Origin: Octopus vulgaris
Taxonomy: Eukaryota
Length of the DNA stretch: 64,000 nt
Assembly: GCA_951406725.2 (NCBI GenBank)
Contig: OX597815.1
Span: forward strand, 131,998,001 to 132,062,000
Direction: 5' to 3'
The notes under the pieces are model-generated. The model made no database searches and was not told the origin of the DNA. It saw only the letters and a program-made list of their open reading frames with translations. The translations under genes were made by a program, and so were the position numbers. Shown piece after piece: positions 1-64,000 of this stretch. The stretch's first letter is position 1, and each line of letters starts with the position of its first letter.

Positions 1-1834
1 TGAACCAGCACAGTTATAACAACTGATTTCATTACTTAATATTTTCAGCTCGTTGACTGCTTTCTTGCTTATCTTATCAACAAACGAACATTACATTATA
101 TAGATATGTATGTGTGTGTGTGATTATGTTTGAAATACCTTTAGATTTATTCGGAGAACACCGATTTAGTAGTAGGATAGTATAAGATAATTAATCCATT
201 CTAGAACGGATTAAAACTGTTGTTTTTGGTCCATTTATGAACAAAGTTGTTCAATGAGAACGTTTTGTATAAGTTAAAGATTTCACTGTAATGCTCGCTA
301 CTGTTATTATGAGATTGCTGAAAATACTCGTAATTAGCACTAGCTAATTAGAATAACAGTTATTGCAATTCCAGAAATAGAATATAATGACGAGCAAATT
401 AATTGATGCGGATAACATAAACTATTTTATACTAATCCTCTAAAATTTGTGACAACTTCTCTGTTAGAAAAGTAAAAGAAACAAAAGCTATCAGAAGGGA
501 CTCTTTAATCTTAAAATTTACACAGAACGCATTACATAATACAGTTTTACGTATCCTTCAAAAAGAACGTATTGTCACGAATAGATTTTCGTAGTTTGGT
601 TCAAATTAGGGATTTTCTATGAAAGAATAGCTAACGCGACGTTAAATTTCTTAGTATTTTAAATACACATACTCATGTATACTCCAAGCTATATCTAAGT
701 AACTTCTGTCGTCATAATGTGTTAATATGGTAGTAAAACATGTTCGCGGTTATTCGGATAATATATCTTAATTCATTAATTCAAATTATAAAGTTCCTTT
801 AATTAAAGAAAGCTACTCGATACGCGAACAGTTTACTCTGAATATAAGGATCTATCTTCACTTAGTAGAGAACAAGGGTGCACATCATTGACGGGCCATT
901 CTGTAATCGTCTTGAGTGGAATACGAATATAAAATGGGCATCTAAATTATAGTGTAACTTCTGTGCACTGTTAGATGTATTTAATCGCTGTAACATAACA
1001 CAATAATGTGTTCCCTAATAAAGTGGGTTTCAGACGACATTTTGTGTTTCAGTATCCAATTGTACTTGGAACATGAAATGTAGAGGTTGCAAATATACAC
1101 AATAGTAAAAACTTGCTTTGAGAACAAATTATATATTTTAAAAAATGTGTTTATCATATTTCCTCCTACATCTAAAATTATATAGAGTTAATTCTTATAA
1201 TTCTAAGTTGATTTTTCCATCAGATGATTCATATATTGTTTGTGCGCAGGAAGCGCTGAACTTGAAACGATAACCGATCGTCTGAACGGTTTATGAACAT
1301 CAAATCATTTAAATTAAGTCAACATGAGAAGGTATGTCAAGTGAGTATATTAGCCGCTATTTTGAATAACCAAAATTATGGCTGTTTTGAAACCTACGTT
1401 ATACTTCTGACTTCATATATCAAGTTAATCGATAGGTCAACACCATAGTTAAGATAATTAGACATAGTAGTATAGCGCTTACTACAAAGATTCATTGCTA
1501 GTGGATATCGGCTCTATGATTACGGTAAAATAAAGCTGCTTTACGTTGACGTGACATATAATTAGATTGCCTCTTGGCCTGCTTCAATCCAATGTCATTC
1601 AATACGGGTATAGAGAAGAATTTCTTAGTAGCACTGTTATAATGCAACTCCAAATTGTTTTTTTGCTATTTGTGATTTTACATATGGTTTTCTACTAACA
1701 CTGAAACATTTTCTGATATATATTTATATATTGAATTCGTTAGTACTGGTGGTCGAGGGCGGTTCCTCTGAGATTACTCAAATCAGACGGCTATGTTCGA
1801 TTTTTAGTGTTCTCAAATTTAATCTTAACGAAAT

Positions 1835-1918
1835 CTTGGGCTGATGACAGGAATGTTGATATAGGTATGTATTTCTAGCATCTCTATATCTAACTAACCC
1901 AGAAACGGCGTTCTCAAG
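1835..1918 (+). ncRNA. Type-I hammerhead ribozyme motif with long stem II
   Basis: CTTGGG-CTGATGA-[GTTGATATAG...CTATATCTAAC hairpin]-GAAAC-GGC-GTT-CTCAAG. Stem I CUUGGG/CUCAAG (6 bp, one G-U); core complete; stem II closing pair imperfect. Confidence 0.6.
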
Positions 1919-2092
1919 TAATCGATACACGAGTGATCTTTTGTTATTTTTCCCTCTATACCTACGTGAATTGTTTTAGAGCATACATTGTCTGGGAGAC
2001 TCTTCATATAGTAGAGGAAATAGCTAAATTCTTTGGCTGCTATTTCTAAAAGTTCGGTGTGTGGTAAATTGCTGAACCCTAATTATATAAAG

Positions 2093-2094
<2 letters not shown>

Positions 2095-2142
<48 letters not shown>
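2095..2142. repeat. (TA)n microsatellite
   Basis: Pure TA run. Confidence 0.95.
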
Positions 2143-2147
<5 letters not shown>

Positions 2148-3020
2148 CACATATATGAGTATATATCATTAAAGTCTACGTGTAATTGTTTCCAACTACA
2201 AGCCTATTTGTATTGAGATGGGCAGCATCATTATTTCCATACTTTTTCTCTCTTTTAAGTTTTTACTTTTTGCGGTAATGCATTCTAGGGTTCCTAGATA
2301 TATGACATTCTGTACAACAATATTTCGAGTGTATGTGTATACAAGTTAACACAATTATATGCAAATAATATAAGCATATGACAAAACTATACGGGTGTAA
2401 ACGTATGCACGAGCACACACAGGCATATATGCATATATGTTTTAATGTGTGCATAAACATATATATATTGTTATACTTATATGTGTATGTGTTTATGTAA
2501 GTGCATTGTTTTATTTACACTTTATACACCATATAACGATGTGCACACATTTGAAGGCAGGGGTTATTTTTGTGGGAAAGGCTTTTGATCAAGTTGCAGA
2601 CAAAACCTCGTCAATCGACCCATGCAGTGTGTATATACATGTGTTATGTGCGTGTTAGTTCACCGCATGACTATATATGTTTATACTCTCGCATGAAGCC
2701 ATTCGTGTTTTTAACATCTGAAAGTCTTGTAACCCGTTTCAGTGAGAAGAAGCAGTCTGATGGTCGATCGCATCAATCACAACGAAACAGATATATTGTG
2801 AAAAGAACAGTTGCGATTCAATCGCCTTTTTAACACTTTCGCTTTCAATCACCGATATGATATGCAAAGTGTTGAAGTCTCAACAGTGTCTAAAAGCAAA
2901 TGCCTAGGATATCACATACTGTGGCTCCATCAGTACGAATACCTTCACAGTGGAGAAGTCAGTGGAGATGGTTATACACCATAGTCAGTCTACTGCTACC
3001 ACTTATAAAATCTGTGCACG

Positions 3021-3244
<224 letters not shown>

Positions 3245-3277
3245 TATGCATATGTATATATATACATATATGCATAC

Positions 3278-3683
3278 ATATATGTACATACCTACATATA
3301 TATGTATATATACATGCATATATGGGTACAGGACTTCGAAAAAACTTGAACAAAATGAAAAATGATAACATAAAAAGCATGGAAAAAAACATGGAAAACG
3401 AACATTTTTACGAACAACGAAAGAAACGAATAGAGAAATGAGACAGGCAGCATAAAGAACAATCCTTTCATCAGTTGTCCCCTGTTGTGTTTACTCCGCA
3501 TTTCGAACGTTGGGATGTTGCATGCCCTTTTTCTCTGTTTGTTTCTTTCACTGTTCGAAAAAAGTTCGTTTTCCATATTTTGTTTTATTATGGCTCTAGT
3601 TTTTCATTTTGTTCACGTTTTTGGACATCCTGTACCCCTATATGCATGTTAATATACATATATATGTAGGTATGTACATATAT
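3278..3683. repeat. Foldback element (about 170-bp imperfect inverted arms, about 75-bp spacer)
   Basis: tatgtacatacctacatatatatgtatat..catgcatata..gggtacagga..gaacaaaatgaaaaa..atggaaaacgaac..gaaagaaac (3281-3440) recurs as its reverse complement at about 3525-3683. Confidence 0.8.
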
Positions 3684-3699
3684 CTATATATATATATAA

Positions 3700-4104
3700 C
3701 TTTTACTCTTTTACTTGTTTCAGTCATTTGACTGCGGCCATACTGGAGCACCGCCTTTAGTCGAGCAAATCGACCCCGGGACATATTCTTTGTAAGCCCA
3801 GTACTTATTCTATCGGTTTCTTTTTTGCCGAACCGCTAAGTGACGGGGACGTAAACACACCAGCATCGGTTATCAAGCAATGCTAGGGGGATAAACACAG
3901 ACACACAAACAAACACACACACATACATATATATATATATAGATATATACGACAGGCTTCTTTCAGTTTCCGTCTACCAAATCCACTCACAAGGCATTGG
4001 TCGGCCCGGGGCTATCGCAGAGGACACTTGGCCACGCAGTGGGACTGAACCCGGAACGATGTGGTTGGTTAGCAAGCTACTTACCACACAGCCACTCCTG
4101 CGCC
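3700..4104 (-). mobile_element. tRNA-derived SINE, family 1
   Basis: Minus-strand head GGCGCAGGAGTGGCTGTGTGG (A box)...GGTTCAGTCCC (B box), internal CA/TA tract, tail ...GCAGTCAAATGACTGAAACAAGTAAAAGAGTAAAA; similar copies at 4870 and 24911. Confidence 0.85.
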
Positions 4105-4160
4105 TATATGCATATGCATATATGCATATAAACAAATATATATATATTATTCATATTATA

Positions 4161-4226
<66 letters not shown>

Positions 4227-4341
4227 AACTTTGAATCACGTAAGACACCCACATACACCCACTGGTGTATATAGAAATTTATATTCGATGAACTTGGTTG
4301 ACTCAGAGCTATAGTACAAAACACTAGACCCAGTTCCCATG

Positions 4342-4523
4342 CAGTGTGATTGAACCCGAAACAGCGTGGTTGAGAAGAACAATTCTTATCACACGCAGCC
4401 ACACCTACGCCTACATGTAAAAATATACATGAACATGTATATATACATATTTTAATCAGCATATTATATAGGTATACATACGTATGGACCTATTCTTATA
4501 TATATGTGCATAATATGCATACC

Positions 4524-4574
<51 letters not shown>

Positions 4575-4586
4575 AATGTATTGTTT

Positions 4587-4617
<31 letters not shown>

Positions 4618-4804
4618 CAGTGGGATTGAACCCGAAACAGCGTGGTTGAGAAGAACAATTCTTACCACACACAGCCACACCTACGCCTACATGCAAAAAT
4701 ATACATGTACATGTATATATATACATATTTTAATCAGCATATTATATAGGTATACATACGTATGGACCTATTCTTATATATATGTGTATAATATGCATAC
4801 CTAT

Positions 4805-4844
<40 letters not shown>

Positions 4845-4866
4845 AATGTATTCTTTTATATATATA
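4342..4866. repeat. Local tandem duplication (about 275-bp unit: SINE-1-like head + flank + TA tract)
   Basis: 4342-4597 and 4618-4866 are near-identical (ttgaacccgaaacagcgtggttgagaagaacaattctta...tttaatcagcatattatataggtatacatacgtatggacctattc). Confidence 0.85.
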
Positions 4867-4869
4867 TCT

Positions 4870-5282
4870 CTTTTTTTACTCACTCTTTTTACTTGTTTCA
4901 GTCATTTGACTGCGGCTATGCTGGAGCACCGCCTTTTAATCGAGCAACTCGACCCCTGGACTTATTCTTTGTAAGCCCAGTACTTATTCTATCGGTTTCT
5001 TTTTGCCGAACCGCTAAGTGACGGGGACATAAACACACCAGCATCGGTTGTCAAGCAATGGTAGGGGGTCAAATACAGACACACAAACACACACACACAA
5101 ACATATATATATACATATTTACGACGTGCTTCTTTCAGTTTCCGTCTACCAAATCCACTCCCAAGGCTTTGGTCGGCCCGAGGCTATAGGAGAAGACTCT
5201 TGCCCAAGGTACCACGCAGTGGGACTGAACCCAGAACAATGTGGTTGGTAAACAAGCTACTTACCACACAGCCACTCCTGCG

Positions 5283-5284
<2 letters not shown>
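4870..5284 (-). mobile_element. tRNA-derived SINE, family 1
   Basis: Colinear with 3700-4104; same A/B box head and tail. Confidence 0.85.
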
Positions 5285-5352
<68 letters not shown>

Positions 5353-5749
5353 TATATATACATGTATTTTTGATGGTCATTTTTTTGCCAAATAAACACA
5401 CGCAGTCTATATATTTTAACTCATATCCATTGTCCGGAAAAAATTTTGTCACTCATCTGTGGCCTCTTCAGCGAATTTTGCATTTTTGTGTGTGTTCTTC
5501 CTCTACTTACTCCATTATGTTCTTCTGTGTGTCCTTCTGTGCGCATGCGTTTGTGTCCTTGTTTGTTTGTGTCTATGTGTGTGTGTGAAAATGTTTAGCA
5601 GTAGTATGGCCTTTCCCTCAGCCCCATCCTCTCACACCATTGTACTGCTGCTGTCCTAAGACCCTAAAAATCTACGGTATAGTTCCTGTATTTCTCTGTG
5701 TATGTGTTCGCCCACGGTATTGCCATCGTGGAAGTTGTTGCTGACATTG

Positions 5750-5750
<1 letters not shown>

Positions 5751-5831
<81 letters not shown>

Positions 5832-5876
5832 ATGCATACATACCTACATGCATGCATGCATACATACACACATATA

Positions 5877-5910
<34 letters not shown>

Positions 5911-5935
5911 CATACATGCATGCATGCATACATAC
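5751..5935. repeat. Compound (TA)n/(CATA)n microsatellite
   Basis: Direct reading. Confidence 0.9.
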
Positions 5936-6648
5936 AATATATGTTTCTGCATACAATTTTTTTCTGCATATTGCTCTAAACGCAGGTTAGAAGATTAGAA
6001 ATGTACTAGAAAGTAATTAGCTTTCATGATACCTAAAATATCATTTCTTTTTAAATAAGTAAAAGCATAAACAGAAAAAAATATGTTAACTAAATAATAA
6101 TAACAATATTTGTAGCAATATTTTTAAGTTACAACTTCAAAGAAAGCTAAATGGAAATACATATATATATATATATCGAATCAATATTATGAAAAACATC
6201 AAAAAGTATCAAATGCATTTCAACAAAATTATCGATAACATCATCCCTTTGAACGATATTAATCGACGGGAATATAATTCTGTAACGTTGAACGTTAAAT
6301 GAGTAGGTCGATAGCCATATGATGTTACCAGCGAAAGAAATTTGATTTGATGGTTGGTGCTCTTTTCGTAAAAGATTGATCTCATGTTGCATATAGATGA
6401 AAAGGTTGCATAACAATACTTTAAACATGACCTGTAGGCTTACACTTATTAGCCGTTCAAAATGTACAATACAATTCTGCTTTCTTATATCATTGATATC
6501 AGATAAAACCATATGATACTGCAAATATGCAATATCCCAAAGACTTACGGCGAATTCGGTAAATGCAGGTGTATGATTGTACGTATACATACACATATTA
6601 TATATGTATATATATATATATACATATATATGTATATATACATGTATA

Positions 6649-6682
<34 letters not shown>

Positions 6683-7103
6683 CATACATACACATACATA
6701 CACACACATACACACACACACATATATATATACAATTATAAATTTTCTTTAGGAAATCTTGGATAGCATGGAGGTGGTTGAGTGAAACCGGACACGCAAG
6801 ACAAGTTCAAGAGATACAAGGAAGAAGTTCAACTCAGGCAGACTACGATTGATGCATACATATACGGATTTAATAAAAAGAATTATTGTAAACATATACT
6901 AATACATACAAAATATAGTGTTATAAATATATATAAATGAATGTTAAAAATATGCAGGGACAAATTTATATATATGTATATAAATATAATGGAGTATAGA
7001 TAAAACTATAGATGAGCATAATAAAATATATATATAAAGACATTTCGTTTTAAAATTATGGAATACAGTGTAGTGTAGTACCATATTTAAATGAAAAGAC
7101 GTA

Positions 7104-7189
7104 TTCCTACGATCGTTTCAGTGGTTTATTCCGAGAGTACATGTGAATCTTACTTTTCACTTCGAAGGAATGCTGCCATCATCAGGGAA
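7104..7189 (-). ncRNA. Type-I hammerhead ribozyme motif with long stem II
   Basis: Minus strand: TTCC-CTGATGA-[TGG..ATTCC...GGAAT..CCA]-CT-GAAAC-GATC-GTA-GGAA. Stem I UUCC/GGAA, palindromic stem III ACGAUCGU, GUA cleavage triplet. Confidence 0.7.
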
Positions 7190-7271
7190 AAGAGAAGAAT
7201 AGTGCTTGCACCGGAAATGTGTTTGATTTTCACATATACATATGCATACATACATATACATATATACATAC

Positions 7272-7321
<50 letters not shown>

Positions 7322-7324
<3 letters not shown>

Positions 7325-7392
7325 TAGATAAACTTAGATATGTTTCGACCAGAGATTGGTCCAGGCCATATCCGACTTAATAGCACCACCTG
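7322..7392 (-). mobile_element. 3' tail fragment of the CR1/L2-like LINE family seen at 7790-8260
   Basis: Reverse complement matches 8183-8253 (caggtggtgc.attaagt...ggcc.ggaccaatc...aacatatctaagtttatctaagt). Confidence 0.7.
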
Positions 7393-7536
7393 TATATATA
7401 TATGTATATATATGTATATATATATATATATATACACCACCTGATATATATATATATATACACACACACATATATATATATACATATATAGGGTAAAATT
7501 AATTAATTGTTAATCACATACACACATATATATATA

Positions 7537-7579
<43 letters not shown>

Positions 7580-7637
7580 CACACACATATATATATATAT
7601 ATATACACATACATATATATATATACATACACACATA

Positions 7638-7692
<55 letters not shown>

Positions 7693-7694
7693 CA

Positions 7695-7741
7695 AAAACT
7701 GTCTGATGAACGGCAACGAGAAACTCAGAGCAACAGATTTT
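7695..7741 (+). ncRNA. Minimal hammerhead ribozyme motif, probably inactivated (GUA>GCA)
   Basis: AAAACTGT-CTGATGA-ACGGCAACGA-GAAAC-TCAGA-GCA-ACAGATTTT. Stem I CUGU/ACAG extends into AAAA/UUUU; AATAAA about 20 nt downstream. Confidence 0.55.
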
Positions 7742-7789
7742 GTTGAATTTTCTGCTGCTTTAAATAAAGCATATTACTCTACCTTAAAA

Positions 7790-8260
7790 CATTGAGACAC
7801 TATTCTCTTCATCGCCGCCGTATGCAATACATCATTTGCACGATGTGGAGAATATACAACCAGGATTGCCCAAACGACCTCAAAATTCATCCAAGGCTAG
7901 GATCACAGGCCTTACATCCTCTACTAGATTCAAGATCGCAACACAAATACACTGCAAGACAATTTCTTTTCCTCAACAAGCCATGCCCTATTTCACATTG
8001 TCCCGAAACAGATCAAAGAGGAAAAGGATCCCATTATTTTAAAACTGAATCAGGTCAAATTTCTTCAAGGATTACCAGATAAGCCACCTATACCTGTGTA
8101 CAAGTCACTCAATAACAACTCCCTACTCGAATGGACGATGATACTACAAAACTTGACTTAAAAAGGATTTAGAATAACCTATCAGGTGGTGCGATTAAGT
8201 TAGACATGGCCGGGACCAATCCTTGGTCAGAACATATCTAAGTTTATCTAAGTCTAAGTT
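7790..8260 (+). mobile_element. 5'-truncated CR1/L2-like LINE 3' end (decayed ORF2 C-terminus)
   Basis: YSLHRRRMQYIICTMWRIY...CPNDL..HPRLG...ALFHIVPKQIKEEKDPIIFK...KFLQGLPDKP...NNNSLLEW across frameshifts; short tandem tail tctaagtt. Confidence 0.7.
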
Positions 8261-8271
8261 TATATACATGC

Positions 8272-8319
<48 letters not shown>

Positions 8320-8321
<2 letters not shown>

Positions 8322-8867
8322 AAGAAGCTACTACAGTGATATATTAATATATTAAGATAAATACTGAACACATTATAGTATGTGTGGCTAGCAATTAAAA
8401 ACTAAAAAGGAATTAAGAAATAAAGGGTGCAAAATGGTACCAGCCATTGCTAAAAGAGAAAGTCAGAAAATTAGCTCTGAGAGTCACAAAAAGACACTAA
8501 CCTCTCGATTACGTTAACGGAAACCGGGCACAGCAAACTAAAACGATCTATTCCTTATGAGTAGACTCACAAAAGAAATAGCTGGATAATGCTTTACCAC
8601 GTTATTTTGAAATTTAATCAATAAGGTTATGTTTCTGTTCAGAAGCATCTACCTACAACTCAGGGCTAAATAGATAGTTTGCTTCGTTATAGTAAATGAG
8701 AATAGGAAACTGCTGATAAACAGCGCTAAATTCAAACGGTTAGAGTATATATTATCATTACAAGAAAACACTACAATGATATATTAATATAATAAAATAT
8801 ATTAAACACGTAATAGTATGTGTGGCTAGCAATTAAAAACCAAATAGGAATTAATTAAATAAAGGGT
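8320..8867. repeat. About 108-bp direct repeat, copies 440 bp apart
   Basis: 8320-8428 vs 8760-8867 (ctaca.tgatatattaatat...tagtatgtgtggctagcaattaaaaac...ggaattaa..aataaagggt). Confidence 0.75.
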
Positions 8868-9450
8868 ATGAATTAAATAATATCAGAACATGCCATGAAA
8901 CTTGAAGATTATGCGTGCAATACCGGATATATTCTGATGCTGACTTCTGTATAAATTACTAATTATGCACACACATATAACTATATATCTCTACCTGTAT
9001 GTGTGTGAGTTTGTGTGTATGTATATTTATGTTTATTGACACAGGGAGATTCTTTTCCCTTGCATATATATATTTATAAATTACTACATACATACACATA
9101 TGCACAGATGCACACACACACATACACACATATCGTGCAATGCCTGTGCAAGAAGATGTTTTTTATAGTGAGGAAAGGCTGTGAACTGAGTCAATCCCAC
9201 TCACTAAGCAACATAATTCGAAAAGAAGAACAAGTCAACATCATCGGTAACCACTGAGCCGCAGGTTTTATGTCCGAGTTATCCCAGTTACCCGAGTTAC
9301 CGTCTCCTAGAAGGATGCCCTAACAAAGGCAAGGAGTCCTTCACTCTCAATGGTTTAACCGCGCGATCGGTTATTCAGTCCGATTATTTCTCTGTCCCCG
9401 CGCATGATACATCCTTAAGACATTTATTGGATGGCCGTTGACTCTGAAGT

Positions 9451-9540
9451 CATACATACATACATACATACATACATACATACATACATACATACATACA
9501 TACATACATACATACATACATACATACATACATACATACA
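9451..9540. repeat. (CATA)n microsatellite
   Basis: Pure run. Confidence 0.95.
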
Positions 9541-9619
9541 ATATAACAGTGGCCCATAATGTGTTTGCAATGTCAGTACTCATACCAGCATTTGGGCTGT
9601 TTGATTGGTCGCTTGATGA

Positions 9620-10680
9620 GATCCGAGCCTTTTAAACTCGGAAGATCAACATCAACAGCGATATAGGCCGCTCACTACCTCAAGCGTAAACAAAGCGGCA
9701 GAAGTTTAACATCGATCGAAAATGCCTTTGAATATTGTATGATATCTCTTCAGCAACATCTTTTAACTACCGAGTGTCGAAGTGTATCGGTTCACCAGGT
9801 TTGCACACATGAGGCTGATAACATCATGAGACTTGGAAGATAGCCCCTTTGGCAGCATTACTTGTCTGATAACCTTAGATACATACACAAACTTTCGCAC
9901 GTTGAGCGTATATGAGCAGAAAATCATGCATGGATATATTAGTAGAAAGCTACGTGATGATAGTAACACTGATCATCAAAGCAGTCTATCATGGACCAAC
10001 AACCGGATTACTACCTCTTACTTTGGAAATATCAACCAAATACCTGATGCTCAAAAGGGACACTGATGTAGGAAAAGCAGTAAAATATGACAAACGATGC
10101 AGACTTTGTGGAGGTAACACTAAAGATATCGCCCACATTATAGGGAGTTGTCTGAAAATGTCATCACGCTATTATCTATCTATAACATGGTGTTGTAGCT
10201 AGGACACTGTATAACGAGATCCATCGAAAGGATGACCCCGAGGACAAGAAATGAGAATCCACAGCATTGGGTGGTGGAATCTCGCAGTGAAAGCATCAAT
10301 AAAATCTAAGCACGACAGAGAAAAGAAACAGTGTACTATTGTAGAAATAAACTGCCCAGCTCATGTTAACATAAAACTGAAGATCAGTAACAAAGTGAAT
10401 TCATGCGCTAAACTATTGAGAAATCTGCAGTTACTCTATCCGTATTACTAGTTCAGGACTATACATGTAATTACTGGGATATGTAACACACTGCCTAATA
10501 TCAATCTTAAGAAATTAGGCTTTTCAAAACAAAAGAGAAAGCTAATTGGAAGTATACAAATCCAATCCATCACTGGAACTGTAAAAATCTCCAGAATTTC
10601 ATCATTTAAGTAGGTATGAGCATGTCTACATATGCAAGTATATGCATGAGAAGACATGCATAAAATAAGACATACAAATC
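9620..10680 (+). mobile_element. Decayed RLE-type (R4/Dong-like) non-LTR retrotransposon, 3' part
   Basis: CCHC knuckle KRCRLCGGNTKDIAHIIGSCLKMS; RLE-like WWNLAVK...KQCTIVEINCPAHVNI...LLRNLQLLYP; many stops and frameshifts. Confidence 0.75.
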
Positions 10681-10710
10681 TGCACTATAACACACACAAA
10701 CACACACACA

Positions 10711-10763
<53 letters not shown>

Positions 10764-11391
10764 ACCTACACACACATTTGACAGTCTCTCAGATGAAGTT
10801 CCATATCCGAATTTTTAGAATATATGTAAAATATCTGATAGGTTTTACGAATCTCACTAGCCAATGCTTGAACATATCAGTCAGTTAAAACAGAAAATTG
10901 AAAACGTGTTAGGGAACAGAGAAGAGCGTGATGAAGAAGTAATACAAATGCACCGGGTTACAGATAAAGTGGAAAAGAAGGAAGAAAGGGTGAGATGTAG
11001 GGTAATTGCCGGTGAGAAGTTGAAATGTGAAAAAATTCCTGGTGATATTATAGGCATTGGAAATGTGTTCAGGAAACTAAGCTAGGTCACAGTTCATAAA
11101 ATAAGGTGATTCAGAACAGTGGTTCTTATATGCTTCACTCTATGTTGTGTGCTAGCGAATGGACGTTATAACCAGACTATTGCTAGACTTTTCCATGAAA
11201 TACAACTAGAGATACGTATTTTAGATGCCATAACCTCCTCTGCAGTGATAAAAATTCGAATTACTTGAGATGTTTTCTAGATAGCGATGTAATGTGATTA
11301 AGGGAAAAGAACCTAACCTTTTCTTTTCTAATGTGTTTGTATGTACATATACACGCGCACATACACGCATGCACACGTACACACGCACGCA

Positions 11392-11500
<109 letters not shown>

Positions 11501-12130
11501 ATGTATGAATTCAACAAGCCAGCGTTTTCTCTTGAGGTTGAGTTTAATTTCTGAACTATTCAAAAATTCATAGGAACAGACGGTCAATTTCTTGTAAATC
11601 GACTCGATCAAAACTATGAACGAATGTATTCCTTGTGGGACCATTTATATTTTTGAAGCGATAAAATGGACTATAATATATAATCGTTCTAACAAGGTAG
11701 TAGGGGATTTAAAAGATATGTTTATGATGTCTTGTGATATATATGTATATGTACCTGTCTGTTTGTGCGTATGTTTTATATATTTTACTAAGCCTGTCTT
11801 TATCATGATACGACCGTAGAATAGTATGCAAGCTACTTAATGGCTGTTAGTGTATAACCCAAGATCGCCCATTTTTGTTCAGTCTTACCATCAACGTCCT
11901 CTAAACCGGAGCCATCTTCATTTTCTCCCTATATACAAGAATCTCAGGGTCACTCTCTCCAATAAGTCCTGTTTTAAGTCGGTGTGTAATATGATTTTAC
12001 CTGCTATTTCTGGAAGAAATGAGCATGTAGAGCTTACATTTTTGACTTGAGCAATGTGAAACTAAGTATAGCAAATAATGAAGATTGATGACCTATCAAA
12101 TGCAGTATGGATACAATATTTGCTAGGGAA

Positions 12131-12575
12131 AGGCGGGGGCCTGGCAGAATCGTTAGCATGCCGGGCGAAATGCGTAGCGGTATGTTATCTGCCGCTACGT
12201 TCTGTGTTCAAATTCCGACGAGGTCAACTTTGCTTTCATCCTTTCGGGGTCGATTAAATAAGTACCAGTTATGCACTGGAGTCGATGTAATCGACATAAT
12301 CCCCTTGTCTGGCCTTGTTTGTCCCTTCTATGTTTATCCTCTTGTGGGTAATAAAGAAATAAGAAACGTTAGCATGCTGGGCAAAAGTCTTAGCTGTATT
12401 TCGTTTGTCTTTACGTTCTGAGTCCAAACTCCGCGGAGGTCGACTTTGTCTTTCATTCTTTTGGAGTCGATAAATTAAGTACCAGTTGCGTACTGGGGGT
12501 TGATCTAATCGACTGCCCCCCCCACCCCCCAAAAAAACCTCAAAATTTCAGGGCATTGTGCCTAGAGTAGAAAAG
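12131..12575 (+). mobile_element. Dimeric tRNA-derived SINE, family 2, with 16-bp TSD
   Basis: Two monomers (cgttagcatgc.gggc.aaa...gttcaaattcc...gaggtc.actttg..tttcat.ctt..ggggtcgat.aa.taagtaccagtt); TSD aatatttgcta(g/a)ggaa at 12115-12130 and 12576-12591. Confidence 0.85.
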
Positions 12576-13747
12576 AATATTTGCTAAGGAATTTCAATAA
12601 ACGCAATCGCCGCGTTCAAACAGACATATAGTTGGTTCCTCTCGAGAACACAGATCAAATTCTGTAAACATTAGTGTTTTACATTACCTGTTTCTCTCCT
12701 CGCCGACGTTAGTCGTCGTAGACTTATGTATGGTTACATCACAGTAAAGTAATAAACATGTATGTTGCTGTTAGAAATTTAAATTTAATATACGTTTTTC
12801 TATTTTTATATTTAATAAAGAATGTGTACTTCAACATAGGAAAGCTTTCAGTTAGAACAAAATATACAGATTATAAAAACAAGCCAGTGATATATGGGAA
12901 AGCTTAGTTCTTCATTGCATAACACAAATTGAAGGTATATACATTTGCTGTCAATGAAATCAATAATTTAACTTTACATATTGAAATCTATAAATCGCTG
13001 CTGTTCATTTTCTATCTTTCACACACGAGACTGCTTTAACTCAGTTGTTCATTTGAAATCAGTTTATAACTGTAATCAAAAGTAGCCATCTGTTTTACAG
13101 TAATGTATCTGTTTAGAGCAGTAAGCCATTTCATAAACTCGTGGCAGATCTAAAAAAAAACCAAGCTCAGACCTCAGGGAGCAATTAAATAGCGCACGGA
13201 TTGTCAGTCTAACGGTTCAGTGAGATCTATATATCTGTAGTTCCAGATTTATTTAATACGTTTGCGCTATCTTTGGTACGTAGATATTAGTGTCCTTAGC
13301 TTCAACAAAAGGCGACGTTTATGAATATCTGCAAAACACGGATGTCTTGCATGTTTAATCAGTAAACTAGAAACTGTCTTCTTTAGCCTTGTAGTTAATC
13401 GTTGCCATATTAGTTCGAACGCAGAAGAAAAAACGTCTAGCAGTTTCTAATTACCTCCCCTTATATTATGAGTTCGAATTTCTCCGTGGTTGACTTTGTC
13501 TTCTAAGTTTTCAGTGCTGCGAAAATACTGTACCAATCAATTACTGGAATCATTTGAATTGATTGTTGCCTTTATGCCATATTTATTGTTTCCTGCATAG
13601 AACAATGAAAAGCGAGAATTGGTGAAGCACTGAGCCCAAAACTTTATCTCTGTATTCTCAGATCGAATCCCGCAGTATGTCTACAGTTGTCATTCTTGTG
13701 CTATCACCCACATGGTAATCATACACACACACACTCACACACACACA

Positions 13748-13805
<58 letters not shown>

Positions 13806-13806
<1 letters not shown>

Positions 13807-14550
13807 CTTTATATATATAAAACTGAGAATGTGTGTCTGTCTGTCTGTGTGTTTCCCTAAAACTTGAGAAATACACAACCAATTCCATTCAAATTTTACA
13901 CATGCCTTACTTAGGGTTCATGTAGTTTCATGGGCAAAAAAATCTTCAACTTCTTGCCTAGAGCGAGCCCATAGCAATATCATGTCTTCTCCACTATTTC
14001 AGTATTACGTGTTAAAAGTGAAACAAAAATATTTTTCTATTTTATGTCAGATACTTTCACTTTAACAATAAAAATAATGATAACAATTGAATTATATATA
14101 GTAAGTAATAATTAAAATAAAACTAAAGCATAATATAATAGTAACATAAAAAAAGTGAAAATAGCAATTGGTATAAAATTGCATCAATGACTTGAACTTG
14201 AATAAGTGGTTTCACATGAATGGGAATAAATTAAAAATAAAATTAGCATGCAGAAATGGAATAGTCCAGATGGATAATAAAAAATTAAATTAAAGAAAAG
14301 ACTATTGTCTATAAAGTATACAATGTAGAGAAAAAGGAAGAGCTAACATTTCCAGTCTGTTATATATTTTGAGTATTGTTATCACTAGCGATATCAAGAT
14401 GGAACTTTGTATTTTGCATTTTATGTGTAGATGTATATATATATATAGATGTACAGGTAATATGTACACATATATATATACACATATACATATACACATA
14501 TATACATGCACTAGCACTATGACCCGGCAACGACGGGTCTTTAATGCTAG
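13806..14550 (+). mobile_element. Non-autonomous Helitron
   Basis: 5' TC(TTTATATATATAAAACTGAGAATGTGTGTCTGTCTG), 3' hairpin GACCCG-GCAACGA-CGGGTC then CTAG; inserted between A and T with no TSD; second copy at 56049-57092. Confidence 0.85.
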
Positions 14551-14574
14551 TATATATATATATATATATATATA

Positions 14575-15126
14575 TGAAGGTGAGTCAAAAAGTAATGCCA
14601 TTTTGTTTAGGACAGGTATAATTACCAGCACAGGCCCATGTATCATACATCAAAATGAAGCTGGTTTTCTGTGGATCACATCCCTAATTCTCAACATAGT
14701 CACCATTTCTCTCAGTGGCCCACCTTCGAATGAGACCATGTATCCCTGTCCTGTAAAATTCTGTTGACTGTTCTTTAAACCACTTCTTCACTACCTCAGC
14801 ATTCACCAGATTTAGCGCCTTCAGACTATCATCTCTTCGGCGCCATGAAAGAGGGTTTGAGATACAAAAATTATTGCCGTGACGAGGAAATTGAAAACCG
14901 TAGTGAAGAAGTAGCTCAAAGAAGTCAACGGAATTTTACGGGGCACGAATACATGCTCTCATTCCATGGTGGAACATTGCTGTTGAGAGAAACGGTGACT
15001 ATGTTGAGAAGTAGAGATGTGATCCACACAGGACCGGCTCCATTTTGATGTATGATACATGTTCTTGTGTTAGTAATTATTATACCTGTGCTAAACAAAA
15101 TGGCGTTACTTTCTGACTCACCCTCG
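14575..15126. mobile_element. Mariner-derived foldback element made of two inverted 3' ends
   Basis: TA-flanked TIRs (GA.GGTGAGTCA.AAAGTAA.GCCATTTTGTTTAG); right part encodes SPDLAPSDYHLFGAMKEGLR...WNIAVERNGDYVEK*; left about 220 bp is its reverse complement. Confidence 0.85.
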
Positions 15127-15835
15127 TATATATATATATATACGAGGAGGCAGTGACTCCTATTTCTAGCAATGCTGGTGCTCATTGCACCGTTTGGTCA
15201 CTTTTAGTGACGGTGAATTATTTCCTTCTGGGTTCTAAATTGCTTCCGGTCACGTTTATGATCTTATCTATATTTAATAAGGATATTTTAATATTATCTT
15301 TTAAATTACTGATAAAAGTTTAACATCAAAGCATGTAAAAAGTAACGAATATTTTATGCGTATGGATTGTTTTAATTATTAACTTTTGGGTTAACTGATG
15401 TAATTCACTTAGAATTAGTTATATTATTAGTTAAGTTAAGTTCAATGGAGTTTGTTTTGTTTTGGAAAAATTAGAATATAAAAGCTTTCACTTTTATATC
15501 AATAACTATGGAAGACTGGTGGGAATAATTTAGGAGTTAGTTATAGGTTTACTTATTGAATTATTAATTTACCGATACTGTTTTTGTACATGAAGTAAAT
15601 GTGGTTTCTAAGTTGTAGTTTAATTAATAATGTTAGTATTTAATCCTACCTAGAATTAAGATTAAATGAATATGGTGATATCTACAGTATGTTTGTTCCG
15701 AAACAACGCATATTTTAATGCTGTTGACAATGCCGGATTGAATGATACTGTCCAGTTGTCAAAACCATAGTGATATAGGTGGGGCAGCTGATGATGGAGG
15801 TGTGTTGGATTCTTGGAATGGAATATATATATATA

Positions 15836-15990
15836 TAGAGGTTGAGTCAAAAAGTAACGCCATTTTGTTTAGGACAGGTATAATAATTACTAACACAGGA
15901 ACATGTATCATACATCAAAATGGAGCCGGTCCTGTGTCGATCACATCTCTACTTCTCAACATAGTCACCGTTTCTCTCAACAGCAATGTT
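15836..15990 (-). mobile_element. Solo mariner 3' end/TIR, same family as 14575-15126
   Basis: gaggttgagtcaaaaagtaacgccattttgtttaggacagg...ctcaacatagtcaccgtttctctcaacagcaatgtt. Confidence 0.8.
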
Positions 15991-16039
15991 ATTGTATGTG
16001 CAGAATAGTTTTATAAGATATCCATTTGATATATGTATA

Positions 16040-16125
<86 letters not shown>

Positions 16126-16631
16126 AGAGGGATTATACTACTTTTCTTTTACTGTTATAAAATCTCACGACGGGGCGATTAAAAGAACATTTGTTCGTTA
16201 AGCTGCTGTCTACTTTAAACATATTGCCAGGTGCAAAACAGGTTGTAATTGTGTTTCTAATTTTAATCATCCACAGTAAGCGAAATTCCTAACATTAGTG
16301 CTGCTAAAAAAAAATAAGGAATCGATTGGGAACTGCAATACCAAATTTATTTTTCAGATATATTAGTGTTGTATGTGTAATAAGTTGGAACTCACTGGAG
16401 TCTGTCCTGTGTAGTTATCTCCACATTACCTCACCAACACACTATACTAACTTAGATATTCGATTACCAGCCGTGCAGTAATAAGTCACGTACGCTATTA
16501 GACACCTTGCAATGTTGAATAATTTCTAAGTAAATTTTACTTGTACCCGATGTTTCTGATAAAATTGTCATTGTGTTGAACAAATATTTCTCTCCCTTAC
16601 TTACTCTCTCTCACTCTCTCTTTCTCTCTGT

Positions 16632-16671
<40 letters not shown>

Positions 16672-17443
16672 TTATCTGTTTCATTCATTCGCTCTTTCTT
16701 TCTTTCCTCCTTTCTTAGTGCTTTCTCTGTAGCATATATTTTTATATTCCTACATGGACATGTTAACACTTTTGTAATTGCATTGAAATCATTCAATGAG
16801 TTATTGAAACTAGCTTTACTCCACAAAGACATTTTCATCATGTTGAACAGGTTGAAGTATCTTTATCTCTATGAAACAATTGATGACGAATATAAAAGTG
16901 CGAAAGCAAGAAATGTTTGAATTTAAATTGCATTATTCTACAGATACAGATTATACATAAATAACCAAATGACGTAATACAGGTGACAGAATGCTGCAGA
17001 AATCGTCAAGCCAAGTGAAATTATTTAATATGATAGTAATAAGATTTGTTCCGATTAAACGTTATAAGGTAACAAGAGGAAATAGTGTAGAAGCACAAGT
17101 GATTTTCCTGCAGTAGAAATCTATATTGCATAAATCACTTTGCAGTATGTTTTAATATATTGAAAATTTTGTTGTTACATTTAAACCATCAAATAGTAAA
17201 TGCTGTACATGCGTTAAATAAATTCGCATCATGTAATGTATACACCCCGGAAACGGACAGGGGTGATCCATGATATTTCATTGAACAAGGTAAGGAAATA
17301 AACGATCATGAGGAAACTGTTCCTACATTTGCGTAATTGTGCCCACTTATGTCTGTGTTTACTGCTTAGATGCAGACACCGTTGTTTAGATATACGTTCC
17401 TCTAGAATGTAGTTAAAAATATGTTATCCGATATAACTACTGA

Positions 17444-17496
<53 letters not shown>

Positions 17497-17652
17497 CCAA
17501 TAACCATCTTTTATCAATTCAACAATGAAATAATTAAATTATACCATATAGAAAAAAATGAAATATAAGATAAAAACATATACCAATGATTAAGTAATGT
17601 ACAAGTATTACTAAATTGAATTTTTTCCTTGTAAGTTTGGAATAATATTCCC

Positions 17653-17685
<33 letters not shown>

Positions 17686-17851
17686 TTTTTTCTTTCAAAT
17701 TTGCTTCCATTTCTTGCCGAGTGTCTTCCCGACTCCTAGGGCAAAGAAACTCATAGTATACATTGGTAGGCCATTAAACCAAACTCAGTAGTTCGTTCAT
17801 TTTTTTTTTTTTTTTTAAAGTTAAATTAAAATACATGAGCAGCAACAGTTC

Positions 17852-20281
17852 TCACATCGACAATGCTCTTCTCAATACGTGTGATGTACCAGTTAAGACA
17901 ATCTTTTGCACTTCTTGCAGGGATGGTAAGCCAGGGATCATTCTCATATAATTTTCGGTTCCCTTCTTGATCATTCCTAGTGCTCCTACGATCACTGGTA
18001 TTGTAACCGCCTTGAGATGCCACATTTTCTCAATTTCAATGAGTAGGTCTTTATATTTTCTGAGCTTGTCAAACTCTTTCGCTGAGATATTATGATCACA
18101 GGGGATGCTCATGTCGATCAATAAGCAAACTTTATTGTTTTGGTCTTTCACAACAATATCTGGTTTATTGGCCTTGATGGTTCGGTCTGTATGTACTGGA
18201 AAGTCCCACAGAATGGTTACATTTTCTCCTTCAGTTACAGCCTCAGGGTGGTGATTATACCACTTGTCGGCAGTTTTGATATTGTAATGCCGACTTATTA
18301 GCCAGTGGAGATATTGGCCAACTCTGTCATGTCTTAATTTATACTCCACTGGTGCTAAGACTTTACATCCAGAGATTAGGTGGTCCACTGTTTCAATCAT
18401 GTCGTTGCAGAATCGGCATTTTGGGTCTGCTCCATTTTTCATCACATTGGCCTGGTAGTTCCGGGTTAATAGGCTTTGATCTTGAGCAGCCAGGATGAAA
18501 CCTTCGCTCTCTGCTTTTAGCCCTGAGCTCCGTAGCCACTGATGGGTTTGCTTCTGGTCAACATCAGCTTGTTTGCTGCGGGTCACATATTTGCCGTGCA
18601 GAGTTTTCTCCTCCCACCTATCAGCCAATTGCTCGTGCGCTTTCTTCATTGCCATCATTTTCACCTTCTTTGCAACAATAGTTGCCGTACTTCCCTCGGG
18701 TTGTTCAGTTTGGGTATCCTGCACGAGATCAATAGCAAATTTTTTGCTTTCCTTTATGATAGAATGAAGCTTCTTTCGTCTCTCGTGATTTTCCACGAGC
18801 TTTAGCATCCAGTCATTCGATATTTCGAGATATTTGGCCAGTCCAATTGTGGTTGTTTTGTAAGCTAGTTCAAATTGGGTCAGGCCTCGACCTCCTTGGG
18901 CTCTGGGAAGGTAAAGGCGATCTACGTCTGCCTTTGGGTGGTGCATCCTATTACAACTCAGCAGCTTGCGTATTTTTCTATCTATATTCTTTACTTCACT
19001 CATATTCCAGTTCAACACATTGTAGCTATAAGTAACAACTGGAACTGCTAAGGAATTTATAGCTAACACCTTGTTACGTGCATTTAGTTCAGATTTCAGG
19101 ACTGCACGAACTCTCCTATAACATTCCTTCCTGATTTTCTCTTTCATGCTTGCATGCTGAATACCAGAGCCTTCATTTATCCCTAAATATTTGTATGTTT
19201 GTTCTTGCTCAAGCTCTCTTATGACTGTGTCAACATCTAACACGACTGAATTTGTGGTCTTCACTTTCCCTTTCTGGAAAGTGGCCTTGGCACACTTCTC
19301 AAGTCCAAACTCCATCCCGATGTCATCGCTGAATGCTTTCACGGTGCGCAATAGGCCTTCAAGTTCATTATTGTCTTTACCATAAAGTTTTAAGTCATCC
19401 ATATAAAATAGATGGCTTATTTTTTTATTGGCAATTTTATACCCATACCCTGTTCTGTTTAATTCACTTGTAAGGGGTATTAGGGCTATGCAGAATATTA
19501 AAGGTGAAAGTGAGTCACCTTGAAAAATTCCACAGTTGATGTTTATATTTTCTGAGGCAAGTACTCCATTAGAGTGGTATAATTGGAGATTCGTATTCCA
19601 CAACGACATATTGTGCTTCAGGAAGTTTGAAATCACAGGGGAAATTTTGAAGATGTCCAGCGATCTCAAGATCCATGGATGCGGTATACTGTCGAAGGCC
19701 TTTTTGTAGTCAATCCATGCGGTGCTGAGATTTCTGCGCTTGTTGTGACAGTTCTCAAGGATCATACGATTGATTAGCAGTTGAACTTTGCATCCGTAAG
19801 AGCCTCGGCGGCACCCTTTTTGTTCAATGGGGAAAATATCGTTCTTCTCCATGAATGCATATGTTTTCTCCGCCAGGATAGATGTTAGGATTTTATACGT
19901 GGTGGATAGACAGGTTATAGGCCGATAGTTTTTTGGAAGGTTGGTTTCGTTATTCTTTGGGAGTAGGTAAGTAATGCCACTTGCTAACCATTCAGGTGTT
20001 TTCTTTGGGTCTCTCATAATTCCATTGAGCAGCTGAACTAGCTTACTGTGTGCGCATGGGAGCGATGCGAGCCAGAAATTCGGCACCCTATCTTTACCGG
20101 GGGATTTCCAATTATGGGCCTTCGTGAGTGCCTTTCTTAGGTCTGCTATTGTGATGTCTTCCCATGCTTGTTGTTGTAAATTTTGGTAGGATCCTTCAGT
20201 TTGTATAATCCAGTCTGCATTTATGTTGTACGTCTTCTTGTCACTCCAAATCCTTTTCCAAAAGTTTTGAACTTCTTCCAT
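17852..20281 (-). CDS. Reverse transcriptase + CCHC zinc knuckle + restriction-like endonuclease (C-terminal 809 aa of LINE ORF)
   Basis: NYRPITCL, EQKGCRRG, AWIDYKKAFDSIPH, GIFQGDSLSPLIF, HLFYMDDLKL, YKYLGI; CRFCNDMIETVDHLISGC; RHDRV, NKPDIVV..LLIDMSIP..KLRKYKDL..VIVGALG. Confidence 0.95.
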   Translation of the reverse strand: MEEVQNFWKRIWSDKKTYNINADWIIQTEGSYQNLQQQAWEDITIADLRKALTKAHNWKSPGKDRVPNFWLASLPCAHSKLVQLLNGIMRDPKKTPEWLASGITYLLPKNNETNLPKNYRPITCLSTTYKILTSILAEKTYAFMEKNDIFPIEQKGCRRGSYGCKVQLLINRMILENCHNKRRNLSTAWIDYKKAFDSIPHPWILRSLDIFKISPVISNFLKHNMSLWNTNLQLYHSNGVLASENININCGIFQGDSLSPLIFCIALIPLTSELNRTGYGYKIANKKISHLFYMDDLKLYGKDNNELEGLLRTVKAFSDDIGMEFGLEKCAKATFQKGKVKTTNSVVLDVDTVIRELEQEQTYKYLGINEGSGIQHASMKEKIRKECYRRVRAVLKSELNARNKVLAINSLAVPVVTYSYNVLNWNMSEVKNIDRKIRKLLSCNRMHHPKADVDRLYLPRAQGGRGLTQFELAYKTTTIGLAKYLEISNDWMLKLVENHERRKKLHSIIKESKKFAIDLVQDTQTEQPEGSTATIVAKKVKMMAMKKAHEQLADRWEEKTLHGKYVTRSKQADVDQKQTHQWLRSSGLKAESEGFILAAQDQSLLTRNYQANVMKNGADPKCRFCNDMIETVDHLISGCKVLAPVEYKLRHDRVGQYLHWLISRHYNIKTADKWYNHHPEAVTEGENVTILWDFPVHTDRTIKANKPDIVVKDQNNKVCLLIDMSIPCDHNISAKEFDKLRKYKDLLIEIEKMWHLKAVTIPVIVGALGMIKKGTENYMRMIPGLPSLQEVQKIVLTGTSHVLRRALSM

Positions 20282-21540
20282 GGGAGGGGGTCTTTAACGG
20301 TTACTTTCTCCTTCCCTATTTCTTTGTAGAATTTTTTGGCATTGGATGTGAACAGCTTATTTTGCTTGTAAAACTTGTTTCTCTTCTCAAATCTTCGTAT
20401 TCTTTGGGCTTTTGCTTGGACTTTTTGTTTCAGCGTTTCTTTTATTGATATCAGTTCTTCTCTTGGTGAGGATCCAAATTTTCTCTTCATCTTTCTTCCT
20501 GTTCTGGATCTTACATCATTTCCACATATTAGCTCATTTAATATTGATATTTCCCCTCTCATAAATTCAATCTCTTTTTCAATTTTACTTCTCCAGGTTT
20601 GATTTCTTCCCAGGTTTTGTTTTCTTTGTTTTTTCGGGGGCATACAGCTGGTTTCAATTGCCCTAGCAGAAGCGTAAATAATTTCATTTAACTCAGTAAA
20701 ATCAGGTTTTAATTCTCGTATTATTTCATTTGTTACATAGTTGCCAATTTGGATTTGTTTTTTATTTTGGTTTGTATTTGAGAGTTTATGAAGTGGTTCT
20801 CTATCATTCATACTTGTATATCTTACAACTTCAAGCGTATTCAGGATTTTCTGCCTCATTTCTGCCATAGACTCTCTGTGTTCTTCAGCAAATGCGAGAT
20901 CTTCAGTTACTGTTGTTTTTTCGTTTTCCTGGCTATCTTTAACAGGTACAATAGAATTTCTTGTATCTTCAGACCTTTGCGTACTTTGGTCAGATGGCAG
21001 TCTTTCAATTAAGCCTCGTGGCGGGCTATACTGTTCATCTGATTCTTCATTTCCTTTGTGTCTTATATTTATGTCATTTTCCGTTGCGTGCTTGATCGCG
21101 CTTATTTCACTGTCTGTGAGTCTGTTATTTCTAAGGATATCCCTCCTCACATTTGCTAATTTGTTCTTGTCCAAATAGGGCCTACTGTCTTGATTCCGTG
21201 TTCTCCATATACTGTAAGAGTTTGCGGTGTGTCTCTCTTGAGATGGCCTACCTAATGCATAGTAATAAGCGTATATTACTTCTTTATACTCTTCTCGGGT
21301 CCATTTGTTCCGCTTACATTTTTCTTTCTGTGGTGGTTGTGGTGGTGAACTTGGAGGGCTCGAGTTGGGGGATTTCCCGTTCAAGTGACCATCCATGTCC
21401 GTATTCGGAGAAGAGTTTGTGCCAGTTGATGACTTTTCGATCCCAGGCTGGCTCTTCCCTGGGGGACGCGCTTCCAGATTAACCATAGGACAAGCGATTT
21501 GGTATACTGATTTAGTTTTCCTTTTAGTTTCTAAAAACAT
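20221..21540 (-). CDS. N-terminal part of the same LINE ORF, split from the RT part by a 1-bp frameshift near 20286-20290
   Basis: 439-codon open frame with KRNKWTREEYKEVIYAYY and LKQKVQAKAQRIRRFEKRNKFYKQNKLFTSNAKKFYKEI, typical of the pre-RT region; overlaps the RT ORF start. Confidence 0.85.
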   Translation of the reverse strand: MFLETKRKTKSVYQIACPMVNLEARPPGKSQPGIEKSSTGTNSSPNTDMDGHLNGKSPNSSPPSSPPQPPQKEKCKRNKWTREEYKEVIYAYYYALGRPSQERHTANSYSIWRTRNQDSRPYLDKNKLANVRRDILRNNRLTDSEISAIKHATENDINIRHKGNEESDEQYSPPRGLIERLPSDQSTQRSEDTRNSIVPVKDSQENEKTTVTEDLAFAEEHRESMAEMRQKILNTLEVVRYTSMNDREPLHKLSNTNQNKKQIQIGNYVTNEIIRELKPDFTELNEIIYASARAIETSCMPPKKQRKQNLGRNQTWRSKIEKEIEFMRGEISILNELICGNDVRSRTGRKMKRKFGSSPREELISIKETLKQKVQAKAQRIRRFEKRNKFYKQNKLFTSNAKKFYKEIGKEKVTVKDPLPWKKFKTFGKGFGVTRRRTT

Positions 21541-22003
21541 TTTGGTGCTACGATAATGTTATCATTTTTTAGCTTTGATTGGCTCGTGGGGAGACGGCCA
21601 TCATTGCCGTTACAATTATAATCGTACCATTATAGCAGCCGTAGTCGGCTTATTATTGTTATTATCATCACCATTACCATCACTATCATCATTATCACCA
21701 CCATTACCATCATCATTATCATCATCACCATCACCATCACCACCATCATCATCAATGATATTGTTTTATGTGTAGTCACAGCAGTATCTTATTATTGTTA
21801 TTTTTGTTTTTTTATCATTATCACCATCACAGTAGTGTCTGTCTGTCTCGTTGGCTGGCTTGGTGGTTGGCTGGCTGACTGTCTTCAACACCAGAGTTCT
21901 TGCCTGTCAAATAATACTTTCTTTGTGTTGGTTGAACTCTTTGAGTGTGTGTCTGTGTAGATAGATAGATAGATTATCAGCACTATTACTATCATTATTA
22001 TCA

Positions 22004-22006
<3 letters not shown>

Positions 22007-22058
<52 letters not shown>

Positions 22059-22059
22059 G

Positions 22060-22129
<70 letters not shown>

Positions 22130-22145
22130 TATAAATATATATATA
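22007..22145. repeat. (TAT)n then (TA)n microsatellite (LINE target site)
   Basis: Direct reading. Confidence 0.95.
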
Positions 22146-24461
22146 TGAATCTACTAATGCAATGCAAATGTTTTAGATATGGCGTACCGTTATAGAAAAC
22201 TCAGTAACAGAATACATTGTACTAACTCCATATGCCGCAAATAATTTTAAACACCTCATTAAAATTTTAATTGGAAGCATCGCTGGTGCATAACATTTGT
22301 TAAGAAAATATACTATTACACATGCTATAAATGCAAGTTCATTTATTAATTTATTTATTTAATTATTTATTGTAGTGCTCGGCACTCATCTTCCTTCCGG
22401 ATTGGATTTATTATTTTTTGTGAAACTCAATGGCAGATGGTAATGATATCAACTAATGATTCTGATCTAATTTCTTTTATGTAGGTATAAAAATACATTT
22501 GCTTAAAGCACTAACATCACTTATAAAATTCCAAATTAAACACAACTTTTACAATGGAAAATAACAGGACATATGTGAATACACAACTGCTATGTGAATA
22601 CAATAAGTGGAAATAAACTGCGCCGCAGGTTGTGGTGGACTCTTACACAGTTACCAAAACGATGATGACGAAGTTATATGTGACTTGTATGATCCTGTGC
22701 TACCTACAGCAAAATGATCCGTCAGTACGTCTTCAACATAATTTTATTTGGCTGAAGAGTCCGAAAACGCTAAGAAATCTTATTAAACATAACAAATATA
22801 TTTATCCAAACTAAACATAAGTAACAGATTAAAATATATAAACATATTGTTGTTGTAAAGAAATCAGAGAAGCCGCATATTATGGAAATGCATCATGTGA
22901 ATTTACCAGGATTTATATATAATACAGCTTATCACAAGGACTAATTGGAGCCTTGTTTTCTGACGGAACTTAACTTGTCCCATTTACTGCAACTTACTGC
23001 AATGATCTGCTATGTCAACCATTCAAGAGGATTCTATATCTTAAGGGCTCTATAGCAAGATGTTTTCTTTTCATTTCAACGCATATGTTTTGTGTATATA
23101 TTACCGATGCTCTTATCAAGCAAACATTGTCTGGCATTATACACGATTCAAAGGCTATGTGGACTGAACAAGAGTGTCATGCACACTCATTTCTTTCCTG
23201 GCGTAGATTTCCCTGTGGATATTTCTCAGAAGCTTCCAGTTTATACCTGGAACTGTTGTTTGTAATAATTACTTACCGAATTTCCAGTTATGTATCTCAA
23301 ATATCGCTGTCAATAATGCCACTGAAAATATATTGTATCAGATATGATTTCCATACTACTTGTTAAGCCTGATGTAATTTTTATAATATTCTTTCGTTAC
23401 ATTTTTGTTAACAACATCTTTGTATTACATTTTCAAGAATATCTCAGACTTTGTAGCAACTCAATGGAACAGGATAGATGAAGAACCCATTGACGTTAAG
23501 GGTGTTGACTTTGGAAGCATTCAAATATTACAGAGAAACAGGTCTTGTTCCCTACTTGTATGTAAGCATTCATGCATAAATATAACGGATATAATGTAAA
23601 AAGACGTATTGAAAAACACGTTCATACAATCAAACAGCACACTTATATGTATATAATGCAGTCATCGATACATTCTTAATATGTATTCACATAAAAATGC
23701 ACATGTACATTCATAAATGCATATATGCATGCATAATATTTATATATTGCGAAGTAGGTATTATTAACGATCCTAATGACACACAAAGAATCTAAATTCG
23801 GTTATAAGAATTGCCAACTGCACGCGTTTTATTTGTCACAAAGTTATGCTACCAACAATATTGACTCAACCGGCTACAAACTGTACATTAAGATACGGCA
23901 TTTTGCACATAAGTCGATTTAAGAGCCGCTTCCCATCCACGTTTTGTTGTTTACCTTTTATCGTAGTAAGTTTGCAACACTTATCACAAAATCAAAAAGT
24001 ACGTCATAAGTACAGTTGCTGGTGCATTCTCATAAATATAAATACAGTACATATCACATTCTCAATTAAGTTAGCGTTAAGATGCAATAAAACTTCACAC
24101 ATTTACGAAAGAACCAACGACCAAATCTACTTTAAAACATCTACATATTTCTTAATAAAAGAACTCACGAGACAGGGTACTTGTAGGTAATTTAGTTTTC
24201 AAAAAAAGTATACAATAAAATTTCAGCCAAAGCTGTACTACTTTTCAACCTAAATTGGCCAAAACGGAGCTAAAGCAAGTTGAGAAGGCAACACCCATAG
24301 ACATAAATGCAAATTCACTTTCCGTAACGTAAAGGTTAATGATATCTTTGCTAGAATTAATGTTAACTGAACGGTAACGGCTGTTCACTTGATTTTCTCT
24401 CGTAAAAAAGTTATGCGTGCATTACTCACTATTTCCAATACACAATTGCATTGTTTGGGTC

Positions 24462-24525
<64 letters not shown>

Positions 24526-24864
24526 CTATATATGTATATCGTTTCAGGAGTGATATTTTTACAGAACATCTATGCATTTTTATATACGAGTTAGTTGAAA
24601 ATATATGTACCTTCCAAAGGTTCGGCAAACACATATACACACATAAACACACATATAAGCACACGCATACACACATGTAGATACAAAATAGCAAAGAACA
24701 TTCTCATCCAATTAAAACTCTATATATGTTTTTTTTTCAACAAAGTCACATACATAAAAAAAAATTAATTATCAGTGGAAATATCATTCCTGAATGTTCT
24801 CTGAAACGGGTTGAAAGCGTTATATAACTAATTATCGAATTATCGAAAATTTAATTCAAAACAC

Positions 24865-24909
<45 letters not shown>

Positions 24910-24910
24910 T

Positions 24911-25294
24911 AGCCACTGCTGTGGCTGTGTGGTAAGAAATTTGCTTCCCAGCTACAAGGTTCCGAGTTCAGTCTAACTGTGTAGCACTTTGGCTCAGTGT
25001 CTTCTACAATAGCTTCAGGGCAACCGAAGTCTTGTGAGTGCATTTCGTAGACGAAAACTGAAAGAGTTCCATCATATTTATACCCACGTATGTGTGTCAC
25101 TGTGTCTGTCCCGCATCCCCGTTGACAACCATTAGTGGGGTAATTACAAGCCCCGTAACCAGGATGTTTGGCAAAAGAGACGCTGAATAAGTACCAGGGT
25201 TTTAAAAAATAAGTGCTGGAGACCAATAAAAATTCATAAGCGTAGTGCTTAAGCACGGCCGCAGTCTAATGACTGAAGCAAGTAAAATATAAAA
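24911..25294 (+). mobile_element. Diverged SINE family 1 copy
   Basis: gtggctgtgtggtaagaa.tttgcttccca...gttccgagttcagtc...cacggccgcagtctaatgactgaagcaagtaaaa. Confidence 0.75.
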
Positions 25295-25319
25295 CATTAT
25301 ATATATATACATATTTATT

Positions 25320-25633
25320 TATCAGTTTTAGTTCAAAGCTGTGGCCATGCTGGGGCAGTGTCGATTTGCTACTCTGTTATTAGTGAGAGCTTCCTCTGTT
25401 ATGTGACATCTTGGTGAATAAGGCTGTTTGATGGCGCTGCCCTCATTTGCGCCTCTTGTCGCGAGGTAGGTTCATCTGGGACTCTCGACAGGAAGGGATC
25501 CAGTTTTGATTTGAAAATACCTACATTCGTTTTGTGTAGGTCCCTCATGTTCTTTGGGAGAATACTAAAAATCTGTGGGCCCCTGAATCCCAGACTATCG
25601 CAGTAACGGGTCCTGAAGCGCGACGGTATTGCT
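25320..25633 (-). mobile_element. CR1/L2-like LINE 3' fragment
   Basis: IPSRFRTRYCDSLGFRGPQIFSILPKNMRDLHKTNVGIFKSKLDPFLSRVPDEPT...RAAPSNSLIHQ is a typical ORF2 C-terminus. Confidence 0.75.
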
Positions 25634-26539
25634 GTATGTATGTATATATGTATGTCAGTAAAGGTTATAGTCTCCAATTTTGTACAAGACATTGTAGATC
25701 TTTAGCTGGGCTAAAAAGTCACATTCGATCACAGCACCAGTAACAGTTAAGCTTCGTGCAATGGCCATACTCGATAACGAGGGGGCAGCCATAATGTATG
25801 TATGTATGTATGTATGTATTTATGTATGTATGTATGCATGTATATATATGCGTGTGTATGTATGTATGTACTTTTATGTATATTTATATATTGTGTAATT
25901 GAAATAAGTGATGAATAATTTTGTTCTGCATAGCATATACACGTATACGTATACATGCATGTTTCCAAGTATTTTGATTTCAACCAGGCACACAATTAAT
26001 ACACATAAAGAAGTCGATAACATTTATAGTCTGAGAAAATTAAATCAAGATGATATGTAACTCAAACGAGTCATTGTCATTTACTTGATCAAGAAGAACA
26101 AATCAAATTATATGAAATAATTTACAAGATAAATTCTAGATTTATTGACATTATTTTAGCTGCAAGAAAAGCTAAGCAAATACCTAGTAAACACTGAAAC
26201 CGACTGCAACTGAGATAATGGGTGGAGGGCATGTTCATTGTACTAAGTGGAAACTGTTCGTTGCTCTGTATTTGAAGAAATACATAATGGCATATATTCA
26301 TATTTAAATGTTTACACTCTTATAAACTTGCTACAATCGACATGATCTCCTCGGGAATAATTAAGAACTATTTGTAAAATTTATCATCTCATCTTGGGCG
26401 AAACATCAAGATTCTACAGTCTATTGTTTAACGTACATATATATGTGTGCGTATAAATTTGCGTGTATATATATATATATATTTGTGTGTGTGTGTGTGT
26501 GTATATGTATGTATATAGATATTTATATATATGTATGTA

Positions 26540-26587
<48 letters not shown>

Positions 26588-26697
26588 CATTACAGATATA
26601 GGGTGAAAGATAATTAATTTAATAAAATCAACAAATTTCACCTACTAGTATTTCGGTATGGAAAAGACCGTATTCGGTAAAAACTTATATAATTATA

Positions 26698-26799
26698 ATA
26701 ACAATAAGGGTTTTGCAACAAGTTGCTTGATCACATACCGTTGCTTGACCAATTTTCGGTATGTGGTCAAGCAACTTGTTGCAAAACCCTTATTGTTAT
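26698..26799. repeat. 43-bp-arm hairpin (1 mismatch)
   Basis: ataacaataagggttttgcaacaagttgcttgatcacataccg / cggtatgtggtcaagcaacttgttgcaaaacccttattgttat; 16-nt loop. Confidence 0.9.
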
Positions 26800-26814
26800 A
26801 AATATATATATATA

Positions 26815-26933
26815 CATCACCGTGATCATCGTAACCGACCAGGCTATCAGATGTTGCTACACATCGCTGGTCACAAGGCGCTTCGCCTTGTTTTAGCCTT
26901 CAAATGACGCCACCCCGCTGGCTAAGCGAGCAG

Positions 26934-26937
<4 letters not shown>
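26815..26937. repeat. Unclassified short GC-richer interspersed repeat fragment between TA tracts
   Basis: catcaccgtgatcatcgtaaccgaccaggctatcagatg...gctaagcgagcaggcca; compositional island only, family not assigned. Confidence 0.4.
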
Positions 26938-27019
<82 letters not shown>

Positions 27020-27981
27020 CATAGATAAATAGATGTGTCTTTATGTATATGTGATATGCGTATGTGTATGTGCGTGCGTGCATGTGTGTGTATGAGTGTA
27101 TGTATGTTTGTAAGTATGTGATTTGTTTGTATGAACATGTGCGTCTCTATGGGTGTGCGAGTGTGATTGCATATATGTTCACGTTGAATATTCTATTAGG
27201 AAACGTTTCCTTTCTAAGCAGAATATTATTTGCATATTCTTATTGCAGAGACACTTTTCTATGACGTAATGCATCAGTGGCAGGTGAAACGAATTTTCGA
27301 AACGTAGAAGATACTACTTTACTTTGTATTTATCGCATCTATCAATGTTACCTTTTAATTTATTTTTCACGTAAGGAAATTATACGAACGAAAATAATCA
27401 TAGCGTATGCATGTATCTAACAACAAACGTTAGCATCATGCAGGTTTTCATACAGTAACAAGTCACTTCGACCTTAGAACACAGCTTTTTTCACTTGATA
27501 TACCTAAAAGAAATTGAAAACTGCCGATGAATTAGTGTTGGTTGAGAATTATCATTCCCCTCTTTCTCATTTCATTGCTCGAATTATTTTTATTGAATGT
27601 TATCATTCTAAGGAATCCTTTTCTTAAAGGCAGAGTCACAGGAAATAAAAGAATGAGTTCAGTTAAGTATTACATCCGATGGTAGTAATATACCGAATAC
27701 TGAAGATAAAATCCGTAACTTTAATAGAACATCACTATATATGATGGAATGCTGTAATTTCATGGATATTGAATTGTGTCAGTTGGTGGTATCCACGTAT
27801 GACGAATATGTAAATGGTATTATAAAATCCATCTATATTTCCACGTTATAATCTTGCACAACACAGGGTATATTTAATGGCATGTAAATTTTTTCAGTAA
27901 TTTTCTCTATTCTATTTCTCCTGCTCTCTACTTCCTCACCGTCCGCTTTCATATGCACATGTATGCAGGGAGGCACAACTG

Positions 27982-28192
<211 letters not shown>

Positions 28193-29141
28193 CAGCCATA
28201 CTTGCATATATGCCTGTGTATGAGCCTATGCATATACATAAATGCACATATAACAAAGGAAGAACGCTGCATATGAAATAATTTAGTTTTTTTGTACCTC
28301 TCTGAATAGGCAAATATCTATATATGTGTATGTGTGTTTGTTGCATATGTGTCTATTTGTATATACATTATGTATGTATGTATGTTGGTAGGTCGGTAAG
28401 TATGTATGTAGATAAGTAGGTAGGTAGGTATGCATGTATGTATGTATGTATGTATGTATGTAGTATGTAGGTAGGTAGGTAGGTAGGTAGGTAGGTAGGT
28501 AGGTATATGACCTATATATGCATAAGAATTTGAATATTATGTTCATGCTTACATTTTATCAAAAACTGTGCACAATTATATTTTATAAATCTTGTTGACA
28601 TATGAAGCTTTTTTCAAATCTTAGATCAGTTTCACCAAGACATTTGAAAAATGTCAATATGCTAAAGAAATTACAGTGTTCCCTTGAAGGTATATAATAT
28701 ACTTTCATGCTGAATGATACTCTAATAGGCCAATGTATTTCCTATCGGTGTAAATACACGTATTGTCAGGAGAATTCAATTGCCTTCCAGGCATTGTCCA
28801 GACGCTTGGGTTTTTTTAGTTTGTTCAATACTGTTATATGGCGAAATCAGCTGCTAACCTGGTTGAGTTACATCGAAGTCTTAAGAAATGTTATTTAACA
28901 TTTATATGTATAAAAAAACTTGAGATAATAATTTATACTGGTATGAATATAACCAAATGACAACTACTCATAAAATAGTAATATTAATAGACATTGAGGT
29001 CTTTAAAGCAAGATATTTGCATCATTTTCTTCCGTTGGTGAATATTTATTCGATATTAATTAGAAATTGTTCAGTTTTGTAAACAATATTTTTCCCTTTT
29101 GTTACAGAAAACTGGTCGTCTTCGGACAAATTGTTCTGTAC

Positions 29142-29210
29142 CAGTGACTCCCAACCTGGGATCCGCGGACCCCTGGTGGAACGCAAAGGTAGTACTGAGG
29201 TCCGTGAACT
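29142..29210 (+). mobile_element. hAT/Charlie-like terminal fragment
   Basis: CAGTGACTCCCAACCTGGGATCCGCGGACCCCT resembles hAT MITE ends; no partner TIR found. Confidence 0.5.
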
Positions 29211-29225
29211 AAATTCAAAATGTCA

Positions 29226-29318
<93 letters not shown>

Positions 29319-29505
29319 GTATGTATATGTACAAATACATTTCAGTGCGAAAGGTTTTTTTATACGGCGCCGAGTTTACCAACCTGTAAATAATAATAAT
29401 AATGGCGTTGTTTCATACAAGCTTAAATAACTAAAGAAAATAGTTTAATAAAGGGGCATAAAAAGCCCTCGAAGAAAAAAAAAGGCTTTCCTATCCGTGT
29501 GGGAG

Positions 29506-29547
29506 TCGAATCCACATCCCTTTGTTTACAAAGGGATGTGGATTCGA
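29506..29547. repeat. Perfect 20-bp-arm palindrome
   Basis: tcgaatccacatccctttgt-tt-acaaagggatgtggattcga. Confidence 0.9.
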
Positions 29548-29921
29548 TTTTTTTCTGGATAATTTTCGAATTGGATAATTTTTTTCTTGAATAATTTTCG
29601 AAATGAAAAGCCGGCAAGGAGCTTGCGCTTGCGCGGTAGATTTAGAAAATTAGAATGTATAAGCATGGGGCATATACTGGATTGCCTCGTGTATGTATAT
29701 ATTTAATCTAAGGTATACCTGCTAAAGAAGACTTCGCCGAGAAAATTATTTCATTTGCTGAAAAAAGTCTGAAACCATTAGTCCAGGAGTTAGATGGTAA
29801 ATGTTTTTTTATTCATTACCTTCGAAATTTTATCCATAATAATGCGTTGGAAGTTAACTGTTCTCTCTAGCATGCAAGGAACCCTATGATGGATGCCTCT
29901 TATGTGTTTAAATGTACACTG

Positions 29922-29997
<76 letters not shown>

Positions 29998-30015
29998 TGT
30001 ATGTATGTATGCATG

Positions 30016-30047
<32 letters not shown>

Positions 30048-30403
30048 TGTATGTATGTATGTATAAACTACCAAATTATCATTAAATTAATTAATGACTA
30101 TAAGCAAGCCAAAGATATGTATATTTAGGAGCTAATGAAGAGGTCTCACCGTCGTCACTCGACCGGCTTTAAATACCAGTTGTTTTTCCTGAACTATATA
30201 CTACCTCGTTTCAAAATGCCAGAAAATGTAAAATGTAGTTTAGGATAAGCAATGTCTGAGTAAAAGGTAAATATTGCGTGCCTACAAAATCTCTGGTCAT
30301 ATGTTTGCACAGTGACACGAAAAGTGCAACAAAATAAGGAAAGCAACCGCGTGACACAATTTTAAATGCCTCATATAATTTATCTCGTTTACAATATTCG
30401 CAT

Positions 30404-31564
30404 TCGAGGTCTGGTCTATAAATGCCCGGACTGCTGCTCTAAAAGCAAAACTACAACATGAAACAATTTTGCATTTAATCTCCCTCAAAAACGTCCCCTT
30501 CGGAAGCCACACACAATTGCTGGAAGCATTCCTAAAACTCGTTTTCTGGGATAATCAGCAGCTGCCACGTCACATGCACTTAGATTTCCTCGACGTCCTG
30601 AAAGCTTCCTTTCAAACAAGATTTTATTTTTGGAAACAGGGAAAAGTCGTAAGAAGCGAGATCTGTCGGAACTGGGAATTGCTGCGCCTATCCAAAAACT
30701 GTTACACAAACTGCCCTGAAGGCTGGTGCGTTGTCATGGTGAAATTGCCACTCACTGGACGCATGCGATTGTGACATTTCCCAACGGATAGCATCCTGTA
30801 CACGCCGCAAAATGTCACGGTAGTACTCCTGTAGTCGAATAAAAAAGTCAACAGTGTCTTTATATTGCTTCGACTCATGAGATGTTGGGGTCATCCACTA
30901 CGAACATTGAGCCTTTGTTTCGGGGTCATAGCTATAGATTCACGATTCCTTACTCGTTTTGACCGTTTTCAAAACCTTTTCATCGTTCTCGGCACAATCA
31001 AGGAGATCTTGTGCAACTGAATCCCGAGTGTCGTTTTGGTCAGCTGAAAGCAGTTTTGGCACAAATCTTCAGTGACAATGGTGGATTGAACTGAACCGTA
31101 ACTAATCTGAAATCCGCTGATACTCACGGATTGTGATTCGATGATTTCCCCACAAAGCTGAACTCACATCTGCTATGTTTTTCTCAGTTCTACTGGTTGC
31201 AAGTGTCCCAGAACGTTCGTCTTTATCGACATTTTTCGGCCATCTTGGAAAATCTGAACCACTTGTATAGTTGTGTGTGGCTGATATCCTCCTCTCTATA
31301 CACTTTTTGCAACATCTTGTAGGCATTTGAGCAGGAATCGCCAAACTTTTGCCAAAATTTGATGCCGATTTTCTGCTCAACTCTCTCTGGATTTGGTCAA
31401 TGCGACGATCACACGCTTCACACTTTCCTTCCAAACATTGTTGTAAGCAGTGGAAGTGCTTGCGCAGCAGCGTTTAAGGTCAATCTGTGCCATGTGGCTT
31501 CAGTCTGTGTGCTTTAGCTCGTTACTAGGGCAACCGTCTGGATACTTATTGATCTGACCACGTA
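30404..31564 (-). mobile_element. Decayed mariner transposon with TIRs
   Basis: TIRs cgaggtctggtctataaatgcccggactg and rc tacgtggtcagatcaataagtatccagacgg; transposase remnants DKDERSGT..TSRTEKNI, WQFHHDNAPA, PDLASYDFSLFPKIK, CVASEGDVFEGD*. Confidence 0.85.
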
Positions 31565-32161
31565 CATCCACGCAAGCATACATATGCATACATTTTCACT
31601 GTGTATAAAACCTATATATGCATATGTATAACTATATATCTATATCTGTCGATCTTTCTATAATATATGTATGTCATTAATCCAAAATTTTTATTAAATC
31701 TAAACATATGGACACATTTCTTTTGTTGAACTAGAGGTCATCACCCTCTCCAGATTCAGCATGGCTTCTCATAGACTTTAATTTGCCCCGTTGAATGAAA
31801 TTATACAAGCCATACTAAATCAAATCTGAACAGTCAAAACGATTCACCTCTTATTTTCTCTTTTCCTTTTCTCCTTCAACTTTTTACTGTTTTCTCTTTC
31901 CACTTTTCACCTTTATCTTCCTCTTCTCCTTTTTCGTAGTGTCTTTTCAAAGACCAGCATTTTTCCCGTTGATTTTCTTTGTTTGTTTTGTGTGTTTTGT
32001 TTTGTTTTGTTTTGTTTCTGAATAGACCATCTATGTTGTATATCTGAGTTTCAAATATTGGTTGGAAACACCAGGCTTGATATATAAAATTTCCAGTTTA
32101 TTGTGTTTTCACTCCATGAAATAAATAATGTGTATATTGAATGGTATTGATCTCTCTCTCG

Positions 32162-32224
<63 letters not shown>

Positions 32225-33724
32225 ACAGAATAAAGTACCTTTATGTTGATCTCATCGTTTAAAACAATAGCCTTTTTGAATTATGTCACGCAGTCGATGT
32301 CAGCTTGTAACTGATTAAAACTAGCTGGAATATATAAATTCCTTATTAAATATAAAGAAAGTGATGATTATGACGATGCATTCCGGTATAATATATTTAA
32401 CACTACGAATCTTCATTTCTATATTGGGAAGCAGTACAGCCAAGGAGAGAATTCTTAGACATAAAGCCTTCCTTGAAGAAGCAAATGAAAACAGCTATAT
32501 GAATGAAGTTTTGCTAAGAGAGACATTTAGGCAAACATTTCAGAGGTAACCAGGTTCCCCTTTCTAGGATTCTAGGATTCTATTCTATACTTAACTGCAA
32601 GGAAGTAAGAAAATGACATAGAACTTCCGATTTTACAAAGCTCCTTATGCTGCAATCAACACCGAAATTCATTGCCAGATGTCTGTAAAGATACCTACTA
32701 ATGTTAGACTGCCAAATATAAAAGCTTGAAGAAAGATATTATATATTTGTCAGCAAATGTGCATGGTGCCATTGAAATATAAAAACGAAGTTATGGAAAA
32801 TAACACTATTCCCATAAATGACTTTTTGCTAATCAAACCTGAATACAAAATTTGTTTTCAAAGTATATCGTAGTATAATGTAATTTATCGAGCGTTGTCT
32901 TTACTGTTGTAATTAGTAATATATTGAACAGATTTTTCGCAACACACACAAACAAAAGAGGATTTCTTAACAATGTTTTAGGTCATATAACTTAATAAAG
33001 AGTTATACCAGACGAGACAACAAATGTATCTTGTTTCTTTATTTGTTAGAACTAGTAAACCAATATCCCTCAAATCATGTCGTATCACCTTAAAAATGAA
33101 CACATTTGCTAATACAGACCTAAATGTACTACTTTATGTAAAGTATCGAATTGTTTCAAATGAAATGCCTTAGATTCCATACATTCTCGAACAGTGCTGA
33201 TCTGGGATAAATGAAAATAAGAAGAATAACCATTCTTCTAGTAATACGGTGTTATTGAAACCTGAATATAGTGACGCAGTCACCATGTGAAATGTGACAT
33301 GTAGGAAATTGCAGTAGAACCATCTTACATAAACTGGAAACAAACAAAACAAAGTTTACATTTACGTCATAGTAGATATTTAATAACATTTATCAGACAA
33401 CATAAACTAGATACTGCTATGATAATAGTTATATTAAGAGAATTAACGTTGTATATGTGCGAGTGTAAAAGAAACATCTCTAACATGACGGACATTTTCG
33501 ATACGAAAACTAGAAACTACGAAAGCGAAAACGATTAAAACACCTGCTATTACTTTTATCAACATTGCCAGCGTAATCTCTGCTGGCAGATGTCTGTCAT
33601 TTCCTATAATATGTTGCGCAATTCTTGATTCCCTGTATAGGTAAACCCTAACTTCTTGATGTTGATCTTCATTAACGCCAGAGCAATCCACGTCAAAGAG
33701 AACTATGGATTTATTTATTTATTA

Positions 33725-33885
33725 ATTTTTAAAATACATATTTTACCTGTGAATTTGTGTGTGTAATGTGAGAATGCATACAATGTGCTTTTCTGCCCTT
33801 GGTATACGGAAAACACACGGCAAGAAACGGAAGAAAATTTGAAGAAAGAAAGTAAAAATAGTAATAATAATAATAATGATAATAG
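33725..33885 (+). mobile_element. Short 3'-UTR copy related to the Dong-like LINE at 17.7-22 kb
   Basis: tgccctt..gaaaacacacggcaagaaacggaagaaaatttgaagaaagaaagtaa..taataataat matches rc of 17686-17745. Confidence 0.7.
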
Positions 33886-34194
33886 CGCCTGCTTTGACAG
33901 CGGCTGGATGTGTTCTTTGCTGTTCTGATTAGACTGCACAATTAAAAAAACTGTAAATCACAGCAAAATTTACAAAAAGAAAGAAAAATTGTAAAGAAAA
34001 AAGATTCATAAATTCAAAAATTCGACGAGGTGAACATTACCCTTACGGGCTATCTTTTACTGGAAAGCAATACTTTCGTATTGCATTATTATTTTCATTG
34101 AAACTTCTTCACTGTTATCGTTCTGTTAACGTTTTGGCGTTCAGACGAGTGTACTGGCATAGATGTGGCAACATTTGAAATATTGTCCAGATAT

Positions 34195-34265
34195 ATGCAG
34201 CTGATGAAGACAAATCAAATCTACGTTGTCAAACGTATTTGAAGAGTCTGAAACCGATCTTGCAT
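34195..34265 (+). ncRNA. Type-I hammerhead ribozyme motif with long stem II
   Basis: ATGCAG-CTGATGA-[AGAC..TCAAAT..ACGTT..AACGT.TTTGA..GTCT]-GAAAC-CG-ATC-TTGCAT. Stem I 6 bp; one change from palindromic GAAACCGGTC. Confidence 0.65.
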
Positions 34266-34449
34266 TATCCGATTCTAGGTTTTCCATTTTCAGTTGTTCT
34301 TCCTAGAGGTAAGACAAATTTTTTCATGTTTGTTGCACACACACGTCTTTGCTCGTATATACGCAGTGAAGCTATACAATAGCGTCGTATTTATTACGAT
34401 TGCTAGTTTCCAGTAAATATCGGTGCCTTGTTGTACCATTTATTTACTT

Positions 34450-34513
<64 letters not shown>

Positions 34514-34514
34514 A

Positions 34515-34715
34515 TTTCGTTTTGGGATTTGGTTTGCAAGATTCTTTGTGACTTCGTATTTTGAAGCATATTGTGTTGTCTGGGGAGAGTCATTTTCTTT
34601 TTGTGCCTTATAATTTAAGACACTCACTAGTAAAATTTTCACTTATTTTTTTATTGTTATTTTCCTAAAATTTTCGTTGCGTCTTGCAACCGTTTCAATA
34701 GTCTTGACTATAGTC
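34515..34715 (+). repeat. Interspersed repeat (MITE-like); rearranged copy at 63690-63860
   Basis: ggatttggtttgcaagattcttt...gaagcatatt...gtgccttataattta and ttcctaaaat.ttcgttgcgtcttgcaaccg are shared with the 63.7-kb locus. Confidence 0.7.
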
Positions 34716-34879
34716 TTCCTTTTTGTTTTTTTTGTGCGCATGAGTGTGGGTCAGTGTGTGTATGTGTGTGTGCCTATGCATGCATGCATGCATGCACGTA
34801 TGTATGTGTTTATGTAAGTATGTATGCATGTGTGTGTATGTATACATGTGTGGTAAGATAAGATGGTAAGATAAGGCCA

Positions 34880-37336
34880 AAGAATGAAGGGATACCAGCA
34901 GAGTTGGTTATTCACAGTAGATGAGTAGACATTCTACAAAGAAATAAATGGAGAGTGTACAGATAAACAGTTGATACCAGATAACATCGACAGTCAAATG
35001 TTTTGGAGTGACACCTGGAGCAAAGACAAGGAGTTCAATAAAGATGCTGAATACATTGTTGCATGAACTGAAACAAATAGTATTCTGTCCAAAACAAGCA
35101 GAACTAGTAATTTCAGTCAAGGAAGTGAAGGAAATCAGCAACAAATGGGCAACTGGAAGGCCCCGGGACCAGATTGACTTCAAGGCTACTGGATCAAAAG
35201 ATTTGGTGAATGTCATGCACAAATATCTGCACAGCTCTAAACCTAGTTAAAAGCCGACCAAATAATACCGGAGTGCTGTACTGGAAAAACATCGGAATAG
35301 ACAATATGGTAGACAATCACTAGCTGTTATCCTGGTTGCCACTTATGTGGAAATTAATAACTGGAATAGTCGTAGAGTCAATGTACGGGTATCTGGGGGA
35401 AAAAAACGGAGTCCTGCCATATGAGCAGAAGGTTTGCAAGTGTAAGTGCAGAGGTACCAAGTATCAACTCCTGGTAGACAAAATTGTACTTAGAAACTAC
35501 AAGAGGAGGAAAACTAACTTAGCCATGCCATGGATCGATTATCGTAAGATGTACGATATGATCCCAAATTCTTGGATTATGGAATGCATGACCTTTGTTG
35601 GTATTGCACCGAATCTTGAGCGAATGCTTGGAAAAAAGTGTGGCGAAGTGGATGACGGAACGGTCAGCATATGGAAGAAGTTTAGAGGCAATAGACATCA
35701 GGAGAGGCATCTTCCAAGGGGATTGCCTCTCCCCACTGATCTTTCTACTGTACATTATACCACTAATACTGATTCTGAGGAAAGCGAAGGATGGGTATGT
35801 ATTCAAGAGCTGCCAACAAAAAGTTAACCATTTGTTATTCATGGATGATCTCAGACTTTAAGGGAAAGATGGATCCTAAATTAGTTCCCTCGTTGATGCG
35901 CTGTATACCTTCAGTGCTGATATCAGAATGGAGTGCGGACTGAAAAAGTGTGGTGTGTTAGTCTTGACGAGAGGCAAAATCAAGTGTATGGACGGCATAG
36001 CGATACTGTCAGAGGAAGTTATGAAACAAATAGAAGAGACAGGCTATAAGTACTTGAGGACATTGGAAGTGGATCATTTGATGGAGAAAGAAACGACAGA
36101 AAAATTTAAGGTGGAGTATTTGCGCAGACTGAGACTGATCCTTAAGTCGAAATTAAATGGGTGGAATAAGATCGAAGCTATCAACACCTGGGTGGTTTCA
36201 CTCTTTAGATATGGAGCAGGGGTAATCGAAAGGACAGTAGACGAACTAAACAGCTTAGACAGAAGGACAAGAAAGTTGCTAACTAGATATGGGTCACTGT
36301 AACCAAAAGTGACATAGACAGACTGTATGTACCAAGAAAAAAGGGAGAAGAGGACTTATTGGATGTGAACACAACATTAGAGCAGAAGAAAACGACATAG
36401 CATGATATGTAAAAAAGATGCCACAGAACCGCTATTATTAGAAGTAGGAAGGTCAGGCCTATGTATGGTGAAAGATTGCAAACATAAAGCACTATACAAG
36501 AAATTGAAAATGAATGAAACTGAAAATAAGGATGTTGAAGATACGACAGTCAGAGAAAAACGATGGCTGTGGATGACTAAACGTGATTTAAAACCAGAAA
36601 CGAAGGCTCTAATCTTTGCTGCCCAAGAGCAAGCATTAAGAACAAATTACATAAAATACAGAATAGACAACACTGCAGAAAGTGATAAGTGTAGAATCTG
36701 TGGCCAAATAGGAGAAACCTTATGGCATATTGCCAGCCAATGTACGCCACTATCTCAGAAGGAATATAAGATACGCCACGACAATATAGCCAGGCTTGTC
36801 CATAGGACACTTTGGAACAAGGATGGACTCGACAGAGTAAAAAATTGGTACGACCACAAATCTGAAGGCATTGTTGAAAATAGAAATGCAAATATCCTAT
36901 GGGATTTCGTGATTCAGTGCGACCAGGAGATAGAGAATAGGAAGCTGGACATAGCCTAAATTGAGAAAGAAAACAAACTATGCTGGATCATAGATATAGT
37001 ATGCCCAGCTGACAACAAGGTATGCGATAAGGAAGAAAGAAAAGTCAAGAGATATGACAGGTTAGCTTGGGAAGTTAAGCAGTTGTGGTTGATGAAAAAG
37101 GTAGCAGTAATCCCAATAATTGTCGGAGCCCTGAGAACAGTGATTAAAAATCTCGAGAAGTACGTGGAAAAAATATGGGCTGCAATAAGGGTGGAGCACT
37201 TGCAGAAAACAGCACCGCTTCGAACTGCTCGAATACTCATGAAGGTGCTCGAAAAATAACAGGTGTTACCTTAGTTCACTGGTAGTGAACAGCTGACACT
37301 GTAGTACATCTCTAGTGTTAGAAGCTGCGCAAAGGA

Positions 37337-37425
<89 letters not shown>
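34880..37425 (+). mobile_element. Decayed, 5'-truncated R4/Dong-like LINE with (TAA)n tail
   Basis: [81 protein letters not shown]; tail (AAT)n 37338-37425; multiple stops and frameshifts. Confidence 0.9.
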
Positions 37426-37799
37426 TAAGGAATAGCTCCGGGCTAAATGACAACATTGATGTACACTAAGAAACTCTCTCCACAAAACAATCTTAATCCA
37501 ATTACAATGGAAGGAAAACTTTGCGATACAACTTTGGGAAAATTCCTTTTAAAGCAAAGGAACTAAAAAATCGGTAGTTTAATTTTTAAATGCGTGAAAG
37601 GCAAAACGTCGAAACCAGCACCAAGAACCCTGCAAAAATACACTAATTACACAGTCAGTACGCAAATTGAATAATTACTTATACACGCAACGGTCCGTGC
37701 ATCCGTGTGCAGCAGACTCTGCTACTGAAACAAATTCTCAAAAAACGAACTACCGTGTAATCAGAACCAGGATATCTCTAACCCTAGACATGTAGTGAC

Positions 37800-39290
37800 A
37801 CCACCGAAGACACCACCTAAAGCAAAACACATAAAATGGACTAGAAAGGATTAGAGTGACTAGAGATTATAGTGACTATAGGGAATAGAGAGGATTATAG
37901 AAAGCTTTCTATGCAGTCCAAGTATACGCAAACTAAAACAATCAGGCAAAAATATAAAAATATCAAATTTTCATAAAACTCCCAACAATCAAGGAATAAT
38001 TAAAACAACGAATATAACTGAAAGCCCAACGGCGCAGAGGGGATGACAAAAAAATCAAATTTTATTGACGAAACAAGGTATTCAAGACGGATGCAAAAAT
38101 TTTTTAAAGGGGAGTTAGTAAAAGCAAGATAGAAATAAAGGAGCCACCTCAGACTAAAGAAATAGAAGAGTTCTGGAAGAAGATATGGAGCAACACAAAA
38201 GAATATAATGTTGAAGCTCACTGGATAAAACGTGAAAAAGTGAGACTGGATGAAATTGAAGAGCATAAATTGGAGGCAATACGAGTAGATGCGCTAATAT
38301 GGATATACACAGTGCGGGGACCATTTGACTGGGGCACTCGACCTGAAGACAATTCTAACTGGACACCACATGGAAGATCTTGCATTTTGTATGTTAATAA
38401 GATCACCACGTCGCCATGTCGTAGAAAAGGATATTAGAAAATAAAGTGAAAACTTTGAGACAACAGCGGAATAAAATAGAGGCGTGAAAACAGGGCAAAT
38501 TAGAAAACAAGAGTTTAATTTTCCCTTGGGATACAATACGTAACCAAAGAGAAAGCCTTTGGGATAGTCATGGAAGAGCTGAAACAGCGTATCTCAGCAA
38601 CAGCTATCAGTAAGCTTTCCGGATATCAGAAAAGAATAGAACGCTGTCAACAGAACATATTGCTTGAGACAGATCGGAGGAGATTTTATGGCCAAATAAA
38701 CAGTGTAGAAGAATGTACTATAGGAGTGAAACCTAATAAGTAACAAGCTAGAAAATCTTGGAATGATATTTGGGATAAGCTAGTTAATCATAATGGGGAT
38801 GCGGTATGGTTAAAGAAGTTAATATAGCCAAAGCTGAATGGTGCGAATCTAGTGAAGTTTGTGAATATTTGGCAGCGTCGTTACTTAGATATTTAGCAGC
38901 TTTTGTAGATTGGACAAAATATGAATTAGCAAAGCTAGACTGAAGAACTTATAAGTAGTTTAATATGAATGGAGGACTTCATCCTAGAACAGGAGTAGCA
39001 AGATATTATCTACTGAGAAAAGATTGTCGCGGTGGTTTAAAATCTATAGGTGATTGTGTGGAGTTAGCTAGAGCAGATATAGATTCCTATATAGGAAACA
39101 GCGCGGAAATTTTATGTCGATATGCTAATGTAACAGTAGGAGATATAGAATCCAGAACGCCAAATGTAATTAAAAGTCAGACAAAAGAAGCAAGGTTATC
39201 TGACTGGCAAAAGAAGGCTTTGCATGGTACATTTTCAAACATAGTTGCAGAAAATAATAATAGAATTTCGATATAGAATAAACTTGAAAG
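37800..39290 (+). mobile_element. Fragments of at least two further Dong-like LINEs
   Basis: KHIKWTRK (37825), EPPQTKEIEEFWKKIWSNTKEYN (38140), EELKQRISA..QQNILLETDRRRFY..WNDIWDK (38570-38800), GLHPRTGVARYYLLRKDCRGGL..WQKKALHG (38970-39230). Confidence 0.75.
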
Positions 39291-39384
39291 ACTACATAGC
39301 AACAGGAAAGAGAGCAACCTCTACAGAGTTCTTTCTCTCTCTCGCGCGCGCGTTCTCTCCTCTTGCCCTCCCTCTCCTCCTCTC

Positions 39385-39428
39385 TATGTATGTATGTATG
39401 TATGTATGTATGTATGTATGTATGTATG

Positions 39429-39459
<31 letters not shown>

Positions 39460-39516
39460 GTATGTATGCATGTATGTATGTATGTATGTATGTATCTATC
39501 TATGTATCTATCTATA

Positions 39517-39589
<73 letters not shown>

Positions 39590-39590
39590 C
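39385..39590. repeat. (TATG)n(TCTA)n microsatellite
   Basis: Direct reading. Confidence 0.95.
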
Positions 39591-40790
39591 TAAAATACTG
39601 TGTATCGGCAACCCCCAAATCTCGAAATATAACACCACATACTAATAATGTTTTGATTGGTGCTCCTTCTAATTCTGTCGCTTAGAAATGTTTTTCAATA
39701 GAATAGTATATATGAAAGCGACGCAACTACTTGAGACACAGACAGACGCATGAAAATGATTAAACCGTCAAAACTAAACAATTACAAATTGAAAATAGAG
39801 AAACCAGACTAAAAGTAAACCAGACCTTTAGGAACATATTCACTTCCGGACAGAAATTCAATGCTGTGAGAATGAATGCGAGTCCAAGAGAGTGAGTAAC
39901 AGATACATCCTCAAGCACAACTACAGTATCATGTCAACGTTGTCAGAAATTCAGTGAACATACAATCAAATATCAGAGCATCCCGCTAGGTGATTGTCAA
40001 CGACATTTACATGACACGAAATGTTACTTGAGGGTAAAGTACTAAATGACATTTCAATACATTAATGTAAATACATCAACAAACTGTCGGTTATTGCCTT
40101 AAACTCCTCTTAGTTTGATTAGCTCTTTCAATTAAATGTATATTCATTCCATAACGACCACATTAACAGCAATTTCAGTGTTAAACTACGTACGTATTAA
40201 TTTGGCCAGAGAGCTTCAGAACACCATGGATATGATGCTCAAAAACACAACGTGTCACTCACAACTTTTCAAATACGATTATTACTGCTCAGTACTAAAA
40301 TAAGTAAGATATATAAAGGCTGCACAAAGCAGACAGTTCAAGGGTCTGAATCCAAGGAATTGTTACATAAAAACCATTAAGTATAACCAAACGCTTACAG
40401 CAACTACTTAGCGTCTTTTGACAAAAGAATTCTAATTTTGAAAAATAACTAATAGTACAAAACTATTTACTCTCTGCTTGAATGAACAAGCCAATTGGAA
40501 TTGATTTTATATACATGTCGAAAGAGATTTCTATAAAAAAATCTTTGTTGATTCACAACAACTGTGTGACATATCCCCTAATGGAGGTGTTACAAAGGAC
40601 AATTTTACAACAATAGCTTAACCATCGAGAGGAATTCACATGGATGCACACACAGATTCACATTCCACACATATATGCGCACGAGCACGCACGAGCACAG
40701 ACGCCCACGCTCATGCTTTCATATAGGGAAATGTTTTGACCCAGTAGGAGATTAAGAACTCTTTTTAAGAAAACTATTCAAAACACATTT

Positions 40791-42010
40791 TATTAGATCA
40801 TCATGTATGAAATTTTAGTAAGGTATGTGGTAAAATTTGACAACTGCTCATTTTGCATCATTATCAAATTCTGACAATCTTTATTTTTTTCTTAGAAAGC
40901 TGACCCATCTATTTCTTTATTCTAACTCATTTTGTGCTTTATAAATTAGTTCTAAATCGTTTTTTGCTATTTTTATTTAGAGATGGATAAGATGGAAATT
41001 CGTACAGTTTTGAAACAAGAGTTCTTTCTTGGAAGGAGTATTTCATTCTAATGTTATTATACAGCAGACAGTATCAAATTGGTTAGCAAAATTTCGTTCT
41101 GGTAACTTTGACTTCAAAAATGAGCAACGCAGTTGAAAGCAACCGTCGATTCAGATTCATCTCAAAGTGCCCGAGAATTATCGTTGTTGTTTGGTGTTAG
41201 TAAGCTAACAATATTGACTCAGTTCAAATCGGTAAAGTGAAAAGGTTGCCTAAGTGCGTTCCACATGAGCTCAATGAAAATCACAAACAGCAACGTTTAG
41301 AAATCTGCATTATGCTACTTCTCGTTACAAAAAATGAATAATTTTTCAATCGAATTGTAACGTGTTGAGAAATGGAGCCAATACAACAACCGTAAACGTT
41401 GAGCACAATTTTTGAACAAAGACGAGTCACAAAACACAGTCCAAAAAGCAAAAATCATCAAAAGAATCTGATGAAGTGTGTTTGGTGGTCTGGCGCAGGA
41501 GTGATCCATTATGATTTCATTAATCTTGGCTCATCAACCACGGCCGAAGTATACTGCAGCCATCTAGACCAAATGATGCAGAAACTTACAAATAAAATAG
41601 CGTAGATTAGTCGAGAGATCCACTTCTATTTTATTGCAAGACAACGCCAGACCACACATCGCAGAAATGACATCAACGAAACTACAGGAGTTTGAGATAG
41701 ATGTTTTCTGTTATCCACCTTACCTAATCTTGCCCCCACTGACTACCACATCTTCCAGAATTTGGATAAATTTTTGATAGGAAAAACTTTGATTCCGACG
41801 ATGCTGTGAAACAAGCCTTCCAAGATTTTATTGACTCTAGATTGCCAGGCTTTTAAAGCTCTGGGTTGGACAAGCTACCGCTGAAATGGCACAAATGTAT
41901 TGACAATATGGGTGCGTACTTTGTATGAATAAATACTAAATCCTTGTATTTATAAAACATTTGGAAACTTTTTTTTCTTTTCTACAAATTTCATACTTGA
42001 TGATCTTATA
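40791..42010 (+). mobile_element. Decayed full-length mariner transposon
   Basis: TIRs tattagatcatcatgtatgaaattt and rc tataagatcatcaagtatgaaattt; MDKMEIRTVLK, CVPHEL (WVPHEL), VWWSGAGVIHYDF, LLQDNARPH, PNLAPTDYHIF, LPLKWHKCIDNMGAYF. Confidence 0.9.
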
Positions 42011-42045
42011 TACATTCAGAATATATCACTACCTAATTTTGCTAT

Positions 42046-42098
<53 letters not shown>

Positions 42099-42197
42099 TT
42101 CTCTCCTCCCGTTCCCTCTTTCACCATGTTGAACCGTTAATGCCTACACATTTTTATTTTTCTGTTGTTTTTTTTTCGTTCTCTGTTTTTCCTCTCA

Positions 42198-42238
42198 GTC
42201 CTCTGTGTCGATGAGCGTAGGCTCGAAACGTCAAAGAC
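42198..42238 (+). ncRNA. Possible variant or degenerate minimal hammerhead
   Basis: gtcctct-GTGTCGA-t-GAGC-gtag-GCTC-GAAAC-GTC-aaagac: good stem II, GAAAC/GUC and palindromic ACGU, but a non-canonical CUGANGA box. Confidence 0.35.
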
Positions 42239-42338
42239 TATTCCATCCTTCCCGAGCGTCAAACTAATGTAGCGACTTGATTTTCCCACACCTGTCTTCG
42301 TGTTTTGTTTGCTGTAAACTTGAACTATATTTATATAC

Positions 42339-42369
<31 letters not shown>

Positions 42370-43077
42370 CACACACACACACACACATATATATGCATTC
42401 ACAAACACGTATATATTTACACATGTATGTATATATAAAATATGTATGGATATATATACATATATGAATAAATACATATGTGTGTGTACTATGAATGATT
42501 ATCCGCTAGTGAGAAAGCACTGGCTTCTGTGTGTTGAGTGTTAGGTAGAAATACGCATACACTGTTCTGTGTGGTGTCTTAAGTAGTGCACTGAATTCTT
42601 TATCGAGAAATACGTTGGAATTAATATTTTTAAGGAAATACATCTATATATCATCAAAGTTTTACTATTTTAGAAATGGAAATCCAATACATAATGCCAC
42701 ACATATCTGGCTATCTGCTTCCTGTCATATGGACAATCACTAAGTAAGGAATTGTTGCAAGAATCATTAGATGCGAAGACAGCCGATGCAATAATTTTAT
42801 CTTGTATATAATCTTGTGCGCAATTTCCACCCAATCACAAACCGATTTCGACTTACGTCAGAGATGGGCAGTTATTAGAGTTGCAAACAGTAAATGAATT
42901 AACTTGAATTTATTAGAAATATGAATGTTCTAAGCTGTAATAACTTATCTCTGACGTAAGTCAACTTGTATCAGAGTTGCGAATATTCACGTATACATAG
43001 AAAAAACACATGGATAACATATATATTTATATATATATATATATATATGTATATGTGTGTGTGTGTGTGTGTGTGTG

Positions 43078-43112
<35 letters not shown>

Positions 43113-43670
43113 GATTCATATGTGCGTATATGATATATGTATATATGCATAGCTACAAAATTATATCTATATATACACATACATACACATATACACACAC
43201 ACATACAAACGCGCACATGCGCGCACACACACAAACACAGAGATATATATATTATACGAGGAAATAGGTGTTGTAGCATTCGAACTTAAGCTAGACCTAT
43301 GTTTGTGTAAAACTACAAAACATTATAACCTGAACCTGCCTTAGCTCTACAACATAACTGTATGTAAATATCGTTCGCACATTGTTTTATTGGATGAGTC
43401 CTAACATTTGCCTTCTGAATAATAGTAAATTGTAGGTGAAGAAGTATTTCTAGTCTTACTATTCCAATACCTGTCGAATCTTTCACCTGTATTTCCTATA
43501 TTTTGAGACGCAAATGTCAAAAGCACTTTCCATGCGGTCGGGGAAGTTCGAAAAAAGGTTTTGGCAATTTCTTGTAAGAATTCAAATAAGAAATACATTA
43601 CACTAAATAGTGTGTCTAAATGGTTTACAGTACTCTTTCGCGGCATATTCGGTTCAGTTTCAGCATTCAG

Positions 43671-43815
43671 TATAAGATCGAGTCACGATCGCTTGAGAAA
43701 CCTATATGAATCACTCCCTCTTTCTTTCTTTCTTTCTCTCTCTCTCTCTCTCTATTATAAGATCGAGTCACGATCGCTTGAAAAACCTATATTAATCACT
43801 ATCTCTTTCTTTCTT

Positions 43816-43848
<33 letters not shown>
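43671..43848. repeat. Tandem duplication of an about 85-bp unit ending in CT/CTTT tract
   Basis: tataagatcgagtcacgatcgcttga.aaacctatat.aatcact at 43671 and 43756. Confidence 0.9.
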
Positions 43849-43849
<1 letters not shown>

Positions 43850-43851
<2 letters not shown>

Positions 43852-44900
43852 AATAACACCTGTAAGTTAATGAAGCCATGGCCAAGAGGAACTGTTGTCG
43901 TCAGACGGTATCCAACGTTCATCCTTTCTCCACAAAGTCTGCACAAAGTAAGTTCAGACCCTCCCATTGGTGGGTCAGCAAGGGTGGCCAAGTCAATGCT
44001 CCTCATCTCCTCCTGGCTTCCACTTAACACATCTCAACAAGAGGCTCTCCCATCCTGCACACCCTTCTCTCCTTACCTGTCAATCAAATCGCCTTCAGCA
44101 TCCTGCAATCCTGCAATCCTGCAGAAGGCTGTCATATCTGGCACGTTTCCATTCATGGACTTCATTACGTCCCTCTTTCCACGGGATTGTTAATTCAATT
44201 ACGATAATTTTCTTGGTCCTTTCAGACCAGAGGAACACACCTGGCCTTAGAGTTGTATGGAGAATTTGGGGATACTGCAATCTCTCCCCTAAGTCCATTT
44301 TTATATCCCATGCTTGGAATCCTTGCAACAAGCTATGTATTGTTTTTGCTGACTTTACTGGTCCCTCTCCCGCTCTCACGAACTTAATTGCTGTTGTTGC
44401 ATTCTCCCGGTGATGATGTTTCTTGTGCCTTACCTACTCCATGGTGTGAGAAAGTGTTGCAAGCAACCTACCATGTCGCCATTTATATCTGCCTTGAGAA
44501 AGTACTATTCTGCACCCTGTCAAGATGTGCGCCAGGGTGCCCCTTTCTCCACAAAGTCTACACAGCATGTGTTCCCTCAAACTCCATCGTGTGTAGGTTT
44601 ATTGGCATTGGGAGTGTGTCATATTCGGTCTCGCAGCAGGAAGGAGATACGAAAAGGTCCATTTTGTATGTGGGCTTCCTCTTAGGGAGAACCCATTTAG
44701 TCAATGCACACTGGCATACCAACTCCACAGCACTTACTGTTCTATATTTTAGAGATGAGGAATTCTGTGCATTACTTATATGTGTCCTCATCTTGTTTGT
44801 TGTTACCACAAAGTTTCGGCTGATTTCCTCTCCACCATTCATCACATGTCCTGGTAGATTTTTGAACCCAACCGTAGGTTCTCATTCCTAAGGTAGTTTT
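43850..44900 (-). mobile_element. Decayed HERO-like RLE LINE, 3' part
   Basis: AHILTGCRIVLSQGRYKWRH; DLGERLQYPQILHTTLRPGVFLWSERTKKIIVIELTIPWKEG..HEWKRARYDSLLQDC. Confidence 0.8.
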
Positions 44901-44954
44901 GCTAATGTTATTATTATTATTGTTGTTGTTGTTGTTGTTGTTGTTGTTATTATT

Positions 44955-45258
44955 ATTGAGTGAGAGAGCAGTGCATACCATCAAAGTGACACTGAGGAAA
45001 AATATACAAAGCCCAGTATACCCACTATGACTACTTAGGGGCCGAGTTAGAATTTTCTTCTGGTCGAGTAGCCCATCCTGCTCAAAAGGTCTCTGAATAA
45101 GGATTAAGGATGTTGAACGATAATTCACCTTTTTTCCAAAGGTGAATTATCCAAGAATTCCTTTCAACACACTGCTTCATAGCACTGCCTGGAATTAAAC
45201 TCGCAATCTTGGGGTTAGTAGCCCGCGATCTTAACCATTACGTTATATGCTCGTGGCA
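44955..45258 (-). mobile_element. tRNA-derived SINE, family 4 (diverged), with (AAT/AAC)n tail at 44907-44957
   Basis: Minus head gcatataacgtaatggttaagatcgcgggctactaaccccaagattgcgagtttaattccagg has degenerate A/B boxes. Confidence 0.6.
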
Positions 45259-45289
45259 TATAGAGTTAATTTTAGGGCTTATAAACCTA

Positions 45290-45830
45290 ATATGTTTTAT
45301 ATCCTTCCTCAATACCGGTTTCCATATTCTAATCCTATCTGCACTAGGTCTCCTTAGGAGGTTATTGCGTCCTAGCATGTGTACTACCTCTTTTGGTTTT
45401 CGTATTTTTCAGTGGTGTTCCATGCCTACTATTTTAACTTCATCCAACAGTGGAAGATGGTCTCCGCTTTTCTATTTATGATCAGCTTTACCCGACTTTT
45501 CAACATTTCCTCGAGTCAGAGCTTTACGATGTTTCTCTACCCTTATTTGAGTGGGCATCATGTTTCGCCTTTGTATAACCTATCACAACTGCATGGGCTG
45601 GAGTACACGAAGTCTTTTGTCATATTCTCTTCTATTGGTGCTTTTACTCAAAGGAAATATTTGCGAAGTGTTGTATTACACTTGTATACCATCTCACATA
45701 GGGTAGACAGATTGTAGTCAGTTTATGGGTTTCATCCTCTCTCCTCTTCCTAATTGGAGTAGATAGTATGTTGTTTTGGTAGTTCATTTCTTCGTGGTTG
45801 CCTCACGATCGCTACTTATATACTTTGCTC
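45290..45830 (-). mobile_element. Penelope-like element fragment (GIY-YIG endonuclease, decayed)
   Basis: Minus translation across stops and frameshifts: TICLPYV...KDFVYSSPCSCDRLYKGET..PLK.RVEKHRKALTRGNVEKSGKADH...DEVKIV...RIWKPVL. Confidence 0.75.
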
Positions 45831-45861
45831 AATATTTTAGGCCCTAACCAATTCCTCTTTT

Positions 45862-45917
45862 TGAAAGGCAAAGTCGACCTCGGCAGTATTTGAACTCAGA
45901 ACGTAAAGACAGACGAA
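45862..45917 (-). mobile_element. SINE family 2 fragment, inverted next to the 45946 copy
   Basis: tgaaaggcaaagtcgacctcggcagtatttgaactcagaacgtaaagacagacgaa. Confidence 0.75.
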
Positions 45918-45945
45918 CATATGAGTAATATTACAATAATACCAA

Positions 45946-46160
45946 GGCAGTGAGCTGGCAGAAACGTTAGCACTCCGAGAGAAATGCTTAGGGGCATTTC
46001 GTCCATCTTTACGCTCTGAGTTCAAATTCCGCCGAGGTCGACACTGCCTTTCATCCTTTCCAGGAAGATAAATTAAGTACCAGTTGCGTATTGAGGGCGA
46101 TCTAATCGATGGGCCCCGCCCTAAAAATTTTGGGTTTTGTGCCTAGATTGTAAAAGACTG
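45946..46160 (+). mobile_element. SINE family 2 monomer with TSD
   Basis: ggcagtgagctggcagaaacgttagcac...gagttcaaattccgccgaggtcgac; TSD ttacaataat(a/t)ccaa at 45931-45945 and 46161-46175. Confidence 0.85.
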
Positions 46161-46649
46161 TTACAATAATTCCAACAACAACAATAAGAGTAACAGAGAC
46201 AAAACGTCCTCACAAATACACAGACAACCACAAACACACGCACACAAAAATACACACGTATCCACAAACACACATGCAAGCACACACGCACACACCCACA
46301 AGCACCTACACACACACTCCTAACCTATCGCCTATAAAAAAAAGATTAACAACTTAATGGCAATAAACAACAATAACAAAAGTTTCAAGAAATTATGTCA
46401 GCAAAAATATACAAAATAACAGAAATAATTTTAGTTCCGCCTAATGTTGAATTTTACACAATTGACAATACCAATTATAAAGAATTTTAAAAATTATTTG
46501 TGGAGGACTGGTCCTGTTACAGATGAATTTCTCAAGTCATCTGTATAGTCAATTTACAAAAGTGACCTCACAAACCAAAACACCTGAAAACAGGAAAGAG
46601 GAGGGTGTAACAGCCTCCTTCCTCTCAAAACACTAAGGTTTAAATTTTT

Positions 46650-49600
46650 ATGTTTCCATTTAAACTTGGTTGTTTAAATGTTCGCGGCATTGGATAGATT
46701 GGAACAAGGCTGCCTCCTTGACGACCTCAGATCGCATTGTTTCGATATAGCAGTAATTACCGAAACCAGACTGAGTAGGCTGCAGGCTTTTTCCCGCCTC
46801 CTAAGCAGCTACGAGAATTTTTTCTCCAAGCCAAACTGGAGGTGGGGGTGTGTTGTAGTGGTACTCATGGAAAATCTGGATTTTTGTAGATCCGTAAGGC
46901 TGGCTGGTCATTTTGGATGTGACGCACAGCAATGGTAAAGTTTTTAGGCTGGTAGCTGTCTGTGCTCCCTGTGAAGGAAAAGCTGGTCAGTACGAAACTA
47001 CTTCACAAACCTAGAGAAATTTCTAGGTACGTCGAATATGTTATTATTGCTATGTGGCTTCAACACAATCTGCGATGCACGCGTAGATTATGTTGGCTCA
47101 AGATTGGATAGGAGGGGAAGCTCTTGCCTCAGCGGTCTGCTAAGTCGTTTTGAGCTGGCAGACCAATTCAGACTGGAACACCCAGACGTTCCATCGTGGA
47201 CATTGGCAGATAACAATGGGTCGTCCAGATCTTACTTAGATAGAATTGTTGTAAGAAGTAAGGATAAGAAAATAGTTAGTTGTCTAACTATTGGATTGTG
47301 AAGCATACAGGAACCGGATTAGACAATTAGTGATGAGGGTGTTAATTGGATCCATTATAAGTAATAAATGGTGGTTCACCCTCAAGAGAGCCATAAAGTC
47401 TGAGTCAATTAGGTTTAATAAAGAATTAGCTAGTGCTAGAAATAAAGTAGAAAGGGCGCTAGTTAAAGCAGTAGAAGAGGCAATGAGGTCAGGCTCTCCA
47501 TCCAAATTATTTGCGACGAGATTGGCACTCGACCAACATCTCAAAGCTAAATACGAAGAGTGCATTGTCAGGGCTAATCTACGTGGACTGAGACAAGAAG
47601 GAATCAACGCGGCCAGATGGGTCCGGGTTGTAGAGAGCCAACGCGGCATTAGCTCAACCATACGGTCTTTTACGGATCCGCTTGATCGTTCAGTAATGTG
47701 CAAGGTGTTTCACAAACATTTCAGCCAGCTTTTCGGGGGTGGGGGCGGACCGTAACGTAGGGAGGAACTCGTAGACATCTGGACGGTTCGGCACGTCTAT
47801 CGAGGGAAAGATGCTGAAACTTGTGAAGCGCCGATCACAGCTACGGAGGTCGAGGAAGCGTTAGCAGATTGCGGTGGGGACAAATCACCGGAACTTGGTG
47901 GTCTGACTTATGAATTGTATTGTAGTTTGCCAGACTTGTTTGGGCACCTACTTACATGAGTGTACAACTGTCAAAAGAATAGGAAAATTCCCGAGTCTGT
48001 CAGCCGGGGGAGTTGTCGCGTTGCTAAGAAAGGACCCAAACAAGGAAGAAATAATTGATCATTTTCGGGCCATCACTCTGCTTAACGTAGAGCTGAAGAT
48101 TTTGGCCAAGGTGTTAGGAAAAAGATTGGTGCAAGTCGTGAGTGGACTTCTTGGGGTGGTGCAAACATGTCATCCCTGACAGGTCCGTTCAGGACATCTC
48201 CACTTTCCACTCTATCCTTTAGAGAGGGTAAATAGAATTTCTTGCAAGGATGGGGCTATGGTCCATTTAGACCAATCCAAAGCATTCAATAGGGTTGACC
48301 ATGTGTATCTGGTCCTTGTGGCAGCTGGTTTCGGCTCGGTCTTCCGTGGTTTGATCACTGCTTTATACAGCGACATCAAATTGATAGTTCGGGTGAACGG
48401 TTTCTTTTCGAAGCCGTTCTGTATTGAACGATTGGTACGACAAGGGTGCCCTCTCTCTCCGCTTCTGTACGTTTTTGCCCTCGAGCCATTGCAGAGGAAG
48501 TTGGAAGCTATGAGTGGAACTCCGTAGGATTTAGGGTGCGGAAAGTCGGTTTCGCCGTACGTGGATGACATCGCCTTCATCGTATTCTGGGTCGAGGATA
48601 TACAGCGGGTAGGTGAGGCCATAAGGGATTACGAAGTGGTGGTAGGAGCAAAACTTAACCGGGATAAATCGGTCGGCTTGCTACTCGGCACCAGGAGGGA
48701 CAAGTCGATGCCGTCTGAGAACGTCGTGTGACGTTGGACGCACGGCCTGGTGAAAATGCTAGGAACCTGGTTAGGTCCTGATCTCCAGATAGAGAATAAT
48801 TGGAGCGAGGAGGCAGGTAGGGTTGCTCTCAAAACTTATACCTGCTCTGAGCGGAAGCTGTCTCTGAAAGGGTGGGCGGAGGTCACACAGGTGTTTATCG
48901 CATCTGTGATTGTCTACCGCCTGACCGTCGTGCCTTGACCCGATTCGTGGCTGAACAAGTTGGAACGCATGCTCTCCCGCCTTTTGTGGAGAGGCAGGAG
49001 ACCTCTTGTAAGGCGCTCTATCTGCTGCCTAGGGTGACCTAGGGATGCCGTAGCTGAAAATGAGCAGACATCCACTGAGGCTTAGGCACTTCTGGCTTTA
49101 CTTGGACGGTGAATAGGTGTGGTCTCCGTTTGTCAAGCTGTTCTATTTCACGTTTCACATCCTTTACTGAACTGGACCCATGGACTAAGCATAGACCGAG
49201 ATTGTGCGTGTGATATGCAGAGTGTCGCCAGTCGAGCAACACCGGTGGCGGGGTTTCTACTTTTTTAGATGGTTAGTAGAGTTCAAGTGTGACAACGTCC
49301 TGGGAGAAACCCCGGGCTCCAAAGAAGGTCATCTCGCCAGCCTATAGCGAAGAACATTCAGGCCAGAGCCTATGGATAATTACCACAAGTCCCTGGCATG
49401 GCAATGTTACAGAGGCGTTTTACTGGTTCAGGATAAGCTTTTTAGACATGGGTCTGCGCCTTCGCCGGCTTGTCCAAGGTGCGGGCGGGACGTTGAAGCT
49501 GTTCTGAACGCCATTATGCAATGCCCGAACTCTGGGCTTATATCGAACACCTGCTGTCATATTCGAGAAGAGTACAACTGTCGAGCAAATCTATAATTTT

Positions 49601-50085
49601 GTTCCACCGGCCTCCCTAAATAGGGAAGAGCAGGCTTATTTTCTCTCGGTAGTTGCTGTTGCGAAGGAGGTAGTATGGAAGACGAGAGTGAAAGGGATTA
49701 TGACAAGCATTTTTTATCTCTAGCCTTGGGTTAGTTAACTTTTTCGTTTCCCACATGAAAAGAATAATAAGGCTGGAGAAGAAATACCTATTGCAAAATG
49801 TGTTTCGTAAAAGACGGAAGTCTGTGGCAAGTATGTTGAGAGTGATAGAACCTGTTTAAGTGAGAGCATGAAAAGGAAAAATAAAGTCATCAGAGTGAGG
49901 ATGTGGTTTGCGGGGTCAACCACGTCCTCCGCTTTATTTTGTTAATCATACATGTCTATTTTATTTTGTATTTTTAAAATTACTCATTCAAACTGTTAAT
50001 CAAATTCAATCCCTGACCCCTTATTTGTTTGTCTGTCCTTGATATCGTCCCCTCTTTCTGTAACCTATATGGTGGACAAAGAAAA
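46650..50085 (+). mobile_element. Decayed L1/Tx1-clade LINE ORF2 (APE endonuclease + RT + zinc knuckle)
   Basis: LNVRG, DIAVITETRL, GFNTI, SYLDRI (APE); FRAITLLNVELKILAKVL, LDQSKAFNRVDH, VRQGCPLSPLLY, YVDDI (RT); CPRCGRDVEAVLNAIMQCP. Confidence 0.9.
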
Positions 50086-50682
50086 TGAAGTGTTGATAGC
50101 ATTAATAAAAAGGAAAAAATATAACAAAATTAATCTTGAGTGATGGTGGTAGTCAAATAAAAAAAGAAACAATATATAAGAAAAAGCTGAAAACGACTTT
50201 ATGAAGTAGTGGAGCCAAGGGAAATAGAATAAAGTAAAAATAAAAATAATAAATTTGCAAGAGACGGAAATACATTGTTATCTATTTACGACCATGGCTA
50301 GTTTCTTTAAATTATCTCTTATTTCCATTGTTTATTACGGTGTTCTCCGGCCACTATGGTCTTCCTGATACCCTAATGAACTCTACTGGACATTAATCTC
50401 TAAGTAACAAGCTGGCTTTCTTTTACATATTTCATGTTTGTTTAATTTACTAGCTTTTCTTTGGCTTTTTAAATACACTTATCTTATACCCTTGCAAACT
50501 CGCAATTCTACACCCATTTATATATGCATTAATTTCTATTTGCCCAAAACTAATTAATATGTAGTCTACTCCATCCCAACTACTTCTATATATATTGATG
50601 GTTACTCACTCCCAAAAAGCTTCAGCTGCATTTTCTAGCAAATACTAAAGGTTTTCTCTATGTCACATTACGATATAATAAC

Positions 50683-51443
50683 CTTTTTACTATAGACATA
50701 AGGCCTGAAATGGGGGGGGGGTAGTCGATAACATCGGCTCCAGTGCATAACTGGTACTTAATTTATCGACCCCGAAAGGATGGAATGTAAAGGTGACCCC
50801 GGCATCCCGGTGACATTTCAACTCAGAACAAGAAGACAGACGAAATACCTATTTCTTTACTACCCACAAGGGGCTAAACACAGAGAGGACAAACAAGAAT
50901 AGACAAAGGGATTAATTCGATTACATCGACTCCAGTGGATAACTGGTACTTAATTTATCGACCCCGAGAGGATGAAAGGCAAAGTCCACCTCGGCGGAAT
51001 TTGAACTCGGAACATAACGGCAGATGAAATACGGCTACGCATTTCTCCCGGCGTGCTAACGTTTCTGCTAGCTCGCCGCCTTACATTCTTTTCTACTCTA
51101 GGCACAAGGCCGGAAATTTTGGGTGAGGAGGCCAGTCGATTAGATCAAGCCCAGCACGCAGCTGGTACTTAATTTATCGATCCTGGAAGGATGAAAGGCA
51201 AAGTCGAGCTCGGTGGAATTTGAAATCAGAACTTAGACAGACGATCGTGTGGTTGAAAACTCGATTCCCGTACCGGGCTGCGTATTGTGGTCTTGAGCAG
51301 GACACTTTATTTCACGTTGCTCAGGTTAACTCAGCTGTAGAAATGAGTTGCGACGTCACAGGTACCAAGCTGTATCGGCTTTTGCCTTTACCTTGGATAA
51401 CATCAAACGAAATACCGCTAACAATTCTCCCAGGTCGCTGTCT
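50683..51443 (-). mobile_element. Array of SINE family 2 units (dimer + monomer); monomer interrupted by a plus-strand SINE-3 fragment at about 51242-51405
   Basis: ctggtacttaatttatcga...ggatg.aa occurs three times (50751, 50943, 51162); SINE-3 piece gacactttatttcacgttgctc...gaaatgagttgcgacgtcac. Confidence 0.8.
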
Positions 51444-51459
51444 TACATTATGGTATGAG

Positions 51460-51796
51460 GAGACCCCCTTCGGTCATGAATGACCATGAGATTGCACGTA
51501 GAAAGTTACCCTCTGAGGCACGAGTCCGGGCAAGGTTGTTTTGTGGAAGACCAGCAGTCGCCCATGCATACCAGCCTCCCCTCTTTACATAACTGATGCT
51601 ATCCAAGGAAAAGGCAAAGGCCGATACAACTTGGCACTAGTGATGTCGCAACTCATTTCTACAGCTGAATTAACAGGAGCAACGTGAAATAAAGTCTCCT
51701 GCTCAAGAACACAACACACAGCCCGGTCCGGGAATCGAAATCACAACCTCACGATCGTAAGCTTGACGCTCTAACCACTGGGCCTTGCGCCTTCAC
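51460..51796 (-). mobile_element. tRNA-derived SINE, family 3
   Basis: Minus head gtgaaggcgcaaggcccagtggttagagcgtc...gatttcgattcccggaccggg; colinear with 62292-62629. Confidence 0.85.
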
Positions 51797-53280
51797 ATTA
51801 CGATATAATAACTATCAAATTATATTCGCTTGAATTTTATATAGTCTTTAATATGTATATATTTCCCATAAGCATATTTTATATTTGATATTTTACGACC
51901 ATTACTTATTAATATGCCCTTATGTAGCTATTATCACGATTGCATCATTGGGGTCTACCACATAGTCGTTATAATTGTTCAACTATCCATCTCATCGATC
52001 GATCTTCTTTTATAATGAATACTCCTTACTTTTTAATTTTTGTTTAAAAAGATAAATAAATTTAACCCTCTTTCAGAGAACTGATAATATCCAGAGGGTT
52101 GGATATAATTGCTTTCTCCCAGATTTCTATTAGCATTGCTATTTATCACTCTAGAACATACCTTACTACGAGTTAACATGTGATAGCCAGATATCGACAT
52201 GAGCTTTTAAATGCACGTTACGAGGTTTTTATTTGAATTGTACTAAATACATACACATACGTACACACATACATATAATTTATGTACATACATATGTATG
52301 TGTGTGTTTGCATGTGTGTGCGTGTGTTTGTAGAGATATAAAATAGGCAGAAATTATAAACTATATACCTTTATTTATTATTATTGGTTTATAGCTGTTT
52401 CAGATACGTGTCTGGGTGCGTTCATGGTTCAATATCATCAATCGAACGATCAATCTACTGAAATATATGGAACCAGCCTACTAATGATATCTTCTTCACA
52501 ACTAAAACAAATCATGTGTGTGTGTTTGTGTCAATGTATGTATGTACGTACGTATATGTGTATTATGTATAAATCCATATATATGTGTGAGTTTAGAAGA
52601 ATCACACAGGGAATGACATTTCTTTTCTCAGTAACACTAAGTGGATCAATAAAAGTAATTTCAAGCTTGTCGAAGGAAGCAAAGATTCTAAGAATTGAGA
52701 CAAGATGAGTGACGCAATCGTATTATAGATCCTTAATGTCTAACGCAGTAGCAGCAAGACATAACTGCGGAGGCTTATACAGACAAGTTTACAATTTCAA
52801 CACATATCTCATGTACAAGATCAGAAAGACTCTAAATAATTTCATTAAAAATCTGAATTCCTTGATCATCTCTAAAAAGTAGCTTTACAGAGCTACCAAC
52901 CGGACTTAAAATCTAAACTCTTGTATATAAACTAGTTGAAACACATTCTACTCAGAGCTTGGACCTTTGCTTCCTGGTAGATTTGAATATTGAAAATACC
53001 TCATATAATTTATTCATACAACCTAACCTTCCTCGTACTTTCTTCCGAAGCTGTTTAATGAAGACAAGATAATATTCTCGCTTCGTTTATAATTAGCTCA
53101 CGACATAATTAGCTCACGATATTTCGAATAGGATATAAGTAGGTGGACTAATGATGTACAGTAGCACTTATAACAGTTAGTTGAAGTTGTAAGTATTTAA
53201 TAACAGATTGACTCAGTACCATATTATATAGAGATTGGCAGACACAGCTGCACGTATTCATCTTCACATATAATTGAGAC

Positions 53281-53772
53281 AGAATAAAGAGTATTTAAAG
53301 ATGAGAATATCTGAATTTTCATAAGGCGGCGAGCTGGCGGAAGCGTTAGCACGCCAGGCGAAATGCTTTGCGGTAATTTCGTCCTGTCTTTAGGTTTTCA
53401 GTTCAAATTCCGCCGAGGTTGACTTTGCCTTTAATCCTTTCGGGGTCCTTAAATTAAGTACCAGTTGCGTAATTGGTTCGATTTAATCGACTGCCCCCCA
53501 AATTTCGGGCCTTGTGCTTAGAGTAGAAAAGAATAAAGAGAACGTAAAGATGAGAATATCTGAAACTTCATAATGTGGTGAGCTGGCAGAAATATTAGCA
53601 GGCTGGGCGAAATGCTTAGCGGTATTTTGTCTGTCGTTACGTTCTGAATTCAAATTCCGCCGAGGTCGACTTTGCCTTTCATCCTTTCGGGGTAGATAAA
53701 TTAAATACCAGTTGCGTGCTGGAGTCGATCTAATTTCGGGCGTTGTGGCTAGAGTAGAAAAGAATATCTGAA
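53281..53772 (+). mobile_element. Two tandem SINE family 2 monomers with duplicated flank
   Basis: SINEs at about 53325-53530 and 53575-53760, each preceded by taaagatgagaatatctgaa..ttcataa; agaatatctgaa recurs at 53761. Confidence 0.8.
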
Positions 53773-55907
53773 TAATCGGGTCACGTGGATATTTTGGGTT
53801 AGTTTGGCAAATTAATAATACCAGTTAGCGACGCCAGTTACTGCCATTGAACGAGGCGTAGGTATTCGGATCAGAGCTGCGTAGCGAAATTTTAGCCGGT
53901 TGAGGGTAATTAATATATATTACAATGATGATACGAAAAAGAGAAATGACTTCAGTAAAGGAAAGCAGGATTTTATAATCTGCAGATGTGCTCGGACCGA
54001 TTAGGTCTATAGCATTTCTCGAGTGTTACGAACAGACAGTGTTGGGAAAATCTTTAAAAGAACATTATCTAACAACAATGAGATAGATGCTATTTCAGTT
54101 CTGTTTTATTTTTTCACCGAAATAAAATCATTCTTACTCATCAAATTCGAAATACTCAGAAGTAATCCACATAGCCAAATACTGACACTGCAATACATTT
54201 AGTGACGTATAAAAATACCGAGAGTTCCGAATAGCCTCAACTCGCATGAAATTATATCTGTATTCATTACACGCTTGGTAATTCTGAACATTGTAATGCC
54301 AGCACCGTAGAAGAAATAATGCTTTTGTTTTTATGGAGAGGTGCATGAAGAGATTACTAAGGATCCTAGTTCTTGAACGACCATCATGGAGTTGGTCATT
54401 CACTAACTAATATTCCTCAGAATTTATTTTAGCAAATGTCTATGTTTACCGTGAGGATTACTTGGTCGACATGATAAACCTCAGATGTTCTAAAAGTTGA
54501 TTAACTGGGACATTCTTGGTCTGTTGATTATGTGGAACCTTCTTTGTATAACTGCTTCTTCTCGTTTTATATATAATCGTGTCGACGATGACGTGGAACA
54601 CATCATCAGACTATTTCTATTACATAGTCGTAGCTGGTCGTAATTACACAGCAGCATCATTAGTTACCTGCTTTCTTTTTTGTTGTTGTTGTTTTTTTCT
54701 CTTTTTTTTTTTTGTCACAGATGAGATCTGCGTGGCAGTAAACCTAAAGATTCCACTGAAGTTGAAATTTCTGCAGGATAATGCACTTTTCCTTCCTGAT
54801 CAACAACATTTTCAACTGAAATATACATATGGCTATTAACTGGATATGTCCGCAAAAGCTGCAAGTTTATACTATTGCCAAACGTATTTCAATTAGTAAA
54901 TCTTGCAGTTTGAGAAACAGTTTCTACACAAAATTGCTTTCTGTTTTAATTAATGCATCATACAGACCCTAGTTACACGGATCTATTACCACTACTAGGA
55001 ATTTTTCTCACTCTAGCATGCAAAAGAGTCTTAACAAAATGATCTGACAGCTAATCGCTAGTGCTTGAATCGCATGTTTTTAGTTTGCATATTTTAGTCG
55101 TGTTTCTAACGATGACAACCTAAGAGAAAGAAAGATTTCGTGAGATTATATTTTTCTCAAAATAAGTTGCGGGTTGTGACCAAAGAGGAGGTGCTGGCTG
55201 GTGTTGCTAAATTATTAATATCAGATCAGTTATTTAGGGCAGATGACAGTTGGGAAATATATACTGTTTGTCGACGAAAGTTAGTACTGCAGATTTCATA
55301 TGTTTTCCGTATTTCCAGATTGAAGTATTTCTTTTGAACTTGATATTTCAACTTTTCCCGTGGTTTGCCAAGACGTTTGAGTCAAAGTTAAAGGACAATT
55401 TTTCATATGATTTCAATATGAAAAAATCTCAAGAAATGAATTAAAGTACGCAGATGTATGTATATGCATGTGTGTATGCGTTCGATATATATATATGTCT
55501 GTGTCTTTGTGTGTGTGTACCACTAAAGTGGACAAAAAGATGGGGATGCAACTACCAGTAACAGCAAAAGATTACGGTATTGAGTCGCTATTATCTAATG
55601 AGCTATATATTCCATTTCTTATACACTTATTATGCAAATACCTACGATATGAACACCGAAAGGGCTGGCTTCAGAACACCTCCTGCCGAGGGCCCAGCAA
55701 ACAGTTTTGCATTCTCCAAATATAATCGACAAGTTAAACTTTATAAGACATTACGAGTGTTTTCCTTTGAAGTTTCCTTCGTTGGAAATGTGCACCAAAT
55801 TCCTATTTGTAAAACACAAACACAAGCATTAACATTAAAGAAGCGCACAAACTTGTGTACTAAAGTGCTACACACCACACGAGTGCAAGATCAACCAGGA
55901 TACATAT

Positions 55908-55978
<71 letters not shown>

Positions 55979-56015
55979 TAGATAGAGAGATAGAGAGAGG
56001 GAGATATAGATATAT

Positions 56016-56048
<33 letters not shown>

Positions 56049-56049
<1 letters not shown>

Positions 56050-57078
56050 TATCATTAAAGACCCGTCGTTGCCGTGTCATAGTGCTAGTGCATGTATATA
56101 TGAGTATATATATGTGTACATATTACATGTACATCTATATATATACATTCACACATAAAATACAATATACAAAGTTATATCTTGATATCGCTAGTGATAA
56201 CAATACTCAAAATATATACCAGACTAGAATTGTTAGCCCGTCTCTTGTAATTTCGATCAATTATATCTTGTCCTCCCTCTTGTATAGAAGTGTGGCTACA
56301 ATCCAGCCTACCTCTACTTCTTTGGGGGCATTAACATTTTTTTCCGATACGTCCTACGTCTCAGATGTAAAGGTAAAAATAAGATATTTCCACTTTGCAA
56401 GTTCGAGTCGAGTATTCCCTTGCACGCTTCGTTGACTCGAACCTTGCTTCTATTGTGGCGAATTTACCGCCTCTGATTAGATATCTTTCATAGTCACACC
56501 AAGACACTTTTCGAAGGTGCTTTCCTCCATGTGTTCAAATCTTCTTTTTTCTCTACATTGTATACAATAGTCTTTTCTTTAATTTAATTTTTTTATTATT
56601 CATCTGGACTATTCCATTTCTGCACGCTAATTTTATTTTTATTTTATTCCCATTCATATGAAACCACTTATCCAAGTTCAAGTCATTGATGCAATTTTAT
56701 ATCATTGCTATTTTTACTTTTGTTATGTTACGATTATATTATACTTTAGTTTGATTTTAATTATTACTTACTACATATAATTCAATTGTTATTATTATTT
56801 TATTGTTAAAGTGAAAGTATCTGACATAAAATAGAGAAATGTTTTTGTTTCACTTTTAACACGTAATACTGAAATAGTGGAGAAGATATGATATTGCTGT
56901 GGGCTCACTCTAGGCAAGAAGTTGAACATTTTTTTGCCCATGAAACTACATGGACCCTAAGTAAGGCATGTGTAAAATCTGAATGAAATTGGTTGTGTAG
57001 TTCTCAGTTTAAGTTTTAGACAGACAGACATTCTCATATATATAAATATATATATATATAGACAGACATTCTCAGTTT

Positions 57079-57092
<14 letters not shown>
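56049..57092 (-). mobile_element. Non-autonomous Helitron, longer copy of 13806-14550
   Basis: Reverse complement colinear with the 14-kb copy; 3' hairpin gacacggcaacgacgggtc then atag; duplicated 5' end; extra about 305-bp internal segment. Confidence 0.85.
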
Positions 57093-57132
<40 letters not shown>

Positions 57133-58309
57133 ACTGACGTAATCTTTCGTGATCACTTCAGCAACTCCTCACACTATGTGTCGTGTCACACCCTGTTCGC
57201 TAAATAGCATTATTTAGAGAAGAAGGGGAGACAGAAGGGATGAAGTGTTGCTGAAGGGATCGCAAGATGTGTGACGAAAGATTTTCAAACAAAGTCCATA
57301 AATCACCCATGACATATATGTGAAAAATCATGTACATATGCAGACATCAACGAAATACGAACCATCCCATGACTTGTCTGGATTTAAACAAAGGAAGCTT
57401 GTCACTTTGTAAATGACCGACTTGAATATTGGAAAGGAAAAAGACTTTAAAAAATAAAGAAAAATTATATAGGCATAGATATATGTATGAGCGCCTTGTC
57501 TTTCTATATATGTGTTCATATGTGTGTGTTGGTGTCAGCTAATGTAGGGCTATTCTATGTAAAACACTGAAAATGCAATATATAAATGGAGCATAATTTC
57601 CGCTCTCCTTTTCTCTTTTGTGTCATTCTCTTACAACATACGCATCAATCAGCCTAGGATTCTGCATATAAAATGTATGCATACGTACATCTATGATTAT
57701 ATACGCAAACAAAGCTGTAATCTGTTCTTCCAATAAATGTCCTTTGCTAAAATAACAAATATATGCCTTCAGGTATTTTGGAAAAAGAAAAATGCGAAAA
57801 ATGTAACACAAACGTTTTAAACTACATTAGAATATTAGAAGTTACATCAATTTTTAAACAGCAGAAATTGCGAAAACTTTTATCAGGTAACAAATATTTA
57901 CAGCAACCGTAAAAAGTTACCCAGTTTTGGAAGGAAAATATTGTGTATGACATTACTTGTAGCCAGCGGGGTATTTGCTCACTTTTGCTGCCGTACATCG
58001 ATCAGATATATTAAAACTTGATTTTATGTTCTTTTATGGTACTCATGTCTCCAATATATACACAGCACACACAAACACACACACAAACAAACACACAAAC
58101 ACACACACACACAAACGCACACGCATACACACACATATATGCATAGACACCCACGCAAACACACACACGTATATATATCTATATACATACAAATATATAT
58201 ACAGAAATAAGTATGCTTAAACATTTTATATCCATCTATCAATGTATATTATATATATAAATATTTGTGTGTGTGTATATTTATATTTTCGTGTGTTTGT
58301 ATGAGTATG

Positions 58310-58454
58310 TATATATATATACATATATACATATACATATATACATATACATATATACATATATACATATACATATATATATATATACATATACATATAT
58401 ACATATACATATATACATATATACATATATACATATACATATATACATATATAC

Positions 58455-58490
<36 letters not shown>
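58310..58490. repeat. (TATACA)n/(TA)n microsatellite
   Basis: Direct reading. Confidence 0.9.
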
Positions 58491-58492
<2 letters not shown>

Positions 58493-59367
58493 TCATACAC
58501 ACATGCATATGTGAATATACATATTTTTTGTGTATGTATGTATTATGTGTGTATGAATATATAAATATATGTGTTTTCAACGACACAAATATATACAACA
58601 TTGATTTATTGAAGGGTACACAACATGAGTTGCACTAAACACATGTTATAACAGTAACTTCGAAATGTTGCCAGGGGCGGCTTATACGATCAATATATGA
58701 AGGCCAGCAAAGATATTAAATTTTTTTTTTGTACCTAGGAAACATGGGATTCGCCAAGTTAGCAGGAGTCAAGGATCAATAAAATTCATGCTATGATTAA
58801 ATGACAAAGATTAGTACTAAATTTGTGAAGAAGTGTTAAAATTTCGAGAATGAAATGATGTTGCTCATGGTAAAATGGAGGCCAAGATATTTATAGAAGA
58901 GATACGTTGGTACAAATCATGAATACAAGAAGTTAGATAGGTGTAAAATTCAATAGGCATGTGATTTTTTTCACCACCAACGTCGTATTCCTAACAGCAT
59001 ATATGCATCGATACACACATCTTCATATATCTGGTGTCATTATCATGTTATCACATACGTTCATTCGCACATTTACTTATCTCTCTGTATTCTCTCATTC
59101 TCTTCCTCTTTAAATGTACGTATATATAAAAGCATATCACAAAATCACCGTATCGAATAAACTATCAAATTTTGCTTCCAATATTAGTCACACTATACCT
59201 CGCACTATTGCAGCTTTGAAATGATCCCCCCATCAGCTAGTCAGTTAGGCCATATATATGTGTGTGTGTGCGTGTGTGTGTGAATGCGTGCGTGTGTTTG
59301 TGTGACTGTATGTGTAAATATATATATACATAAAATCTAAATAATCAACATGATATCAAGAGGTGAT

Positions 59368-59451
59368 GCAGTACGACCGTTTCAAGTGGCTCCATTTAAT
59401 TGAAAAATGCAATCATTACAACAATTTCAACGATGGGCAATCCTCAGCCTC
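59368..59451 (-). ncRNA. Hammerhead motif, left-arm copy (stem I partly decayed)
   Basis: Minus strand: GAGG-CTGAGGA-[long hairpin]-GAAAC-GGTC-GTA-CTGC. Confidence 0.5.
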
Positions 59452-59664
59452 ATAAATAACTAGAATTTTTAATCAGTTGAACTCATTAATATAATTTTAC
59501 TCAAATTCTCTAATAAAGCAAGGAGGAAAGAGTCCATGTTGCTACTAATGTATCCTTAGCTACATAAGTAGCAACTTGGACACTTTCCCTTTTCTTGCTC
59601 TATTAGAGAATTTGGGTAAAGTTATATTAATGTGTCCAACTGATTAAAAATTCTATTTATTTAA

Positions 59665-59748
59665 GCAGCTGAGGATAGCCCTGCATTTAAACTGATGTAA
59701 TGGTTGGATTTTTTAATTAAATGGCGGTGCTTGAAACGGCCGTACTGC
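59665..59748 (+). ncRNA. Type-I hammerhead ribozyme motif with long stem II
   Basis: GCAG-CTGAGGA-[TAGC..CATTTAA...TTAAATG..GCTT]-GAAAC-GGCC-GTA-CTGC. Stem I GCAG/CUGC; palindromic stem III ACGGCCGU. Confidence 0.7.
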
Positions 59749-60094
59749 ATCACCTCTTGATATTCCGTTGCTTATTTTGATTTTATTCACCTTACTTTTG
59801 AGTTGTACGGATAATACCGCACTGGCTTGGCGCTTCAACGTAAGTACCTAACTCAACTGAATCTCAATTATATATATATATATATATACATATGTATACA
59901 CACACATACTCCCACTCATACACACACATACTTATGGTTATAAGAGGGAGAAATGTTATAAATCCAAAAGCTATTATTTATCTCCATTGAAGAGTAGATG
60001 TATTAGAAAACAAAATACAGCGTTAGTTACTGCTGTGCGGAAATACGACACCCACTGGCGAGAATGGACTGGTACACTACATAAAAATAGTAAC

Positions 60095-61070
60095 AGTCTG
60101 AGTACGTGAGTGGTGGCAAGTCCATGTCATCTTCCAACGTCGTCGGACGCTGGACAGGCGGTCCGATGAAAATGCTTGGGGTCTGGTTTGATCCAGTCCA
60201 CCAGACAGAGAAGAATTGGAGCGAGGTTACGGGCTGGGTGGCGTCCATGACTGAGACCTGGTCTGGATGGAGGCTACCCCTAAAAGGGAGGGCGGATGTA
60301 GCAAATATATTTATCTCATCTGTTATTACCTATCGCCTAAACGTCGTGCCGTGCCCCGATTCCTGGCAAAAGTTGAAACGCATGCTCTTTTACATCTTGT
60401 GGAAGGGCAGGCAGTCTCTTATAAGATACTATATCTGCTGCCAACAGCCTGTAAAGGGTGGGTTAGGGATGCCATGACTAAAGATGTGCGGGCATGCGCT
60501 GAGGTTGAAACATCTCTGACTATACCTGAATGGTGAGCGGGTGTGGTCTCCGTTCGTTGATGAGATATTTCCAAGGTTAACCTCTTTTGGTAAACTGGAA
60601 TGCTGGATCAGACGTAGACCAAGGTGAGAGCTAGGCAAGCAGATTGTCGACAGGCCTCGTGCTTCTCTCCCGAACGAGCAGTGGGGATACCAACTCTGTG
60701 TACTATAGAGGTCTGGTACAAGGCAAGTGTGATGACGACCTGGGGGAGTCTTCGGGTTTCGATGAAAGTCAGCTTTCCGACCTGCATCGAAGTACTTTTG
60801 GTCCTGGACCTATGGACAACATACAAGAGGTCCCTAGTTTGGCTGTTCTTCCGATGGGCCTTGCCATTTCGGGATAAACTGGCGAGACACGGCCTTACAG
60901 CTTTGCCTATGTGCCCATGCTGCGGGCAGAACAACGAAACTGTTCTTCATGCAATCGTACAGTGTTCGAGTCTCTGTGTGTTCCTACCGAACGAGTATTT
61001 TCACATCTGGGGAGAGTACAGCTGTCAGCCGAATCGATTATTGAGATCGTTCAACCATATCCTGTAAAAG
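60095..61070 (+). mobile_element. Decayed L1/Tx1-like LINE fragment (post-RT region + zinc knuckle)
   Basis: PMKMLGVWF..EKNWSEV..LKGRADVANIFISSVITYRLNVVPCP..GGLGMP; CPCCGQNNETVLHAIVQC; homologous to 48700-49600. Confidence 0.85.
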
Positions 61071-61098
61071 GAGAATAGAAATTCTGCTTTTAGGACGT

Positions 61099-61180
<82 letters not shown>

Positions 61181-61340
61181 GGGTGGATGTAAGAGGAACA
61201 ATAAGCGAAAATGCACATTGGAAATAAAAAAAAACATTAAAAGCTTTTTATGAAAAGTATCGAAAGATATATACAATTAAATGAACTGAGGTAGGAATTA
61301 AAGTAATAAAAGTCATTATTGTGAATTGCTAAAGAGATTT

Positions 61341-61379
61341 AAAAGCATACCGGTTTCATAATTTACTAATCATCGCTTT
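61341..61379 (-). ncRNA. Degenerate minimal hammerhead in Penelope 3' pseudo-LTR
   Basis: Minus strand: AAAGC-[ACT missing]-GATGA-TTAGTAAATTAT-GAAAC-CG-GTA-TGCTTT; palindromic ACCGGU; stem I AAAGC(A)/UGCUUU. Confidence 0.55.
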
Positions 61380-62291
61380 GAATACAACTAATCATTGATT
61401 AGAACGCACACCGGTTAATGAACGGTGTCATGTCTATTATTCCCTGAGAAAAAAATATTATGTGTAAGGGAGGTAAGTAGTTCTGGATTTGGTGCAATTA
61501 GGGTAGATATAGATCTATAATGTGAATGGTGTATAGGATGTATGGGGGTTAGTGGTATTAATTGAAAGGTTAGTAGTGTTCTGTATGACGTTATGTGTTC
61601 ATATATAGTTGGAGAAGATATTTATTGATGAAACTCTTTATTCATTCTTTGTTGCACTGATGTGATCTGTGAACATTGATAAAAGGGGAAAATTAGGAAG
61701 TTAGGATTAAGATTCCTAGCACACCTTTCTATGTGTTCACTAACCTGCAACTGTCTGTATTTTGGGTGGCAGATTTTTTCTTTGTGGAGAGGGGTTCTTC
61801 GACGTATTGATATTCCCGTTTGGTCAATATAATTGTTACCACATCCTAAGCATGTCATGGCATAGATTAGATTTTCTGAGGCACAAGTGAAATTTGATTT
61901 GATCCTAAATATTTTACCTTGTTTAAAGTGGAATTATGAGCCCTTGAAAAGGTGGGGGCATGTACTACAGTTAGGTCGACCACATTTTTTCACATTTTGC
62001 TCTCTTGTTAATGGATATAATCTTGTGCTAGTTAATATTTTTCTGCGATTTAGGTTGCATTTTGCCTTTGATAATTTTGTTTGACCTTAATATTTTGTTG
62101 TTTTATCTCCTGTGAGGATGGGAAGATTTTGGGTGATAATGTTGAAGGCTTCGTTGTTTCTAGGGTTATGTGTGGAGATGTACGGGAGTATTATTAAGTC
62201 TGGTTTAGTACTTCAGTTGGCTTCCCTTAATGTTTGTATATCTATTTCCTTAGCTCGTTTGATGCCATCATTTTTTAGGGATATTGGGTAA

Positions 62292-62629
62292 GGGTAAAGA
62301 CCCCCTTCGGTCATGAATGACCATGGGATTGCACCTAGAAAGTTACCCTCCTAGACACAAGTCTAGGCAAGGTTGTTTATGGAAGACCAGCAGTCGCCCA
62401 TGCATACCAGCCTCTCTCCACACCACCAGTGTTATCCAAGGGAAAGACAAAGGTCGATACAGCTTGGCACCAGTGACGTCGCAACTCATTTCTACAGCTG
62501 AGTGAACTGGAGCAACGTGAAATAAAGTGTCTTGCTTAAGAATACAACACGCAGCCCGGTCCGGGATTCGAGCTCACAACCTCACGATCTTAAGCTCGAC
62601 GCTCTAACCACTGAGCCATGCGCCTTCAC
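62292..62629 (-). mobile_element. SINE family 3 inserted into the Penelope ORF with a perfect 14-bp TSD
   Basis: TSD gggatattgggtaa at 62278-62291 and 62630-62643; head gtgaaggcgcatggctcagtggttagagcg...gagctcgaatcccgg. Confidence 0.9.
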
Positions 62630-63549
62630 GGGATATTGGGTAATGTCTTTTAATTAGTATTGATCTAAATTCAAGGAGTCTTTGTTCACGAGTGTAGGTG
62701 TCAGAAACAATGGTACAGATTCTTTTCGCTAGATTATAAGGTATATTAATTTTTATGTGTTTGGAGTGGCATGAGTTAAATAGTAGGTATTGTTTAGAAT
62801 CTGTAGGTTTATAAAAGATGTCTGTTTCTATGTAGTTATTGACTATTTTAATTAGGATGTCAAGAAAAGGGAGTTGCTTACTGTTGTGTTCCATGGTGAA
62901 TTATATGTTGCTATTAATATTGTTAAGCATTATTTTGAAATAGAGGAGTTTGTCCATGCTGTCTTTCCAAACTAGAAAGCAATCATCCAAATACCTCTTC
63001 CAGTTCTCTTTTAAATAGCGATGAAATGAGGTGCCATATTTTTGTTATGATGATTGATATAACTTAAGCTCTAGGTAACCCATTACAAGGTTCGCAATCA
63101 CTGGAGCAGCTCGGGTTCCAATTGCAATCCCACATTTTTGTCGATGGTAAACTGTATCGAACATGAAATAGTCGTTCAGTAGGATGAATTTGAGTTCTGC
63201 GATTATGAATCAGTGGTTAATGTGTCCTGGGATCTCTTCTGGGTATTTTTCTAGCCAGAAGGTGATGACCTCTATACCATAGTCATGTGGGATATTGATG
63301 TACGAATTCACCACATCGAATGATACTAACAGGGTTCTTTCAGTTACTGTCTTCGGGTCTTCTATAACATATACATCCCATACACCATTCACATTACAGA
63401 TCTATATCTACCCTAATTGCACCAAATCCAGAACTACCTACCTATGGCAACAGACGCTATGAAAAACCGATGAATAAAAAGGAAGTTACTCTAATAGGTA
63501 AAAACAAGAAACACAATAAAAGATATAAAATACATTATTTTGTTATTAG

Positions 63550-63607
<58 letters not shown>

Positions 63608-63689
63608 GGCATTTATGTATAGTAATGCCCTTAATATAAATAAATATATTTAAAGGGAATAATAAATTTTTCCCTTATGAGGTTTTTTT

Positions 63690-63860
63690 TCACGCTAACC
63701 ACTCATTTACTTATTTATTTTCCTAAAATGTTCGTTGCGTCTTGCAACCGGTAAATTATAAGGCACTAAAGGTGAATTACTCTCGCCGGACACAACAGAA
63801 TATGCTTCAACACACGAACTCACATAAAGAATCTTGCAAACCAAATCCGAAAACGAGACA
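63690..63860. repeat. Rearranged copy of the 34.5-kb repeat (direct piece fused to an inverted piece)
   Basis: 63715-63750 matches 34660-34692 directly; 63753-63855 matches rc of 34515-34617. Confidence 0.7.
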
Positions 63861-64000
63861 ATATTTGTTTATGAAAAACATTTATTTCTTTTGGAGAGTC
63901 GGATTTATTACATTGTATAGACCCTCATATTAGGAATGGCGTTTTATCTTTTTTTCTAGTTGGTTTGATGTATTTCTATGCTTGTGATTTATCCAAGACT

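Follow-up and report, generated by a model that had tools for sequence, protein, structure and literature searches.

Head-to-head Penelope-like pseudo-LTRs with hammerhead motifs in a (TA)n tract of the Octopus vulgaris genome

The Hydra clade of Penelope-like elements (PLEs) is defined, in the accessible text of its description, by a C-terminal endonuclease, the motifs DKT and RWK, a CxCx5C linker, CxxC and CxH motifs, the lack of CCHH, hammerheads, and (TA)n targets (Craig et al., 2021, PMC8557442). Inverted orientation of the 5' copy, and a tail at one end only, are already known from PLEs (PMC8557442; Arkhipova et al., 2013, PMC3846280): in Adineta Pen2/Pen2a (PMC3846280) and Anolis Poseidon PAc (PMC11167929), both described in partly accessible papers, inverted pseudo-LTRs (pLTRs) stand head to head and a tail is found at one end, the arrangement met again here. 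Frangieh et al. (2024, PMC11167929) showed that both strands of the target are cut and extended by a Penelope protein, which initiates copying from two internal positions, one at each border of the tail, and for which hammerhead cleavage is dispensable in vitro.

Two other hammerhead-bearing systems invite comparison. Ambisense viroid-like circular RNAs adopt a rod fold and carry a ribozyme in each polarity. Retrozymes, in the accessible portions of PMC7229834 and bioRxiv 10.64898/2026.07.22.740005, require two motifs on the same strand. The locus considered here lies in a window of 64,000 nt, the whole stretch of Octopus vulgaris DNA analysed, and reads best as a single decayed insertion of two 5'-truncated 3' ends of a Hydra-clade Penelope-like element, head to head in (TA)n, likely copied from both sides of one cut (probability about 0.9).

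Anatomy of the insertion

The palindrome consists of two arms (59330-59552 and 59561-59786) around an 8-nt loop (59553-59560); 190 of 223 aligned bases are complementary (85%), with one 3-nt gap, and the ungapped core is 193 nt at 85%. The loop is family sequence of the right copy, not a spacer: the family match of that copy begins at 59551, 10 nt deeper in the parent than that of the left copy, and the two overlap by 2 nt. Because a short family end lies on the left and a tailed end on the right, the insertion is taken to run from 59330 to 59870, 84 nt beyond the palindrome on the right side only (Table 1). The two flanks carry the same 15-nt TA-rich sequence in direct orientation, a candidate target-site duplication that is weak evidence because of its low complexity. 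The longest stop-free frame within 59330-59868 has 44 codons, TA/TG microsatellites flank the palindrome on both sides, and the 64-kb window as a whole is AT-rich and microsatellite-dense. Much of this had been recognised in a first-pass annotation, whose inverted arms and 8-nt loop, outward-reading CUGAGGA...GAAACGG(C/U)CGUA hammerhead core in each arm, lack of coding capacity and microsatellite flanks are all borne out; its interval 59330..59786 describes the palindrome well and stops short of the element end, missing the tail to ~59870 on the right. The suggestion of an inverted pseudo-LTR pair also holds, the arms mapping to an ordinary Penelope-like pLTR in genome copies.

Table 1. Features of the insertion and its borders, in window coordinates
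Feature	Positions	Strand	Basis or remark
Left arm: inverted, 5'-truncated 3' pseudo-LTR copy with family short end, without tail	59330..59552	-	85.9% to L068 over 227 nt; 8.1% from family majority
Right arm: 5'-truncated 3' pseudo-LTR copy to the short-end position, including the loop 59553-59560	59551..59786	+	8.0% from family majority
One-sided 84-nt tail	59787..59870	+	comparison with L120, L116, L111, L114, L128
Type I hammerhead motif, core 59669-59744, predicted cut after 59744	59665..59748	+	motif, fold prediction
Type I hammerhead motif, core 59447-59372, likely inactive	59368..59451	-	motif, fold prediction
Head-to-head junction, 2-nt overlap; adjoins a short hairpin seen in unrearranged copies	59545..59565	.	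family alignment
Candidate target-site duplication, left, 15 nt	59318..59332	+	direct repeat, weak
Candidate target-site duplication, right	59878..59892	+	direct repeat, weak

Other repeats share the window. Just to the right of the insertion, the 3' portion of a LINE survives in decayed form at 60094-61064 (+), zf-RVT domain included (E=1e-8), and broken Penelope-like fragments at 61625-62900 (-) show 63% identity over 89 residues to an unrelated Penelope-like family, L037. That family forms a large head-to-head inverted pair of its own, L037:3-1940 (-) and L037:4513-6804 (+), and has a 764-residue stop-free frame with a Pfam RVT_1 match above the cut-off, a GIY-YIG match below it and a Cx4CxxC linker; it looks young. 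At 4342-4851, a 278-bp tandem duplication takes in a TA tract and a portion of a SINE-like sequence.

The parent family and its clade

A search of the octopus's own genome with the 457-nt palindrome gave 3353 first-look candidates, and the best 40, once scored, yielded 94 matches, most of them covering a single arm at 85-91%. Upstream of the arm, family copies hold a ~1.2-kb AT-rich 3' UTR, a GIY-YIG endonuclease, an Asn-rich linker and RT. In L068 the order inverted arm, RT, linker, endonuclease, 3' UTR, arm, tail is unbroken; L071, L027, L030, L086 and L088 are arranged similarly, and many longer copies bear an inverted arm at the 5' end. The arm follows the ORF in L068 and L071, while arm and tail precede it in L120, L116, L111, L114 and L128, a partial tandem of the pseudo-LTR kind; arm, tail and ORF start are contiguous in direct orientation in L120 and L116. 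Where a 5' pLTR is present, the 84-nt tail sequence runs on and reaches the start codon after ~65 nt more. The family unit is estimated at ~4 kb from landmarks in L111 and L068.

The protein domains were read from broken copies, no intact ORF being present among the loci fetched. The GIY-YIG Pfam match (E=3.5e-4, 21.2 bits) falls just below its cut-off of 22.6; RT fragments of the family went unmatched by Pfam RVT_1, which matched only one homologue, weakly. RT homologues number 142, many full-length at ~700 residues, and two full-length ones align across RT and endonuclease of genomic copies (tblastn). The closest named homologues, from Octopus sinensis (68%) and Argonauta, are annotated as uncharacterised or kinase-like. 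RT and GIY-YIG linked to a terminal repeat (in broken copies elsewhere in the genome), a type I hammerhead in the pLTR (judged by core motif, stems and covariation), and a 5'-truncated inverted copy with a one-sided tail are features of endonuclease-plus PLEs; the tail, at 84 nt, is longer than the 30-40 nt of PLE tails in the accessible literature. From these comparisons of sequence, the arm is identified as the 3' pseudo-LTR of a high-copy Penelope-like retrotransposon with RT and a GIY-YIG domain at the C terminus.

Copies of the family have two fixed end positions 84 nt apart, one lying 42 nt and the other ~126 nt beyond the hammerhead cut site. In the flanks of family copies the short end equals position 59786 and the tailed end ~59870; the tail is what lies between these two copying end points. 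The 147 distinct ends over all fetched loci divide into 57 short, 75 tailed and 15 other, with a dinucleotide repeat after 47 of the short and 58 of the tailed ones. Head-to-head pairs are common, with variable junctions and spans of ~250 to 4700 nt. Exactly one tail is present in 26 of 31 classifiable pairs (38 rows), and in 23 of 28 (p=4.6e-4 versus 50%; five pairs break the rule) after dropping three whose tail is that of a 5' pLTR leading into the ORF, figures that express a bias in a non-random sample and not a measured rate because loci were sampled by best BLAST score. Folding the ends of L120 and L116 for conserved hairpin boxes gave two folds that disagreed. Pen2/Pen2a (PMC3846280) and PAc (PMC11167929) resemble the octopus family in that their targets are AT-rich, their copies end at two points downstream of the hammerhead and their ORFs have Asn-rich inserts. 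According to the same partly accessible sources, PAc ends inside the ORF whereas the octopus family ends upstream of the start codon, and the window copy retains no ORF sequence, unlike the Pen2/Pen2a and PAc insertions with which it was compared.

The motifs of the family point to the Hydra clade. A C-terminal GIY-YIG domain is joined to a CxCx5C linker (CNCRVKSHC), PADKT shows DKT in place of DKG, CELC..E and SCVH supply CxxC and CxH beside conserved E and N, and translations of L070, L071, L120 and L029 contain no internal CCHH apparent by eye. Insertion into (TA)n is evident from the TA, CA or TG repeat that follows 105 of 132 short or tailed ends. On the strength of these motifs, with published Hydra proteins compared by eye, the family would be assigned to the Hydra clade. 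With that clade, as far as the available text of PMC8557442 goes, it shares RT plus C-terminal GIY-YIG, DKT, an RW-type motif, CxCx5C, (TA)n targets and a type I hammerhead whose stem II has U.U as its basal pair. The supplement lists Penelope-13_HM as having an inverted copy, 5'-truncated, with hammerheads on both strands, the arrangement seen here. The same excerpts bring out differences: RWI or RWM stands where Hydra has RWK, which itself was not seen in the octopus family; the unit is ~4 kb, against <3 kb in Hydra, a length given as typical and not as defining, and has an 84-nt tail, a ~1.2-kb 3' UTR and an Asn-rich linker; and stem II is 57 nt long, versus short stems and 3-9-nt loops in at least 22 Hydra rows.

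Identity with Hydra-1_Obim was ruled out by the different hammerhead sequence in the portion of that source available, and two stem III search words of the family gave 0 matches in the accessible supplement of PMC8557442. Neither the family nor its 57-nt stem II was found in the open literature searched, including passages of PMC13282606 and the PMC8557442 supplement; the family may already be catalogued.

Hammerhead motifs

Rfam reports no hammerhead at the gathering score over the window and none at E<=10 over 59200-59900, and its miRNA-precursor matches near the palindrome are generic hairpins far below gathering scores. The evidence for calling a ribozyme is thus the core motif, together with the stems and the covariation across the family. 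Of 111 copies, 74 have an intact core, and 51 combine it with the full 4-bp stem I. For the three-stem fold, an alignment of 11 copies picked by hand from several subfamilies shows pairing in 93% of cells and two-sided changes at 6 of 26 pairs, both counts exceeding shuffled and slid controls; because the structure was partly drawn from the same alignment, this covariation is support, not proof. Single-sequence folds of the hammerhead regions are no better than shuffles (z -0.02, 0.67, -0.65). The long stem II with compensatory changes is an unusual hammerhead variant, one that Rfam misses and that searches limited in stem length would likely miss.

The right-arm hammerhead has a 4-bp stem I (4 of 6 family pairs kept), an 8-nt palindromic stem III and a 57-nt stem II with several copy-specific broken pairs; a free fold of the arm is predicted to pair the catalytic core. 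In the left arm, stem I is mismatched at its third pair and the base of stem II is broken, and that hammerhead is likely inactive. Predicted rod energies are -267.5 and -272.6 kcal/mol for the two strands. Within the read-through rod of -267.5 kcal/mol, the hammerhead stems are predicted not to form (pair probability 0 to six decimals), and imposing them would cost a predicted 72 kcal/mol. The hammerhead is probably a passenger, functional in the parent lineage, as covariation suggests, and predicted to be off in the window copy.

In a divergent subfamily that includes L124, L127, L132 and related loci, stems I and II show compensatory changes and stem III is a perfect palindrome; the basal pair of stem II is G-C in L127. 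The window also has two patterns that resemble a hammerhead core and have long stem II regions, at 7108-7185 (-), where stem III is palindromic and stem I not obvious, and at 1841-1912 (+); neither matches the reference copy of the Penelope-like family.

Origin, decay and significance

The two arms of the window copy have drifted apart. Their distances of 8.0% and 8.1% from the column majority compare with a median of 6.5% over 111 distinct copies, their 85% identity lies at the 5th percentile of random pairs (median 89.5%, 60 full arms), and of the 18 and 17 variants that they carry only one is shared. Because each arm is ~8% from the majority and only one variant is common to both, the rod is decaying, not maintained; gene conversion or selection preserving the rod was ruled out by the independent variants and the 5th-percentile identity. 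Over the family, paired arms share 2.18 variants per 100 nt, versus 0.63 after shuffling (at most 1.20 in any of 500 shuffles; based on 32 of 40 outward pairs). This excess, which is partly driven by L005, L099, L003 and L006, fits a common source per insertion; a same-template origin is unsupported for the window pair, since a single variant is shared there.

Another near-symmetric palindrome of the same family, L004/L005 (G000:C10:95786191-95786648), has arms with 97% identity, and 26 of their 29 departures from the majority are common to both; it is either a younger insertion from a divergent subfamily or a product of gene conversion, and is a better live-hairpin candidate than the window palindrome. 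A look-up of public sequencing runs listed no RNA run as a holder of the sequence, a result that does not bear on expression. Among the contig pieces listed for four public runs, two presumed-RNA runs gave only short family fragments, and from the two others came a piece resembling the locus that covers 59390-59511 and equals the unique flanks in depth; the junction is bridged by none of the pieces listed (1522 further pieces lie outside those listed). Summed contig depth over the arms is far above that of the flanks and is not a copy number.

The main reading, a single head-to-head insertion, can be set out as a series of steps. The endonuclease would have cut both strands of a TA tract, and reverse transcription would have started at two internal sites, one per DNA end. 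Both copies would have stopped after ~230-320 nt, their ends would have been joined at the 2-nt microhomology, and the arms would then have drifted independently. The same element may, more tentatively, have been inverted by fold-back, one copying event priming itself or switching template at a local hairpin and copying back to the short end. Where a junction is near-symmetric and falls at a short self-complementary word, fold-back accounts for it just as well: junctions are near-symmetric in the window, L002, L003, L004/5, L006, L149 and L165, and in the parent sequence those of the window, L149 and L165 coincide with short hairpins or with palindromic words. Junction palindromes have been read as self-priming in the accessible text of Arkhipova et al. 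(2013, PMC3846280), and one tail per insertion is expected under fold-back too. However, the near-symmetric set was enriched by using the palindrome itself as query, strongly asymmetric pairs cannot arise by a simple snap-back (in L068, a 226-nt inverted arm abuts RT ~3.1 kb from the 3' end), and the fixed stopping point of the second arm is not easily explained.

The remaining explanations fare worse against the same data. The first-pass annotation had raised the idea of a foldback mini-element and proposed a genome BLAST for the palindrome recurring as a unit. Four other loci do match the whole 457-nt query, but at 76-81%, below the 85-91% of single arms, and their junctions all differ from that of the window and from one another; a 96-nt junction query fully matches only itself, with all 65 non-self matches one-sided (best 40 of 86 candidates scored), and pair spans vary as described above. 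The recurrent junction, internal sequence and fixed ends of a foldback element or MITE were not found among the loci compared, and a non-autonomous unit moving as one piece is very unlikely. That annotation had named a unique junction, together with arms that map to an ordinary Penelope pLTR, as grounds for giving its proposal up; the junction is unique among scored candidates and the arms map to a Penelope-like pLTR, so the sequence parts of that test came out against it.

Its likeness to ambisense viroid-like RNAs proves superficial. Both cores match the consensus and the rod is very stable, as would suit a functional rod-like, ambisense, viroid-like or retrozyme-like RNA with switching hairpin and ribozyme folds. 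The predicted competition amounts to little, given the cost of forming the ribozyme within the rod; the rod itself, also part of the earlier proposal, is predicted. Because each strand combines one ribozyme motif with one antisense copy and has one cut site, with no dimer partner or tandem unit, neither a unit-length nor a circular monomer would be released; the arms have decayed independently, and copy-specific changes damage stems I and II. Set against ambisense viroid-like RNAs, the window holds chromosomal retrotransposon DNA with no circular unit and no sign of RNA replication at the locus. Animal non-LTR retrozymes (PMC7229834; bioRxiv 10.64898/2026.07.22.740005, each accessible in part) are similarly non-coding and low in GC, with a type I hammerhead and a weak palindromic stem III, but their units lie head to tail and two same-strand ribozymes free a monomer, whereas the window has a head-to-head pair with one ribozyme motif per strand; the arm belongs to a coding element, unlike retrozymes. 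Head-to-tail non-coding units with two same-strand hammerheads are not present here, and a functional RNA of this sort is exceedingly improbable. Palindromes are also a known artefact of long reads, and no listed contig piece bridges the junction; an assembly artefact from a fold-back read is nevertheless scarcely credible, as it would give near-identical arms where these differ at 15% of positions, and the arms end at different biological end points.

The window feature is a dead retrotransposon fragment in an already published arrangement. A wider significance, which we regard as speculative and improbable, would be that head-to-head stubs serve as a trigger for host silencing of the whole family and that the rule of one short and one long end records a dimeric Penelope enzyme starting at two fixed sites. 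If so, read-through transcripts would form 100-230-bp hairpins that shut their own hammerhead, and these would feed small-RNA or A-to-I editing pathways directed against thousands of related copies. The insertion adds one more case for how Penelope-like elements insert, and the family's two sharp ends 84 nt apart, its one-tail bias and its many junctions could separate two-ended priming from fold-back.
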